A DNA stretch of 64,000 nucleotides, taken from assembly GCA_965242525.1 (NCBI GenBank), contig OZ251459.1, positions 3,040,001-3,104,000 on the forward strand, in the 5' to 3' direction. Made by a program: the position numbers and the translations under genes. The first letter of the stretch is position 1; each line of letters opens with the position of its first letter. The DNA comes from an uncultured Candidatus Binatia bacterium (GTDB lineage: Bacteria > Desulfobacterota > Binatia > UBA9968 > JAJDTQ01). This document shows positions 1-64,000 of the stretch, piece after piece. The notes under the pieces are model-generated. The model was not told the origin of the DNA. It ran no database searches and worked only from the letters and a program-made list of their open reading frames with translations.

Positions 1-2030
1 ACGAGGTCGGGGGGAGGCAGCGGACGTTCGAGACGCCGGCCCCTGCTCCCGTCGGCGGCGCCGTAGAAGCCCGCCTCGTCGCATCGGTCGGCGCCCCCCA
101 GCAGCTTGCCGGTCGCCGCGGTCCAAGGGAGCGCCGCGAACTTGTCCACGGTGGCGACCACGAAGGCCGGAAGGCGGCGGTAGATGGGCTCGTCCACCGC
201 CACCACCGGGAGCGGCCGGTCGCCGTTGAAGTCGCAATCGAGGTTCGCGCAGACGATGCGCAACTCGGCGGGCCGGTCGTCGTCGGGCAGCAGGGTGAAG
301 GAAGCGGGTTCGAAAGGGGTCTCGCACCAGGGGCAGTTCTCCAGGGGGATGGGGGAGGGCTTGCCGCCGGGGTCTGCCTTGAACTGCCGGGTCCTGGAGC
401 GCGCCGAATCCGAGCGCCGGTCGCCCTTCCGGCCCATGAGGTTGGGGGTCGCGGCCTTGCCCACCCACAGGCCGATCTCGAACGGCCATTGGCCGTAGCG
501 GGCCGCGTCCGCCTGGCGCTCCAACTCCAGCGCGCAGACCAGGCCGGAGACCCGGGCGAGCTGGTCCAGGGTGAGCAGGCGCAGCGTATAGCGCATGACG
601 ACGCTCACGCCCGCGCCTTGCAGCCCGTTCCGGCCCGGGTTGCGCAGTCTTCGCAGCACCATGGCGAAGGCGGCGAGGCCCAGGTACGCCTCGGTCTTGC
701 CGCCGCCGGTGGGGAAGAAGAGCAGGTCCACCACTTCGCGGTCCGGGTCCCCCGGGTCGGCCACCCCGGGGACGTTCAACAGGAGGAACGCAAGCTGGAA
801 GGCGCGCCAGCAGGGCAGCTCATGCCCGAGTTGACTCGCCAGCCGCCGCCGGAGGGCGCGCGCCACCGCACGGTTGGCCACCCGGAACGCATCGAGGGCG
901 TCCGCGTCCGAGGCCAACACCGCAAGACCGCGCCCCATCCGGTCCGCGGCGACCGCGGCCCGGCGCAACAGTTCCTCCGCGGTGGCGCGCCGCGCACCCG
1001 CCAGCGTCGAGAGGTCCTCGCGCCGGGAGGCGATCCAGCCGCGGTAACGCTCCACGAGAGGCCGCAGCGCCGCCTCCGCGGCCGGTCCGTCGGGAAGCGA
1101 TCCCAAGGCGTCCATGGAAAGCTCGGCGCCCGGCACGTCCACGGTCTCGGTCTTCTCCACGTCGGCGCGGGGGATCCACGCGGTGCGCAGCGTGCGGCAG
1201 GCGCCGTCCACGATCTCCCAGTCCGCGGCCACGCCGTGGCCGGTGGCGTACTCGGGCGTGTCCGCATAATGCAGGTCCGCCACCTTCTCGTCCCAGTCCG
1301 CGGCGCGGACGCCGCGCAGGTCGGGCCGCGGCGCGAAAGCGTGCCCGCCGCGCACCTCGACCTCGGCCTGGAAGGCGTAGGCAAGGTCGGGTTTGTCGTC
1401 GTCCGGTCTGCGCCGGTTGACCAGGAACACGGACGCCGCCCGCGTCCCCGCGGGAAGCTCCGCCAGCCCCTCGGTGTCGATGGACCGCTGGACCACGTGA
1501 AGCCAGAGGCCGCCGGACTCCGGGACCTCCCGTTCGCCGGGTTGCGACAACTCTACCCGCATGGTCCGTTGGTTGGGCCGCCGTTGCCAGACGGCGTCGG
1601 ACTTTCCGTCGGCGTCCCGGACCTCCGCGAGCTCGTAATCGCCCCACCGCACGGTCACGGTCAGGACTTCCTCCTCCCCGGCCACCAGGAAGCTCAACCC
1701 CAGTGACGACGGAAAGAACCCCTTCCTGGCCGCCCGGCGCTCCTCCACCGACTCCTCGGCGAGGCCGCCCGCCCCGGGAACCTCGTCGATGTCGTCGTCT
1801 TCGTCCGCGTCCGCGCTCCGCTCCGGGTCCGTGCCCGACGGGATCAGGAAGCCGGTGAGATACCAGTTGGACGGCCGCACCCACCCGGGCAACCGCTCGC
1901 TTGCGTGTTCATGCCCCGCCCACGGCCCGATGAGGTCCAGGTTCAGGGCCTCCACCAGGCGTTCGCGGACGGCCGCGGAGTCGGCCAACGGGGCGTCCGC
2001 GGTTCCCGCGGCGGTTTCGGGCGGGGTCAT
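1..2030 (-). CDS. drmA: DISARM helicase DrmA, N-terminal ~676 codons (continues beyond left edge of window)
   Basis: Not in the ORF track because it has no stop in the window. Read manually from ATG at 2030: MTPPETAAG...RERLVEALNLDLIGP...PSNWYLTGFL...KGFFPSSLGLSF, Walker A LLFFPTGGGKTEAYLGL, WPFEIGLWVGKAATPN, LENCPWC, VDEPIYRRLPAFVVATVDKFA. Co-oriented with drmD and drmMI. Confidence 0.85.
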   Translation of the reverse strand, partial: MTPPETAAGTADAPLADSAAVRERLVEALNLDLIGPWAGHEHASERLPGWVRPSNWYLTGFLIPSGTDPERSADADEDDDIDEVPGAGGLAEESVEERRAARKGFFPSSLGLSFLVAGEEEVLTVTVRWGDYELAEVRDADGKSDAVWQRRPNQRTMRVELSQPGEREVPESGGLWLHVVQRSIDTEGLAELPAGTRAASVFLVNRRRPDDDKPDLAYAFQAEVEVRGGHAFAPRPDLRGVRAADWDEKVADLHYADTPEYATGHGVAADWEIVDGACRTLRTAWIPRADVEKTETVDVPGAELSMDALGSLPDGPAAEAALRPLVERYRGWIASRREDLSTLAGARRATAEELLRRAAVAADRMGRGLAVLASDADALDAFRVANRAVARALRRRLASQLGHELPCWRAFQLAFLLLNVPGVADPGDPDREVVDLLFFPTGGGKTEAYLGLAAFAMVLRRLRNPGRNGLQGAGVSVVMRYTLRLLTLDQLARVSGLVCALELERQADAARYGQWPFEIGLWVGKAATPNLMGRKGDRRSDSARSRTRQFKADPGGKPSPIPLENCPWCETPFEPASFTLLPDDDRPAELRIVCANLDCDFNGDRPLPVVAVDEPIYRRLPAFVVATVDKFAALPWTAATGKLLGGADRCDEAGFYGAADGSRGRRLERPLPPPDL

Positions 2031-2117
2031 GCGGGAGTCCCCGGTTTCGACTTGACGGCGCGGTTGGCCTCCATGCCTGCGATGCCTGCCCTTCCCGCCC
2101 TCAGCGGCTCCACCCGT

Positions 2118-3341
2118 TCAACCCTGGACGGACGCCGCAGCCCTGCGCCTGACGTAGGCCATGAGGCTGGGGATGCCCGCGGCGATGGACCCGTCCGCAT
2201 CGCCTTCGGCGACGTATCCCAACAGTCGAAGGTTCTCCAGCGCGTCGTCGGCGCTCATTGGTGCCGAGTCCGAAGCCAGTCCCTCGGTCAAGCGGTCGAT
2301 GGCTGCGTCCCTGGCGATGGACCGGGCGCCGTCGGAACAGGCGCCGGCCAGGGCAGCCGCGGCCTGGGGGATCCGTAGTTCGACGATCTCTCGCCACCGC
2401 TCTGCATAGTAGCGGTTGCGAAGCTGCCGGACCGCGGGCCGCGCCCGTTGGACGTGCGCCAGGGTCAACCGCGTCTCGTGGTCACCCAAGGTCCGCAGCG
2501 CGTGTCTGCCCCACATCTGCAGGAAGTAGGGATAGCAGCCGGCGTCGTCCACCATGTGGTCCAACGCATCCCGGTCCACCTGCACGCCGCCGGTGTGGAG
2601 CGGCTTGCGGATGGCGTCTCTGGCAGCGGGTCGATTCAGCAACCCGACCGGCATGTCGCCTTCGTCCAGCCTGCTCCAGAAGCTGGAGTCCATGCGACCC
2701 AAGTGCGGCGCCAGGAGGGGCGTCCCCGCCAAGACGAGCATGAACGGCGCCTCGTCCCGAACCGCCTGGGATGCGTTCAACAGCGCCGTCCCTACTTCCG
2801 GGTCGAGGGTGTGCGCCTCATCCACCAGCAGCATCGAGGACTTGTCCCGGCAGGATCGGACCAGCGCTTCGACCCATTCCGCCTCGTCCATGCCATCATA
2901 AGTGTCGGTGGTGACGCGCTTCCCGCCCATGCGGGTCGCTCCGAGTCCCAAGCCGCCCCCGGTTTCCACCGCCCGGGTGCTCCCGGTCACGACGCTCGTG
3001 CCCAACGTTGCCCGAAAGAGCTTCGGAAGCGTCTTCAAGGCAAAGGCCGGCAGCAGGACGACGCGGATGTTCCTCGCCCCCCGCACGGCGGGCTTCGCTC
3101 CCTCCCGTTTGGCCCAGTTGAGCAGCGCCGTCTTCCCTACGCCGCGGGGACCCTGGACGGCGGCGTCATGGGCGGGGGCCTTGCCCCGGCGCAGCTCGCC
3201 CATCATCCGGTCCAGGACTCCCTGCTCATGCTCCCGCCCGGCCAGGAAGAAGGGCATGCCCCCGGCGCCGGGCCGAAACAGGTCGGTTCGGTCCACCGTC
3301 CGTGGGGTTCGTCTGCCGGGTTCGCGGGTCATCGTGTCCAT
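2118..3341 (-). CDS. P-loop AAA/STAND-like ATP-binding protein (AAA_16-like)
   Basis: 407 aa ORF; FLAGRE, Walker A GPRGVGKT, Walker B LLVDEAH, GCYPYFLQ motif. Confidence 0.8.
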   Translation of the reverse strand: MDTMTREPGRRTPRTVDRTDLFRPGAGGMPFFLAGREHEQGVLDRMMGELRRGKAPAHDAAVQGPRGVGKTALLNWAKREGAKPAVRGARNIRVVLLPAFALKTLPKLFRATLGTSVVTGSTRAVETGGGLGLGATRMGGKRVTTDTYDGMDEAEWVEALVRSCRDKSSMLLVDEAHTLDPEVGTALLNASQAVRDEAPFMLVLAGTPLLAPHLGRMDSSFWSRLDEGDMPVGLLNRPAARDAIRKPLHTGGVQVDRDALDHMVDDAGCYPYFLQMWGRHALRTLGDHETRLTLAHVQRARPAVRQLRNRYYAERWREIVELRIPQAAAALAGACSDGARSIARDAAIDRLTEGLASDSAPMSADDALENLRLLGYVAEGDADGSIAAGIPSLMAYVRRRAAASVQG

Positions 3342-3546
3342 GGCGCGGGTCTCGATGCCGAGCCTCGTTCCTCAACGTTTATCTCCGATGCACGAGGAAA
3401 GCCACCCAACGCCCGGCAAAGCCGGGACAGGAGCATCCGGTCTCCACGAACTTCTTTCCGAGCCCCCCTGAGCCGCCTTGACCTTCTTCGTGCCCGATGG
3501 CCGTATTGACACGGCGCGAAACCGTTAGCGGTCTCGAACGAGATGT

Positions 3547-3575
3547 TTGACTTTCGGACGCCTCGGTGCTAAGGT
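3547..3575 (+). promoter_or_regulatory. Putative sigma70 promoter for the XRE-TIR-Nmad2 operon
   Basis: TTGACT-17 bp-TAAGGT with TG extended -10, about 90 bp upstream of the XRE gene. Confidence 0.4.
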
Positions 3576-3665
3576 GTTTCACTATCTAACCGAGGGTACA
3601 GAATCCCTCAGATGATGGGCTTTCTCAACTATCGGAACACAACCGACGAGCATACAGGACCGCAC

Positions 3666-4019
3666 ATGATGACCGACGAGGAGACCGTCCGCAAAGCTCT
3701 CAGCACACGGCTCAAGGAGGCGAGGGAGTACCGGGGGTTCTCTCAAGAGGAAGTGGCCCGTTATCTCCGGGTGCCTCGAACGGCAATTTCCCTAATGGAG
3801 AGCGGAGCGCGGCGCGTGAGCGCTCTGGAGCTCAGCCGCCTCGCCAAGCTCTATCAGACCAGCATGGAAAGCCTCACGGGACAGGAACCGGAAGAAGCGG
3901 AACCGGAGTCTATCCGTCTGGTAGCGCGCGCTGCCGCCAAGCTATCGCCGAAAGACCGCGATGAGGTCCTGCGTTTCGCACAGTTCTTGCGTACGAGGGT
4001 GTCGGATGAACCGGCATAA
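3666..4019 (+). CDS. XRE-family helix-turn-helix transcriptional regulator
   Basis: RLKEAREYRGFSQEEVARYLRVPRTAISLMESGARRVSALELSRLAKLY is an HTH_3 pattern; start taken at ATG 3666. Confidence 0.9.
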   Translation: MMTDEETVRKALSTRLKEAREYRGFSQEEVARYLRVPRTAISLMESGARRVSALELSRLAKLYQTSMESLTGQEPEEAEPESIRLVARAAAKLSPKDRDEVLRFAQFLRTRVSDEPA

Positions 4020-4033
4020 ATTGTGAGGATACG

Positions 4034-4519
4034 ATGAACCTGTCATCATTGTTCGAACGATTTCGCCTGAAGAACGTGCACCTGGGGCCGCGGTGGGCCA
4101 ACGTTGAATTCGAGTTCAAGGACGAAGACCGGAGCGCCGCATGGGAATTGTACGTCGAGATGCTGACTCGGATCGTCACGCAACCACTACCGGCGAGTGC
4201 GGGGGATGAACGAACTGCCCTGGAAAGCGTCCATTCGCTGTTTCCGACCACCCGTGAAATTCTGCGCCGACACGGAAGCGGCGCCGTGCAGTTCAGCAAG
4301 GTGGCGATTCCCATCCTGAACCAGGTGGTGCGCCCCTTTACCGCGAAGTGGCACAGAGAATCCCTGTCGGGCGCTTTCGACGACGCGAAAAGGCGCAAGG
4401 AGTTTCGGGGAGAGATGGAACATCTGCGGACGAACCTGCGTCACTACAACCGCATGCTGGCGGAGATCGCCGACGTGGAAGACTTGACCGACCTGGAGCA
4501 CTTGGACGAAGGAAAATGA
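4034..4519 (+). CDS. Hypothetical helical protein, in operon with TIR gene
   Basis: 161 aa ORF with RBS (gagga); AWELYVEMLTRIVTQPL...LNQVVRPFTAKWH; stop 4 bp before the TIR gene. Confidence 0.75.
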   Translation: MNLSSLFERFRLKNVHLGPRWANVEFEFKDEDRSAAWELYVEMLTRIVTQPLPASAGDERTALESVHSLFPTTREILRRHGSGAVQFSKVAIPILNQVVRPFTAKWHRESLSGAFDDAKRRKEFRGEMEHLRTNLRHYNRMLAEIADVEDLTDLEHLDEGK

Positions 4520-4523
4520 ACCG

Positions 4524-5000
4524 ATGGCGGAAGAAATCCGGAACGTATTCATCAGCCACCGGCACGAGGACGACGCCGGCCTGGCGGAACTCAAGCGGCT
4601 GGTCGGGCAGCATGGCTTGACTTGCCGTGACTACTCCATAACCGCGGACAATCCGAACAATGCCCACAATGGGCAATACATAAAGTCCGAGATCCTCGCT
4701 CCGCGCATACGCCAAGCCGGCTGTCTGGTGGTGTACGTATCGAAAAGGACGAAACAGAGCGAGTGGGTGGAATGGGAGATCGACTACGCCCAGAAACAAG
4801 GCAAGCGGATCGTGGGCGTCTGGGCGCGCGGAGACCTGGATTGCGACCTGCCGGCCGCCCTGGATCGTCACGCCGACGCCATGGTCGGCTGGAGCGGCGA
4901 GAACATCATCGACGCCATCAACGGCGGGTCCGACACATGGTACAACCCGGACGGGTCCATGTACGGTTACCGCGCCATTCCACGAGTTGTCTGCCAATGA
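4524..5000 (+). CDS. TIR domain protein (DUF1863 / ThsB-like)
   Basis: RNVFISHRHED, LVVYVSKRTKQSEWVEWEIDYA (catalytic Glu retained), KRIVGVW. Confidence 0.85.
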   Translation: MAEEIRNVFISHRHEDDAGLAELKRLVGQHGLTCRDYSITADNPNNAHNGQYIKSEILAPRIRQAGCLVVYVSKRTKQSEWVEWEIDYAQKQGKRIVGVWARGDLDCDLPAALDRHADAMVGWSGENIIDAINGGSDTWYNPDGSMYGYRAIPRVVCQ

Positions 5001-5010
5001 GGATAACCCG

Positions 5011-5775
5011 ATGCCGAAACTCTATTCATATGTCGTGGCAAGGGATTACGGGTTCGCTCCGAACCCCTTCTGCGGTTTCTGCACGCTGGCGACATGCAAA
5101 CCGGAGATACGCCGGAAAGCCGCTGTCGGCGATTGGATCATGGGGACCGGATCGAAACGGACGGAGCGAGAGTCGCACGTGGTTTACGCCATGTGCGTGA
5201 GTGAAGTGATGACGTTCAACGAATACTGGCAGGATACCCGTTTCCGAAACAAGCACCCTGACCTGCACGCCAGCATTCGCAAGGCGTTCGGCGACAACAT
5301 CTACCACCGCAACGACGCCACCGGCAGGTGGCGACAGGCCGACTCTCATCACAGTTGCGAAGACGGGACCCCGAATCGCCAGAACGTCGATCACGATACC
5401 CGCGTGGACCGGGTTCTTGTCAGTGACGATTTCATCTACTGGGGTGGTCATGGTCCGAAGATTCCTGCGTCTTTCAGAAAAGATGTCTGTAAGAGCGGAT
5501 CTGGCCACAAATGCAATTTCCCGGCCAAGATCGTGGACGAATGCATCGCGTGGTTGCGTGGTCTTGACGGAAGAGGCTACCGCGGCGATCCGCTGGAGTG
5601 GGACAGGAAGAGCATGGGGCTGCCGTGGCACAAGCGACGAAGGATGCCGCCTTTCCAGCCACGCTCCGCTGTCGCGGCCCGGGCGGCGATTGTCGGCTTG
5701 AAGGCTTTTCAACGGACACACCGCCTGCGCGGGTTGTCGGTTCGGCAGATGGTGGAAGAGGGACGACGGTATTGA
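5011..5775 (+). CDS. Nmad2 (nucleotide modification associated domain 2) protein with C-terminal antitoxin-like extension
   Basis: MPKLYSYVVARDYGFAPNPFCGFCTLATCKPEIRRKA..GDWIMG, GDNIYH, VLVSDDFIYWG; the domain appears to end at GDPLEW and is followed by about 57 extra residues. Confidence 0.8.
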   Translation: MPKLYSYVVARDYGFAPNPFCGFCTLATCKPEIRRKAAVGDWIMGTGSKRTERESHVVYAMCVSEVMTFNEYWQDTRFRNKHPDLHASIRKAFGDNIYHRNDATGRWRQADSHHSCEDGTPNRQNVDHDTRVDRVLVSDDFIYWGGHGPKIPASFRKDVCKSGSGHKCNFPAKIVDECIAWLRGLDGRGYRGDPLEWDRKSMGLPWHKRRRMPPFQPRSAVAARAAIVGLKAFQRTHRLRGLSVRQMVEEGRRY

Positions 5776-6191
5776 CGGCGTTCGTTCTCGATTGCTCGGT
5801 CACCATGGCCTGGATGTTTCGCGACGAAGCGACCGATGCCACCGATCGGCTGCGGGACATGCTGAACGATGATCGTGCCCTGGTTCCCGCCCTCTGGCCC
5901 ACAGAAACCGCCAACGCGCTTCTCGTTGCGACCCGGCGGGGACGTATCGCCTTGGACGAACTGCCGCGACTTCGCATGCAACTCAATGCGCTGCCGATCG
6001 ACATCGACCCGATCTCAACCGCCCATACCTGGGGGCCGGTGCTCGATCTCGCACACGCGCACCGGCTCACCGTCTATGATGCGACGTATCTCGAACTTGC
6101 CATGCGGAGACGGCTTCCTCTGGCCACCCTGGATCGTGCCCTCCACAACGCCGCGCGGACGGAAGGGTGCGAGATGCCGGGGTCCGCGTAA
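5772..6191 (+). CDS. vapC: VapC-like PIN domain toxin
   Basis: TTG start overlaps the upstream TGA (TTGA); FVLDCSVTMAW, PALWPTETANAL, LTVYDATYLELA, LATLDRAL. Confidence 0.85.
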   Translation: MTAFVLDCSVTMAWMFRDEATDATDRLRDMLNDDRALVPALWPTETANALLVATRRGRIALDELPRLRMQLNALPIDIDPISTAHTWGPVLDLAHAHRLTVYDATYLELAMRRRLPLATLDRALHNAARTEGCEMPGSA

Positions 6192-6205
6192 GACAGAGTG
6201 GGAAC

Positions 6206-7285
6206 ATGGACAACGTGTCGTGGTTTGCGCAGTACTGCGAGAACGCCGAACGCACGGACCAGCTCGTCGGTCACCGGAGGCACGTCGAACTGCTGGCGGC
6301 GGGTCTTGTCGGTGAAACCGGCAGCATTCTCGCGGAGTTGAAGAAGAAGGACAGGGAGAAGACGGCCTATCCTTTCGACCGGGAACGTCTCGAAGAAGAG
6401 ATTGGCGACGTTTTGTGGTACCTCGCTCGTCTGGTTGGAGTCCTGGCGCCATCCGAAGTAACGAAGCTGGACGACTCGGCTGCCCGTGCGGAGCAGCAGA
6501 ACGGCGATGACCTCGCGAATGCAATCGCCCTCGGCAGTGCCGTCGGCGCCATGCTCGACACGTTGCGGGAAGACTCCGGCAACGATGCCTCGCAGCGGCT
6601 CGGAGCGGTTTGGCGAGCCCTTGGTCAAGTCGCTGCCGGTTTGAAGATCGAGCTTCGCGATGCGGCTTGCAGGAACCGTCAGAAGACACGAAGCCGATGG
6701 CCAAGCGAGCGAAAGCCCGTAACGCTGTTCGACGACCGATTTCCCGAGGAGGAGCAGATTCCGCACAAACTGAACGTCGAGTTTCGGGAGATCGAGCATG
6801 GCGACAAGCCCGTCGTCATCCTGCGTTGCAACGGCATCAACGTTGGAGATCCCCTGACCGACAACATCGGGGCGGCCGATGGCTACCGATTCCACGACGT
6901 TTTCCATTTCGCGCATGCCGTGTACCTCGGATGGTCGCCGGTCTCGCGCGGCCTCCTGAAATGCAAGCGGAAAAGCAGCCCAGCCATCGACGAGAACGAG
7001 GACGGAGCACGCGCGGGGATCATCGAGGAGGCGGTGTCGGCGATCGTCTTCAGCCAAGCGAAGGAAACACGCTTCTACAAAGGCATCGATCACGTCGATT
7101 ACGATCTGCTCAAGACCATCAAGGGGTTCGTGAAGGGCTTCGAGGTTGACCGTGCGCCGTTGTGGCAGTGGGAAGAAGCCATTCTCAACGGCTACCGCGT
7201 ATTCCGGGAGCTTCAGGATCACGGAGGCGGGAAATTGACCCTGGACTTGCTCAATAGGGATCTCCGCTACGAGGCGCCGTCGTGA
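6206..7285 (+). CDS. MazG-like nucleoside triphosphate pyrophosphohydrolase with MazG_C domain
   Basis: GLVGETGSILAELKK...EEEIGDVLWYL (MazG) plus GDPLTDN...DGYRFHDVFHFAHA..LGWSPV..KRKS..DENEDGARA..IEEAVS (MazG_C). Confidence 0.85.
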   Translation: MDNVSWFAQYCENAERTDQLVGHRRHVELLAAGLVGETGSILAELKKKDREKTAYPFDRERLEEEIGDVLWYLARLVGVLAPSEVTKLDDSAARAEQQNGDDLANAIALGSAVGAMLDTLREDSGNDASQRLGAVWRALGQVAAGLKIELRDAACRNRQKTRSRWPSERKPVTLFDDRFPEEEQIPHKLNVEFREIEHGDKPVVILRCNGINVGDPLTDNIGAADGYRFHDVFHFAHAVYLGWSPVSRGLLKCKRKSSPAIDENEDGARAGIIEEAVSAIVFSQAKETRFYKGIDHVDYDLLKTIKGFVKGFEVDRAPLWQWEEAILNGYRVFRELQDHGGGKLTLDLLNRDLRYEAPS

Positions 7286-8456
7286 AAAGCGGGAGCTCCG
7301 GTTGGAGCGGTTGCGGGCTTCCTGCACGGGCACTGCTGTTTTCGGCAATCCACTTTTCGATCCGCTCGTTCAATTCCCACTTCGGCGGGAAGAACGGTTT
7401 GGGCACCGGCCCTGCCGCCGCGAATTTCTGCTTGATGCGTCCGCGCCCGGCACGTCCCTTGACCTCGGGATGAGTGGCCCGGGTGTACTTCGAGATCTCG
7501 CACAACAGGTTCTGGACGTCGATGGGCCGCAGCGATCGACCCCATAGACCGTCAAAACGCAGGTCGTTACGGCGGAACTCTTCTTCCTGGAGATCGGACA
7601 GCCACAGGATCGTATCTTCCGGTGAATAGTCCCCGAGTGATTCGAAGCATTTCGACAACCCGTCCAGCGCGCCCGGTCCGGCCACCACGAAACTCCATTC
7701 GGAGTGGGACGTCAGCGTCGTGTAATTGAGATCGATTGCATACTGGAAGGCGAGAAACGGCCCCAAGGTCGGATACGACAGGAGGAGGGCGTATGCGTCC
7801 TTCAGGGATCGGGAGCGTCTGAGCTTCGCCGGAAGCCGGTCGTCGAGCATGCGGCGCAGCAGTTGGAGATGCATTCGATGCTTCGGCACGCCGGAAATTC
7901 CTCCAGACGGCATGATGTAGGCCGCCGAGTAGATCGCTGCACCAAGCCCGCGGCGTCTGGCGAGCAATTCGTCGCATGCGAGGTAATCGAACCGGTCCGC
8001 CGCGGGACACCCCATATCGCGCACGATGCTTTCCCATGTGTCGATCTTGTTGAAGATCTTGAACAGCATGGTCCGGAGAAACAGCGTGTCGTCATTCGCG
8101 TCGTGGTCCGAATACGCCATGTGGATCAAGTACTGGCTCACTCGGTCCGCGGCGCGGAAGACGTTCGTGAATCGATAGTTCGACAGCACCGGATCGCTGG
8201 TCCACGGGCCCGGCTGCCCGGAAACGCGCCGCAGGTAAACGCGATGACGTTCGGCAGCGAAACGCCAGAGGGTCGAATAGAGGATGGACGGCTTGGGAAG
8301 AGCGCGTTTCGCGAAGGACGCCGTTGTTGACCTTCCAGCGGTTTCATCGGCCGGTTGCGTCGAGGAACTCTGCGGCTCAGCCTTCGGCGACCCGGCGCCG
8401 CCGACCGGGACCTCGGAGCCGATGGCGGGCGGGGCATCCATCGCGGCGTCACGCAT
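7251..8456 (-). CDS. aGPT-Pplase1 / 5-hmdU DNA kinase helical-domain family protein
   Basis: WRFAAERHRVY..R..G.PGPWTSDPVLSNYRFTNVFRAADRVSQYLI, LFKIFNKIDTW, IYSAAYIM, GPFLAFQYAIDLNY, VAGPGALDG, DVQNLLCEISKY. ATG 8456 overlaps the drmMI stop. Confidence 0.8.
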   Translation of the reverse strand: MRDAAMDAPPAIGSEVPVGGAGSPKAEPQSSSTQPADETAGRSTTASFAKRALPKPSILYSTLWRFAAERHRVYLRRVSGQPGPWTSDPVLSNYRFTNVFRAADRVSQYLIHMAYSDHDANDDTLFLRTMLFKIFNKIDTWESIVRDMGCPAADRFDYLACDELLARRRGLGAAIYSAAYIMPSGGISGVPKHRMHLQLLRRMLDDRLPAKLRRSRSLKDAYALLLSYPTLGPFLAFQYAIDLNYTTLTSHSEWSFVVAGPGALDGLSKCFESLGDYSPEDTILWLSDLQEEEFRRNDLRFDGLWGRSLRPIDVQNLLCEISKYTRATHPEVKGRAGRGRIKQKFAAAGPVPKPFFPPKWELNERIEKWIAENSSARAGSPQPLQPELPLFTTAPRSGDPY

Positions 8457-11400
8457 CAGTTCTGTCCCATGGGAAAAGCGGCTCCGCCACCCATGCCGCG
8501 CCACCGCGCGTCGCCTCCGTCCGCCCCGCCCCCCGGCCGCGTTTCTCTCCCGCCCTTGTCACCGTCCTTCCGGCGCGGGCTTCCTCCGCGGCGCGGGCGG
8601 CGTTCAGTTCCAGGAGGCGGGCGAGGACTTCGTCGCGGGTTTCGTCGGGCCAGCGGTAGCGGTAGGGCTTCTTTCGGTTGCCCTGTCCTTCTTCGTCGAT
8701 GTCGTAGTCGAGGAGGAAGTCGCAGTGGGTGGCGATGTCCTGCCAGCCGTAGGCGTCGAGGACGGCGCGGTCCATGTGGGCGTGGAAGCCGCGGAGCTTG
8801 GCGATGTCGGGATCGTCCTCGTTGGGGTCGTGGAAACGGTTGTAGGTCTTGGTGAGCCCCTCGTCGTTCCTGACCATGAGGGCGGCGCGGAAGTCGTAGT
8901 ACGCCTCACCGGCGGCTTCGAGGTCGGGGCGGGTCTCCCACTGTTCGGGGAAGGGGAAGGTCTCGAAGCAGTCGGACGGCGAGTAGTTGATGTCGTCCTT
9001 CATTGTAGAGCTGAAGAACCTGGACCATATTCCATGAACATTCGATTGCAGGATACTAAATGCTGAGTAACGTCCGAGGGGAAATACAACCAACTTGTGT
9101 GAGAAAACCAAGCCCGTCGGAAGGAATACAAAGTAACTCGTGTTGCTCACAATTGGACAGACCAGAACTCGATTCAAGCGAACGACGCCCGAGTAAAGAC
9201 CGGGGCGTTTCTCAGCATAGTGCCACCAGCGTTCACGAAGCGCCTTTCGATTCTGGCCGTCGCGTTTCGGCTTCACCCGCTCCTCCACGATCGCCACCAA
9301 CTCCGGCCAGTCCTCTGCCACCGGATCCGGGTAGTCGTGCGGCACGACCGGCTGCCGCCGCAACTCCCGCCTCCGTTCTCCGTCCGTATCTGCCCATGAC
9401 GCCCCAACGCCCTCCCGTTCCCGGCGGAGCGGGTAGTCGTGAAAGTTGATGACATAGCGGTGGTAGGCATGCGTCGGGCTCGTGTTCACTTCCTCGCCTC
9501 CGATATAAGGGAAGATCGCCTCGCGGTTTCGCGGGTTCACTTCGATGAGCCGCTGCATCTCGGCCAGTGGCGAGGCGATCCCATCCGTGTCAGTGTCGTC
9601 GAAGGTGAAGCCTATACCGAGGACGAAACTTCCGATGAAGCCCTTTCCGGCATTCGCTGCCAGCCGCGCCGGGTCGCCGTGGCCGCCCCTGTGGAACAGA
9701 AACGCAGTAATCGTCTCGGCCGCCCCATCGTCCAAACGCTTCACCCCCGGAAACCGCCCCTTGAAGACGTGCAGCACGCTCACCACCACGGCCGCCAAGC
9801 CGGGCCACTTGACCCGGCGGCGCGCCCGGTAGATCTCGCCGCCGTGCTCGCAGATCCATCGCAACCCGGTCGAGCGCGTGTCGCCCTGGGCGATGGTGTT
9901 GGTGGCGATGAGGCCGAAGGCGCCGTCTTTGCGGACCAGGTCGAACGCTCGGCGGAAGAAATGGGCTACCAGGTCGGAGTTGCCGTGGCTTTCCGGGTGG
10001 ACCTGTTTGAGCCAGTCCGGGTAGCCGGGAACGTTGGCCGCCACGACCGTGTTCTTGCCCGCGAACGGCGGGTTCCCCACCATCGCGTCGAACCCCGGGT
10101 TCTCCCGCTCGAAGACCTCCGGGAACTCGACCTCCCAGTGGAACGGAGCGAGGGGCGGCTCGCCGTCCCGCAACTCTTCGAGCCAGCTTCGGTAGCGGTG
10201 CGCCTCGCCGCGCTCGACCGCATCGGCGACCTGCGTGCGCAGGGCCTCGCGCTCCTTCGGTTTCGCCTTTTCGAAGAACGCGGCTAGGACCAGGGCGCCG
10301 AAGACGCCCGCTTCGTCCAGTTCGTCCCGGGCGTCCTGCCACAACAGGCGCCGCTCCCGGTCGGAGACCTCTTCGCCGGCGTCCCGGATGCGTTCGCGGA
10401 GCGCCGCAATTTTCGCCAGGCGCTCCCGTATCCGCATGACCTCGAACCCGGCCTGGAACTGCGGAGCGTCCCCTTTCCAGTGGAACGCCTCGATCTGCGT
10501 GCGGGTGAGGCCCACCAGCGAGTCGCCGTGCCGCAGGGCGTGGTCCAGGAAGGTCAGGGGGTGGTCCCTGGCCAGAGTGATGAGCCAGAGCGACAGTTTG
10601 GCGAGGTCCACGGCCACGGGGTTGCGATCCACTCCGTAGAGGCAGCGTTGGGCGACCAGGCGGCGGGCGAACACCACTTCGTTCTCGTCGGGCGGAATCT
10701 CGGGTACGACGTCGTGGGCGCGCCATGAATCCACCAGGAGGTCGGCGAGTTGGCGGCAGGCTTCGACCAGGAAGGCGCCGGAGCCCATCGCGGGGTCGCA
10801 CACCTTGAGGTCGAGTATCCGTTCGGGCCGGGGCGCCTTGCCCCCTTCCGCGCGCAAGCGCTCCAGGATCGGTTCCAGGGTGCGGCGCACGATGGGTTCG
10901 GTCAACTCGCGGGGCGTGTAGTGCGAGCCGGAACTCCGCCGTTCCTTGCTCGGTTGCAGGATCATGGCGTGCGGAGGCGCCAAGTCCGGGGTCGCGTCCC
11001 CGTCGATGACGGGACCGAGGGCGGCGTGCAGGGCCTCCACGGTGTCGGCTTCGTGGACGGCCCGCTTCACCCGGTCGGTGAGCTTGCGGTCGGTGCGGTC
11101 CTGGACCCATTTGGCGCGTCCGGCCGGTGCTTCTCGCAGCAACGCCTCCACGTCCACGGTGGCGGGCGCGCCCCCTTTCTTCGCCGCCTTGATGGCCGCG
11201 GAGCGGCCGGACGCGGTCTCCAGCCGGAACCCCATCATGGTCTCATAGACGGAGCCGATGTGCTCCACGTCCAGGGCGCGGTAGGAGATGCGCTCGCCGT
11301 CCAGGACCATGAGCTTCTCCAGCACCCGGTAGATGGCGCCATCGGGCACCAGGGGCGGTTCGATCCCTTCGTGGACCTGCCGGGCGCCGCCCTGGCCTCG

Positions 11401-12644
11401 GCCCTCCAGGAAACGGTACCGGTCGGGGTCGAACAGGGCGCCGCGGCGCGGCGGCAGCGACATGCCGCCCGAGCGGGCGCCGTCGTGGACCATGCGGAAC
11501 AGGACCAGGAGTTGCGCGTACGCGCCGTAGCGCTGGTCCATGGTGTCCGGGTGCAGGGCCCCGCGTCTTCCCGCAGCCGCTGGTGCAGGCCGGCCAGCGA
11601 GTAGGCGCCCAGGAAGGTCTCGTCCTGGGGCAGCACGTCCCGTTCCTCCGCGTACAGCAGGAAGACCAGACGCAGCACGAGGGTGAGCAGGCCGCGGTAA
11701 ACCTCGTCTCGGTCCCTGTCCAGGGGCTCGCGGAGGAGTGCGCCCTTGGACGCGCCGTGGGCCGCCTGGAAACCGCGCAGCAACTCGTAGAGCGCGTGCA
11801 GCACCTGTTCGGCCAGGCGCTCGCTCACCTCGTTCTGGAACTTGCGGCTGCTTTCCAGCAACGCGGCCAGGCGCCGCGGGCGCGGCTGGGTCAACAGCCG
11901 CGTCTGGCCCAGCAGCAGACGCATGGCGGTGCAGATGGGCCGACCCGCGGTCTGCACCATCTCCGACACCCGGAAGTCGAGCCAGCCGGAACTTTCGCCG
12001 CGCGGCGCGGAGATCAGCCGGAGCGAGACGCCGTTGAAGAGCAGGCCCGCGGGCGCGCCGGTGTGCCGCAACAGGCGCTCCATGCGCCCGTGGGGCGAGA
12101 CTTCGAGGCCGCCCGTGCGAACCGCGCGGTCGAAGTCCTCGCCCGGCTCGCAGACCCGAACGAGGAGCTGCCAGAGGGAAGGCATATCGGAAGGCGCATC
12201 GGATACGGGGGTCGGATCTGGCCGGTACGCCGGCGCGCCCTCCCGCACTTCGAACCCGGCTCCTGCCGCGGGGACGTCCTGCAACGGCTCCGCGCGGACC
12301 GCGAAATCGGGGCGCTGGACCTCGCCGGAATCCCCCAGCGCCGCTTCGAGTTCCGGCGGGACCGGCGCCCCGTCCGTACCGGCGTAACCCCTGGGAGAGA
12401 AGCTCCAGCCGAGCACGGACCCGGCAAAGGCGCGGAAGTCCGGCAACCACGGCCGAGGCTCGTCCCCGGAGCGAAAGCTGCGCTCCTCCGTGCACTCCCG
12501 CAACAACCGCTGCCCCTCGGCGTCCCGCCGGTCCAGTATCGCCCCGGCCCTGACCAGCGCCGGCGCCGAGACCACCAGCCCCGTGGGCCGGACGAAGCCC
12601 AGCCATTCGAGATGGGCGGCAATGTGCGGGTCGGGATTGGCCAC
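8449..12644 (-). pseudogene. drmMI: DISARM N6-adenine DNA methyltransferase DrmMI with an apparent frameshift at ~11559-11562
   Basis: N-terminus (MANPDPHIAAHLEWLGFVRPTGLVVS...LREDAG) lies in ORF 11235..12644. C-terminus (ALHPDTMDQRYGA..., GSHYTP, DPAMGSGAFL, GNPPF, RWPDETRDEVLARLLELN) lies in ORF 8449..12891. The frames switch at a G4 run. Could be a sequencing error. Confidence 0.75.
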
Positions 12645-12660
12645 GAACCATCAGCCGGCG

Positions 12661-12762
12661 GTTGACATGAGGCAAGAAAAGGACGACAAAAGGAACATGC
12701 TTGCGCAAGCAACCCAATAGGCACTTGTTGACATGCGGCAAGAAAAGAACGACAAAAGGAAC
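12661..12762. repeat. Two 36-bp direct repeats (34/36 identical) separated by a 30-bp spacer containing a 14-bp palindrome
   Basis: GTTGACATGAGGCAAGAAAAGGACGACAAAAGGAAC (12661-12696) and GTTGACATGCGGCAAGAAAAGAACGACAAAAGGAAC (12727-12762); TGCTTGCGCAAGCA at 12698-12711. Confidence 0.9.
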
Positions 12763-12923
12763 CGAAGGGGTTTCATAAAGCAACTGGGGATGGATTTCAA
12801 ACGGAGAGACGGCAAGCAGAGGAAGGCTAGGCACGCTTATTGCTTCCCAAGTATGGAGAGAAGTGTTCCTCAACGATCCTTTCAGGGACACTCTTGCAGA
12901 GTCTAAGCAACAAAGGAAACGGT

Positions 12924-13163
12924 ATGAGCAATTTCAGGATTTATGGCGGCCGGCAAGAGTTGAAGGGCATGAACCTTTGGGACGCTTTCGCCGATGTGTT
13001 CACGCCACCGGAGAGCTTGAAGATGGCGCGCCTGGATTATGGGTACATGGCGCGACTCCGGGACCTCCGTCGCATCGGCGAAGACTTCCGCAAGGCCGAG
13101 GCGCGCCTTGGCCTTGAACGCTCATCCACAGAGTCCGTGAACCACCATGACCACGGAACGTGA
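12924..13163 (+). CDS. Small hypothetical protein upstream of DUF2335 gene
   Basis: ATG at 12924 with AAGGAA RBS; overlaps the start of the next ORF. Confidence 0.45.
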   Translation: MSNFRIYGGRQELKGMNLWDAFADVFTPPESLKMARLDYGYMARLRDLRRIGEDFRKAEARLGLERSSTESVNHHDHGT

Positions 13164-13671
13164 CCCCCATCCCCCCAAGGATGCTCAATCCGAGATCCAA
13201 CGGATATCCGATACCGACTCCGATACCGACCAAGACCTTGCCCGGCTTGTAGCGTCGTTATCGGACGACAAGAAAATCGAGCAGATCCTCAATTTACTGG
13301 AAGTCCGCATCGAAACTAAATTCTCGGCTTTCTCGGGACCTCTGCCGCGTCCGGAGGATTTCGAGAAATACAACGAGATCCTGCCAAACGCGGCTGACCG
13401 CATCCTGACCATGGCGGAGAAGGAACAGCAGATCCGCGAGGATGGTCAAGCCGGGACACTGGCCAATAACCGGTTGCTAGTCAACCGAGCGACGTTGTTG
13501 GGAGTTGGCCTCATCGTCGTAGCCGGCATTGCCACATGGTTGGGTCACACGGAAATAGCCTTGCCGTTGGGGCTTGTGGGGACAGTCGCCGCTCTTCTTC
13601 GTCAAATCATGGACTGGCTCGACCAACGCCAATCGAGGCGCCCTCCTTCTCCACCTGAAGAAACCGGATGA
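13147..13671 (+). CDS. DUF2335 membrane protein
   Basis: FSGPLPRPEDFEKYNEILPNAADRILTMAEKEQ followed by two hydrophobic helices. Confidence 0.85.
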   Translation: MTTERDPHPPKDAQSEIQRISDTDSDTDQDLARLVASLSDDKKIEQILNLLEVRIETKFSAFSGPLPRPEDFEKYNEILPNAADRILTMAEKEQQIREDGQAGTLANNRLLVNRATLLGVGLIVVAGIATWLGHTEIALPLGLVGTVAALLRQIMDWLDQRQSRRPPSPPEETG

Positions 13672-13691
13672 CCGCCTCCCGTTCGGGGCAG

Positions 13692-16600
13692 TCAGTTCGT
13701 CTCCGGCCACAGATAGACCAGTCCTACCGGCTCCACCCGTTGGGCGCGGACCTCGTAGAACTCCCGGATGCGGGCCGGCTCGCGTTCCAGGTCCCGGTCG
13801 AACCGGGCGAGGCGGCGGCGCCAGTGGCGCATGTCGGCTTCCAGTTGCCGGGTCTCCTCCGGGTCGAACTTCAGGGTGAGCTGCTCATAATCCGCTTCAT
13901 GCCGGGCCAGTTCCTCCACCACGCGCTGGCGCTGGCGTTGCAGCGTGCCGCGCAAGGTTTGGGCCTCGCCCCGGCCGCGCTCGGCCAACCGGCGGACGGC
14001 GTCCGCGGCCAACGCTTGGGCGCGCCGTTCGAGTTGCGGGCGGAGCCCTTCGATGTCGTCCGGGGCCGCGTCCAGCAGCCGGCCGCGGACGACCTCGTTG
14101 GGCATGGACGCATCGCCGGCCAGCGACTCTTCCAAGAGGCTCAGGGTGCGCGTCTCGGCCTCCCGGGCATAGGCCCGCAACGGTTCGGCGCGGCGGCCGG
14201 GCTCGGTCCAGCGGGCGGCCACCGGGACCACCTCTTCGTGCAGGCGCTCCGCCTGCCGGCCGTACAGGGACAGGCGGCCCAGCAGCACCACGCGGGGAAT
14301 GGAATCGCGGGTCTGCGCCAGGCAGGCCCGGGAAAGGTCGTGGTAAACGAACCCCTGGGCGCGGAACCGCGCCAGCAGCCGTTGGGCCACCCGCTGCTCC
14401 AGGTGCAGGTGCACCGTGTCCTCGTCCAGCAGGCCCGCGTCCTCGAAGACCACCGGACGAATCGGCGCGTCCCGGCGCCAGTCGGCGAGGTGTTCGCCGA
14501 GCTTGCGCGGGGCGCGGAGGGAATCCAGGGTGGCGGTCCAGCTCGGGTCCGCGGCCGCGCGCCGGTCCAGCCGCGGGAAGCTCCAGACCGCGCGGCCCCG
14601 GCCGTCCCGCGCTTCGGCCAGCCCCGGGGCGCCCAGCATCTCCAACGAGCAGGAGAGGGCCTCTCGAAACGGCTCCGGCTCGAACCCCACCCACGTGCGG
14701 GAGCGGTCCAGCAGGCTCCGGCAACGCTCAATCTGTTGCGCTAGGTCGTTCCGCCGCTCCCGGGCCTCCTCCAACTCCTCCGCGGTGGCCTGCTTCCGGT
14801 CCGCCTCCAGGTCCGCTGCCTCGATTTCCCGGCGCAGGGCGTCCGCGTCCCGGTGGCGGATGCCGTGGCGCAACCGCCGTTCCACGTCGTCGTCGATGAC
14901 CCTGGAGAGGCTGCCCAACTCCCTCTCGATGGTCTCCGTCTTGTTCACCAGCACTTCCAGCACCCGGTCTTCCGTCCGTTGCGGCAGCACGAAGTAGCGG
15001 CAGTTCACTTCCCTGGCCGGTTGCAGCTTGCGGTCGATGCGCCCGTTGCGTTGCTCGATGCGGCCCGGGTTCCAGGGCAGGTCGAAGTGGAAGAGGTCGG
15101 CGCAGTGGGCCTGGAAGTTCAACCCCTCCCGGGCCGCGTCCGTGGCGATGAGTATGCGCAACGGGTCTTTCGCGGGGTCGGCGTTGAAGCGGCGCTGGAT
15201 CTCCTGGCGCCGGGCGCCGCGGGTCAGGCCGTCGATGACCTCGATGCGCTCCTCGGCGCGGTCCGTGTGTTCGACGGCCCGTTCGAGCATCTCCCTCAGG
15301 TAGCGCTTGGTGCCTTCGCGGTTCTCCGTGAAGACCAGCACGCGGCGGCGGTTCCAGGCGGGCGCGGGACCCGCGGGACGGCGTCCGAACTGCGGCAGCC
15401 CCGGGCACTGGTTGTCGCGAATCCAGTCCACGAGGCGACGGGTCTTGGCGTCGGGCAAGTGGCGGGACTCCTCGGCGACCTCCTGCATCCGGTCGAGCAA
15501 CCGCTGCTCGCGCTCCCACAACGCCCGTTCCGCGCCCGCCGGTTCCGTCTCCGCGGCCAGGGTCACGGCTTCGACCTGCGCCCGTTCCTCGGCTTCGGCT
15601 TCCTCGGCTTCCCATCCCGCGCGTTCGTCGTCCGCGTCCGGAGGCTTCAGGAAGAGGCCCTCGTCCACAGGGGTCCGGGGCGGGGCGGCCGCGGGGTCAT
15701 GCTCCCTGGCCCAATGCCGCTCCACCGTGGCCCGATGCACCTTCAGGCTGCGGGCGAACGCCTCGGTGGAGGACAACAGGCGCTGCTGCAGGCCCACCGC
15801 CAGGAGGCCCGCCGCGGCCCGCACCTTGCCGGACGCGCCCGCATGCCGTTCCTCGCGAGCGGTGCGGTAGTCGTCGAGCAGGCGCGAAAGCTCGATCTCC
15901 GGCGCGTCCGGCGGCAGGCCGTCGACCACCAACCGCTCCACGTTGCGCTTGGGAAACTCGCCGCGGATTTCCCGGATGTCCTCCTTCAGCCGCCGCACCA
16001 TCACCTCTTCGAGGTCCCGCTTGCCGTGCACCTTCACGCCGCGGGTGAAGCGGTACGGGTCCAGCAGCTCCAGCAGCGTGGAAAAGCTGTTGGAGTGGCC
16101 GTTGTGGGGCGTGGCGGACAGGAACAGGCGGTGCTCGAACCGTCCCGAGAGGTCGCGGACCGCTCGCGTGAACCTGGTTTCGATGCCGTAGCGCCCGCCC
16201 GACGAAGGCGCCGCGTGGTGCGCTTCGTCGAGGATCAGCAGGCTGCCGGGCAGCATGGACCCCAGCCGCTCGCGCAGGGGGTCGGCGTACGCGGGGTCGA
16301 TGAGCAGGTTGTGGGAAACGAGGAAACGGCTGTGGGTGCGCCACGGGTTGACGCCGAAGCCCCGCTCCCGGCGCATCCGGGAGACGTAGGCGCGGTCCAG
16401 GACCTCGAACAACAGGCCGAAGCGGTCTTCGAGCTCGCTCTTCCACTGTTCGAGCACGGACGGCGGCGCCGCCACCACGATGGTCTTGACCTTGCGGCGC
16501 AGGAGCAGCTCCCGGGCCACGAGTCCCGCCTCGATGGTCTTGCCGAGCCCGGTGTCGTCCGCGATGAACAGGTTGGCGCGGGGGAGCCGCAGGGCCTTGC

Positions 16601-16979
16601 GGAGCGGCTCCATCTGGTAGGCGTCGATGCGGATGCCGGCCCGGAACGGCGCCTGGAACAGGTTCGGCTCGGTGGCGGTGGTGCAGTTCCAGCGCAGGGT
16701 GTGGAAGAACGCGGCGAAGGCCCGCGGCGAATCGAAACCCCTGGCGGCCAAGTCCGTCCAACCTTCGTCCGCCAGGATGCGCCGGTCGAGCTCGCAATCC
16801 CAGAAGACGGTGAGCGACTGCCCCTGGGCGTCGTCGTCCGCGCAGGCCAGCGCCACACGGGGCGAGCCGCCCTCGGCAGGCCGGACCACGTCCTCCACCA
16901 GCCATTGCCGGGAGCGCACCCGCACGAGGTCGCCCACCTCCGGGGCGCGTTCGGGCAGCGGTATCGTAGCGTGTTCCAC
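13692..16979 (-). CDS. drmD: DISARM SNF2-like helicase DrmD
   Basis: 1095 aa; LFIADDTGLGKTIEAG, DEAHH, LSATPHNG, ATDAAREGLN, DLPWNPGRIEQRNGRIDR, C-terminal RVEPVGLVYLWP. Confidence 0.88.
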   Translation of the reverse strand: MEHATIPLPERAPEVGDLVRVRSRQWLVEDVVRPAEGGSPRVALACADDDAQGQSLTVFWDCELDRRILADEGWTDLAARGFDSPRAFAAFFHTLRWNCTTATEPNLFQAPFRAGIRIDAYQMEPLRKALRLPRANLFIADDTGLGKTIEAGLVARELLLRRKVKTIVVAAPPSVLEQWKSELEDRFGLLFEVLDRAYVSRMRRERGFGVNPWRTHSRFLVSHNLLIDPAYADPLRERLGSMLPGSLLILDEAHHAAPSSGGRYGIETRFTRAVRDLSGRFEHRLFLSATPHNGHSNSFSTLLELLDPYRFTRGVKVHGKRDLEEVMVRRLKEDIREIRGEFPKRNVERLVVDGLPPDAPEIELSRLLDDYRTAREERHAGASGKVRAAAGLLAVGLQQRLLSSTEAFARSLKVHRATVERHWAREHDPAAAPPRTPVDEGLFLKPPDADDERAGWEAEEAEAEERAQVEAVTLAAETEPAGAERALWEREQRLLDRMQEVAEESRHLPDAKTRRLVDWIRDNQCPGLPQFGRRPAGPAPAWNRRRVLVFTENREGTKRYLREMLERAVEHTDRAEERIEVIDGLTRGARRQEIQRRFNADPAKDPLRILIATDAAREGLNFQAHCADLFHFDLPWNPGRIEQRNGRIDRKLQPAREVNCRYFVLPQRTEDRVLEVLVNKTETIERELGSLSRVIDDDVERRLRHGIRHRDADALRREIEAADLEADRKQATAEELEEARERRNDLAQQIERCRSLLDRSRTWVGFEPEPFREALSCSLEMLGAPGLAEARDGRGRAVWSFPRLDRRAAADPSWTATLDSLRAPRKLGEHLADWRRDAPIRPVVFEDAGLLDEDTVHLHLEQRVAQRLLARFRAQGFVYHDLSRACLAQTRDSIPRVVLLGRLSLYGRQAERLHEEVVPVAARWTEPGRRAEPLRAYAREAETRTLSLLEESLAGDASMPNEVVRGRLLDAAPDDIEGLRPQLERRAQALAADAVRRLAERGRGEAQTLRGTLQRQRQRVVEELARHEADYEQLTLKFDPEETRQLEADMRHWRRRLARFDRDLEREPARIREFYEVRAQRVEPVGLVYLWPETN

Positions 16980-17178
16980 GGCGAGGCCTCTCCAGGGGCG
17001 GGAGTATAGACGGACGGAGCGGCGATTTCATCCCCGCCATGGAACGGCGTCCGCCGGGGCCGCCCTTACACTGCCGCCCCGTTCTTGTTACATTTCCGTG
17101 GACTCGCGTGGATTCGCGGCGGCTTCGGAGGAGTCATCGGGGGAATCGCTGCGGCGCCGGGGACACCGGGGAGACGAC

Positions 17179-18171
17179 ATGGCAAAGGTGAACATCACGG
17201 TGGCCTGTTGGGACTATGACCGGACGCGCCCGCTGCAGGAGGGGCGCGTGCCCGTGGAGGGGGTCGAGCTGACCTACCTGCCGCTTCGGGTGGAGGAGAC
17301 CTTCTGGCGCATGCTGCGGTACCAGGACTTCGACGCCGCGGAGATGTCCATGGGGTCGTACCTCATGTCCCGGGACAAGGGGACGCCGCGGTTCGTGGCC
17401 ATCCCGGTCTTTCCGTCGCGGGCCTTCCGCCACTCCGGCATCTACGTGCACACCGGGGCCGGCATCCGGGAACCCGCGGACTTGGCGGGCAAGCGGGTGG
17501 GGGTGCCGGAATACCAGATGACCGCGGCCATCTGGATACGGGGCATCCTGGAGCACGAATACGGCGTCAAGCCGGAGGCGGTGACCTGGTTCACCGGCGG
17601 GGAGGAGCAGCCGGGCCGGGAGGAGAAGATCGCCCCGGACCTGCCCGGGAGCATCGTCGTCCGTCCCATCGGCCCGGAGCAGACCCTGTCCTCCATGCTG
17701 GAGAACGGCGACATCGACGCCCTGGTCTCGGCCCACATGCCGTCGCCCTTCGTGCGCCGCTCGCCCAGGGTGGTGCGCCTGTTCCCCGACTTCCCCGCGG
17801 TGGAGGAAGCCTACTTCCGCAAGACGCGGATCTTCCCCATCATGCACACGGTGGTCTTTCGGGAAGACGTGTTCGAGCGCCATCCCTGGGTGGCCCAGAA
17901 CCTGTACAAGGCGTTCTGCGAGTCCAAACGGATGTGCGCGGAGTCCGTGTACGAGTTCTCCGCCCTCAAGTACATGCTGGCCTGGTCCATCGCGGAGATG
18001 GAGCGGGAGCGGGAGCTCATGGGGGACGACCCCTGGCCCTATGGCCTGGAGGCCAACCGCCACGTGCTCGAAACCCTGGTGGACTACGCCCACGAGCAGG
18101 GCCTCATCAAGAACCGGCTGGAAGTCGATAGCCTGTTCGCGCCCAGCACGCTGAACGAGTTCAAGGTCTAG
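17179..18171 (+). CDS. 4,5-dihydroxyphthalate decarboxylase-like / periplasmic-binding-fold protein
   Basis: MAKVNITVACWDYDRTRPL..G.V..EG, FDAAEMS, IPVFPSRAFRHS, GKRVGVPEYQMTA, IFPIMH, DPWPYGLEANR. Confidence 0.75.
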   Translation: MAKVNITVACWDYDRTRPLQEGRVPVEGVELTYLPLRVEETFWRMLRYQDFDAAEMSMGSYLMSRDKGTPRFVAIPVFPSRAFRHSGIYVHTGAGIREPADLAGKRVGVPEYQMTAAIWIRGILEHEYGVKPEAVTWFTGGEEQPGREEKIAPDLPGSIVVRPIGPEQTLSSMLENGDIDALVSAHMPSPFVRRSPRVVRLFPDFPAVEEAYFRKTRIFPIMHTVVFREDVFERHPWVAQNLYKAFCESKRMCAESVYEFSALKYMLAWSIAEMERERELMGDDPWPYGLEANRHVLETLVDYAHEQGLIKNRLEVDSLFAPSTLNEFKV

Positions 18172-18274
18172 TACCCTGTAACAGTCATTCTGTCAGCAGG
18201 GATACAGCGCGAGACATGTTTCCCGTGCATGACGAGATGTTCCACGCCAGTGACTTGGTCACTGTTACAGGGTA
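18172..18274. mobile_element. ~103-bp MITE-like element with terminal inverted repeats
   Basis: GTACCCTGTAACAGT (18171-18185) and ACTGTTACAGGGTAC (18261-18275) are a perfect inverted pair, flanked by CTAG / CCAG; inserted at the upstream stop codon. Confidence 0.6.
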
Positions 18275-18276
18275 CC

Positions 18277-18388
18277 AGGAAACTCTGAACGATTGGCTCC
18301 GTTCGTCCTGAGCGTAGCGAAGCGAAGTCGAAGGACGCGCTTTCCCATGGGGAGAGGCGCCTCGATCCGGAATCGATCAGAGGTCCCT
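18277..18388. repeat. Composite MITE-like repeat carrying a REP-like hairpin
   Basis: Ends AGGAAACTCTGAACGATT...AATCGATCAGAGGTCCCT around CCGTTCGTCCTGAGCGTAGCGAAGCGAAGTCGAAGGACGCG. Confidence 0.7.
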
Positions 18389-18436
18389 ATAGCAACCCGC
18401 GTCCCGTGAAGTGGCGCGGGACCCTCCGAGGACGCC

Positions 18437-19120
18437 GTGTCGGACCCCGACAGACCGGACACCGAAGCCCTTGCCGCGGAGACTGCCGGCGGCCGTAGCG
18501 CCGCAGGGGAGGAAAGCGGGCAGGACGCCCGCGCTCCCGGGAGCCTTGCCGCGGGCCGGACCGATACCGGCGGCGGCCCCAACGCCGCGGTCCAGGAAGC
18601 GAAATGGTGGATCGACACCGGCGCCAAGCAGCTACCCGAAGCCCGTGAGCGAGTCCACCAGGGGGTGGTCGAGCGCTGGGCCTTCGAGCTGCTGAAGGAC
18701 TACCGGCAGGAGCAGGCGCTCCACAACATCGTCGATATCAACGGCCAAGTCCTGCGCGAACTCGGCGCCCGGGAGGAGAAGTGGGTGGATATCTCCCTGG
18801 GCGTGGGCCGGTTCCCCCTCAAGCGCCTCAACTACATCAAGGACTCCCTGCGGATCCCCCGCTACGCGCGCGCCCTGGCCATCGACGCCGGCTACTCGGT
18901 GCGCGTCCTCGTCACCGGCAACCCTCCGGGCCAGAAGGTGCTCGACCTGAACTTCACCGAGGCGCCGTCACTGGACTACTGGGTCGAAGGCGAGCTGGTC
19001 GAGGAGCAGTTGTTCCGTTCGGTCGAAGACGCCCTCAAACGCCTCCGCCACTCGGTCCACCGCTACCTGCGCCGGAACCCCGTGGAGGAAACCCCGAACA
19101 GCTATCCTCGTTCGTCCTGA
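18437..19120 (+). CDS. Hypothetical protein
   Basis: 227 aa ORF with host-like codon usage; no recognised motif. Confidence 0.6.
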   Translation: MSDPDRPDTEALAAETAGGRSAAGEESGQDARAPGSLAAGRTDTGGGPNAAVQEAKWWIDTGAKQLPEARERVHQGVVERWAFELLKDYRQEQALHNIVDINGQVLRELGAREEKWVDISLGVGRFPLKRLNYIKDSLRIPRYARALAIDAGYSVRVLVTGNPPGQKVLDLNFTEAPSLDYWVEGELVEEQLFRSVEDALKRLRHSVHRYLRRNPVEETPNSYPRSS

Positions 19121-19167
19121 GGCGTATGTGCAAGCCGAAGTTTGTACAACGAGAGCGAGGAAACCGG

Positions 19168-19325
19168 ATGGATTCCCGCTTTCGCGGGAATGACGGGATG
19201 GGGCGTGTCGCAACCCACTCGAATTCCTGAAGCGCCTTCCTGAAGAGCCTCGAAATCCTCCCGTTCCCCCTGAGCGAAGCAAAATCCTCCGTTCCCCCTG
19301 AGCGAAGCGAAGTCGAAGGACGCGC
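19168..19325. repeat. REP-like palindromes between convergent genes
   Basis: GGATTCCCGCTTTCGCGGGAATGAC plus partially duplicated CCGTTCCCCCTGAGCGAAGC(GAAGTCGAAGGACGCG). Confidence 0.75.
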
Positions 19326-19380
19326 TTTCCCGCAGGGAGACGGAGTTCGGGCCGGAATCGGGCAGGCGGAGGCCTGCCCG

Positions 19381-20487
19381 TCAGCCCGTGGCGGGACGCC
19401 GGATGGTGCCGGGGGGTTCGTCGAAGGGCACCGACCTGGTGATCTCCAGCCCGTAAGCCGACAGGCCCACGAGGTTCCTGGGGTTGTTGGTGACGAGCCT
19501 GAGCTTGCGAACGCCCAGGTCGCGCAGGATCTGGGCGCCGATGCCGAAGTCCCGGAAGCTCCTCTGGACTCTCGCTTCCTCGGTGCGCAGGCCCTTCCCC
19601 TCCGGCTGGAGGTAGAGCACGACGCCCGCGCCTTCCCTGGCGATCAGCTCCATGGACTGCTTGATGACCGACCCGGTGTCGAAGAACTCGAAGCCGAACA
19701 CGTCGCCGGGGAGGAACTTGGCGCAGACCCGCACCAGGGTCTCGCTGTCCTCGGAGATCTCCCCCTTGATGAGCGCCAAGTGCTCGGAGGAGTCCACATG
19801 GGTGTTATAGACCACCGCGCGGAACTCGCCGCCGTAGCGCGTGGGTAGCCGGGTGGACGCCACCCGGTGGATCAGCGAGTCGTGCTCCAGCCGGTACTGG
19901 ATGAGATCCGCGATGGTGACGATCTTGAGGTCGTACTTCTCGCCGAACTCCTCCAGGTCCGGGAGCCGCGCCATGGTCCCGTCGTCCTTCATGATCTCGC
20001 AGATGACCCCCGCGGGCTTGAGCCCCGCCAGCCTGCAAAGGTCCACGGACCCCTCGGTCTGGCCCGTGCGCACCAGCACGCCCCCGTTCCTGGCCCGCAG
20101 CGGGAAGATGTGCCCCGGGGTGCAGAGGTCCTTGGGACCGGCGTCGTCCGCGATGGCCGCCAGAATGGTTTCGGCCCGGTCGGAAGCCGATATGCCGGTG
20201 GTGACGTTGGCCACCCCGTCGATGGAAACGGTGAACGCGGTGCCGAAAGGAGCGGTGTTGTCCCGGACCATCATGCTGAGGCCGAGTTGGGCGACCTTCT
20301 CCTCTGTGAGCGGCAGGCAGATCAACCCGCGCCCCCACGTGGCCATGAAGTTGATTGCCTCGGGAGTGACCTTTTCCGCGGCCATGGTCAGGTCGCCCTC
20401 GTTCTCCCGGTTCTGGTCGTCCATCAGGATGACCATCCGGCCCTGCCGGATCTCTTCGAGGGCTTCTTCGATGCTGGCTACGGGCAT
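19381..20487 (-). CDS. ribB: 3,4-dihydroxy-2-butanone-4-phosphate synthase fused to a degenerate GTP cyclohydrolase II domain (RibBX-type)
   Basis: DDQNRENEGDL, TAFTVSID, PGHIFPL, RTGQTEGSVDL, CEIMKDDG; C-terminal domain lacks the Zn-binding cysteines. Confidence 0.9.
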   Translation of the reverse strand: MPVASIEEALEEIRQGRMVILMDDQNRENEGDLTMAAEKVTPEAINFMATWGRGLICLPLTEEKVAQLGLSMMVRDNTAPFGTAFTVSIDGVANVTTGISASDRAETILAAIADDAGPKDLCTPGHIFPLRARNGGVLVRTGQTEGSVDLCRLAGLKPAGVICEIMKDDGTMARLPDLEEFGEKYDLKIVTIADLIQYRLEHDSLIHRVASTRLPTRYGGEFRAVVYNTHVDSSEHLALIKGEISEDSETLVRVCAKFLPGDVFGFEFFDTGSVIKQSMELIAREGAGVVLYLQPEGKGLRTEEARVQRSFRDFGIGAQILRDLGVRKLRLVTNNPRNLVGLSAYGLEITRSVPFDEPPGTIRRPATG

Positions 20488-20505
20488 GGGGTCCTGTTCG
20501 GACGC

Positions 20506-21333
20506 TCAGGTGGAGGTTGGCGCCGCGGGATGGGCGCCCGGAGCGCCCAGCCTGTGCGCTTGGCGGGAACCGCCTTCGGTTCCCCGGTCTTCCAGGGCCC
20601 GGTCGATCTCGTCGATGATCCGTTGCGCAGCGTCCCTGGGGTCGGAGGCTTTGGTAACGGGACGACCCACCACGAGGTAATCCGCTCCGAGACGGATCGC
20701 CTCCCGCGGGGTCGTGAGCCTCTTGTGGTCGTCCGCGCCGGCGCCCGCCGGTCTTATGCCGGGACTCACGATGTCGATGGCCGGAAACTCGTCCCGACAA
20801 CTCCCGATGGCCTGTCCGGAGACGATGAGCCCATCGCATCCATGATCCAGCAGCCTCCCGCCGTTGCGGATGATGAAGGCGTCCGGGTCGTCCCGGATGC
20901 CCAGCTCGCGCAGATCGTCGTCGTCGAGGCTCGACAGCAACGGCACCATGAGCAGGCGCGGGTCGCCGCGGTCGCCGCGGGCGGCCCGGGCCGCCTCGAT
21001 GGTCCTGACGGTGATCGACTCGGGGTCCGATTTGACCAAGGTGAGGAACCGGACGTTGAGCTCCATGCAAGATTTCACGAGTTCGGTGATGGTGTTCCCG
21101 ATGTCCCCGGACAACTTCAGGTCCACGAACACCCCGCTGTTGCGGCGCTGCCGGAGCTTGCCCAGGAAACCGAGGATGTCGCCGGACAGGAAGAGCTGGA
21201 GGCCGACCTTGAAGAAAGAGACGTTGGGCAGGTCATCCACCAACCGGAAGGCTTCGTCATGGGTTGACACGTCGAGGGCTACAATGAGGCGATCTTGCCC
21301 CCTCAAGTGCGGGAGACGAGGACTTTCTTGCAT
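20506..21333 (-). CDS. pyrF: Orotidine-5'-phosphate decarboxylase
   Basis: LIVALD, FFKVG, VDLKLSGDIGNT, SPGIRP, GADYLVVGRP. Confidence 0.8.
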   Translation of the reverse strand: MQESPRLPHLRGQDRLIVALDVSTHDEAFRLVDDLPNVSFFKVGLQLFLSGDILGFLGKLRQRRNSGVFVDLKLSGDIGNTITELVKSCMELNVRFLTLVKSDPESITVRTIEAARAARGDRGDPRLLMVPLLSSLDDDDLRELGIRDDPDAFIIRNGGRLLDHGCDGLIVSGQAIGSCRDEFPAIDIVSPGIRPAGAGADDHKRLTTPREAIRLGADYLVVGRPVTKASDPRDAAQRIIDEIDRALEDRGTEGGSRQAHRLGAPGAHPAAPTST

Positions 21334-21441
21334 AGGGAACCCCCGGAAACGGTTGCACGAACGGTCGGAAAGGATTTTGCGCAAGGTATCGGACTGGGAC
21401 CGGCCTGTCAAACGGAGACGCTGCGGAACCGGACTCCTCGG

Positions 21442-23172
21442 TCATGCGGCGCCCTCCGTTTCCCCGATGGCTGCGGCGATGCGCTCCACCGCCTCCTCCA
21501 CCGGGACTTCCACGGTGGTCCCGTCGCTGCGCCGCCGCAGCTCCACGCAACCCCTGGCCAGCCCCTTGGCGCCGACGGTCACCCGCAGCGGGATGCCCAC
21601 CAGGTCGGCGTCCTTGAACTTGACCCCCGGCCGTTCGTCGCGGTCGTCCAGCAGCACCTCGCAGCCGGCTCGGCGCAAGCCGTCGTAGATGCCCTCGGCG
21701 ACCTCCCGCACGGCGTCGTCCTTGTCGCCCAGGGGCAGCAGCAGCACCGGGAACGGCGCGATGGAACCGGGCCAGACGATGCCGTTGGCGTCGTGGTTCT
21801 GCTCGATGGCGGCCGCCATGAGCCGCGTGACCCCGATGCCGTAACAGCCCATCTCCACCACCTGCTCGCGGCCCTGGGAGTCGAGCACCGCGGCGCCCAT
21901 GGCCTGGCTGTACTTGCGCCCCAGGTAGAACACGTGCCCCACCTCGATGCCGCGGTGCTCCTCCATGACGCCGTCCTCGCAACGCGGACACGGGTCCCCG
22001 GCCTCGACCAGGCGCAGGTCGGCGAAGCGGTCCGGGGCGAAGTCCCGGGGCTGGCACACATGGACGGCATGGGCGTCGCGCCGGTTGGCCCCGGTGACCG
22101 CGTCCGACATGCCCCGGACCGCGTGGTCCGCCCACACTTCCAGAGGCAGGCCCATGGGACCCAGGAAGCCGGACGGCGCGCCCGCGGCCTGCTGCACCTC
22201 GTCCTCGTCCGCCAACTCCACCTCGATTGCATCCAGCAGGTTCGCCAGCTTGGTCTCGTTGACCTCGTGGTCGCCGCGCACCAGCACCGCCAGCGGCCGC
22301 CCCGACGGCCTCCGGTAGATCATGGTCTTGATGAACCGCTCCGGCGGAAGCCCGAGGAACTCCGCCACCTGCGGCACGGTCTTGAGGCCCGGGGTGGCGA
22401 CCGTCTCCGCGGGCGGCGCGTCCGCTCCGCCGCCGCTCCCGGCCGCGGCGGGCGCGCGCGACTCCGCCTTCTGCGCGTTGGCCGCGTAGTCGCAGGCGTT
22501 GCACGCGACGAGGGCGTCCTCCCCGGACTCGGCCAGCACCTGGAACTCGTGCGACAGGCTGCCGCCGATGGCCCCGGAGTCGGCTTCCACCGCCCGGAAG
22601 CGGAGGCCGCAGCGCGTGAAGATCCGCCGGTAGGTCTCGTACATGTTCCGGTACTCGCGCTCGCAGTCGGCCCTGTCCAGGTGGAAGCTGTAGGCGTCCT
22701 TCATGATGAACTCGCGCCCCCGCATCAGGCCGAAGCGCGGGCGCACCTCGTCCCGGAACTTGGTCTGGATCTGGTAGAGGTTCATGGGGAGTTCCCGGTA
22801 GGAGCGGACCTCGCGCCGCACCAGGTCGGTGACCACCTCCTCGTGGGTGGGAGCGAGGCAGAAGTCCCGGTCGTGGCGGTCCCGGAAACGCAGCAGCTCC
22901 TTGCCATAGACGCTCCAGCGGCCGCTGTCCCGCCACAGCTCGGCCGGCGACGTGACCGGCATCAGCAACTCCTGCGCCCCCGCCCGGTCCATCTCCTCCC
23001 GCACGATGGCCTCGATCTTCCGCAGGGTGCGGAGCGCCAGCGGCAGGAAGTCATAGACCCCCCGGCTCACCTGCCGGATCATGCCGGCGCGGACCAGGAG
23101 CCGATGGCTCGCCACCTCCGCGTCCGACGGCACTTCCTTGAGTGTAGGTATGAACGTGGTTCGCCAACGCAT
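21442..23172 (-). CDS. proS: Proline--tRNA ligase
   Basis: MRWRTTFIPTLKEVPSDAEVASHRLL, LAPTHEE, QIQTKFRDEVRPRFGLMRGREFIMKDAYSF, GIEVGHVF, MGCYGIG. Confidence 0.97.
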   Translation of the reverse strand: MRWRTTFIPTLKEVPSDAEVASHRLLVRAGMIRQVSRGVYDFLPLALRTLRKIEAIVREEMDRAGAQELLMPVTSPAELWRDSGRWSVYGKELLRFRDRHDRDFCLAPTHEEVVTDLVRREVRSYRELPMNLYQIQTKFRDEVRPRFGLMRGREFIMKDAYSFHLDRADCEREYRNMYETYRRIFTRCGLRFRAVEADSGAIGGSLSHEFQVLAESGEDALVACNACDYAANAQKAESRAPAAAGSGGGADAPPAETVATPGLKTVPQVAEFLGLPPERFIKTMIYRRPSGRPLAVLVRGDHEVNETKLANLLDAIEVELADEDEVQQAAGAPSGFLGPMGLPLEVWADHAVRGMSDAVTGANRRDAHAVHVCQPRDFAPDRFADLRLVEAGDPCPRCEDGVMEEHRGIEVGHVFYLGRKYSQAMGAAVLDSQGREQVVEMGCYGIGVTRLMAAAIEQNHDANGIVWPGSIAPFPVLLLPLGDKDDAVREVAEGIYDGLRRAGCEVLLDDRDERPGVKFKDADLVGIPLRVTVGAKGLARGCVELRRRSDGTTVEVPVEEAVERIAAAIGETEGAA

Positions 23173-23228
23173 TCGATCACTTCTCCGCGCGGACCTCCGG
23201 GCTGCTCCCGGGACCGGCCGTCCGTCTC

Positions 23229-26200
23229 TCAGGGATGCCCCGGCGCGACTCCTTCCGGCGCCGTTGCCCCAAAGCCGAGCACCTTTCTTGCAAGCCCCTT
23301 CAAGTCGTCCAGTATGGCGTACAGGCACGGGGTGAGGACCAGCGTGAGGATGGTGGCGAAGGACAGCCCCCAGACCACGGAGATGGCCATGGGCGAGAGG
23401 AACTTCGCCTGGCCCGTGGAGAAGAAGGCCAGCGGGACCAGGCCGCCCACGGTGGTGATGGTGGTGAGCATCACCGGCCTCAGGCGCAGCACCCCGGCCT
23501 CGATGATGGACTCGTACCGGGACATGCCCTGCTTGCGGCTCCGGTTGATGAAGTCCACCACGATGAGGGAGTCGTTGACCACGACTCCGGCCAGGGTGAT
23601 GAACCCCATGACGGAGAGGAAGCTCATGTTCTCGCCCATGAGGAAATGGCCGATGACCACGCCGTCCATGGCGAACGGGATGGCGGCCATGACGATGAAG
23701 GGCTGTACGAAGGAGCGGAACAGGGATCCCAGCAGGAAGTAGATCACGAACAGGGCGATCAGCGAGATCTGCGGCAAGGCGGCCAGGGACTCCTCCATCT
23801 CCTGCCGTTCGCCCTTGACCACGACCCGCTGGCCGGGATAGCGGTCGCCGACGTTGCCGAACCGCCGCTGCAAGGCGTTGGTGGCCTCCACCACCGTGGT
23901 CTTCCCGGTCTCCACTTCGGCGAAGATGCTCAGGGTCCTCTTGCGGTCGTCGCGGTTCACCTGGCTCGCGCCGATGCCGGTGCGGATGTCCGCCACGTCG
24001 CGCAGGAAGACGCGCTCGCCCGAAGGCAGCGTGAGCTTCATCCGCGACACGGTGTCCACGTCGTTGCGCTTCTCCCCCGGGAACCGGATGACGATGGGCA
24101 CGTCCTCGTCCCCCCGCTGGATGCTCGAAGCCTCCACCCCCTGGAACCCCTGCTGGACCTGGCGCGCGATGGTCCTCAGGTCGAGGCCCAGGGTATGGCT
24201 TTCCGGCTCGAGGCTGATGCGCAGTTCCTCCTTGCCCGCGATGAGGTCGTCGCGGATGTCCCGCACCCCGGGCAGGGTGGCCAGGAACGCCTTTACCTCG
24301 TCCGCCAGCCGCCGCAACTGCGCGGGGTCGTCGCCGGTGACCCGGGCCTCGATGGCCGGTCCGCCCGGCCCCGCCTGGAGGTTCAGGAACTGGAGCTTGG
24401 TAATGCCCGGTATCCGCTCCATGTCCTCGCGCAGGTCGCGGATGATCTCCGCGGACGTCCGGCTGCGGCCCTCCTCGAGCTCCAGCGTCAACTGGGCCAC
24501 GTTGGGGCCCCTCACGCTCTGGTCCACGTCCAGGAAGACCGCGCCCACCGTGGTGGTGAGGGACTTGACCTCTCCCGGAGGGAGGGCCAGGGCGATGTCC
24601 TCGGCCTGCATGGCCACCGCGGCGGTGTCCTCCAGCTTGGCGTTGGCGGATGTCTCGAAATTGACGAAGAACTGGCCCGACTCGAACTCGCGGAAGAGCA
24701 CGAAGGGCAGCCGGTAATGGGCCGCGGCCGCCAGCAGCACGCTCGCCGCCACGATGGCCGTCACCGCCACGTAACGCCAACGGACCGAGACCCCGAGGAA
24801 ACCTTCGTAGCCCCGGCGCAGCCGCGTGAGCCACCGGAACTCGCCGCTCCGCACCCTCTGCGCATAGGCGGGGGTGATGACCTCGGAGAGATGCGAGGGG
24901 AGGATGAACAGGACCTCCAGGAGCGACAGGAGCAGGGCGAAGGAGACCACGAAGGGGAGGGGCCTCAGGAAGACCCCCATGGTCCCCGGCAGCAGCAGGA
25001 ACGGCGCGAAGGCGGCTATGGTGGTGAGCACGGTGGTGACCACCGGCCAGGCCACTTCGCAGGTGCCCTTGACCGCGGCGCTCTTGGCGTCCATGCCCTC
25101 CTGCACGTAGCGATAGACGTTCTCGGTGACGATCACCGCGTCGTCCACGAGCAGGCCCAGCACCAGGATGAGGCCGAAGACGGAGATCATGTTCAGGCTG
25201 ATGCCGTAGAAGGACATGAAGACTAGGCAGCCCAGCATGGAGAAGGGGATGCCCAGGGAGGTGAGCAGGGCGATCCTGCCCCGGACGAAGACGCACAGGG
25301 TCGCGAGCACGAGGCTGAGGCCGATGAGTCCGCTCTGGGCCAGGGTGTTCAGCCGGTTCCGGATGAACACCGAGAAGTCGTTGAACAGGCCGACCACCAC
25401 GGTCTCCGGCAGGGTCGTGCGGATTTCCGCCACCGCCTCCCGGACGCGCCGGGCCACGCTGATGACGTCGCCGTCCCGCTCCTTGATGACCACCAGGTTG
25501 ACCGAGGGCTTGCCGGCGAAGCGGCCCAGGATCGTGGCGTCCTCGAAGGACTCGCGCACGCGGGCGACGTCGCCCACGGTGAGGGCGTGTCCGGTGCCGG
25601 TGGCGCGGAGGATCATGCGCTCCACGTCGGCGACGCCCCGGGCCGCCCCCAGGGTCCGCAGCAGGATCTCGCCCCGGGCGGTCTTGAGCGCGCCCCCGGG
25701 CACGTTCCGGTTCTGGTTGTCGATGGCCGCGCGGACGTCGTCGAGGCTCAGCCGGTACTGGTCGAGCCTTTCCGGGTCGATCTCCACCAGGATCTGTTCC
25801 TGGCGGATCCCCAGGACGTGCACCGCGGCCACCTCGTCGATGCGCCGAAGCCGGTCCCGCAGGTCCTTGGCGATCTCCCGCAGCTCGTGCTCCGGTATGT
25901 CGCCGCTCAGCGAGACGGTGATGACCGGGAACGTGGATTGGACCTCGGTCACGTAGGGGTCTTCGGCTTCGTCGGGCAGGCCGGCCACCCGGTCCAGGGC
26001 GGCGCGCACGTCGCTCAGGGCGCGGCCCATGTCCGTGCCGGACCCCATCCGCAGGCGGATCTCGGACTGGCCCTCGCGGGAAGTGGAAAGCATCTCGGAG
26101 ACGCCGTCCACGCCGTGGACCTCTTCCTCGATCCTGGCGGTGACCAGCTCCTCCACCTCCTCCGGCGAGGCGCCCGGGTAGGCGGTCGCGATCTGTATGG

Positions 26201-26333
26201 CCCGCCGGGAGAAGTCGGGGAACAGTTCCCGGTGGAGGCCGAAGTAGCAGACCGTGCCGGCCACCACCAGGAGCAGCACCAGCAGGTTCACGATGACGGG
26301 GTTCTCGATGGAGAACTCGACCAGCTTCTTCAT
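23229..26333 (-). CDS. RND efflux transporter permease subunit
   Basis: 1034 aa; YPGASPEEVE, GLLVDDAVIVTEN, GVVVNDSLIVVD, RLRPVMLTTITT. Confidence 0.93.
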   Translation of the reverse strand: MKKLVEFSIENPVIVNLLVLLLVVAGTVCYFGLHRELFPDFSRRAIQIATAYPGASPEEVEELVTARIEEEVHGVDGVSEMLSTSREGQSEIRLRMGSGTDMGRALSDVRAALDRVAGLPDEAEDPYVTEVQSTFPVITVSLSGDIPEHELREIAKDLRDRLRRIDEVAAVHVLGIRQEQILVEIDPERLDQYRLSLDDVRAAIDNQNRNVPGGALKTARGEILLRTLGAARGVADVERMILRATGTGHALTVGDVARVRESFEDATILGRFAGKPSVNLVVIKERDGDVISVARRVREAVAEIRTTLPETVVVGLFNDFSVFIRNRLNTLAQSGLIGLSLVLATLCVFVRGRIALLTSLGIPFSMLGCLVFMSFYGISLNMISVFGLILVLGLLVDDAVIVTENVYRYVQEGMDAKSAAVKGTCEVAWPVVTTVLTTIAAFAPFLLLPGTMGVFLRPLPFVVSFALLLSLLEVLFILPSHLSEVITPAYAQRVRSGEFRWLTRLRRGYEGFLGVSVRWRYVAVTAIVAASVLLAAAAHYRLPFVLFREFESGQFFVNFETSANAKLEDTAAVAMQAEDIALALPPGEVKSLTTTVGAVFLDVDQSVRGPNVAQLTLELEEGRSRTSAEIIRDLREDMERIPGITKLQFLNLQAGPGGPAIEARVTGDDPAQLRRLADEVKAFLATLPGVRDIRDDLIAGKEELRISLEPESHTLGLDLRTIARQVQQGFQGVEASSIQRGDEDVPIVIRFPGEKRNDVDTVSRMKLTLPSGERVFLRDVADIRTGIGASQVNRDDRKRTLSIFAEVETGKTTVVEATNALQRRFGNVGDRYPGQRVVVKGERQEMEESLAALPQISLIALFVIYFLLGSLFRSFVQPFIVMAAIPFAMDGVVIGHFLMGENMSFLSVMGFITLAGVVVNDSLIVVDFINRSRKQGMSRYESIIEAGVLRLRPVMLTTITTVGGLVPLAFFSTGQAKFLSPMAISVVWGLSFATILTLVLTPCLYAILDDLKGLARKVLGFGATAPEGVAPGHP

Positions 26334-27583
26334 GTGGACAATCTACGGCGGGTGACGATGCGGATGCGGGCGCCGTCCACCAGCAGGCGCTGTCCCGCGG
26401 TCACGAGGAGTTCCCCGGGCCGAAGCCCCGCCTCGATCATGTAGCGCGGCCCGAACCTCCGGGAGATGGTCACCTCCCGGCGCGCGGCCAGGTTGCGCCG
26501 GGGGTCGGCCACGAAGACGGTGGGCTTGCCGTCCTCGAACAGGACGCTCTCCCGCGGGACCAGGACGGCGTCGGGGTACTCGCCCACCGGGATGGCCGCG
26601 CTTGCGAACATCCCCGGAAGCAGCTTGCGGCCGGGAGGGTTCGCCACGAAGATCTCCACCGGGAACGAGCGGGTCTCCAGGTCGGCCCGGGGACCGATGT
26701 TGGTCACCCGGCCGGCAAACTCCTCCCCCAGCCCGCGCACCCGGACCCTGGCCGCGGCGCGGGCGTCGAGCCGGTGGATGTCCTCTGCGGGGATGCGCAC
26801 TTCGAGCTTCACCGTCTCGATGTCCGCCAGTCGAAAGAGCACCTGCCCCGGGGTGACCCGTTCCCCCAGGGTCACGCTCTTGCGCGTGATGACGCCCGCG
26901 AAGGGGGCGCGGATCCCGGTGTCCTTCAAGGTCGCCTGCGCCTGTTCCCGCTGCACCCGGGCCAGGGCGAGGTCCGCCCTGGCGATGGCGTGGAGGGCTT
27001 TCGTCTCCCGCCGTCCGCTGCGGGCGAACTCCAGCTCTTCCTCGATCCGCCGCCACGCCAACTCCTGCCGCTCGGCTTCCTGGCTGGAGACCAGCCCCTT
27101 CTCCAGGAGTTTCGAGAGCCTCCGGTGTTCCGAGCGCGCCAGCCGCAACTGTTCCCGGTTGAGATGCACCAGCTTGCGCTGTCTTTCGATGTCCACCGCG
27201 GCCTTGGCCACCCTGGCCTCGGCGCTGGCCACCTGGGCCTCGGCCTTCCTCACCGAGATCTCGAAGTCCCTGGCATCGACTTGCGCGAGCAGGTCTCCCG
27301 CCCGGACCACGCTGCCGATGTCACTGTTGGGGTAGATGCGGGCGATGCGGCCGCTGATCTCCGGACTGACCGGGCCTTCCCGCGCCGCGGAGATGGTGCC
27401 CAGGGCTTCGATCCGGTGCACGAAGTCCGCGGCCACCACGGCCGCGGCCTCCACCGGCACCGGCACGGGTTCGGGTTGGGCCGGAGGCGTCTCCTCAACG
27501 TCCTTGGCGACCCAGACGCCGACCGCGGTAACCGCGCTCAGCAGCAGGATGAGCAGTACGGACACGGCGATACGGATCTTCAT
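26330..27583 (-). CDS. RND efflux periplasmic adaptor (membrane fusion protein)
   Basis: N-terminal TM, lipoyl/hairpin pattern, IRAPFAGVI, LLPGMFA; overlaps the permease start. Confidence 0.9.
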   Translation of the reverse strand: MKIRIAVSVLLILLLSAVTAVGVWVAKDVEETPPAQPEPVPVPVEAAAVVAADFVHRIEALGTISAAREGPVSPEISGRIARIYPNSDIGSVVRAGDLLAQVDARDFEISVRKAEAQVASAEARVAKAAVDIERQRKLVHLNREQLRLARSEHRRLSKLLEKGLVSSQEAERQELAWRRIEEELEFARSGRRETKALHAIARADLALARVQREQAQATLKDTGIRAPFAGVITRKSVTLGERVTPGQVLFRLADIETVKLEVRIPAEDIHRLDARAAARVRVRGLGEEFAGRVTNIGPRADLETRSFPVEIFVANPPGRKLLPGMFASAAIPVGEYPDAVLVPRESVLFEDGKPTVFVADPRRNLAARREVTISRRFGPRYMIEAGLRPGELLVTAGQRLLVDGARIRIVTRRRLST

Positions 27584-27779
27584 GCCATGCTCCTCCCGAC
27601 CGTTCGCGCAAGGACTCGCCGCCTTTCCCGGTATCGGGGCCTGCCGCGGACAGGCCCCGGACCCCCGCCGGGACGCGGCCGGACGGAAGCCGGCGCGCGT
27701 CGCCGCGGCCGCCCGGGACGGGCCAACCGCTCCCTGTGAGGCTATAACCGGAACCGGGGCAAGTCAACGGGGAAAAACG

Positions 27780-28622
27780 TCATCCGCGGTGGTCCGCGGG
27801 TTCGGTCCCCGGCGCCTTGCGGTCTCCGTCGGGGACGATCAACAGCCGGCGCAAGGGACCCTGGCCGAGGCTCCGGGTGGTGAGCCAGGGGTCGTCCTTC
27901 AGGGCCATGTGGACGATGCGCCTGTCCGCGGCGTTGAGGGCCTCCATCTCCTGGGTCGTGCGGCTGCGCTTGGCCTTCTCGCCCAGGCGCAGCGCCATGT
28001 CCTCCAGGGTCCTCACGCGCCTCCTGCGGTAGCCTTCCACGTCCACCACCGGCTGGGGCGGGTCCGGCCCCACCCGGTCGGCCACGATGCGGCCCACCAT
28101 GTGCTGGAGGGCCTCCAGGGTCTGGCCCCGCCGGCCGATCAGCAGGGCGCTGCTCTCGCCGCGGATGTCCAGCCGCAACTCCGAGGGGTCGCCGCCCGGC
28201 TCCACCGCCACCTCCGCGCTCATTCCCATGAGGTCGAGTATCCGCGTGAGCGCCTCGACGCTGGTCTTCCGCACCTCGCCGACGCGCTCGGCGGTGGCCG
28301 CGGGCTCCGCTGCCAGGGGCTCCGCCGGGGCGGTCCGCGGTTTCGCCGGCTCTGCCGGCTCCGCTTCGGGCGGCTCATCCGCCATCGTCGCCGCGGGCGC
28401 GGGCGGATCCGCCTCGGCGTCCTGGTCCGCCGGGACGCCGGTGACGGCCTGACGCACCGTGGCGCGGACCCGCGCGTTCTGGCGCCCGAAGCCGAGCAGT
28501 CCCACCTTCTCTTCGGCCAGGACGTCCAGCGACACCTTGTCGCGCTCGACGCCCAGCAGGCTCAGGGCCTTGTGGATGGCTGCATCCAGGGTCTCTCCTT
28601 CCGTCTCCACTTGCTTCATCAC
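27780..28622 (-). CDS. jag: Jag/EloR (KhpB) RNA-binding protein
   Basis: Jag_N, KH motif LIGRRGQTLEALQ, R3H motif DRRIVHMAL. Confidence 0.92.
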   Translation of the reverse strand: MMKQVETEGETLDAAIHKALSLLGVERDKVSLDVLAEEKVGLLGFGRQNARVRATVRQAVTGVPADQDAEADPPAPAATMADEPPEAEPAEPAKPRTAPAEPLAAEPAATAERVGEVRKTSVEALTRILDLMGMSAEVAVEPGGDPSELRLDIRGESSALLIGRRGQTLEALQHMVGRIVADRVGPDPPQPVVDVEGYRRRRVRTLEDMALRLGEKAKRSRTTQEMEALNAADRRIVHMALKDDPWLTTRSLGQGPLRRLLIVPDGDRKAPGTEPADHRG

Positions 28623-28668
28623 GAGCCGCTCCTCTCGGAGGTGGACAGCCTCGGGGACTGCCGCGCCG

Positions 28669-30288
28669 TCAACGCTCCTTGCGGTTGATCATGTATTGCT
28701 GGACGATGCTCAGGATGTTGTTGACGAACCAGTAGATCGTGAGTCCCGCGGGAAAGCTTACGAATATGACGGTAAACACGAGGGGCATGAGCATCATCAT
28801 GCGCCGCTGGTTCGGGTCGCCGATGGCCGGGGACATCCACTGCTGGATGAACATGCTCGCTCCCATGAGCAGCACGAGCACCGGGATGCCGACTTCGTAG
28901 CCGAACAGGCTGACGGGGAGCGATTCCCAGTCCGGACGGGAAAGGTCGGTGATCCACAGGAAGCTCGCATGGCGCAGCTCGATGGGCGTCAGCAGGGCGT
29001 TGTAGAAGCCGATGAAGAAGGGGAACTGGAGGAGCATGGGCAGGCAGCCCCCAAGCGGGTTCACGTGGTTCCGCTTGTAGAGGTCCATCATCTCCTTGTT
29101 GAGGCGCGTCTTGTCGTCGCCGAACTTTTCCTTGAGGCGCTGCATCTGCGGTTGCAGTTTCTGCATGCGCTTCATGGAGACGAAGCTCTTCTGGGTCAGC
29201 GGCCACAACAGCAGCTTGATGAGGAGCGTGAGCAGGATGATGTCCAGGCCGTAGTTGCGCGTGTAGGTGTGGAAGAAGTTCAACGCGTGCAGCATGGGCA
29301 CGGCGATGAAGGCGAAATAGCCGAAGTCGATGGACTGCTCGAGGCCCCGGTCGAAGGATTCCAGCAGGTTGAGGACCTTCGGCCCCATGAAGAGGCGGTA
29401 ACGGACGGCGCCGTCCCCGGGGGAGAGGGACCGGCCCCGGGCCTCCATGACGAACCCACCGTCCTGGCGCGTCACCGTCGCTTCGGCCTCGACTCCGTCC
29501 CCGGGGATGAGCGCGGCGACGAAATAGGTGTAGCCGAAACCGGCCCAGGACAGCGGGTCGTCGATCTTCACCCGGCCTTCGATGTCGTCCGGCCATTCCC
29601 GGACGATGTCTCCGTCCCGGAGCGCGATGAGCCCCTCGAAGAGGGCGTCGCCCTTGACGCCCTTGTTCTCGCCGCGGGTGGGGAACAGCAGCCCCGCCCC
29701 TTGCGGCGCCCCGTCGATGGACACGGCCACTTCCACCGCGTAGCTGGAGCCGCTGAAGGTGAACTGCTTGACGATGCGCCGCCCCGACGGCGCGGCTCCG
29801 ACGAAGGAGATGCTCCCGTCGCCGCCGGCCTCCAGGTTCAGGTCCACGCCGCGCACTTCATAGACGATCCCCCGGTCGTCGCCAGTGGGCGTCTCCTGCA
29901 GGCGCAGCCCGAGGGGAAGCTCCACGCCGGCGCCCGCGGAGACCATGTCCATCAACGGGCTGTCGGCCTCCACCCCGGCCCGGTAGCGCTTCAGGCGGAA
30001 GCTCGCGAGCCGCCCCCCTTGGCTGGTGAAGCGCGCGATGTAGTCGGGGGTCTCCACCGTCACTTCCCGGACCGGCGCGTTGCGGACGGCCTCGGCGGGC
30101 GCGGATGGCGCCGTCAGCGGCCGCGGGGACGGCGCTGCCTGCGGCGCGGGACCCTCCTCCCTGACCCCCTGCCCCGCGGTCTCTTGCGCCGGAGGCGGCG
30201 CGGCCGGATAGAACCGCCTCATGTACTCCTGGTAGAGGATGATGATCAGGATCGAGACGACGACCGCTATGAAGGCTCGCTTTTCCAT
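28669..30288 (-). CDS. yidC: Membrane protein insertase YidC
   Basis: IDFGYF, NYGLDIILLT, VNPLGGCLPMLLQFP, GLTIYWFVNN. Confidence 0.96.
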   Translation of the reverse strand: MEKRAFIAVVVSILIIILYQEYMRRFYPAAPPPAQETAGQGVREEGPAPQAAPSPRPLTAPSAPAEAVRNAPVREVTVETPDYIARFTSQGGRLASFRLKRYRAGVEADSPLMDMVSAGAGVELPLGLRLQETPTGDDRGIVYEVRGVDLNLEAGGDGSISFVGAAPSGRRIVKQFTFSGSSYAVEVAVSIDGAPQGAGLLFPTRGENKGVKGDALFEGLIALRDGDIVREWPDDIEGRVKIDDPLSWAGFGYTYFVAALIPGDGVEAEATVTRQDGGFVMEARGRSLSPGDGAVRYRLFMGPKVLNLLESFDRGLEQSIDFGYFAFIAVPMLHALNFFHTYTRNYGLDIILLTLLIKLLLWPLTQKSFVSMKRMQKLQPQMQRLKEKFGDDKTRLNKEMMDLYKRNHVNPLGGCLPMLLQFPFFIGFYNALLTPIELRHASFLWITDLSRPDWESLPVSLFGYEVGIPVLVLLMGASMFIQQWMSPAIGDPNQRRMMMLMPLVFTVIFVSFPAGLTIYWFVNNILSIVQQYMINRKER

Positions 30289-30294
30289 GGGGTT

Positions 30295-30516
30295 TCACGG
30301 AACCGGGTCATACCCTCCGTCGTGGAACGGGTGGCAGCGCAGGATCCTCGACGCCCCCAGCAGGATTCCCCTGGCCGCGCCGTGGCGCTCCACCGCCTGC
30401 AGCGCATAGGCGGAGCAGGTGGGGAAGAACCGGCAGGAACGAGGCAACAGCGGCGAGAGGAAGCATTGGTAGCCCCTGATGCAGGTCCTCACGACGATGC
30501 GGGCGAGGGCGCTCAT
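30295..30516 (-). CDS. yidD: Membrane protein insertion efficiency factor YidD
   Basis: [27 protein letters not shown]. Confidence 0.95.
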
Positions 30517-30520
30517 GGGG

Positions 30521-30877
30521 TCACCGGGGCTTCGGGTCCGGCCCGGTCGCCTTGCGGAGCTCCGCGGCCATGGCGGCGTAACTCAACTCTCCCGCTCCCC
30601 TTCGCGCGATGACCACCGTGTCCTGGTCGGGGCGGAACCTCTCCCGCCCGCGGCGAAAGAACTCGCGCACCCTGCGCTTCACGCGGTTGCGGACCACCGC
30701 CTTCCCCACCTTGGCGCTGACCGTGATCCCCAGCCGCTTGCCCAGCCGGTCGTTGTCTCTACGGATGATGACGAAGTGCGGCGTGTAGGACTTCCTGCCC
30801 CTGCGGGACAGGAGCAGGAACTCGGAACGTCTGGTCAGGCGGGCTTCCTTGGGGAAACTCTCGCGGACACAGGACAA
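30521..30877 (-). CDS. rnpA: Ribonuclease P protein component
   Basis: [25 protein letters not shown]. Confidence 0.95.
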
Positions 30878-30886
30878 CGGCTCGTC

Positions 30887-31048
30887 CTAGGAACGAGGTC
30901 CCTTCGGCGGGATGACGACGGTCAGCCGCTTCCTTCCCTTGGCCCTCCGGCGCTTGAGCACGTTGCGTCCGCCGGGGGTCTCCATTCGCGCAAAGAAGCC
31001 GTGGGTCCTCTTCCGCTTCAGGTTGCTCGGTTGATACGTCCGCTTCAT
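30887..31048 (-). CDS. rpmH: 50S ribosomal protein L34
   Basis: [42 protein letters not shown]. Confidence 0.97.
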
Positions 31049-31186
31049 TTGCGACCCCCGTCCTTCCGTACATCCTTCAGGGTTCCCTTTCAAGCATACG
31101 GGCAAGGGCTTGTCAATTCGCGGTGCGCCCCGGCGCCGCCCCCTCCCGCCCGCGCCCGAACCCGACCCCTGGACCCGGACCGCCCC

Positions 31187-31215
31187 TTGACCCTCCCCGC
31201 CCCTCCTGCCATGCT
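31187..31215 (+). promoter_or_regulatory. Putative sigma70 promoter divergent from rpmH
   Basis: TTGACC-17 bp-CATGCT with TG extension, pointing at the methyltransferase gene. Confidence 0.35.
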
Positions 31216-31374
31216 CCCCCGTGACCCAGGCCGGGCCACGGTTGCCCCCGATGCGGGGACCCCGGAGCCAACCGGACCGCTCCCGCGAGGACCCTGCGAG
31301 GACATGGCGGCCGATCAGGCAGCCAACCCTTCCCCGGGGAGAAGAAAATCGAGCCGGATGAAACGGGACAGTTC

Positions 31375-32442
31375 ATGAGCAAGCTCGGGAATACTGCACG
31401 AACGCCCCTGTTCCCGGAATCGCGGGGGCGCCCGAGATACCCTGATATTGGAGACAGGTTCGTCCGCGGCCAGGCGGAAATCCATTTCGACCGAGCCGAG
31501 AACCTGTATGCGTCGTGGCAAAGACCCACCTGCATCATTTCCGACGGACCCTACGGCATCAGCGGATACCCCGGCGACAACCACAAGGCCGAAACCCTCG
31601 CCGACTGGTACGAGCCCCACATCAAGTTGTGGAGCGAGTACTCGTCACCCGAAACAACCCTCTGGTTCTGGAACACCGAAGCAGGCTGGGCAACCGTACA
31701 CCCCGTGCTGTTGGCAAATGGTTGGGAGTATCGCTGCTGCAACATCTGGGACAAGGGGTTGGGGCACGTCGCGGGCAACGCGAATACGCAGACGCTGCGC
31801 AAGTTCCCGGTCGTCACCGAGGTCTGCGCCCATTACGTCAAGGCGGCAACGTTTCAGGCGGACGGCAAGTCACTGACCATGCAGGAATGGCTTCGTCATG
31901 AGTGGAAACGGACCGGATTGCCGTTTCGCTTCGCCAACGAAGCGTGCGGCGTACTCAACGCCGCGACCCGAAAATATCTCACCGCAGACCATCTCTGGTA
32001 TTATCCGCCCGTGGAGGCTTTCGAGAGGCTGTCGCAATACGCGAACGAACGCGGCGCTCCGGAGGGGCGACCCTATTTCAGCATGGACGGACAGGCCCCC
32101 CTGTCCGGTTCCCGGTGGGCGCGGCTACGGGCAAAGTTCACCTGCGACGTAGGGGTAACGAATGTGTGGCGCGAACCGCAACTCAGCGGCTCGGAACGAA
32201 TCCAGGGAACGAGGAACGGCATGAAGTACAAGTTCAGCAGCCTGCACGGCAGCCAGAAGCCGTTGAAGTTCATGGAACTCATCATCCGTGCGACGACGGA
32301 TGAAGGCGACGTCGTGTGGGAGCCCTTCGGCGGATTGTGCCCGGGAGCAGTGGTTTCCCATCGTCTCGGACGTCGATACCACGCCGCGGAGATTATCCCC
32401 GAATTCTACGCCGCAGCAGTAGAAAGGCTGGCCTCGTCATGA
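31375..32442 (+). CDS. Site-specific DNA methyltransferase (N4-C/N6-A, beta-type motif order)
   Basis: Motif IV variant ISDGPYG near the N-terminus, NIWDKG, HGSQKP, motif I variant VWEPFGG near the C-terminus. Confidence 0.85.
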   Translation: MSKLGNTARTPLFPESRGRPRYPDIGDRFVRGQAEIHFDRAENLYASWQRPTCIISDGPYGISGYPGDNHKAETLADWYEPHIKLWSEYSSPETTLWFWNTEAGWATVHPVLLANGWEYRCCNIWDKGLGHVAGNANTQTLRKFPVVTEVCAHYVKAATFQADGKSLTMQEWLRHEWKRTGLPFRFANEACGVLNAATRKYLTADHLWYYPPVEAFERLSQYANERGAPEGRPYFSMDGQAPLSGSRWARLRAKFTCDVGVTNVWREPQLSGSERIQGTRNGMKYKFSSLHGSQKPLKFMELIIRATTDEGDVVWEPFGGLCPGAVVSHRLGRRYHAAEIIPEFYAAAVERLASS

Positions 32443-32775
32443 ATGACGAGGTTGCTTCGTCCGGCCCGCGCCGGGAGCCGCTTTCCGCGGACGATGAGCA
32501 TTATCAACTTCGGACGATTGGCGCGTACCGGAATGATGGACTCGTATGTACAGAAGCTCAACGAGGTCCAACTATGCGGTATCAAGACGGACTATTGGCG
32601 GCAGTTCCTGAAAGCGTTCCAGGAGAGCACCACGGATGCGGAAGCTCGCGCCGCCCTCGAACGGCTGAATCGACGGGTGCATCAGACGACCGATGTCGCT
32701 TCCCCAAAGGCCCAATCTGCGTTGACGATCATAGACCAACTCGAACGCCTGCTCGATCTGCCGGAGGACCTTTGA
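32439..32775 (+). pseudogene. Probable internally deleted partner gene (restriction-endonuclease remnant)
   Basis: ATGA-coupled start reads MNDEVASSGPRREPLSADDEHYQL; protein-like sequence continues in another frame as NFGRLARTGMMDSY...YWRQFLKAF; junction near 32505-32513. Confidence 0.45.
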
Positions 32776-32788
32776 CCCGGTCCGCTAC

Positions 32789-33013
32789 AGGAAACCCTGA
32801 ACAATCGGGACAGGGGGAATAAGCGCGTCCTTCGACTCCGCTTCGCTACGCTCAGGACGAACGGAGACAGGAGGGTCAGGATGAGGGAATCCGTCCTGGA
32901 TGTCTCGATTGTTCAGAGGTTCCTTTCGTAAGAATGGATGGATTCCCGCTTTCGCGGGAATGACGGGGGCAGGCGTCTGCGGGAATGACGAGGCAGGCGC
33001 CTGCGGGAATGAC
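32789..33013. repeat. Composite MITE-like repeat plus tandem GCGGGAATGAC REP units
   Basis: AGGAAACCCTGAACAATCGGGA...TCTCGATTGTTCAGAGGTTCCT (32789-32924) enclosing the inverted REP hairpin, followed by three GCGGGAATGAC units. Confidence 0.75.
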
Positions 33014-33027
33014 GGCAAGGCGTTCCC

Positions 33028-34023
33028 TCAGTCCGCCTCGGCCCGCTGGGTGCGGCCCATGAGGTCGCGCACAGCCTGCATGGGGTCCTTGTCCTCGTAC
33101 AGCACCCGGTACATCTGGTCCACGATGGGCATCTCGACTCCGAAACGCCGGGCGAGGCCGTGGACCGTCCGCGTGTTGCGGACGCCTTCGGCCACCATCC
33201 GGGTCCCGGCCACCACGTCCGCAAGACGGCTTCCCCGCCCGAGCTCGAAACCGACTTGGCGGTTGCGGCTCAGGCGGCCGGTGCAGGTCAGCACCAGGTC
33301 GCCCAGGCCCGGGAGGCCGGACAGGGTGACCGGGTCGGCGCCCATCTTCACGGCGAGCCGGGTCATCTCGGTCAGGCCTCGGGTAACCAGGGCGGCGCGG
33401 GCGTTGTGCCCCAGGTCCAGGCCGTCGCTGACGCCCGCGGCGATGGCGATGACGTTCTTGATCACGCCGCCCATCTGCACCCCCAGCACGTCCGTGGAGG
33501 TATAGACCCGCAACTCCGGGCAGCCGAGGCTCCGTTGCACGCTCCGCGCCACGCCGGGGTCGGCGCTGGCCGCGGTAAGGGCCGCGGGCAGCCCCTTGGC
33601 AACCTCCAGGGCGAAGGTCGGCCCGGACAGGAACGCGTACCGCCGGCCGCGGCCCAGGACCTCCGCCAGGACCTCGCCCATGGTCTTCAGGGTCGCCTCC
33701 TCCAGGCCCTTGGAGCCGCAGGCCACGGTGGCCTCCCGCGCGGCGAACGGCGCCGCCCTGCCCATCACCCCGCGCAGGAAGTGCGACGGCGTCACGCAGA
33801 CGAGCAGCTCTCGACCGGAAACCGCGGTCTCCAGCGAACGGGTGACCTGAAGGTGCGCGGGCAGCTTGACGCCGGGCAGATAGGTTGCGTTCTCGCCGGT
33901 CTCGCGTATGCGCGCGAACGTTTCCTCGGAGTTGCACCACAGGGCGACGTCAGCGTGCTTCCTGCACAGCAGCACCGCCAGGGCCGTGCCCCACCCGCCT
34001 GCGCCTATGACGCCGATGGACAT
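33028..34023 (-). CDS. gpsA: NAD(P)H-dependent glycerol-3-phosphate dehydrogenase
   Basis: GAGGWGTALA, LSGPTFA, KNVIAIAAG, GLGDLVLTCTGRLSRNR. Confidence 0.96.
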   Translation of the reverse strand: MSIGVIGAGGWGTALAVLLCRKHADVALWCNSEETFARIRETGENATYLPGVKLPAHLQVTRSLETAVSGRELLVCVTPSHFLRGVMGRAAPFAAREATVACGSKGLEEATLKTMGEVLAEVLGRGRRYAFLSGPTFALEVAKGLPAALTAASADPGVARSVQRSLGCPELRVYTSTDVLGVQMGGVIKNVIAIAAGVSDGLDLGHNARAALVTRGLTEMTRLAVKMGADPVTLSGLPGLGDLVLTCTGRLSRNRQVGFELGRGSRLADVVAGTRMVAEGVRNTRTVHGLARRFGVEMPIVDQMYRVLYEDKDPMQAVRDLMGRTQRAEAD

Positions 34024-34085
34024 CCAGGAATCCCGGCCGGCGGACGGCCCCTGCCCTCACCCCCAACCCTTCTGCCGGAGGGAGA

Positions 34086-34363
34086 GCGCGTCCTTCGACT
34101 TCGCTTCGCTACGCTCAGGACGAACGGGGATGGGATCCCACCGCTCTTTCCCGTCCTTCATTGGCGTCAACGGGGGTAACCACGTGCAACCCATGTTCCC
34201 GGTCCAACCTGTAAAGGGACATCTGAACAATCGAGACATCCGGGATGGATTCCCTTACCCTGACCCTCCTGTCCCCGTTCGTCCTGAGCGTAGCGAAGCG
34301 AAGTCGAAGGACGCGCTTTTTATGGGGAGAAGCACATCGAGCCGGAATGGAACAGAGGTTCCT
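34086..34363. repeat. Two REP-like hairpin copies (opposite orientation), one within a MITE-like element
   Basis: Inverted copy 34086-34128, direct copy 34275-34316; ends AGGGACATCTGAACAATCG (34215) and CAGAGGTTCCT (34363). Confidence 0.7.
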
Positions 34364-34401
34364 AAACCATGTCCGGCTTGCACAGCCCGTCCGCTGTCCG
34401 T

Positions 34402-36837
<2,436 letters not shown>

Positions 36838-36915
36838 GGACGGGGACTCGGCGATGGCAAAGGAGGCGCGTCGGCAACGGACCGACAGGAGGGAGGAAGC
36901 GACACGGGCGAAGGT

Positions 36916-39522
<2,607 letters not shown>

Positions 39523-40779
39523 TCATCCGTCGCAGACTTCCGGGCGTTGCTCGATGTATTCGAGCAGGGCCTCTGCGGCCCATTGATGGCCGGCGGGGCT
39601 CCAGTGGCCGTCGTGGGGCCAGTGGGCGTCCGTGAGCTTGGCGCCCTGGCGGAGGATGTAGTCGGCTTGGTCGATGACGGGAATGCCGAGAGTCGCGGCC
39701 ATTTCGCTCATTCGCTCGAACAGGGAAGTTCCGGGGTTCTTCAGCGTGTGTGTCGCCAGGATGACCAGCGCAGCGCCGTCCCGGTCGGCGCGCCGCTGGA
39801 ACTGCTCCAGCGCGAAGCGGGTGTATTGCAGGGCGTCCTCGTAAAAGGGAGGCAGGTCCCTTCGAGAGAAGCCTCGCTCCATGTCGGCCAAACTGGCGGG
39901 CCGCCATCCTTCGAACATCGCAGCATAGCCGGGGTGCTGCCTCAGAACCTCCTGTTTCCGGAAGAACCGGTGTCGTGTGTCACGAGGAGGAACCAACGCC
40001 TTCTTCAACGCGTTCTTCTTGGCGGACAACCAGAGGGCAAACCGTGAATGGGCCATCGCCTCCCTTCCGGCGAGGGCGGTCCCCGATGGCTGGGGCCAGA
40101 AACCCTCTGGGAGCTGGTCCTGGGGGTAGGCCCATGCCAGTTCCAACTCCCCGTCCGGGCGCTTTCTCACCATGGGCTCCCAGCCCCATCCCCAGCTCCC
40201 TGCTGCCCACTTCAGTGCCCTCAGAAGCCGCGTGTTGTTGCCGAAATCATTGTCGACGAAGACCAGCACGAGCAGTTTGGGACGGAAGCGTCGGGCATAT
40301 TCGTCGTAGAACGGCAGTTGCTGGACTTGGCCGGTATTTCCCACCCCGAAGGCCGAGGTCGTGACTTCCATTCGGGGCAACCGGGCAGCGGCGAGTTCTT
40401 CGAGGCGAACCTGGACCTTGCGGTGGATGGGGACCTCCATCGCCTCCACGAAGGAGTCGCCGATGACGGAGACGTGGCAGGTTGCTGCGGCGCGTTCGGG
40501 GCTCGGGGGCTCCCGGTCGAGGAAGCCCAAGCTGTTGGTGCGGGAGACGTTCCAGAAGTCGAGTTCGTTGGTATGGCGTATCTCCGTGTTCGGCGGTCTG
40601 AGATAGCCTACGTTCGGGACGAACACCAAGGGGCGGCTCGGTCCCATGAACGGCACGGTCAGACGAAGCCAGGCTTCTCCGGCCAACCCCACCAGCGCGG
40701 CGCCTGCGACCAACAGAAGCACGTTCCATCCGATGAGGCGCAGCGCACGACGGAACCCGGCCATTGACGAAGATACCAC
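39523..40779 (-). CDS. SGNH/GDSL hydrolase-family protein with N-terminal membrane anchor (copy A)
   Basis: VIGDSFVEA, FVDNDF, HDGHW. Confidence 0.8.
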   Translation of the reverse strand: MVSSSMAGFRRALRLIGWNVLLLVAGAALVGLAGEAWLRLTVPFMGPSRPLVFVPNVGYLRPPNTEIRHTNELDFWNVSRTNSLGFLDREPPSPERAAATCHVSVIGDSFVEAMEVPIHRKVQVRLEELAAARLPRMEVTTSAFGVGNTGQVQQLPFYDEYARRFRPKLLVLVFVDNDFGNNTRLLRALKWAAGSWGWGWEPMVRKRPDGELELAWAYPQDQLPEGFWPQPSGTALAGREAMAHSRFALWLSAKKNALKKALVPPRDTRHRFFRKQEVLRQHPGYAAMFEGWRPASLADMERGFSRRDLPPFYEDALQYTRFALEQFQRRADRDGAALVILATHTLKNPGTSLFERMSEMAATLGIPVIDQADYILRQGAKLTDAHWPHDGHWSPAGHQWAAEALLEYIEQRPEVCDG

Positions 40780-40814
40780 GGCGTCCCGCCTGCCTCAAGC
40801 CGCGCCCGAGGCGG

Positions 40815-42068
40815 TCACCCGTCGCAGACTTCCGGGCGTTGCTCGATGTATTCGAGCAGGGCCTCTGCGGCCCATTGGTGGCCGGCGGGGTTCCAGTGGT
40901 AGTCGTGGGGCCATCGGGCGTCCGAGAGCCTGGCGCCCTGCCGGAGAATGTAGTCGGCCTGGTCGATGACGGGAATGCCGAGAGTTGCGGCCATTTCGCT
41001 CATTCGCTCGAATATGCGGGTTCCGGGGGTCTTCAGCGTGTGTGTCCCCAGGATGACCAGCGCGGCGCCGTCCCGGTCGGCGCGCTGCTGGAACTGCTCC
41101 AGCGCGAAGCGGGTGTATTGCAGGGCGTCCTCGAAAAAGGGAGGCAGGTCCCTTCGAGAGAGAGCCAGATTCACGTCGGTCCAAGTGGCAGGCTGCCATC
41201 CTTCGAACATCGCAGCATAGCCGGGCTGCCGCATCAGAGCCTCCCGTTTCCGGGAGAACCGGTGTCGTGCGCTGGAAGAAGGAGGAGGAGGAAGAAACGC
41301 GTTCTTCTTGACGGACAACCAGAGGGCAAACCATGAATGGGCCATCGCCCTCCTTCCGGCGAGGGCGGCCCCCGATGGTTGGGACCAGAAACCCTCTGGA
41401 AGCTGGTCCTGGGGGGAGGACCATGCCAGTTCCAACTCCCCGTCCGGGCGCTTTCCCACCATGGGCTCCCAAGGACGTTTTCGGCTCCCTGGCAATGAAC
41501 CCAACGATCTCAGAAGCGGCGCGTTGTTGAAGAAATCATTGCCAACGAAGACCAGCACGAGCAGTTTGGGATGCAGCCGCCGGGCATATTGGTCGTAGAA
41601 CGGCAGTTGCTGGACTTGGCCGGTATTTTCCAACCCGAAGGCCGAAGTCGTGACGTCCAGGTGGGGCAAGCGGTTGGCGGCGAGTTCTTCGAGGCGAACC
41701 TGGAGCTTTCGATCGATGGGGACCGACAGCGCCTCCACGAAGGAGTCGCCGATGACGGAGACGTGGCAGGTTGCTGCGGCGCGTTCGGGGCTCGGGGGTT
41801 CCCGGTCGAGGAAGCCCAGGCTGTTGGTGCGGGAGACGGTCCAGTAGTCGTGTCCGTTGGTATGGCGTATCTCCGTGTTCGGCGGTCTGAGATAGCCTAC
41901 GTTCGGGACGAACTCCAGGGGTGGGCTCGATTTCAGGAACGGCACGGTCAGGCGAAGCCAGGCTTCTCCGGCCAACCCCACCAGCGCGACGCCTGCGACC
42001 AACAGAAGCACGTTCCATCCAATGAGGCGCAGCGCACGGCGGAACCCGGCCATCAACGAAGATACCAC
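40815..42068 (-). CDS. SGNH/GDSL hydrolase-family protein (copy B)
   Basis: VIGDSFVEA, FVGNDF, HDYHW. Confidence 0.8.
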   Translation of the reverse strand: MVSSLMAGFRRALRLIGWNVLLLVAGVALVGLAGEAWLRLTVPFLKSSPPLEFVPNVGYLRPPNTEIRHTNGHDYWTVSRTNSLGFLDREPPSPERAAATCHVSVIGDSFVEALSVPIDRKLQVRLEELAANRLPHLDVTTSAFGLENTGQVQQLPFYDQYARRLHPKLLVLVFVGNDFFNNAPLLRSLGSLPGSRKRPWEPMVGKRPDGELELAWSSPQDQLPEGFWSQPSGAALAGRRAMAHSWFALWLSVKKNAFLPPPPSSSARHRFSRKREALMRQPGYAAMFEGWQPATWTDVNLALSRRDLPPFFEDALQYTRFALEQFQQRADRDGAALVILGTHTLKTPGTRIFERMSEMAATLGIPVIDQADYILRQGARLSDARWPHDYHWNPAGHQWAAEALLEYIEQRPEVCDG

Positions 42069-42103
42069 GGCGTCCCGCCTGCATCAAGCCGTGTCCGGGG
42101 CGG

Positions 42104-43354
42104 TCACCCGTCGCAGACTTCCGGGCGTTGCTCGATATATTCGAGCAGGGCCTCTGCGGCCCATTGGTGGCCGGCGGGGTTCCAGTGGTAGTCGTGGGGC
42201 CACCAGGCGTCCGAGAGCTCGGCGCCCTGCCGGAGGATGTAGTCGGCCTGGCCGACGACGGGAATATCGAGGGCCGCGGCCATTTCGCTCATTCGCTCGA
42301 ATATGCGGGTTCCGGGGGTCCCCAGCGTGTGTGTCGCCAGGATGACCAGCGCGGCGCCGTCCCGGTCGGCGCGCTGCTGGAACTGCTCCAGCGCGAAGCG
42401 GGTGTATTGCAGGGCGTCCTCGTAAAAGGGAGGCAGATCCCTTCGAGAGAAGGCTCGCTCCATGTCGGCCCAACCGGCAGGCCGCCATCCTTCGAACATC
42501 GCAGCATAGCCGGGCTGCCGCATCAGAGCCTCCCGTTTCCGGGAGAACCGGTGTCGTGCGTTGGAAGAAGGAGGAGGAAACAACGCGTTCTTCTTGGCGG
42601 ACAACCAGAGGGCAAACCGTGAATGGGCCATGGCCTTCCTTCCGGCGAGGGCGGCCCCCGATGGTTGAGGCCAGAAACCCTCTGGGAGCTGGTCCTGGGG
42701 GTAGGCCCATGCCAGTTCCAACTCCCCGTCCGGGCGCTTTCTCACCGTGGGCTCCAAACCCCATCCTCGGCTCCATTCTGTCCACTGCAGTGCCCTCAGA
42801 AGCGGCGTGTTGTTGTCGAAATCATTGTCGACGAAGACCAGCACGAGCAGTTTGGGACGGAGCCGTCGGGCATATTCGTCGTAGAACGGCAGTTGCTGGA
42901 CTTGGCCGGTATTCCTCAACCCGAAGGCCGAGGTCGTGACGTCCAGGCGGGGCAACCGGCTGGCGGCGAGTTCTTCGAGGCGAACCTGGAGCTTTTGATC
43001 GATGGGGACCTCCATCGCCTCCACGAAGGAGTCGCCGATGACGGAGACGTGGCAGGTTGCTGCGGCGCGTTCGGGGCTCGGGGGTTCCCGGTCGAGGAAG
43101 CCCAGGCTGTTGGTGCGGGAGACGTTCCAGTAGTCGAGTCCGTTGGTATGGCGTATCTCCGTGTTCGGCGGTCTGAGATAGCCTACGTTCGGGACGAACT
43201 CCAGGGGTCGGCTCGATGCGATGAACGGCACGGTCAGTCGAAGCCGGGCTTCTCCGGCCAACCCCACCAGCGCGGCGCCCGCGACCATGATGAGCGCATT
43301 CCATCCGATGAGGCGCAGCGCGCGGCGGAACCCGGCCATTGACGAAGATACCAC
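42104..43354 (-). CDS. SGNH/GDSL hydrolase-family protein (copy C)
   Basis: VIGDSFVEA, FVDNDF, HDYHW. Confidence 0.8.
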   Translation of the reverse strand: MVSSSMAGFRRALRLIGWNALIMVAGAALVGLAGEARLRLTVPFIASSRPLEFVPNVGYLRPPNTEIRHTNGLDYWNVSRTNSLGFLDREPPSPERAAATCHVSVIGDSFVEAMEVPIDQKLQVRLEELAASRLPRLDVTTSAFGLRNTGQVQQLPFYDEYARRLRPKLLVLVFVDNDFDNNTPLLRALQWTEWSRGWGLEPTVRKRPDGELELAWAYPQDQLPEGFWPQPSGAALAGRKAMAHSRFALWLSAKKNALFPPPSSNARHRFSRKREALMRQPGYAAMFEGWRPAGWADMERAFSRRDLPPFYEDALQYTRFALEQFQQRADRDGAALVILATHTLGTPGTRIFERMSEMAAALDIPVVGQADYILRQGAELSDAWWPHDYHWNPAGHQWAAEALLEYIEQRPEVCDG

Positions 43355-43389
43355 GGCGTCCCGCCTGCCTCAAGCCGCGCCCGGGGCGG

Positions 43390-44646
43390 TCACCCGTCGC
43401 AGACTTCCGGGCGTTGCTCGATGTATTCGAGCAGGGCCTCTGCGGCCCATTGATGGCCGGCGGGGCTCCAGTGGCCGTCGTGGGGCCAGTGAGCGTCCGT
43501 GAGCCTGGCGCTCTGGCGGAGGATGTAGTCGGCCTGGTCGATGACGGGAATGCCGAGAGTCGCGGCCATTTCGCTCATTCGCTCGAACAGGGGAGTTCCG
43601 GGGTTCTTCAGCGTGTATGTCGCCAGGATGACCAGCGCGGCGCCGTCCCGGTCGGCGCGCTGCCGGAACTGCTCCAGCGCGAAGCGGGTGTATTGCAGGG
43701 CGTCCTCGTAAAAGGGAGGCAGGTCCCTTCGAGAGAAGCCTCGCTCCATGTCGGCCAAACTGGTGGGCCGCCATCCTTCGAACATCGCAGCATAGCCGGG
43801 GTGCTGCCTCAGAACCTCCCGTTTCCGGAAGAACCGGTGTCGTGTGTCACGAGGAGGAACCAACGCCTTCTTCAACGCGTTCTTCTTGGCGGACAACCAG
43901 AGGGCAAACCGTGAATGGGCCATCGCCTCCCTTCCGGCGAGGGCGGTCCCCGATGGTTGAGGCCAGAAACCCTCTGGAATCTGGTCCTCGAGGAAAGCCC
44001 ATGCCAGTTCCAACTCCCCGTCCGGGCGTTTTCTCACCATGGGCTCCAAACCCCATCCCCAGCTCCATTTTGCCCACTGCAGTGCCCTCAGAAGCGGCGT
44101 GTTGTTGCCGAAATCATTGTCGACGAAGACCAGCACGAGCAGTTTGGGACGGAAGCGTCGGGCATATTCGTCGTAGAACGGCAGTTGCTGGACTTGGCCG
44201 GTATTTCCCACCCCGAAGGCCGAAGTCGTGACCTCCGTTCGGGGCAACCGGGCAGCGGCGAGTTCTTCGAGGCGAACATGGAGCTTGCGGTGGATGGGGA
44301 CCTCTCGCGCCTCCACGAAGGAGTCACCGATGACGGCGACGTGGCAGGTTGCTGCGGCGCGTTCGGGGCTCGGGGGTTCCCGGTCGAGGAAGCCCAGGCT
44401 GTTGGTGCGGGAGACGGTCCAGAAGTCGAGTTCGTTGGTATGGCGTATCTCCGTGTTCGGCGGCCTGAGATGGCCTACGTTCGGGACGAACACCAAGGGT
44501 GGACTCGATTTCATGAACGGCACGGTCAGACGAAGCCAGGCTTCTCCGGCCAACCCCACCAGCGCAGCGCCCGCGACCATGATGAGCGCATTCCATCCGA
44601 TGAGGCGCAGCGCACGACGGAACCCGGCCATTGACGAAGATACCAC
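43390..44646 (-). CDS. SGNH/GDSL hydrolase-family protein (copy D)
   Basis: VIGDSFVEA, FVDNDF, HDGHW. Confidence 0.8.
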   Translation of the reverse strand: MVSSSMAGFRRALRLIGWNALIMVAGAALVGLAGEAWLRLTVPFMKSSPPLVFVPNVGHLRPPNTEIRHTNELDFWTVSRTNSLGFLDREPPSPERAAATCHVAVIGDSFVEAREVPIHRKLHVRLEELAAARLPRTEVTTSAFGVGNTGQVQQLPFYDEYARRFRPKLLVLVFVDNDFGNNTPLLRALQWAKWSWGWGLEPMVRKRPDGELELAWAFLEDQIPEGFWPQPSGTALAGREAMAHSRFALWLSAKKNALKKALVPPRDTRHRFFRKREVLRQHPGYAAMFEGWRPTSLADMERGFSRRDLPPFYEDALQYTRFALEQFRQRADRDGAALVILATYTLKNPGTPLFERMSEMAATLGIPVIDQADYILRQSARLTDAHWPHDGHWSPAGHQWAAEALLEYIEQRPEVCDG

Positions 44647-44681
44647 GGCGTCCCGCCTGCCTCAAGCCGCGCCCGGGGCGG

Positions 44682-46010
44682 TCATCCGTCGCAGACTTCC
44701 GGGCGTTGCTCGATGTATTCGAGCAGGGCCTCTGCGGCCCATTGGTGGCCGGCGGGGCTCCAGTGGCCGTCGTGGGGCCAGTGGGCGTCCGTGAGCTTGG
44801 CGCCCTGGCGGAGGATGTAGTCGGCCTGGTCGATGACGGGAATGCCGAGAGTCGCGGCCATTTCGCTCATTCGCTCGAACAGGGGAGTTCCGGGGGTCTT
44901 CAGCGTGTGTGTCGCCAGGATGACCAGCGCAGCGCCGTCCCGGTCGGCGCGCTGCCGGAACTGCTCCAGCGCGAAGCGGGTGTATTGCAAGGCGTCCTCG
45001 TAAAAGGGAGGCAGGTCCCTTCGAGAGAAGCCTCCCACCACGTCGCCCCAACTGGTAGGCCGCCATCCTTCGAACATCGCAACATAGCCGGCAGCATAGC
45101 CGGGCTGCCGCATCAAAGCCTCCCGTTTCCGGGAGAACCGATGTGGCGCGTTGGAAGGAGGAGGAGGAAACAACGCCTTCTTCTTGGCGGACAACCAGAG
45201 GGCAAACCACGAATGGGCCATCGTCTTCCTTCCGGCGAGGGCGGTCCCCGATGGTTGGGGCCAGAAACCCTCTGGAATCTGGTCCTTGGGGAAAGCCCAT
45301 GCCAGTTCCAACTCCCCGTCCGGGCGCTTTCTCACCATGGGCTCCCAAGGACCTTTTCGGCCCCCTGGCAATAAACCCAACGATCTCAGAAGCGGCGTGT
45401 TGTTGCGGAAATCATTGTCGACGAAGACCAGCACGAGCAGTTTGGGACGGAGCCGCCGGGCATATTGGTCGTAGAACGGCAGTTGCTGGACTTGGCCGGT
45501 ATTTCCCATCCCGAAGGCCGAAGTCGTGACTTCCATGCGGGGCAACCGGGCAGTGGCGAGTTCTTCGAGGCGAACATGGAGCTTGTCCTCGTTGGGGACG
45601 TCCGGCGCCTCCACGAAGGAGTCGCCGATGACGGCGACGTGGCAGGTTGCTGCGGCGCGTTCGGGGCTCGGGGGTTCACGGTCGAGGAAGCCCAGGCTGT
45701 TGGTGCGGGAGACGGTCCAGAAGTCGTGTCCGTTGGTATGGCGTACCTCCGTGTTCGGCGGTCTGAGATAGCCTGCGTTCGGGACGAACTCCAGGGGTTT
45801 GCTCGATTTCAGGAACGGCACGGTCAGGCGAAGCCAGGCTTCTCCGGCCAACCCCACCAGCGCGGCACCCGCGACCAACAGAAGCACGTTCCAGCCGATG
45901 AGGCGCAACGCACGGCGGAACCGGCTACCGGGGGGAGTTGCAAGTGTGCAGCCGCGGTCCGAAAGCGTCAGCGGCGCCGGTTCGTTCAGAGGTCCATCTT
46001 TGCTGACCAT
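44682..46010 (-). CDS. SGNH/GDSL hydrolase-family protein (copy E, first in operon, distinct N-terminus)
   Basis: Same motifs; start uncertain (ATG 46010 overlaps the upstream gene end). Confidence 0.75.
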   Translation of the reverse strand: MVSKDGPLNEPAPLTLSDRGCTLATPPGSRFRRALRLIGWNVLLLVAGAALVGLAGEAWLRLTVPFLKSSKPLEFVPNAGYLRPPNTEVRHTNGHDFWTVSRTNSLGFLDREPPSPERAAATCHVAVIGDSFVEAPDVPNEDKLHVRLEELATARLPRMEVTTSAFGMGNTGQVQQLPFYDQYARRLRPKLLVLVFVDNDFRNNTPLLRSLGLLPGGRKGPWEPMVRKRPDGELELAWAFPKDQIPEGFWPQPSGTALAGRKTMAHSWFALWLSAKKKALFPPPPSNAPHRFSRKREALMRQPGYAAGYVAMFEGWRPTSWGDVVGGFSRRDLPPFYEDALQYTRFALEQFRQRADRDGAALVILATHTLKTPGTPLFERMSEMAATLGIPVIDQADYILRQGAKLTDAHWPHDGHWSPAGHQWAAEALLEYIEQRPEVCDG

Positions 46011-48064
46011 TGGCGTCGGTATGGGGTTCTGTTCTGTCCCATCCTGATGCGGGAGACAGGATAACCGGGGAGTGGAACGACAGCGACGCACTTCCCTTCG
46101 AATAGCACGGAGTGCGCGACGAGCGGGATGAAGGGATTGTCCGAGCCGTACCGTTCGTATTGTCGGGGCAGGTCCTTCGGGTCTTCCGGAGTCACGTCCA
46201 CGAAGATCCCCTGTCCCGATTCCAGATCCTCCCGGACGCAGGGTTCCCTGACGAAGGTCAGGGTGTCATCACCGAGATAGACATCGAAGTAGGAGCGCGC
46301 CGCCGGGTCTCCGGCGGACACTGCCCTTTGGTAGGCGGCCCGGTACCACTCCAGGAAATCGGCGATACCCGACGAATCATGCAGGAACACCTGTTGGTTC
46401 CGGGGTGTGAGCAGGGCGTCGCTCTCCACGCGGTCGGGGGTGACGATGAAGTCCGCGGCGCGGGCAGCGGCTTCCATGTCGGAGAGGCGTACCAGGACGC
46501 TTCCGGCCAAGTGGAGCTTCCAACGGTTCAGCGGGGACCATTCCGGATTCATGGACTCGATGACCAGGACCGTCTTGCCCCGGGTGGTTTCGCGGATGGC
46601 TCCGAGTTCGGCCATGGCGGTCCGTTGGGTCTCGGCCGCATGGGCGTCGAGGCCCCATCGTTGATCCATCCGGAAGGCGGATGCCGCGAAGGCGAGCAGG
46701 GCCGCGGCGGCAAAGGCGGCTACCGGACGAGCCCCCCATCGCTCGCGGACGTACAGCAGGAGCAGCGAGTAGAACACCAGCGGGACGCCCACGTAGAACA
46801 ATGCCTCGTGGTTGTGGTGTGCGGAATTGTTGCGCATGGGCAGGGCCCAGAAGAACCCGGACAGAGCAAGGACAGCCAGCAGGAAGCGCTGCCGCCCTTC
46901 CAGCAGCGGCCCTGCAAGGCGAGCGAGGGCCGCTGCTGCTCCCACGGCCATGAGCAACGCCAGGATGGATGACGACAACAGCGGCCCGAGAGGCCCCGAG
47001 GGTAAAGGAGGGGGCCCCGGGTCCCAACGGAAAGACTGGAACCACCCTGCCGGACCGCTTGCCTGGTCGGTGAGCAGGAACGGAACGGAGGCCACGCTGA
47101 CGCGAAAGAACTGCTGGCGCAGGAAACGCCGCCACCACTCCACGGGGGCGAAGTCCCCCTCCAGTCCGGTGCGCATGAGCATGGACTGGAACGACGGCAG
47201 TTCGGTCACCGGCGTCTCGCCTCCGAAGGCGGCGTACTCGCTGGCAAAGTTGAAGCTCAGGACGGCCGCGCCGAACAGCAGCGCGGCCAAGCCCAGGGCG
47301 GTGTAGCGGCTGCGCAGCACTGCGGCTGCGACGAAACGCGCACAGGGCCGGAGCGCAGTTCCGTGCTTCCAGGCCCGGAAGGCTTCCCGGGCCAAGCCCA
47401 GGAGGATGAAGGGAAGCAGGAAGGCGTACACGTGCCAGCCCAGCAGCAGCGCAACGAAGGTCTTGGCCAGCAACTGCCGGAACCGTCCCTCCTGCACGAA
47501 CACCACCATGCCGTGGAAGGCCAGCATGACCGCGAACAGGTCCACGCTGGCCTCGGTGGTGACCGCGTCGCCGTAGAACAGCATGTAGTAGGAAGAGAAG
47601 GCCATGAGGGTGGCGGCCAGTGCGATCCAGGGGCGGGAGGTGATGCGCGCGAGGGAGTGGAAAGCGAGGACCGCGGCGGCGCTGAACAGGAGGAGCATGA
47701 GGATTCGTGCGGTGAGGATCTTTGCGGAGAGGTCGTTTCCGAAGGGGAGGATGGCGAGTTTGAGGAGTGCGTAACCGCCGACGGGAAAGCGGCTGTACAT
47801 GTCGTAGGTCGGGGAGCCGCTTGATCCCTGGTGCCGCGCCTGGAACAACCGGAAACCGTGGTCGGGGGACAGGTTCTCGGCGATGGCCAAGCTTTTCAGG
47901 GACGTGTGAGTATGGAAGCCGGGACGGTACAAGTATCCATTGTCCACGTTGCACAGGAACAACGTGGACAACGCGAGCAGCAGCAACAGCAGGGGAAGCG
48001 TTGGGGCCGGAAATCTGGGGAGGGGGGGGGGGGGGGGCTTGGCATGTTCCAAATTCGATCTCAT
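45986..48064 (-). CDS. Polytopic membrane protein, GT-C (PMT/ArnT-like) glycosyltransferase-like, with a C16 tract near the start
   Basis: 692 aa, many TM helices, YSRFPVGGY loop, soluble C-terminal domain; C16 encodes PPPPP after codon 9. Confidence 0.6.
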   Translation of the reverse strand: MRSNLEHAKPPPPPLPRFPAPTLPLLLLLLALSTLFLCNVDNGYLYRPGFHTHTSLKSLAIAENLSPDHGFRLFQARHQGSSGSPTYDMYSRFPVGGYALLKLAILPFGNDLSAKILTARILMLLLFSAAAVLAFHSLARITSRPWIALAATLMAFSSYYMLFYGDAVTTEASVDLFAVMLAFHGMVVFVQEGRFRQLLAKTFVALLLGWHVYAFLLPFILLGLAREAFRAWKHGTALRPCARFVAAAVLRSRYTALGLAALLFGAAVLSFNFASEYAAFGGETPVTELPSFQSMLMRTGLEGDFAPVEWWRRFLRQQFFRVSVASVPFLLTDQASGPAGWFQSFRWDPGPPPLPSGPLGPLLSSSILALLMAVGAAAALARLAGPLLEGRQRFLLAVLALSGFFWALPMRNNSAHHNHEALFYVGVPLVFYSLLLLYVRERWGARPVAAFAAAALLAFAASAFRMDQRWGLDAHAAETQRTAMAELGAIRETTRGKTVLVIESMNPEWSPLNRWKLHLAGSVLVRLSDMEAAARAADFIVTPDRVESDALLTPRNQQVFLHDSSGIADFLEWYRAAYQRAVSAGDPAARSYFDVYLGDDTLTFVREPCVREDLESGQGIFVDVTPEDPKDLPRQYERYGSDNPFIPLVAHSVLFEGKCVAVVPLPGYPVSRIRMGQNRTPYRRQWSAKMDL

Positions 48065-48169
48065 CTTCCTGCGAGATCATACAACCCGACAGACTGTTTG
48101 GCAAACTTGAGAATTGTCCATTTGCGGAGCGGACAGAGACAAGGAGAGGCAGGACGCCAGGGAACCCGT

Positions 48170-49390
48170 TCAGCCCGGAGGCGCGGCGCCGTCCCTGCGG
48201 GGGTCGGCCACGAACAGGGCGAGGTTGACCGTTCCCAACGCCAGGACCCCCGCCAGCGCCTGCCACGCCACCGCATAGGAGCCGGTGACGTCCACCACGT
48301 AGCCGAACAGGGGCGTTCCCACCACCGTGCACAGGGCGTTGACGGTGATCATCAGGCCCAGGGCCTTTCCGGTCCTGGACTCTCCGGCGATCTCGCCGAT
48401 GAGGGAATAGGACACGCCCTGGTAACCGATCATGGCGAACCCGCCGAGAAAGGTCAGCGGCGCCAGCACCCAGGGCGAGACCCCGCGGTCGAGGACGCTC
48501 AGCACGGCGCACAGGAGCACCGAGATGACGCCGATGAGCACCAGCACCGCCTTGCGCCGGCCCCGGTACAGCCGGTCGCTGACCGTGCCCCAGCTCACGC
48601 GCCCGAGGACCGCGCCGCCCTGGACGATGGAGAGCCATTGGCTCGCGTGGACCGTGGAGAACGCGAGCCTTTCCTTGAGGAACAACGGCAGGTAGGTGAG
48701 CAGCGACATCTGCCCGATGAGCAGCAAGCCGGTGCCGCCGCTCACCGCCAGCACCCCCTTGACGGGGAAGCGCCGTCGTCCCGCGCCGCCGGAACGGACT
48801 TCGTCGGTGGAGGCCGGCTCGTGGGGCTCGCGCCACAGGAGGCAGAACACCAAGCCGAACAGCACGTTGACCGCTCCCACCCCCGCCAGGGTCGCGCGCC
48901 AGCCGAAGACCGCCGCAAGCGGCGCCAGGAGCGCGGTCAGCACCCCGCCCGCGGGCACCCCGGTCTGCTTGACCCCCATGGCGGTGGCGCGCAGGCGCCG
49001 GTGGAACCACAGCAGCACCCCCTTGGTGGAGGAAGGGTTGAGGAAGCTGTAGCCGATGCCGGTCAGGAGGAACCAGGCGAAGGCCCAACCGAAGGACTGC
49101 GCGGAAGAAGCGAAGACGACCGCGACCCCGGTGAACACGTGGCCGATCAAGGCCGTCCGCCGCACTCCCAGGGAGTCCCCCAGCCATCCCGCGGCGAACG
49201 AGAAACCGGCCATGCCGATGTAGAAGGCGGTGAAGAACAGCCCCACCTGGGCGCGGGTGAGTCCCAGCTCGTGCTGGTAGAAGGGCGCGAATGTATTGAT
49301 GCCGTACTGGGCCGCGGCCCCGATGACGTGGGTCATGCTGACCAGGGCCAGGATGCCGAGGAGTAGAGCCATGACGTCGGGGGCGCCCAT
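48170..49390 (-). CDS. MFS transporter
   Basis: 12-TM pattern, GWLGDSLGVRR, WGTVSDRLYRGRRK. Confidence 0.9.
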   Translation of the reverse strand: MGAPDVMALLLGILALVSMTHVIGAAAQYGINTFAPFYQHELGLTRAQVGLFFTAFYIGMAGFSFAAGWLGDSLGVRRTALIGHVFTGVAVVFASSAQSFGWAFAWFLLTGIGYSFLNPSSTKGVLLWFHRRLRATAMGVKQTGVPAGGVLTALLAPLAAVFGWRATLAGVGAVNVLFGLVFCLLWREPHEPASTDEVRSGGAGRRRFPVKGVLAVSGGTGLLLIGQMSLLTYLPLFLKERLAFSTVHASQWLSIVQGGAVLGRVSWGTVSDRLYRGRRKAVLVLIGVISVLLCAVLSVLDRGVSPWVLAPLTFLGGFAMIGYQGVSYSLIGEIAGESRTGKALGLMITVNALCTVVGTPLFGYVVDVTGSYAVAWQALAGVLALGTVNLALFVADPRRDGAAPPG

Positions 49391-49426
49391 GCCGCGGCGC
49401 GCCTCTGGCGCGGCAGCCGGTCCGGG

Positions 49427-49885
49427 CTATCCCTTCGCAGACCCCAGTTCCGCCGCGGCCCGCAGCGCCAGCAGGTAGCTCTGGGGGCCGAACCCCGCTA
49501 CCTGTCCCGCGGCGACGTCCGCGATCAGGGAGGTCCTGCGGAACTCCTCGCGCCGGTGGACGTTGGAGAGGTGGACCTCGACCACCGGCAGCCCGCTCGC
49601 GGCCAGGGCGTCCCGCAGCGCGACGCTCGTGTGGGTGTATGCGCCGGCGTTGACGACCAGCGCGCGGAACCCGCGGGGGCGGGCTTCCTGGACCCAGGTC
49701 ACCAACTCCCCTTCATGGTTGGACTGGCGCGCCTCGACCTCGACCCCCAACTCTTCGGCCAGGACCCGCAGGCGGGCGTCGATGTCCGCAAGGGTATCGC
49801 GTCCGTAGATGTCGGGCTCCCGTGAGCCGAGCAGGTTCAGGTTCGGTCCGTGCAGGACCAGTATCCTGGTATCGGGCATGGTCAC
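49427..49885 (-). CDS. aroQ: Type II 3-dehydroquinate dehydratase
   Basis: [40 protein letters not shown]. Confidence 0.97.
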
Positions 49886-49973
49886 ACGTCCCGGAGGAAG
49901 CCCCGGTCCGCCCGGGAACGGCTTCCCCCTCGCTGCGTCCGCATACCCGGAGAGGCTCCCGGCGTCAAGGACG

Positions 49974-51047
49974 TCACGCCAGGCTCCGCACGATCTCGTC
50001 TGCCGAGAACCATTGGAAGCGGGTGCTGCCGATGCCTTCGCACAGCACGAACCGGATCTTGCCGGCGTGCGACTTCTTGTCCAGGGCCATGCCCGCCACC
50101 AGGTCCTCCGGAGCCACGTCGTCCGGCAGCCGCCACGGCAGACCCGCCCTCCGCACCAGCCCCTCGATACGCCCCAGGTCCTCCGCGCTGCACAGTCCCC
50201 GGCCGGCCGAAAGGGCCGCCGCCCGGACCATGCCGATGGCCACCGCCTCGCCGTGGAGGAAGCGCTCGTAGCCGGTGAAGGACTCCAGCGCGTGGCCGAT
50301 GGTGTGGCCGAAGTTGAGGATGGCGCGGCGGTCGTCCTCCCGCTCGTCCTGCTCCACCACCGCGGCCTTGATGCGGCACGACGCGGCCACCGCGGTCTCC
50401 ACCGCGGCCGAGTCCCTGCGCAGCAGCGCGTCCATCTCGTCTTCCAGGAAGCCGAAGAACGCGGCGTCCTCGATGACGCCGTGCTTGATGACCTCCGCCA
50501 TGCCCGCGGCGAACTCGCGCCGGGGCAGGGTGCGCAGGGTCTTCGGGTCGATGACCACGAGCCGCGGCTGGTGGAACGCGCCGATGAGGTTCTTGCCCCG
50601 ACGGTGGTTCACCGCGGTCTTGCCCCCCACGCTGGCGTCCACCTGGGCCAGCAGGGTGGTGGGGACCTGCACGTAGCCGATGCCGCGGAGGAACGTGGCC
50701 GCGGCGAACCCGGCCACGTCGCCGACCACCCCCCCGCCCAAGGCCACCAGGGTCGCGCTCCGGTCGAAGCGCCGCTCCACCAGCGCGTCGTAGATCCGCC
50801 CCAGGGACTCGGTGTCCTTGTGCGGCTCGCCTTCCGGGATCAGCACCGACGCGGTCTCGTAGCCGGCCTCGCGGAGGGAGTCCTGCGCCTCTTCCAGGTA
50901 GAGGTCGGCCACCTGCGGGTTCGACACGACGGCGACGCAGCCCGCCATCCCCCGGGCCTTCATGGCCTCGCCCAGGCGGGAGAGCAGCCCTTCGCCGATG
51001 TGGATCGGATACGAGCGCTGCCCCAGGTTGACGGTTACGGTCTGCAT
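49974..51047 (-). CDS. aroB: 3-dehydroquinate synthase
   Basis: [44 protein letters not shown]. Confidence 0.97.
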
Positions 51048-51589
51048 AGCCGCTGCCGGATGCGCCGGACCACCTGTTCCACGGTCAGGCGGTCCGTGTC
51101 CACCGCAAGGTGGGCTTCGGCGTAGATCCTTTCCCGCTGCGCCGAAAGCTCCTCGATGCGACCGAGCCGGTCCTCGCCCCGGAGCAGCGGCCGGTGGTCC
51201 GCGGACCCGGCCCGGCGCAGGACGGTGCGGGGCGAGACCTTCAACCAGATCAACAGGCTGCGCTCCTTGAGCAGCCTCAGGTTGTCGGGGTCCACCACCG
51301 CCCCTCCGCCCAGGGCGATGACCTGCCCGGCGCCGTCCAGGACCTGCCCCAGGGCCGCCTTCTCGCATTCCCGGAACCGACCCTCCCCGCGCCGGTCGAA
51401 GATCTCCCGGACCGGGAGTCCTTCGCGCTCCTCGACCACCGCGTCCAGGTCCACGAACGACCAGTCGAGCTCCCGGGCGAGCTTTCGGCCGACCGCGGTC
51501 TTGCCCGCGGCCATGAAGCCCGTCAGCGCGATGTTTCCGTGATCCGGCAGGGGGTCAGAGGCTCTTGATCTGGTCGAGGTAACCGTCAT
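51035..51589 (-). CDS. aroK: Shikimate kinase
   Basis: GFMAAGKTAVG, GEGRFRECE, ALGGG, RPLL. Confidence 0.93.
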   Translation of the reverse strand: MTVTSTRSRASDPLPDHGNIALTGFMAAGKTAVGRKLARELDWSFVDLDAVVEEREGLPVREIFDRRGEGRFRECEKAALGQVLDGAGQVIALGGGAVVDPDNLRLLKERSLLIWLKVSPRTVLRRAGSADHRPLLRGEDRLGRIEELSAQRERIYAEAHLAVDTDRLTVEQVVRRIRQRLCRP

Positions 51590-52751
51590 AGTTGCGGCTG
51601 GTCTCGGCCAGCGAGTCCCCGCCGAACTTCTCCAGGAACGCCCGCGCGAGCTCGAAGGAGACGATGGCCTCCCCGATGACCGCGGCCGCGGGGGCCGAGC
51701 ACACGTCGGACCGCTCCACCGACGCGTCCTCGGGCTCCTTGGTGTCGAGGTTCACCGACCGGAGCGGGCTCATGAGCGTGGATATGGGCTTCATCGCCAC
51801 CCGCACCACCAGCGGCGCGCCGGTGGTCATGCCGCCTTCCAGGCCTCCCGCGTTGTTGCTGCCGCGGAAGAAGTCGGTGGGCTGCATACGCGGCTTGCCG
51901 TCGGAGATCATATGCCGGGGGTCGTAGAAGATCTCGTCGTGCACTTCCGAGCCCCGCCGCCTCGCCATGTCGAACCCGCGGCCGACCTCCACCCCCTTCA
52001 TGGCCTGGATGCTCATGAGGCCCTGGGCCAGCCTGCCGTCGAGCTTCCGGTCCCAGTGCACGTGGCTCCCCAGGCCCGGCGGCACGCCGGTGGCCACCAC
52101 CTCGAAGACCCCGCCCAGAGTGTCTCCCCGTTTCTTGCACTCGTCGATGAGCGCGATGGCCTCCTTCTCGGCTTTCGGGTCCGCCATGCGCACCGGGGAG
52201 TCCTCGGCCAGCTCGAAGATCTCGTCGTAGCTCTTGCCCTCCACGTCCGACTCGACCCCGCCGAGGGAGCGCAGGTAACCCCTCACCTTCACCGAGAACG
52301 GCTCGATCAACTGCTTGCAGAACGATCCCGCCGCCACCCGCGACACGGTCTCCCGGGCGCTGGCCCGCTCCAGCACGTTGCGGATGTCCGAATGGCCGTA
52401 CTTGAAGACGCCGGTGAGGTCCGCGTGGCCCGGACGCGGCTTCTTGACCGCGATGGCCTGCCCCGCGTCCTCCGCGTAGGGGGACATCTTCTTCGTCCAG
52501 TTCTTCCAGTCGCGGTTGTCGATGCCGAAGGTCACCGGCGAGCCGAGGGTCTTGCCCCATCGCAGACCGGACCGCACCTGCACCTCGTCCTTCTCGATGA
52601 GCATCCGGCCGCCCCGTCCGTACCCCTGCTGGCGCCGCCACAGGTCGTGGTTGACCTTCTCGACGTCGATGTCGAACCCCGCGGGCACCCCTTCGATGAT
52701 GGTGGTGAGGCAGGGGCCGTGGGACTCGCCTGCGGTGAAATAGCGCAACAT
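51555..52751 (-). CDS. aroC: Chorismate synthase
   Basis: TAGESHG, RRQQGYGRGGR, PRPGHAD, ERASARET, MKPISTL, ERSD. Confidence 0.97.
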   Translation of the reverse strand: MLRYFTAGESHGPCLTTIIEGVPAGFDIDVEKVNHDLWRRQQGYGRGGRMLIEKDEVQVRSGLRWGKTLGSPVTFGIDNRDWKNWTKKMSPYAEDAGQAIAVKKPRPGHADLTGVFKYGHSDIRNVLERASARETVSRVAAGSFCKQLIEPFSVKVRGYLRSLGGVESDVEGKSYDEIFELAEDSPVRMADPKAEKEAIALIDECKKRGDTLGGVFEVVATGVPPGLGSHVHWDRKLDGRLAQGLMSIQAMKGVEVGRGFDMARRRGSEVHDEIFYDPRHMISDGKPRMQPTDFFRGSNNAGGLEGGMTTGAPLVVRVAMKPISTLMSPLRSVNLDTKEPEDASVERSDVCSAPAAAVIGEAIVSFELARAFLEKFGGDSLAETSRNYDGYLDQIKSL

Positions 52752-52820
52752 GCTTCCGATTCTAGCCCAAATCCCCGGCCCCGGCCAACGGACCGTAGCA
52801 CCGGGCGCCTGTCCGGTTCG

Positions 52821-53981
52821 TCATCCTCCCTCGAACGCCGCGTTGACGATGGCGCGGATATCGTAATCGCAACGGAGCGCGTGAGCGGCCAGGACGCGGC
52901 CTCGGTCCAGGTCCATGAGAACGCGCAAGCAGCCGCCGCCCATCATCCATGCGTCGTTCTTCACCGGGATCCTGCGCTTGTCGAACCAGAAGAACTTTCC
53001 GTATTTGCGGGAGTAGGAGTGTCCGGTCGGAACCGCATCGGCGACCGCGCTTCTCAGGTAGTCGCCGATGCATCCCTCGGCCTCGAACTGCTCGGCGATC
53101 CTCACGCCCAAACGCAGCCAATCCATTCGATGCGCATAGAACTTGCCCGAGGTCTCGGGGAAACCCTCCCGGTCGGCCAGGAACATCGACGGATGCCTCA
53201 ATCCGGCGTCGTCCGCCATCGCCTTGCCCGCAAATTCCCCCAATCCTTCCGGCGCTACCGAGGAAAGAACCGCACCCACCGCGTACGCGTTGGCGGGGTT
53301 GTAGTAGAACTCCTTTCTCCCGGGCCTTGCGTTGCCAAGGCGCAGGAGCGCGTCGATGATCGGCCTCCCCCGGGCCACTCCCTTGAAAAGATCTCCGCGG
53401 GCGCTCGTCTCCCGGGGGAGCACGACCTTGTCTCCGCTCGACATGTCGAGAGCGTCGCCGATTCTCACGTCGCCGTAGAACGAGTTGTCGAGTCCGGGTA
53501 CGTACTTTCCGATCCGGTCGTCCAACGAGTCGATGCGGCCGCCGCAGTAGGCCTTGCCCACCAGCCAGGACGTAATGCTTTTCGCCATCGAATTGCCCCA
53601 GACCCGGGCGTCCTCGGGCAAATCCTCCCGACGCCAGTCGTACCTGATCCCCTCCCCGTCATAGTAGAGGATGCTGACGATGGACGAACCGGCAATCGCT
53701 CCCCGCATTTGCCGCGGCAGCGCGGTCCGTCTATCCACCAGCGTCCTCGGCTTGCCGGCAGGCCGGATCTCCAAGGCGGCCAGGGAGAACGGCTGCCCGT
53801 CGTCCTGCAAGAGACGCAAGCGGTTTTCGAGCACCTGTTCCAGGATTGCGGGGCTGGCGCCTCTCACGTCGATTATCTGCGCCGACGCCCCCGGGCCGCA
53901 CAGGACGCAAGCGGCGAACGCGACGATGCAAACCCGGATCATGGGGAGGAGGGCGGCGCCACGGCGCCAATTCGAGACCAT
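52821..53981 (-). CDS. Serine hydrolase, beta-lactamase family (secreted)
   Basis: Signal peptide-like N-terminus, SxxK (NSMAKS), LDMSSG, FYYNPAN. Confidence 0.75.
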   Translation of the reverse strand: MVSNWRRGAALLPMIRVCIVAFAACVLCGPGASAQIIDVRGASPAILEQVLENRLRLLQDDGQPFSLAALEIRPAGKPRTLVDRRTALPRQMRGAIAGSSIVSILYYDGEGIRYDWRREDLPEDARVWGNSMAKSITSWLVGKAYCGGRIDSLDDRIGKYVPGLDNSFYGDVRIGDALDMSSGDKVVLPRETSARGDLFKGVARGRPIIDALLRLGNARPGRKEFYYNPANAYAVGAVLSSVAPEGLGEFAGKAMADDAGLRHPSMFLADREGFPETSGKFYAHRMDWLRLGVRIAEQFEAEGCIGDYLRSAVADAVPTGHSYSRKYGKFFWFDKRRIPVKNDAWMMGGGCLRVLMDLDRGRVLAAHALRCDYDIRAIVNAAFEGG

Positions 53982-54023
53982 GGCAAGGACTTCCGACGGG
54001 TCGCCGCGACGGCAGGGGACCGG

Positions 54024-54434
54024 TCAGCGCCGGCCCGCGGCCTCGAGTCGCAGGACGGCCCTTTGCAGGGCGGCCCTGGCCGCGGCCAGCCGGTCCTCGT
54101 CCGCCTGGCCGCCCTCGTCGAGGGCGCGTTCGGCCCTGGCCTTGGCGTCTTCGGCCCTGGTGGTGTCGATCTCGTGGGGGAACTCCGCGGCGTTGGCCAG
54201 CACGGTCACCACGTTGTCGAGCACCTCGGCGTACCCTCCGGTCACGGTGACCACCGCGGCGGCGCCGGACTTCCGGTAGCCGAGCTGGCCGATCTCCAGC
54301 GTGGTCATCAGCGCAGCGTGGTCGGGCAGGATGCCGAGTTGGCCGAGGGGGCCGGGCGCCGTCAACTCGTCCACCTGCTCTTCGAGCACGAGGCGGACCG
54401 GCGTCACCACCTTCAGTGATATGCTGTCGGCCAT
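54024..54434 (-). CDS. atpC: ATP synthase epsilon subunit
   Basis: LKVVTP, GQLGILPDHA, GGYAEV. Confidence 0.95.
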   Translation of the reverse strand: MADSISLKVVTPVRLVLEEQVDELTAPGPLGQLGILPDHAALMTTLEIGQLGYRKSGAAAVVTVTGGYAEVLDNVVTVLANAAEFPHEIDTTRAEDAKARAERALDEGGQADEDRLAAARAALQRAVLRLEAAGRR

Positions 54435-54437
54435 GAC

Positions 54438-58252
<3,815 letters not shown>

Positions 58253-58279
58253 TGCTCGCTCCTTGAACTTCGTGTCCGG

Positions 58280-58816
58280 TTAGTAGGACCGTTCGATGCT
58301 CTGCCTGAGGCTCTGAAGCTGGGTGCGCACGCTCCCGTCATAGACCTTGCCGCCGACCTCGACGATGACCCCGCCGATGATGGCCGGGTCCACCACTTCC
58401 GTGAGCATGGCGGTCTTGCCGCTCATCCGGCCCACCACCGCGGCAAGGCTTTCGCGCCGCTCCTCGCCCAGGGGCTCGGACACCACCACCTTGGCGTTGA
58501 CCCGGCCCCGGGCGTGGTCCAGCAGGCCGTGGTAGTGGCGCGCCATGGAGGACAGCCCGTCCAGCCGGTCCCGGGTCACCAGCAGGGAAAGGAAGTTCCG
58601 GGTGAGGTCCGAGAGCTCCATGCGCGCAGCCAACTCGGCGACGATGCTCCGGCGGCGCTCCTGGCTGAAGGCCGGGTTCCCCAGCACGCTCTTGAGGTCG
58701 GGATGCCGGCACACTTCGAGACAGCGGTCGATCTCCGCGCCGACCGCTTCCTCGCGGCCCGCGGCCAACTCGAAGACGGCTTTTGCGTAACGGCGGCTCA
58801 GTGTTCCTTCGATCAT
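58280..58816 (-). CDS. atpH: ATP synthase delta subunit
   Basis: RRYAKAVF, VDPAIIGG, YDGSVRTQL. Confidence 0.93.
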   Translation of the reverse strand: MIEGTLSRRYAKAVFELAAGREEAVGAEIDRCLEVCRHPDLKSVLGNPAFSQERRRSIVAELAARMELSDLTRNFLSLLVTRDRLDGLSSMARHYHGLLDHARGRVNAKVVVSEPLGEERRESLAAVVGRMSGKTAMLTEVVDPAIIGGVIVEVGGKVYDGSVRTQLQSLRQSIERSY

Positions 58817-58849
58817 GGGTGGTCAACCGGGCTCTCGACCTCGCGCGGG

Positions 58850-59392
58850 TCAGAGCTCCCGTATCTGCCGTGAGAAGTCCTCGACCATGCGGTCCTGGTC
58901 CGGAGCCGCCAGGTGCTGCCGGATCACTCGCGCCGCGGCTTCCTGGGCCAACGACGCGATCTCCCCGCGGATCTGCTGGCGCGCCATCTTGACTTCCTGC
59001 TCGGCCAGGAAGTCGGCGTCGGCTTTCAGCTTGGCCGCCGACTCTTCCGCTTCGGCCGCGATCCGGACCCGTTCGCGCTCGCCCTCGGCCCTCAGCCCGT
59101 CGCGTATCCGGGCGCATTCCTCGTCGAGGACGTCCAGCAGTTCCCGGTACTTCCTGACGTGCCCCGCGGCGTCCTCCCGGGCCTGGTGCGCGGTCGCCAC
59201 CGCCTCCACCAGCGCCTCGCGGCGCTGCTTCAGGTACTGCCTGAGCGGCGGAAGACCGAAACGCTTGACCAGGTAGGCGAAGATGAGGAAGTTGATGAGC
59301 GGGAACAACAGGTCCGCGATGGAAGACGCATGGGCTCCGTCCCCGGTAGCGGCCCACGCAGTGGAAACCGTCAGGCAGGCCAACGCGCTCAT
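58850..59392 (-). CDS. atpF: ATP synthase F0 subunit b
   Basis: INFLIF TM plus coiled coil; operon position. Confidence 0.85.
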   Translation of the reverse strand: MSALACLTVSTAWAATGDGAHASSIADLLFPLINFLIFAYLVKRFGLPPLRQYLKQRREALVEAVATAHQAREDAAGHVRKYRELLDVLDEECARIRDGLRAEGERERVRIAAEAEESAAKLKADADFLAEQEVKMARQQIRGEIASLAQEAAARVIRQHLAAPDQDRMVEDFSRQIREL

Positions 59393-59817
59393 GCCAGCTT
59401 CCGGCCCAGCACCTTCTCCGCCATCTGGCGGGCGAGGGTCTCTGCGTCCTGAGCGGCGACGCCCCGGGCGGCCTCCAGTTCCCTGCGGACTTCTTCGCGC
59501 ATCTCCTGGATCCTTCGGGCCGCGTCCTCACGGCCCTGGGAGACGACCGCGTTGCGGGCCTTGAGCGCTTCCTCCCGGATCTCGCTCCTGATCGTTTCCC
59601 CTTCGGCGCGCGCGGTGGCGATGGCGGCGTCGTATCGGGCCTGCAACTCCTTGCCTTCCTCCATCATGGAACGGGCTTCGGCGTGGGTCCCCACGGTCCT
59701 GCGCTCGCGTTCCGCCATCAGCCGCCCGACCGGGCCGAAGAGGACCCGGCGCAAGATGCTCCACAGGACCAGGAACAGGGCAATTTGCACCACCAGGGAA
59801 AAATCTATGCTGATCAT
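59389..59817 (-). CDS. atpF: ATP synthase F0 subunit b'
   Basis: MISIDFSLVVQIALFLVLWSILRRVLFGP plus coiled coil. Confidence 0.85.
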   Translation of the reverse strand: MISIDFSLVVQIALFLVLWSILRRVLFGPVGRLMAERERRTVGTHAEARSMMEEGKELQARYDAAIATARAEGETIRSEIREEALKARNAVVSQGREDAARRIQEMREEVRRELEAARGVAAQDAETLARQMAEKVLGRKLA

Positions 59818-59909
59818 CGATGGCTACGAGTTCGGTGCTTGCGACGCCTGGACCTGACCGCAGGCCCGCGTCAGCGGAAATTCGGAGACAGCGTAGAAAC
59901 GCGGACACC

Positions 59910-59939
59910 TGTATAACATCGGACCCGACTCCTTGTCAA
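59910..59939 (-). promoter_or_regulatory. Putative sigma70 promoter of atp operon
   Basis: Minus strand TTGACA-18 bp-TATACA with TG extension. Confidence 0.5.
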
Positions 59940-60079
59940 AAGAGGGGCGCGGAATAGTACCTGGCCTCGGTCCGCCATCCCCGCGAAAGCATGTCCTCGC
60001 GGAAGCGGGGGCGGGAATCCGGAAGCCCCGAATCAGGTGGTGGATTGGATCAGGACGCTCACATGGGGTATATGCCGGT

Positions 60080-61507
60080 ATGGTTTCGGCATTGCCGGGA
60101 AGGGCGCCGCTCTTCCTGTTCGTGGCGGCGCTCCTGCTGGCGGCCTTCGCCGCCGGGCTGTATGTCGCTCGGTACAAGGTCTTTCCCTACGGTATCCTGT
60201 CTTCCGCCAGGAAAACTTTCCTGGCGGCGAACGAGGCCAGGGTTACTGCACCCTTCCAGAGACTACGGTGGGTGGATATCCCTCCCGACCAAGTGGCGGA
60301 CCGGCGCTTCGAGTTCATCGGCAGCGACCGCTTGACCGATCCGATACTGGTTCCGGGAGGGCGGGGGTACTTCCGGGAGCACTGTCCGGGCCACGTGGGC
60401 TGTCTGGCGGTGGAGTACGCCGGCCGGGGCGAAGTCCGGCATGCCTGGCCGTACCGCCCCGAGGAGTTGGAGAAATGGCTGGAGAAGGAGGAGTTCACCA
60501 GGGATTTCCCGTACGAGCACGCAATCGGGTTCTCCTTCATCAAGCATGCGCACTTTAAGGGAATATCGAAATACGCCAATGGGGACCTGCTGGCGGTCTT
60601 CCACTTCGGACCTCATAGCCACCCTTCCGGTGGCGGGGTGGCGCGCATCGACCGGAGCGGCAAGCCGGTGTGGTACCGTCCGGACTACAGCCACCATCGA
60701 CCGCACCTGACCGATGATGAAGTCCTTCTGGTTCCGGGCCTGCGGCTCGACAAGCCCAGGGAGACCGCGCTCGCATCGCGACGGCACATCCTCCGAACCG
60801 GCATACCTCGTCCGCAATCGTTTCACGACACCGTGAACGTAATCGACCCGGGAGGGAGGATGATAGAAGAGATTCCCGTCTTCGACGCCATACGGAATTC
60901 TACCTATGCCCCGCTCTTGCGCTTCTCGGATCCTTACGACTTGACGCATCTCAATTCCGTCCATCGGCTAGGAAAAGACACGGGAGGGGGGGGGGGGCTC
61001 GAACCTGGAGACCTCGTGGTGTCCTTCAGAAGCCTGCACGCGTTCGCCATACTGGACCACCGGGACCATCGGTTGAAGCGCCTGATGCGCGGCAGTTTCT
61101 TCAAGCAACACGACGTCCTGCATTTCAAAGGCTCCCGGTTCCTCATGCTGGACAACCAGGGCGCCCGAAACGCGGCCGGCGGCTCGTTCATATCACGGCT
61201 GCTGATGGTGGACACGACAAGCGGCGAGGAGACCACGATCTTCCCGAACCACAGAACTCCCGCCCACTTGCGAAAACTGTACACCGACGAAGCAGGCGGA
61301 CTTGACATTTCCCCGGACCGCAGCAGGGCCATCGTCACGATTAGCGCTGCGGGCAAGGCAGTGGAGGTCCGTATCGCCGATGGCGCGGTGCTGGTAGTGT
61401 TCGATTCGATCCACGACGTGTCGCAATCGGAGGAGTTTCCGGAGGAACGAGCCACCCGGGCGGGACGGAGGTGGTTCCAGAGCATCCGCTATAGCGGTGA
61501 CGGATGA
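60080..61507 (+). CDS. Arylsulfotransferase (ASST)-like beta-propeller protein
   Basis: N-terminal TM, YSHH, DLTHLNSV, VVSFRSL, FKQHD, LDNQG; internal G12 tract. Confidence 0.7.
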   Translation: MVSALPGRAPLFLFVAALLLAAFAAGLYVARYKVFPYGILSSARKTFLAANEARVTAPFQRLRWVDIPPDQVADRRFEFIGSDRLTDPILVPGGRGYFREHCPGHVGCLAVEYAGRGEVRHAWPYRPEELEKWLEKEEFTRDFPYEHAIGFSFIKHAHFKGISKYANGDLLAVFHFGPHSHPSGGGVARIDRSGKPVWYRPDYSHHRPHLTDDEVLLVPGLRLDKPRETALASRRHILRTGIPRPQSFHDTVNVIDPGGRMIEEIPVFDAIRNSTYAPLLRFSDPYDLTHLNSVHRLGKDTGGGGGLEPGDLVVSFRSLHAFAILDHRDHRLKRLMRGSFFKQHDVLHFKGSRFLMLDNQGARNAAGGSFISRLLMVDTTSGEETTIFPNHRTPAHLRKLYTDEAGGLDISPDRSRAIVTISAAGKAVEVRIADGAVLVVFDSIHDVSQSEEFPEERATRAGRRWFQSIRYSGDG

Positions 61508-61548
61508 TGGTAAGGCGGGATGGATGCAGCGCGTCCCTGAAGTTGCGG

Positions 61549-62412
61549 CTAACCGTTCCCCATCATCACGTTCGTGATGCGCTCCAGGTCGTCCTGGGAA
61601 TAGTATTCGATCTCCAGCTTGCCCTTGTGGTCGCTGGCCCGGTGCGTGAGCCGGACCCGGGTGCCGAGCCGGCGCTGCAACGTCTCCACCAGGCTCGACA
61701 GGTCCGGGTCCAGCCGGTCTTCGTTCCTGGTCCGCTTTCCCCTCTTGAGCCGCTTGACCAGGGCCTCGGCCTCCCGGGTCGAGAGCCCCTTGCCCATGAC
61801 TTCGCGCGCGGCCGCGGCCAACGCCGAGCGGTCTTCGAGTCCCAGCAGGGCCCGCACCTGGCCCGCGGCCAGCTCGCCGCGGCTCACGTGACCCTTGACC
61901 TCGTCGGGCAGGGACAGGAGCCGGAGCGAGTTGGCCACCGCAGAACGGCTCCTGCCGACCTTCTCGGACACCTGCTCCTGGGTCAGTTCGAACCGTTCCT
62001 GTAGCTGCGCGAACGCCTCCGCTTCTTCGATGGGGTTCAGGTCCTCGCGTTGGAGGTTTTCGACCAGGGCCAGCAGCAACGAGTTCGGGTCGGCCGTCTC
62101 GTGGATGACGATGGGGACTTCCGAGAGCCCCAACCTGCGAGCCGCCCGCAGCCGGCGTTCGCCCGCGATCAGCTCGTAGCCGCCGGCTCTGGTGCGGACT
62201 ACCAGGGGTTGCAGCATTCCGCTGGCCTCGATGGAATCGGCCAGCTCGTTGATCTTGTGTTCGTCGAATACCCGCCGCGGCTGGTTCGGGTTGGGAACGA
62301 TCAACGAGGGATGGACCGTGGTGGGCGGATCGTCCGGTCGGCGGTCCTGGACCAGCGGCTCGCCTTTGGGAAGCAGGGCGTCAAGACCCCGACCCAATCT
62401 ATTCTTCTGCAT
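61549..62412 (-). CDS. parB: Chromosome partitioning protein ParB
   Basis: LGRGLDALL, PNPNQPRRVF, IAGERRLRA, ENLQREDLNPIEEA. Confidence 0.96.
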   Translation of the reverse strand: MQKNRLGRGLDALLPKGEPLVQDRRPDDPPTTVHPSLIVPNPNQPRRVFDEHKINELADSIEASGMLQPLVVRTRAGGYELIAGERRLRAARRLGLSEVPIVIHETADPNSLLLALVENLQREDLNPIEEAEAFAQLQERFELTQEQVSEKVGRSRSAVANSLRLLSLPDEVKGHVSRGELAAGQVRALLGLEDRSALAAAAREVMGKGLSTREAEALVKRLKRGKRTRNEDRLDPDLSSLVETLQRRLGTRVRLTHRASDHKGKLEIEYYSQDDLERITNVMMGNG

Positions 62413-63181
62413 GTCTCGACTCCTTTCGACTCACCACTTCGGCAGCGAGACTCAGGTAACTCTGTGCTCCCGCGGAACGGGCGTCGTAGAGCAGCGCCGG
62501 CTTTCCGTGGCTGGGGCTTTCGCTCAGGCGAACGTTCCGAGGGATGACGGTCTCGAAGACGTGGTCGGGAAAATGGCTGCGGACGTCCTGAGCCACCTGG
62601 GCGGAAAGGTTGCTGCGTCCATCATACATGCACAGGACCACGCCTTCGAGCTTCAAGCCCCGGTTGTAGGTGGCCTGAACGCGCTTCATGGTGTCCAGTA
62701 CGGTGCTGAGGCCTTCGAGGGCGTAATACTCACACTGGACGGGCACCAGCAGCGAATCCGCGGCTACCAGGGCGTTGAGCGTGAGCAGCCCCACCGAAGG
62801 CGGACAATCCAGCAGTATGTAGTCGAACCGGTATCGGACCGTCTCCAGGGCGTGGCTGAGCCGTTCGGTGCGGTTCTCCATGTCGATCATCTGGATCTCG
62901 GCGCTGACCAGGTCGCGGGTGGCCGGCAGCATGAAGAGCCGCGCCATCTCTGTCGCGCACAGCGCTTCGGTGACGAAACAGTTGTCGAGCATCACGTCGT
63001 AGATGCTTTTGTTGAGGAACTCCCGATCAACGCCGAACCCCGTCGTGCTGTTGCCCTGCGGGTCCATGTCCACGATCAGGGTCCTCTTCGCGGCAACGGC
63101 CAGGGATGCGCCGAGGTTCACCGCAGTGGTGGTCTTCCCGACCCCTCCCTTCTGGTTGGCTATGGCGATGATTTTACCCAA
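62399..63181 (-). CDS. parA: Chromosome partitioning ATPase ParA/Soj
   Basis: NQKGGVGKTTT, DMDPQGN, DCPPS, VQCEYYALEG, LSESPSHG. Confidence 0.96.
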   Translation of the reverse strand: MGKIIAIANQKGGVGKTTTAVNLGASLAVAAKRTLIVDMDPQGNSTTGFGVDREFLNKSIYDVMLDNCFVTEALCATEMARLFMLPATRDLVSAEIQMIDMENRTERLSHALETVRYRFDYILLDCPPSVGLLTLNALVAADSLLVPVQCEYYALEGLSTVLDTMKRVQATYNRGLKLEGVVLCMYDGRSNLSAQVAQDVRSHFPDHVFETVIPRNVRLSESPSHGKPALLYDARSAGAQSYLSLAAEVVSRKESRHAEE

Positions 63182-63260
63182 AAATCGTTACAACTCAATG
63201 AGTTATGCAACAGTCCACCGTTTGTTTTGTAGCACGCGCCGGCTTGGAAGGGAAGCTCCG

Positions 63261-63276
63261 TGTTTCACGTGAAACC
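63261..63276. promoter_or_regulatory. parS site
   Basis: TGTTTCACGTGAAACC, 15/16 match to consensus TGTTTCACGTGAAACA, 80 bp upstream of parA. Confidence 0.85.
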
Positions 63277-63308
63277 ACCCACAAACCGAAAAAGCAAAAA
63301 CCAAGCAA

Positions 63309-64000
63309 AGGAAACCCTGAAGAATCGGGACAGGGGGACATTATGGATTCCCGCTTTCGCGGGAATGACGAGGTATGGGCGTCTGCGGAGCAATGACGGC
63401 GTGTTCCCTTTCGCTCCCCTTTTCCTCCTACCTTAGGAACATCCGAACAATCGAGACATCTGGGATGGATTCCCGATTCCCTCACCCTGACGCCCCTATT
63501 CCCGTTCGTCCTGAGCGTAGCGAAGCGAAGTCGAAGGACGCTCTCATGCCCTCTGCCCGATTGTTCAGAGGTTCCCTTACCCACACAAAAGCCGGAAGAT
63601 CCCGTAAATCAAAGGTCTGTCATTCCCCTGCTTCCACGGGTCCTTCTCTGGCAGGCAGTAAGCCGAGAGGCAGGCGTCGCGGATGCCCACCTCGCATTCC
63701 CGCAGATGCCCACTCCCCGCCATTCCCGCGAAAGCGGGAATCCACTATCGCAGAGTGCCATAGGTCTGCTCGCAAGGATGCAAACACAGGGAATTTTCAT
63801 AAGGAACCTCCGAAGAATCGGGACAAGGGGAATGAGCGCGTCCTTCGACTCCGCTACGCTACGCTCAGGACGAACGGGATAGGAGCGTCAGGATGCGGGT
63901 ACCGGGAATCCATCCCGGATGTCTCGAATCTCCGGATTCCCGCTTTCGCGGGAATGACGGCATGAGGTTTCGCGGGAATGACGGGGCTGGCGTCCGCGGG
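63309..64000. repeat. Cluster of REP-like hairpins and composite MITE-like elements
   Basis: Several ATTCCCGC..GCGGGAATGAC palindromes, two copies of the CGTTCGTCCTGAGC...GAAGGACG hairpin, element 63435-63576 with inverted ends. Confidence 0.8.

Follow-up and report, generated by a model that had tools for sequence, protein, structure and literature searches.

The operon and its Nmad2 gene

In the window, i.e. the whole stretch of 64,000 nucleotides that was analysed, a gene encoding an Nmad2 protein follows directly on a gene for a ThsB-like TIR protein of the same operon and is itself followed by a gene for a VapC toxin (Table 1). The TIR gene takes this place in 23 of the 29 Nmad2 loci from genomes. 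None of the nine neighbouring proteins scanned matched the model of ThsA (Thoeris) at E≤0.001. Homologues of the 161-aa protein, which gave no match in Pfam, NCBIfam or PADLOC, precede TIR-Nmad2 in many loci. A scan of positions 3300-8700 for promoters and terminators, a weak test in a non-model organism, returned no promoter-like site and no plus-strand terminator within the operon.

Table 1. Genes and sequence features of the Nmad2-VapC locus (positions in the window)
Feature	Position	Strand	Details
Conserved protein without known family	4034..4519	+	161 aa; opens the conserved cassette
ThsB-like TIR protein	4524..5000	+	PF08937 E 3.3e-23; PADLOC ThsB PDLC00418 E 5.7e-62
Nmad2 domain	5011..5601	+	aa 1-197 of 254; C-terminal end GYRGDPLEW, the usual stop of homologues
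Linker DRKSMGLPW	5602..5628	+	no detectable homology to Nmad2 or antitoxin (tail alignment; DNA alignment with free antitoxin gene)
VapB (Phd/YefM-type) C-terminal toxin-binding region (homology)	5629..5772	+	about 48 aa, HKRRRMPPFQ...EEGRRY
Stop TGA of Nmad2-tail	5773..5775	+	overlaps VapC start TTG 5772-5774 (aTTGA)
VapC toxin (PIN domain)	5772..6191	+	139 aa from TTG; PF01850 E 1.4e-7
MazG + MazG_C protein	6167..7285	+	PF18722 E 1.9e-76, PF03819
HMUDK_hel (5-hmdU DNA kinase helical domain) protein	7251..8504	-	PF18723 E 1.1e-91; convergent to the operon

The Nmad2 ORF extends on the plus strand from an ATG at 5011 to 5775 (254 aa), with an in-frame TTG upstream at 4987. Residues 1-200 match the Pfam family Nmad2 (PF18753) over its full length (profile positions 1-199 of 200, E 4e-75), and the protein has the complete domain and the same neighbours as its relatives from several phyla in TIR-Nmad2-MazG_C cassettes. 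Beyond the match about 54-57 extra residues follow, ending in AARAAIVGLKAFQRTHRLRGLSVRQMVEEGRRY. This agrees with the roughly 57 residues after GYRGDPLEW reported in the first-pass annotation, and the alignment of homologues places their usual stop at PLEW. Of the 120 Nmad2 homologues listed, 105 have a length of 190-244 aa and align with no more than 69-83% of the query. In a sample of 74 Nmad2 genes, chosen because they resemble one or other of the two fused proteins, 64 end at most 12 residues past the domain and only three (L016, L017, L018) carry antitoxin-like tails. Apparent long Nmad2 matches at L021 and L024 turned out to be over-extensions by tblastn; the Nmad2 ORFs of these loci comprise 199 aa.

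When the model of the Nmad2 domain (pLDDT 71) was compared with known structures by VIA-align, 9 of the 11 top rows were YTH domains, followed by ASCH, McrB-N, VcaM4I and THYN1 (Z 8.2-5.2 over 113-140 residues, which is below the safe level of the tool); the best Foldseek match had an E value of 0.04. A literature search, covering mostly journals outside subscription and articles without their supplements, found nothing on Nmad2 or on the TIR-Nmad2-MazG cassette.

Derivation of the tail from a VapB antitoxin

Judged by its sequence, the tail shares ancestry with the toxin-binding C-terminus of VapB antitoxins of the Phd/YefM type. A profile built from 12 tails and run against 5.8e9 proteins (only those of 31-100 aa, E≤10) yielded 289 matches to small proteins. 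The best 120 of these 289 had E values between 1.8e-16 and 3.8e-11; PF02604 (Phd/YefM) was present in 94 of them. The identity to the C-termini of free antitoxins amounts to 60-70% over 72-84% of the tail and runs along F..PR....RAAI.GLK.FQ.TH.L.GLSVR.M.EEGRR, all C-terminal invariant residues being kept; a profile made from 28 VapB antitoxins that are more distant gave the tail a score of 25.4 bits. The likeness to Phd/VapB C-termini, pointed out in the first-pass annotation, was thus confirmed by a search with the tail alone. Its antitoxin part corresponds approximately to residues 29-80 of the free 80-aa antitoxin minus 2 codons, and homology to the free antitoxin gene at DNA level begins at GCACAAGCG. 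In the AF2 model the tail has a pLDDT of 42-62, with values below 50 for residues 196-223.

Neither the fused protein nor the tail matched PF02604, the profile of the N-terminal Phd/YefM fold, and the tail gave no other Pfam or NCBIfam match. In the other two frames of 5520-5780 neither the N-terminal half of the antitoxin nor anything else antitoxin-like is encoded. As stated in the first-pass annotation, no separate antitoxin ORF lies between Nmad2 and the PIN gene. The genome (completeness 98.96%) contains the tail only once: a search returned 8 matches at E≤10, of which the tail itself alone was significant, followed by one with E 0.05. A tblastn search of plasmids with the tail gave no match, either. 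A phmmer search of 1.84e9 representatives returned 27 matches, 20 of them small proteins of 46-123 aa and seven long, multi-stretch ones (P0361 and P0364 being repeat proteins); in this set, whose 50% clustering hides the fused Nmad2 clade, the tail was fused to no other protein family.

Canonical VapBC pairs with a Phd/YefM-type VapB (80-aa antitoxin and 138-aa PIN protein) belong to the same toxin subfamily, and the VapCs behind free antitoxins of the tail type are 62-72% identical to the VapC of the window. In one such pair (L044) the free antitoxin (PF02604, E 4.6e-12), 63% identical to the tail, overlaps a VapC showing 62.5% identity to that of the window. Furthermore, eight VapC clusters (65-69% identity) and clusters of the free 80-aa antitoxin have longest contigs of equal size, which points to their co-location. 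In the tail-less loci L032-L035, L037 and L039, MazG adjoins Nmad2 directly, indicating that a vapBC module was inserted and then truncated. This gene order and the existing free antitoxin-VapC pairs make the insertion of a toxin-antitoxin (TA) pair and the loss of its DNA-binding half, as already proposed, the simplest history.

Conservation, a second fusion and the state of the toxin gene

Tail-bearing Nmad2 proteins of 253-255 aa account for 15 of the 120 homologues listed, the protein of the window included, and at least 14 further clusters at 90% identity show the same fusion with 69-81% identity. The gene order unk160-TIR-Nmad2tail-VapC-MazG-HMUDK is kept in L016 and L017, including the HMUDK_hel gene. 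For three fused clusters and VapC clusters of 78-87% identity, the longest contigs are equal in size. At a dS of 0.5-0.9, dN/dS (NG86) was 0.19-0.29 in the tail and 0.14-0.29 in VapC; in Nmad2 it was 0.10-0.17 (dS 0.5-1.2 across tail, VapC and Nmad2).

These recurrences also bear on the notion that the open frame is an artefact of sequencing or assembly, caused by a missed stop or a frameshift after PLEW. No point in its favour was found and it can practically be dismissed, because the same fused frame occurs in the 14 further clusters and in two genomes. In addition, a contig from an independent run of a second study (X4 record 7) covers 5254-5772 with 0 differences, another contig (X5 record 9) extends over the entire stretch and differs in the tail by P16Q, V31D and one synonymous change, and a variant of about 97% identity contains 0 indels within 5011-5775. 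The frame without a stop after PLEW, as originally read, is therefore upheld by second-study contigs that span the junction without indels.

Another fusion was detected in L018. Here the Nmad2 protein (240 aa) ends in the tail of a different, unrelated VapB family, and its gene overlaps a PIN gene by 4 nt. The PIN protein is unrelated to that of the window (BLASTP E 1.0) and 62% identical to a plasmid VapC whose upstream antitoxin matches the L018 tail (E 7e-16). In the Nmad2 tree the two tail types fall into separate clades with 100% support each; P0015, carrying the tail type of the window, was placed weakly (89/66) outside the main clade of that type. The architecture of Nmad2 with an antitoxin tail arose twice, independently. 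DNA of the P0021 clade was absent from the metagenome scan, in which the best match reached 65% identity, and turned up as L018 in the genome scan.

A possible third case in the genome of the window is a Res subunit of a type III restriction system, which carries a tail and is accompanied by a VapC paralogue. Against a profile of 28 antitoxins of the cognate type the Res tail scored -0.5 bits, no better than shuffled sequences, and against a profile of the four closest antitoxins 1.4 bits, which 17 of 1000 shuffles attained. The five Res homologues nearest to it lack both a tail and a VapC.

The overlap between the TGA of Nmad2 and the TTG of the PIN gene was seen at 5772-5775, as described before; at the same junction L016, L017 and the free pair L044 have TGATG. 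The acidic catalytic residues D7, E45, D103 and D121 of VapC are all present and invariant in an alignment of 30 sequences, and homologues are 77-92% identical. At 5775-5777, where homologues have the canonical ATG of VapC, this strain has ACG, so that translation depends on the TTG one codon upstream. VapC may be weakly expressed in this strain. The PIN gene had been called intact, which holds provided that the TTG serves as start. The ATG is kept in the L016 and L017 genomes and in a related strain, the X5 contig having an ATG at the canonical position (5776 C>T). Judged by its four invariant acidic residues, VapC looks active as a toxin. Three features of a VapBC system are found at the locus: a PIN toxin with four acidic residues, an upstream antitoxin sequence with overlapping stop and start, and a C-terminal region homologous to VapB. 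A fourth, the small antitoxin whose N-terminal domain binds DNA, dimerises and autoregulates the operon, is absent.

TA remnants are common in defence islands, and the loss of the canonical VapC ATG in the window strain would fit a neutral relic, i.e. a dead or silent toxin in these lineages and a tail decaying as the remnant of a disrupted TA module. We regard this as very unlikely, since the dN/dS values of tail and VapC, obtained over a dS of 0.5-0.9, speak against it, as do the invariant catalytic residues, the full-length tails in 15 clusters, the ATG retained in the related strain and both other genomes, and the fact that the same architecture evolved twice. Likewise, the first-pass annotation had left open a mere insertion scar, which conservation, purifying selection and the second independent fusion contradict. 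Because the arrangement is conserved and arose twice, the Nmad2-tail and VapC are probably a working, though unusual, TA pair and not a scar.

A different question is which molecule carries the neutralising peptide. The linker contains a Met codon (5614-5616), from which a free peptide of 53 aa could start; this peptide could be the real antitoxin and the read-through from Nmad2 an incidental loss of the stop four codons upstream. A stretch resembling a Shine-Dalgarno sequence, AGGAAG, lies 5-10 nt 5' of this ATG in the window and in L016 (AGGAAA in L017), so that the fused form is perhaps not the sole neutraliser. A Met occupies tail position 5 in 12 of 15 clusters (V, T or L in the remaining ones), N-terminally truncated 54-aa versions of the free antitoxin exist in databases, and with only four codons between PLEW and the Met an open frame would be cheap to keep. 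Nevertheless we consider the free peptide improbable as the real antitoxin. The frame is kept open in all 15 clusters and three genomes, and linker residues L7, P8 and W9 are invariant or nearly so within the clade, suggesting a constraint at protein level. In the second tail type no Met precedes the antitoxin-homologous region (the sole Met lies inside it and is L in P0028), which leaves no possible carrier other than the fused protein in that case. Moreover, according to PMC10440598, the isolated C-terminal element of Phd does not neutralise toxin unless fused to a carrier.

Proposed working and relation to known systems

Taken as a whole, the explanation we think likely is that a vapBC module was inserted, the N-terminus of its antitoxin was lost and the Nmad2-tail now serves as antitoxin of the coupled VapC. 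A module of the Phd/YefM type entered a TIR-Nmad2-MazG operon of a defence island between Nmad2 and MazG. The first approximately 28 codons of the antitoxin, responsible for DNA binding and dimerisation, were then lost, and the remainder of about 48 residues is read in frame as the tail of Nmad2. The homology of the tail to VapB C-termini, the insertion, its conservation, the purifying selection and the independent recurrence are documented by the data above; what follows on the mode of action is inferred. Nmad2 itself would now be the antitoxin: the tail may wrap around VapC, with the terminal arginines (EEGRRY) entering the acidic active site of the PIN domain. VapB C-termini are described to reach into the active site of VapC with positively charged residues (PMC5389673), and the C-terminal element of Phd neutralises its toxin when borne by an unrelated stabilising domain (PMC10440598).

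VapC would be made by translational coupling at the overlapping stop and start. As the repressor domain is gone, the pair should be unable to autoregulate, and its expression and stoichiometry would be slaved to the operon. Survival of the cell would require continued synthesis of the Nmad2-tail, resulting in addiction to the operon, and a loss of host gene expression or a destruction of Nmad2 would lead to growth arrest mediated by the RNase. The benefit to the cell might be addiction or abortive infection.

A further-reaching reading, which we hold to be rather unlikely, assigns Nmad2 the role of a sensor-antitoxin. As a PUA-like protein that reads modified nucleotides or DNA it would, upon ligand binding or after attack or depletion by a phage, free VapC as the RNase arm of TIR-Nmad2-MazG; the VapB-derived tail would be withdrawn or degraded and VapC would fire. 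The sole pointer toward a sensor role is the predicted PUA-like (modified-base reader) fold of Nmad2. If this reading were true, two unrelated recruitments of VapB/VapC to the Nmad2 C-terminus would mean selection for the wiring and not chance, and would point to a general way for "tail-only" antitoxins to be taken up by defence proteins.

As a rule, antitoxins are small repressors that regulate their own expression. Nmad2-tail/VapC is probably a variant type II TA system, which shares with canonical VapBC the C-terminal toxin-binding region of about 45 residues ending in EEGRR[YH] and the overlapping stop and start, whereas the 200-aa Nmad2 domain stands in place of the N-terminal Phd/YefM domain, which serves DNA binding, dimerisation and autoregulation. 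The family of free antitoxins of the L044 type shows a weak N-terminal similarity to VapB5 of M. tuberculosis (PDB 3dbo, E 0.12).

In PanA (Panacea-domain) and other multidomain antitoxins a short, probably disordered neutraliser is likewise attached to a larger domain without DNA-binding activity, and the Phd C-terminal element was functional when fused to the unrelated carrier SUMO (both from PMC10440598). In contrast to PanA, the carrier at our locus is no dedicated antitoxin domain but Nmad2, which belongs to a TIR/MazG operon and has conserved partners of its own, and the toxin is VapC instead of Doc or toxSAS. The CapRel, YefM-YoeB and RelE-YiaG fusions, too, are TA pairs rearranged by gene fusion and linked to phage defence (PMC11980606). 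Single-gene TA fusions join toxin to antitoxin (same source), whereas here VapC is separate and the antitoxin fragment sits on a third protein. Our literature search, mostly outside subscription journals, found TA fusions and PanA and no antitoxin tail on Nmad2 or any other defence protein.

Two unrelated TA families have each contributed a neutralising peptide to Nmad2, and antitoxin modularity can therefore extend to unrelated enzymes or sensor proteins. The fusion ties the VapC RNase physically and genetically to the uncharacterised TIR-Nmad2-MazG cassette. The arrangement offers a way into the function of Nmad2. It also makes a simple test case for whether the TA modules of defence islands act as guards or as addiction devices of neighbouring defence genes. 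For annotation it follows that a PIN gene lacking a small upstream ORF need not be an orphan toxin.

The Nmad2 tail and its gene neighbourhood

The Nmad2 gene lies in a tightly packed row on the plus strand (3612-7285), and the region of this operon, flanked by a DrmMI-like methyltransferase ORF (1480 aa counted from its first start codon) and a STAND/AAA NTPase, is a defence island. The first-pass annotation had stated that the Nmad2 frame runs on past its domain, and this was borne out: because PF18753 matches with its whole profile within residues 1-200, the last 54-57 residues, hereafter the tail, lie outside the Nmad2 domain. It was likewise right that the Nmad2 TGA (5773-5775) overlaps the in-frame TTG (5772-5774) opening the PIN ORF and that a separate antitoxin ORF is absent, since no small ORF lies between the Nmad2 and PIN genes and the other two frames encode nothing antitoxin-like across 5520-5780. 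A stop right after PLEW, named there as a refuting outcome, was not seen in contigs from another study's runs, which confirms the open frame. One contig spans 5254-5772 with zero differences, and in a variant about 97% identical across the whole stretch the fused gene differs by substitutions alone (P16Q, V31D and one synonymous change; D is the residue of most homologues at position 31).

Genes of the operon and its flanks in the window
Feature	Position	Strand	Remarks
STAND/AAA NTPase	2118-3341	-	other flank of operon
HTH_3 regulator	3612-4019	+	gene row
161-aa protein, no known family	4034-4519	+	gene row
ThsB-like TIR protein	4524-5000	+	gene row
Nmad2	5011-5775	+	254 aa; PF18753 residues 1-200, E 4e-75
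PIN/VapC gene	5772-6191	+	139-aa ORF from TTG; PF01850 E 1.4e-7
MazG + MazG_C protein	6167-7285	+	gene row
HMUDK_hel gene	7251-8504	convergent to row	neighbouring gene
DISARM DrmMI-like methyltransferase ORF	8449-12891	-	PADLOC PDLC02643, 1041 bits, residues 447-1454

Origin and conservation of the tail

The tail alone matched no Pfam or NCBIfam model. A profile built from 12 tails of the fused clade and searched against 5.8 billion proteins (31-100 aa) retrieved 289 proteins at E<=10, and the likeness to Phd/VapB-type antitoxin C-termini proposed earlier was confirmed by this separate search. The best 120 of the 289 (E 1.8e-16 to 3.8e-11) are 52-84%, mostly 58-70%, identical to the tail over 54-98% of its length; 94 of these 120 carry PF02604 (Phd/YefM antitoxin) and are nearly all 80 aa long, the remaining 26 being shorter forms (43-90 aa) without a precomputed Pfam domain. 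The tail segment PPFQPRSAVAARAAIVGLKAFQRTHRLRGLSVRQMVEEGRRY aligns with LIPFRxRDTDRIRAAIDGLKEFQRTHSLGGLSVRQMIEEGRRY of the free antitoxins (about residues 38-80), with every conserved C-terminal residue kept. In locus L044, an 80-aa PF02604 antitoxin 63% identical to the tail is encoded by a gene overlapping that of a VapC 62.5% identical to the window's. DNA homology to this antitoxin gene begins at GCACAAGCG (tail residue 10, approximately antitoxin residue 29) and includes a 6-nt deletion, and the nine residues ahead of it, DRKSMGLPW, are similar to neither the Nmad2 nor the antitoxin parent. The N-terminal portion of the free antitoxin is weakly like M. tuberculosis VapB5 (E 0.12) and VapB46 (E 0.22). 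Judged by sequence, the tail derives from a Phd/YefM-type VapB antitoxin, of which it keeps the C-terminal half. In databases, many members of the free family appear as 54-aa forms that begin M[IV]T[RK]H (P0125, P0127, P0129, P0163 and others) and lack the first ~26 residues; either their starts are mis-called or they are antitoxins truly truncated at the N-terminus.

For VapC, 4195 homologues were found at E<=0.001; among the best 120, the first 22 are 77-92% identical, after which identity falls to about 71%. Three close VapC clusters match fused Nmad2 clusters in longest-contig size (209330, 4971, 4996) and eight clusters of 65-69% identity match free 80-aa antitoxin clusters in the same way, which points to co-location of these pairs without proving it. 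The window's VapC belongs to the same modules as the free Phd/YefM-type antitoxins.

The Nmad2 homologue search gave 5809 matches. Among the 120 listed, which provided lengths and coverage, 15 (the window's own included) are 253-255 aa long with 100% query coverage, and the other 105 measure 190-244 aa with 69-83%. The shorter homologues that were aligned, as the annotation had advised for locating the usual stop, end a few residues from GDPL[ED]W or bear other, shorter extensions. Among 74 Nmad2 genes whose 3' end is complete, fewer than 12 residues follow the domain in 64 and 13-21 in five, while 32-aa basic tails occur in two and antitoxin-like tails in three (L016, L017, L018); these genes were picked for their similarity to the two fused forms, and the counts are therefore not frequencies. 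The 32-residue extensions, in the metagenome loci L076 and L079, are basic, of low complexity and not antitoxin-like; there the stop of Nmad2 and the start of MazG share 4 nt.

The genome-collection loci L016 (83% identity) and L017 (74%), both titled Vicinamibacterales MAGs, share the window's order of 161-aa protein, TIR, Nmad2-tail, VapC, MazG/MazG_C and opposite-strand HMUDK, with TGATG as stop/start junction. MazG directly follows Nmad2 in the tail-less loci L032-L035, L037 and L039. The simplest course of events is insertion of a vapBC module between Nmad2 and MazG, followed by a deletion that joined the 3' portion of vapB to Nmad2 in frame, in agreement with the earlier proposal of an inserted pair that lost its DNA-binding half. 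A mere insertion scar, the other option raised, was contradicted. Among the window, L016 and L017, Nei-Gojobori dN/dS (synonymous divergence 0.5-1.2) was 0.19-0.29 for the tail, 0.14-0.29 for VapC, 0.10-0.17 for the Nmad2 domain and 0.10-0.15 for TIR, and 19 of 57 tail columns are invariant, among them the linker LPW and the terminal EGRRY. These values indicate that the fusion is maintained and not decaying.

Tails in a second Nmad2 clade and, possibly, on a Res-like protein

In another Nmad2 subclade (P0021, P0025, P0027, P0028; 233-240 aa) the C-terminus is formed by a different tail, ...RLGFMAGQIEVPDDFDSMGGPEIEKMFGGDA (tail2). In L018, titled a Candidatus Latescibacterota MAG (6001-7106), a 240-aa Nmad2 (PF18753 residues 1-198) ending ...RLGFMVGQIKVPDDFDSMGGQEIEKMFGGDA overlaps with its stop a 128-aa PIN gene by 4 nt (PF01850 E 2.3e-10). 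This PIN protein belongs to a different subfamily from the window's VapC and has no sequence relationship to it (BLASTP E 1.0); with the product of a Mesorhizobium plasmid gene, annotated as VapC family toxin, it shares 62% identity (E 5e-47), and the 81-aa 'prevent-host-death family antitoxin' upstream of that gene aligns with the L018 tail (E 7e-16). Across 34 residues, the free 83-aa antitoxin of locus L103 is 82% identical to the tail of P0021. In the tail-less locus L019, Nmad2 is followed directly by a type I specificity-subunit-like gene, and neither tail nor PIN gene is present. A maximum-likelihood tree was built from 58 rows of the Nmad2 domain, without P0043 and P0051, in which the start motif was not located. 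The four tail2 proteins group together in it (100/97), as do 14 of the 15 proteins with the window's type of tail (100/98), and well-supported branches with tail-less proteins between separate the two clades. The fifteenth, P0015, is weakly placed (89/66) beside nine tail-less proteins, where later tail loss and misplacement would look the same. On the evidence of tree and alignments, the fusion happened twice, independently.

The window's own genome encodes a 959-aa type III restriction Res-like protein (ResIII + RE_endonuc; G000:C1:1938588-1941853; L012:2086-5354, minus strand) with the C-terminus ...GERDRRGTVMTSEEVRQARDEGRAR. Its gene and that of a VapC paralogue, which is 38% identical to the window's, overlap at ATGA; a separate antitoxin ORF is absent, and the five closest Res homologues have neither tail nor VapC. 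The Res C-terminus is weakly similar to those of the cognate antitoxins (..ESIRELRDEGRDR): its score was reached by 17 out of 1000 shuffles.

Possible function and relation to known systems

The PIN acidic residues D7, E45, D103 and D121 are invariant in an alignment of 30 sequences. The VapC start is ATG in L016, L017, L044 and the 97% variant, and ACG (5775-5777) in the window's strain, where the TTG at 5772, one codon upstream, is the sole start preserving the catalytic D7. VapC may therefore be weakly expressed here, and the ACG may be an attenuating mutation. Since the genome (98.96% complete) holds no second copy of the tail's antitoxin type, the tail would, if VapC is active, be the sole candidate neutraliser of its own family.

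VapB C-termini are described as occupying the VapC groove, their positively charged residues entering the active site (PMC5389673), and by analogy the Nmad2 tail would bind VapC, the terminal arginines blocking that site. The AF2 model (mean pLDDT 71) has a disordered linker at residues 196-223 (pLDDT <50) and two low-confidence tail helices (220-236, 244-253), compatible with a region folding on binding. A Phd C-terminal element is reported to neutralise its toxin only on a stabilising carrier domain (PMC10440598), which fits a tail working while attached to Nmad2. The Met at tail position 5, present in 12 of 15 clusters, comes after an AGGAAG stretch, so that a free peptide of 53 aa could be produced as well. 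Tail2 offers no such start. The pair could not autoregulate, because the DNA-binding half is gone; as a weak test found no promoter-like or terminator-like sites inside the operon either, translation of VapC is probably coupled to that of Nmad2. The cell would then depend on a continuing supply of Nmad2-tail, this addiction would stabilise the operon, and RNase-mediated arrest could follow when host expression is shut off or Nmad2 is attacked.

When the Nmad2 AF2 model was compared by VIA-align, YTH domains made up nine of the top 11 matches, followed by ASCH, McrB-N, VcaM4I and THYN1, at Z 8.2-5.2, below the tool's safe range; the best Foldseek E was 0.04 (Nmad2 domain, window 5011-5610). This is suggestive of a PUA-like modified-base reader fold, and a sensor role of Nmad2 is proposed from that resemblance only. 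If true, the likeness would assign a fold that reads nucleic acids or nucleotides to the uncharacterised Nmad2 family.

The arrangement may resemble a type II VapBC pair in its way of working, but lacks the defining small autoregulating antitoxin with a DNA-binding domain. The fusion is similar to PanA-type antitoxins, in which a short neutralising element rides on an accessory domain, but its own carrier is a conserved component of a different system. Unlike in the single-gene toxin-antitoxin fusions described in PMC11980606, VapC stays a separate protein. An antitoxin tail on Nmad2 or another defence protein was not described in the full-text literature searched, whose coverage is incomplete. 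The interest lies in the convergent recurrence and in a VapC tied to an uncharacterised TIR-Nmad2-MazG cassette, which is a candidate for an undescribed defence or DNA-modification system.

This cassette of 161-aa protein, ThsB-like TIR, Nmad2 and MazG/MazG_C recurs in the window (4034-8504) and L016-L039, often near an HMUDK_hel gene, in MAGs titled Dehalococcoidia, Latescibacterota, Chloroflexota, Bryobacterales, Omnitrophota, Sphingomonas and others. In 23 of 29 loci the gene immediately upstream of Nmad2 is that of TIR, the sole member matching a PADLOC model. In L016 a 458-aa ORF (3587-4963), judged from its sequence to be a transposase, lies between the HTH regulator and the 161-aa gene.

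Follow-up and report, generated by a model that had tools for sequence, protein, structure and literature searches.

Organization of the SGNH array

The window, that is, the whole 64,000-nt stretch of DNA that was analyzed, holds five tandem SGNH open reading frames (copies A–E) on the minus strand. All five are intact, and their coordinates and frames confirm the tandem set of paralogues described in the original prediction. The features of the locus are as follows:

39523..40779, minus strand, SGNH copy A, last transcribed; in-frame ATG at 40764 and GTG at 40779
40815..42068, minus strand, SGNH copy B; ATG at 42053
42104..43354, minus strand, SGNH copy C; ATG at 43339
43390..44646, minus strand, SGNH copy D; ATG at 44631
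44682..46010, minus strand, SGNH copy E, first transcribed, with a 5′ end of its own; ATG at 46010
40780..40814, 42069..42103, 43355..43389 and 44647..44681, minus strand, 35-nt spacers between consecutive SGNH copies
45986..48064, minus strand, GT-C-like membrane protein of 692 aa, directly upstream of the array
48022..48037, minus strand, C16 run, a candidate slippage switch, close to the GT-C-like gene's 5′ end
48076..48104, minus strand, weak sigma-70-like match (10/12 of the consensus) upstream of six same-strand genes

The spacers are a derivative of the sequence conserved downstream of SGNH family members, and no clear Shine-Dalgarno site was found before the ATG of copies A–D. Two sigma-70-like sites were found where 1.0 was expected. 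A search for inverted repeats bracketing the array found none, and TRF, with a period limit of 500, did not detect the array as a tandem repeat. Of 11 SGNH-family loci, 5 have REP-like repeats nearby, the array not among them; these repeats number in the hundreds genome-wide, and we conclude nothing from them.

Mosaic structure of copies A–E

Copies A–E are 79–93% identical in protein and 88–96% in DNA, so that the earlier description as near-identical holds for the scaffold but not for whole genes. Variation is indeed concentrated in short blocks, but it is not confined to them, as 106 of the 402 core columns vary. The predicted block patterns were all present: WNVLLLV in A, B, and E versus WNALIMV in C and D; RSLG.LPG in B and E versus RAL.W in A, C, and D; KKALVPPRDT in A and D; and HDGHWS in A, D, and E versus HDYHWN in B and C. 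The possibility that one tree would explain all sites was examined and did not hold. The best single tree accounts for 52 of the 96 informative sites, and the AU test rejects the whole-gene tree for segments 3–30 (p 0.008) and 311–412 (p 0.0009). Segment 3–30 admits only local trees with C+D and segment 251–310 only those with A+D, while segment 311–412 admits none with C+D. Neighboring informative sites had the same split 49 times, compared to 19 by permutation (p 5e-5), a PHI-type test on A–E gave p 2e-4, and 16 of 30 triplets passed the Bonferroni threshold in a triplet recombination test. Synonymous sites matched the split of the nearest nonsynonymous site in 12 of 24 cases, with 3.7 expected (p 2e-4), which argues against convergence. 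Taken alone, the 16 synonymous sites in amino acid–invariant codons did not cluster significantly (p 0.31). Conversion has very probably taken place between the copies.

The SGNH family beyond the array

The genome holding the array, G000, carries 17 copies of the family including these five, and the single-contig genome of its sister species, G023, carries about 20. The other 26 of the 28 genomes of the taxonomic family are without it. Where both species have a copy at the same locus (thiI and Sua5, the only two clear same-locus pairs behind this comparison), the copies are identical at 80% of bases, with flanks at 92–94%, whereas the median identities of paralogues within a genome are 81–86%. 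Since a genome's own paralogues resemble one another more closely than same-locus copies do, conversion acts genome-wide, and the low same-locus identity and the incompatible local trees both fit concerted evolution by interlocus gene conversion. Near C1:3.21 Mb, two further pairs (78–79%) match in locus more loosely, with a gene in between, and were left out of account.

Chimeric copies occur outside the array as well. In a six-copy array of G023, the 5′ part of copy 2 is 95–100% like copy 3 and its 3′ part has 652 identical bases in common with copy 4. The metagenome protein P0274 resembles the dispersed paralogue C1:1157911 at both ends (87–96%) but not in the middle (39–56%), which is array-type. 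The segmental gene conversion and unequal crossing-over originally proposed for the array are thus supported and extend past it to dispersed copies: unequal crossing-over alters copy number, short conversion tracts shift blocks among tandem and dispersed copies, and conversion homogenizes the scaffold inside each genome. The summed contig depths in the metagenomes do not equal copy numbers. The list of sequencing runs with matches contained none of RNA. Sequencing sample X1 may be the source sample of the array; rows labeled as sponge metagenome (X6–X10) make up small shares and say nothing on habitat.

Selection on the active-site loops

We compared codon models M2a and M1a using our own implementation with relative branch lengths fixed. 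In the two species, 2dL was 209 and 310, with an omega of 4–5 on 11–12% of sites. Restricted to 259 indel-free codons, 2dL was 86 and 157, compared to 0–33 in 16 neutral mosaic simulations, which themselves can surpass the nominal threshold. The positively selected sites lie in active-site loops, and 14 are common to both species, including residues 174 and 385, which adjoin catalytic motifs; this overlap is not fully independent because G000 and G023 share part of their history. Selection favors amino acid change in the loops that surround the active site, with the catalytic residues themselves unchanged. The excess of nonsynonymous change anticipated for the array was found in codon models of both species' families but was not significant in A–E alone.

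Fold and catalytic residues

Copy A has a single N-terminal membrane helix and a catalytic set of Ser103, Asn171, and Asp384-x-His386 (counting from the Ala codon at 40761). Ser103, Asn171, and His386 are invariant in 119 of 119 homologues and Asp384 is present in at least 90%, with DxH spacing. These residues match block I Ser (GDS), block III Asn, and block V Asp/His of the SGNH/GDSL hydrolase superfamily. Among A–E, only B passed the Pfam Lipase_GDSL_2 cut-off. NCBIfam gave weak matches only (NF047475, hit by 32 of the 119 with a best E of 1.8e-6); our literature search, which covered few subscription papers, found no paper on LA_2490 and no description of this SGNH family.

The predicted model (pLDDT 90.5) adopts the SGNH alpha/beta fold, and the 50 fold matches listed had Z scores of 12.5–19.4, with SGNH/GDSL-type enzymes in the top rows. 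AlgX and AlgJ are absent among these listed matches, which excludes nothing. A search of the family profile against the sequences of solved structures gave nothing meaningful (1 hit, E 0.35). The best fold match was CgnD (PDB 8a2n; Z 19.4, rmsd 3.6 over 242 residues, 15% identity), whose cluster includes a carbamoyltransferase. In the available text of PMC10070186, CgnD is a slow protease that acts on leader peptides inside the cell, and it has DxxH (Asp325/His328) where our family has DxH.

Glycan context

The GT-C-like protein directly upstream of the array belongs to a family of ∼29 paralogues in G000, which occurs in the same 2 of 28 genomes as the SGNH family. Its C-terminal domain is also found fused to SGNH relatives. 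This common domain, together with the gene neighbors of the relatives, lends support to the surface-glycan role suggested at the outset, and from sequence we consider an envelope-glycan role for the SGNH enzymes probable. Antigenic or phage-receptor variation is a plausible candidate role.

A candidate donor system

In G000, a carbamoyltransferase, SxtJ, and a DUF5989 microprotein of 49 residues are each encoded by a single gene. Across the 28 genomes, the carbamoyltransferase is full-length in G000 and G023 and partial in a third, G002, and SxtJ occurs in all three; just 1 of the remaining 26 genomes has both. DUF5989 was present as one copy each in 5 of 5 SGNH-family-bearing genomes tested and lies near distant SGNH relatives at 5 of 26 metagenome loci. 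Both DUF5989 and a carbamoyltransferase occur at 4 of 9 loci longer than 10 kb, and in L062 a 40%-identical SGNH relative is contiguous with SxtJ, DUF5989, and carbamoyltransferase, in that order. The array in G000 lies far from both the carbamoyltransferase (C1:1.765 Mb) and SxtJ/DUF5989 (C1:4.029 Mb), and the latter pair is located among glycosyltransferases.

The C terminus of DUF5989 reads [MFL]IYTxF in 58 of 58 aligned rows (F in 21, M in 36, and L in 1) and MIYTIF in G000. Among 60,443 stop-terminated frames, DUF5989 was the sole carrier of a shuttle-like terminal motif, a hexapeptide on a membrane microprotein as in DltX. The tail motif of DltX and PatA is FXYXXF in the available text of PMC12148441. 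The literature search described above, with its coverage of few subscription papers, found DUF5989 nowhere described as a shuttle.

Several observations count against a carbamoyl relay. G002 lacks any SGNH family member, although SxtJ, DUF5989, and a partial carbamoyltransferase are encoded there; SGNH relatives adjoin amidotransferases too (L046, L069, and L071); and the DUF5989 tail probably faces outward whereas the carbamoyltransferase is cytoplasmic, which bears on its access to the tail. One SGNH paralogue in G000 adjoins the carbamoyltransferase, but G023 has an MFS-like gene instead, and the adjacency may be secondary. Complex prediction for copy A with DUF5989 (score 0.02, mark 0.32) was used neither for nor against the relay.

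Discussion

We interpret the array as the youngest tandem expansion in a family of 17 SGNH enzymes, single-pass and serine-dependent, that would have arrived in one sub-lineage of the genus. The enzymes presumably modify surface glycans from the periplasmic side, the likely substrates being the products of the co-expanded GT-C glycosyltransferases. The group transferred may be carbamoyl. A single cytoplasmic SxtI-type carbamoyltransferase, with SxtJ, would load the tyrosine of the C-terminal MIYTIF tail of DUF5989, and the tail would hand the group on, in the way DltX serves DltD, to the serine in the SGNH copy that suits a given acceptor; a single donor would thereby serve many shuffled, acceptor-specific enzymes. 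We put the probability that one carbamoyl donor feeds a recombining periplasmic transferase repertoire co-expanded with ∼29 GT-C proteins at about 0.5. The relay itself, judged from gene content and motifs, has a little under an even chance. We hold only tentatively, as rather unlikely in its entirety, the full scheme of combinatorial surface-glycan diversification, in which ∼29 GT-C and 17 SGNH proteins would be shuffled by conversion, partly switched by poly-C slippage, and served by one carbamoyltransferase via a DUF5989 tyrosine shuttle.

Concerted evolution of tandem paralogues by interlocus gene conversion is familiar, for example from the Staphylococcus aureus lpl cluster, and families of that type likewise show mosaic copies, copy-number differences between lineages, and species-specific clades; here, in contrast, the genes encode enzymes whose catalytic core is fixed, and conversion reaches copies megabases away. 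Segmental conversion of variable blocks amid conserved stretches also underlies cassette antigenic variation, as in Borrelia vlsE, Neisseria pilE/pilS, and Anaplasma msp2. Unlike those systems, the array consists of five whole genes, without truncated silent donors or a single expression site (in G000, 16 of 17 copies keep an entire reading frame and the complete triad), and what varies would be enzyme specificity rather than an exposed protein. We take DUF5989, which we recognize by its size and position, to be SxtK. The SxtI-SxtJ-SxtK-SxtL set, in the available text of PMC2684587 and PMC2679770, likewise brings together a carbamoyltransferase, SxtJ, DUF5989, and a GDSL/SGNH protein; all are present in G000 and G023, but split across the chromosome instead of in a single cluster, and with the SGNH member amplified to 17–20 recombining copies. 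The likeness to SxtL is by description. Those portions of the two papers give no mechanism for SxtJ or SxtK and propose a hydrolytic one for SxtL. DltB-DltX-DltD and PatA-PatB resemble our system, as far as the available text of PMC12148441 goes, in a membrane microprotein hexapeptide with invariant Tyr and terminal Phe and in a membrane-anchored SGNH partner with a serine nucleophile. The differences are that no MBOAT was found here, the candidate donor being a soluble carbamoyltransferase, that 36 of the 58 DUF5989 rows begin the motif with Met, and that the SGNH partner is multicopy and diversifying.

Gene conversion between paralogues is ordinary; what is unusual is that, in 2 of 28 related genomes, it acts on a large, catalytically intact family of envelope enzymes alongside the expansion of a second family. 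If our reading is right, the cell surface would be varied by recombining enzyme specificity loops, SxtJ and SxtK/DUF5989 would gain a testable role, and the DUF5989 shuttle would be a third trans-membrane route for an acyl-type group beside MBOAT and AT3. Copies A–E, natural chimeras differing in few loops, would form a panel with which the acceptor specificity of SGNH transferases could be mapped.

The strongest alternative, though an improbable one, is that the family consists of esterases or carbamate hydrolases that work in the periplasm and strip groups from the cell's own or host glycans, the variable loops setting the substrate. The canonical S-G-N-H order would suit this, as would structural neighbors that are mostly esterases, a best match (CgnD) that is a hydrolase, the lack of any acyl-CoA donor family among those sought (MBOAT in G000 and AT3 in five genomes), and SxtL, which is proposed to decarbamoylate in the available text of PMC2679770. 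The membrane anchor and the single-copy, tyrosine-tailed microprotein in every SGNH-bearing genome tested argue against it, as may the block II position, which is variable and often non-Gly. Gly139 and Gly144 are conserved while 140–142 vary even within A–E, and the placement of the block II oxyanion-hole Gly among these residues is tentative; in the available text of PMC12148441, a varying, non-Gly block II is tied to transferases.

It is also quite improbable that the family reflects near-neutral birth and death, with ordinary tandem multiplication and conversion and with loops that drift under relaxed constraint and have no selected role. Whole-gene dN/dS among A–E is below 1 (0.44–0.88), and array pN/pS at hypervariable columns defined from other copies is 1.34 (95% interval 0.93–2.04) or 1.04 (0.71–1.63), values compatible with relaxed constraint. 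Moreover, many copies are strewn among unrelated genes, and broken copies occur (1 of 17 in G000 and 3 of ∼20 in G023). Against this, 33 of ∼37 copies in the two species are intact with a complete triad, and the codon-model signal, which recurs at the same sites in both species, exceeds that of the largest neutral simulation by a factor of 2.6 to 9.

PatB/AlgJ-type O-acetyltransferases fed by an MBOAT or AT3 protein are very improbable. Such enzymes would share the membrane anchor, and ALGX Pfam matches, weak and below cut-off, come from the DxH region. O-acetyl transfer in the usual sense finds neither donor family, the feature that marks systems that pair SGNH with MBOAT or AT3, such as PatAB, AlgIJX, and OatA: MBOAT (PF03062) was not found in G000, which is 98.96% complete (control search positive in 3 of 14 genomes), AT3 (PF01757) was found in 0 of 5 genomes (control positive in 10 of 14), and a search of 25 long homologues detected neither of the two domains. 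Given also that DUF5989 alone ends in a shuttle-like motif, a carbamoyl relay would fit the gene content better.

Finally, an assembly artefact, with alleles of mixed strains placed end to end, is scarcely credible: no examined contig spans the full array, but it sits within a 4.15-Mb contig with identical tracts between copies of at most 136 nt, the A/B junction is bridged, with 2 differences, by a 191-nt contig from a second study (X4 record 18), other assemblies yield P0007 and P0277, which begin as the internal copies do, and the single-contig G023 has its own six-copy array.

Layout and assembly of the SGNH array

The array comprises five tandem SGNH genes:
39523..46010, minus strand, genes A to E

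All five are open, which bears out the original prediction that the ORFs were intact, and each block-sharing pattern it named was found among them. The array has a period of 1286-1292 bases with spacers of 35 bases, and its members share 79-93% of protein and 88-96% of DNA positions. Residue numbering starts at the Ala codon of window position 40761.

We found that the array is real and not an assembly artefact. Its contig measures 4.15 Mb, the genome is 98.96% complete with 1.84% contamination, and the longest identical stretch between any two copies is 136 bases. While none of the contigs assembled from four sequencing runs spans the whole array, one contig, from a second study, reads across the A/B junction. 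Run X5, with 6 of 557 gyrB positions different, contains exact copies of A-type and C-type blocks. Among proteins encoded in other assemblies, the same blocks occur in new combinations; for instance, the homologue P0005 resembles B at 36-75, C at 168-200, and E at 251-350, then B once more at 372-412. Since an MFS gene lies close to gyrB in four of five relatives checked (the sister species, G023, has a different neighbor there), the 8.7 kb between these genes represents an insertion.

Recombination within the array and among dispersed copies

Alignment of A-E gave 1224 gap-free columns, 214 of them variable and 96 informative, with splits AD (32), BE (20), BC (18), CD (10), DE (6), AC (5), and others (5). 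The best single tree accounts for only 52 of the 96 informative sites, and in AU tests of all 15 trees none was acceptable across every segment: 3-30 requires C+D, 251-310 requires A+D, and 311-412 admits no C+D tree. One tree for all sites, part of the outcome that would have spoken against the original prediction, thus fails. Adjacent informative sites shared a split in 49 pairs versus 19 by permutation (p = 5e-5), a clustering that persisted at one site per codon (34 versus 14), and close sites were more compatible than in permuted order (p = 2e-4). Triplet tests gave p < 0.05 in 23 of 30 cases, with 16 passing Bonferroni correction. Synonymous sites matched the split of their non-synonymous neighbor in 12 of 24 cases (3.7 expected), which indicates that blocks were transferred as DNA; one narrower test on synonymous sites was not significant. 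The AU, triplet, and permutation tests establish segmental recombination, and its reach is wider than first claimed, extending to dispersed copies.

The source genome (G000) carries 17 SGNH loci, 16 intact and one frameshifted within a C25 run; G023 has 17 intact and three broken copies, with a six-copy array at a different site. A family profile found no member in the remaining 26 of 28 related genomes, and outside them we found ∼8 loci in a Vicinamibacterales genome and 2-3 in a Latescibacterota genome. One published account (PMC9531527) reports sponges as a source of Binatia genomes; for the source genome, a sponge habitat is presumed. In a tree of the 33 intact copies, A-E form a clade (100/98) nested in a clade of 14 of the 16 G000 copies (98/94).

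Same-locus copies in the two species (beside thiI and Sua5) are identical at 80% of bases, whereas their flanks are 92-94% identical and the median for paralogues within a genome is 81-86%; each is only 6th of 17 in likeness to its counterpart. This comparison indicates that the dispersed copies undergo concerted evolution. P0274, a protein from another assembly, is a direct case, as both ends match the dispersed paralogue at C1:1157911 and the middle is array-type. Array copy 2 of G023 combines copies 3 and 4 in a clean chimera. The 5′ end of thiI accompanies two G023 copies, showing that duplication of a neighboring segment gives rise to new copies.

Apparent diversifying selection and the SGNH protein

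Over the whole gene, dN/dS among A-E was 0.44-0.88. To avoid circularity, variable columns were defined in one copy set and pN/pS was measured in another. At the 81 most variable columns of G023, which include 48 of the 106 variable array columns, pN/pS was 1.24 (1.06-1.46) in 11 dispersed copies and 1.34 (0.93-2.04) in the array, compared with 0.47-0.49 outside them; the reverse definitions gave 1.17 and 1.04, both with intervals including 1. A codon model of our own fitting, run per species (16 and 17 copies), yielded 2dL of 209 and 310 with omega of 4.2 and 5.1, and 27 and 29 sites above 0.95, 14 in common. Restricted to 259 indel-free codons, 2dL was 86 and 157 (common sites 66, 174, 377, and 385), while the range over 16 heavily mosaic neutral simulations was 0-33. 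Taken together, the codon model, pN/pS tests, and simulations support diversifying selection on the family. For A-E alone, where the interval includes 1, selection is not proven.

The predicted structure (pLDDT 90.5) shows an N-terminal helix, with basic residues preceding a hydrophobic stretch, followed by an SGNH fold. S103, N171, and H386 are invariant across 119 homologues, as are C95 and C410, which likely form a disulphide; this would place the protein in the periplasm. Variable positions trail core strands and motifs (108-113, 140-142, 170 and 174, 182-197, 337-343, and 377-385). In SGNH enzymes, loops at such positions line the active site.

Probable glycan context and the adjacent GT-C-like gene

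The 692-residue gene upstream of E (45986..48064, minus strand) has no Pfam match and resembles GT-C glycosyltransferase clusters by its features. Its family numbers ∼29 paralogues in G000, 11 of them in tandem, and occurs in the same two of 28 genomes as the SGNH family.
G000 C1:938519-962075, GT-C-like tandem array of eleven copies, with an SGNH paralogue alongside at 966613

The C-terminal domain of the GT-C-like protein is fused to SGNH relatives, e.g., P0125 (38% over 107 residues, E 1e-18). This domain (window 46560-46290, minus strand) spans ∼110 residues with two cysteines, is unnamed, and has no Pfam match; one to several copies lie C-terminal to SGNH domains in P0121, P0125, P0161, and P0165. 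It is a candidate carbohydrate-binding module.

SGNH copies of G000 lie mostly amid unrelated genes. Around distant relatives, we scanned 75 of 124 neighboring ORFs from 15 of 26 metagenome loci and found carbamoyltransferases at five loci and O-antigen ligase-like, GT4, sugar epimerase, and amidotransferase genes at two loci each; MBOAT was absent among these scanned neighbors.

A possible carbamoyl donor

Genome searches turned up no MBOAT donor in G000 and no AT3 donor in any of five genomes. A carbamoyltransferase, SxtJ, and DUF5989 are each present in G000 and G023, with SxtJ and DUF5989 in a glycosyltransferase cluster.
G000 C1:4021090-4030899, glycan cluster with three GT2-like genes (by motif), methyltransferase, SxtJ, DUF5989, and GT4 gene

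Among the other 26 genomes, only one relative (G002) has SxtJ, DUF5989, and a partial carbamoyltransferase, and it has no SGNH member. DUF5989 is single-copy in all five SGNH-bearing genomes tested and lies near SGNH relatives at 5 of 26 metagenome loci. Together with SGNH, these genes have the same make-up as the published SxtI-J-K-L set, in which SxtJ and SxtK have no known role. The DUF5989 C-terminus reads [MFL]IYTxF in 58 of 58 rows, matching the tyrosine shuttle described for DltX and PatA (PMC12148441). By analogy to DltX/DltD, an SxtI-type carbamoyltransferase would load the DUF5989 tail tyrosine, with SxtJ, for passage to the SGNH serine. Against this relay, the array and the donor genes lie far apart, the one SGNH paralogue adjoining a carbamoyltransferase in G000 does not do so in G023, there is a topology problem, and the nearest characterized proteins are hydrolases.

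The evolutionary process at work is an already known one, and its target is the new part: a large, catalytically intact enzyme repertoire, apparently under diversifying selection. A literature search found no description of such an SGNH repertoire. It has co-expanded with the glycosyltransferase family and probably depends on one carbamoyl donor; its function is inferred.

Other observations in the window and genome

Five of the 25 C/G runs of at least 12 bases on C1, the main contig, fall in SGNH or GT-C genes, which make up ∼2% of the genome.
Window 48022-48037, C/G run
G000 C1:1393718, 2843862, 2845688, and 2293189, C/G runs

Two of the five coincide with frameshifts, and G023 copies also have such runs; phase variation or long-read homopolymer error are both possible. 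At G023 loci L039:6217-7813 and L033:8607-10121, SGNH copies are inserted where G000 is empty; they bring along ∼90 bases from the start of thiI (its 5′ end) and are joined at short stretches of shared sequence. Between rpmH and gpsA, window 30479-32822 holds an N6_N4_Mtase DNA methyltransferase gene and a small ORF, running opposite to these neighbors; dnaA does not adjoin rpmH there. Four small G000 contigs of 8-10 kb (C3-C6) show 93-99% identity across kilobases, which suggests variants of one small element. Lastly, C1 carries two REP-like repeat classes genome-wide, with ∼620-660 and 227 matches.
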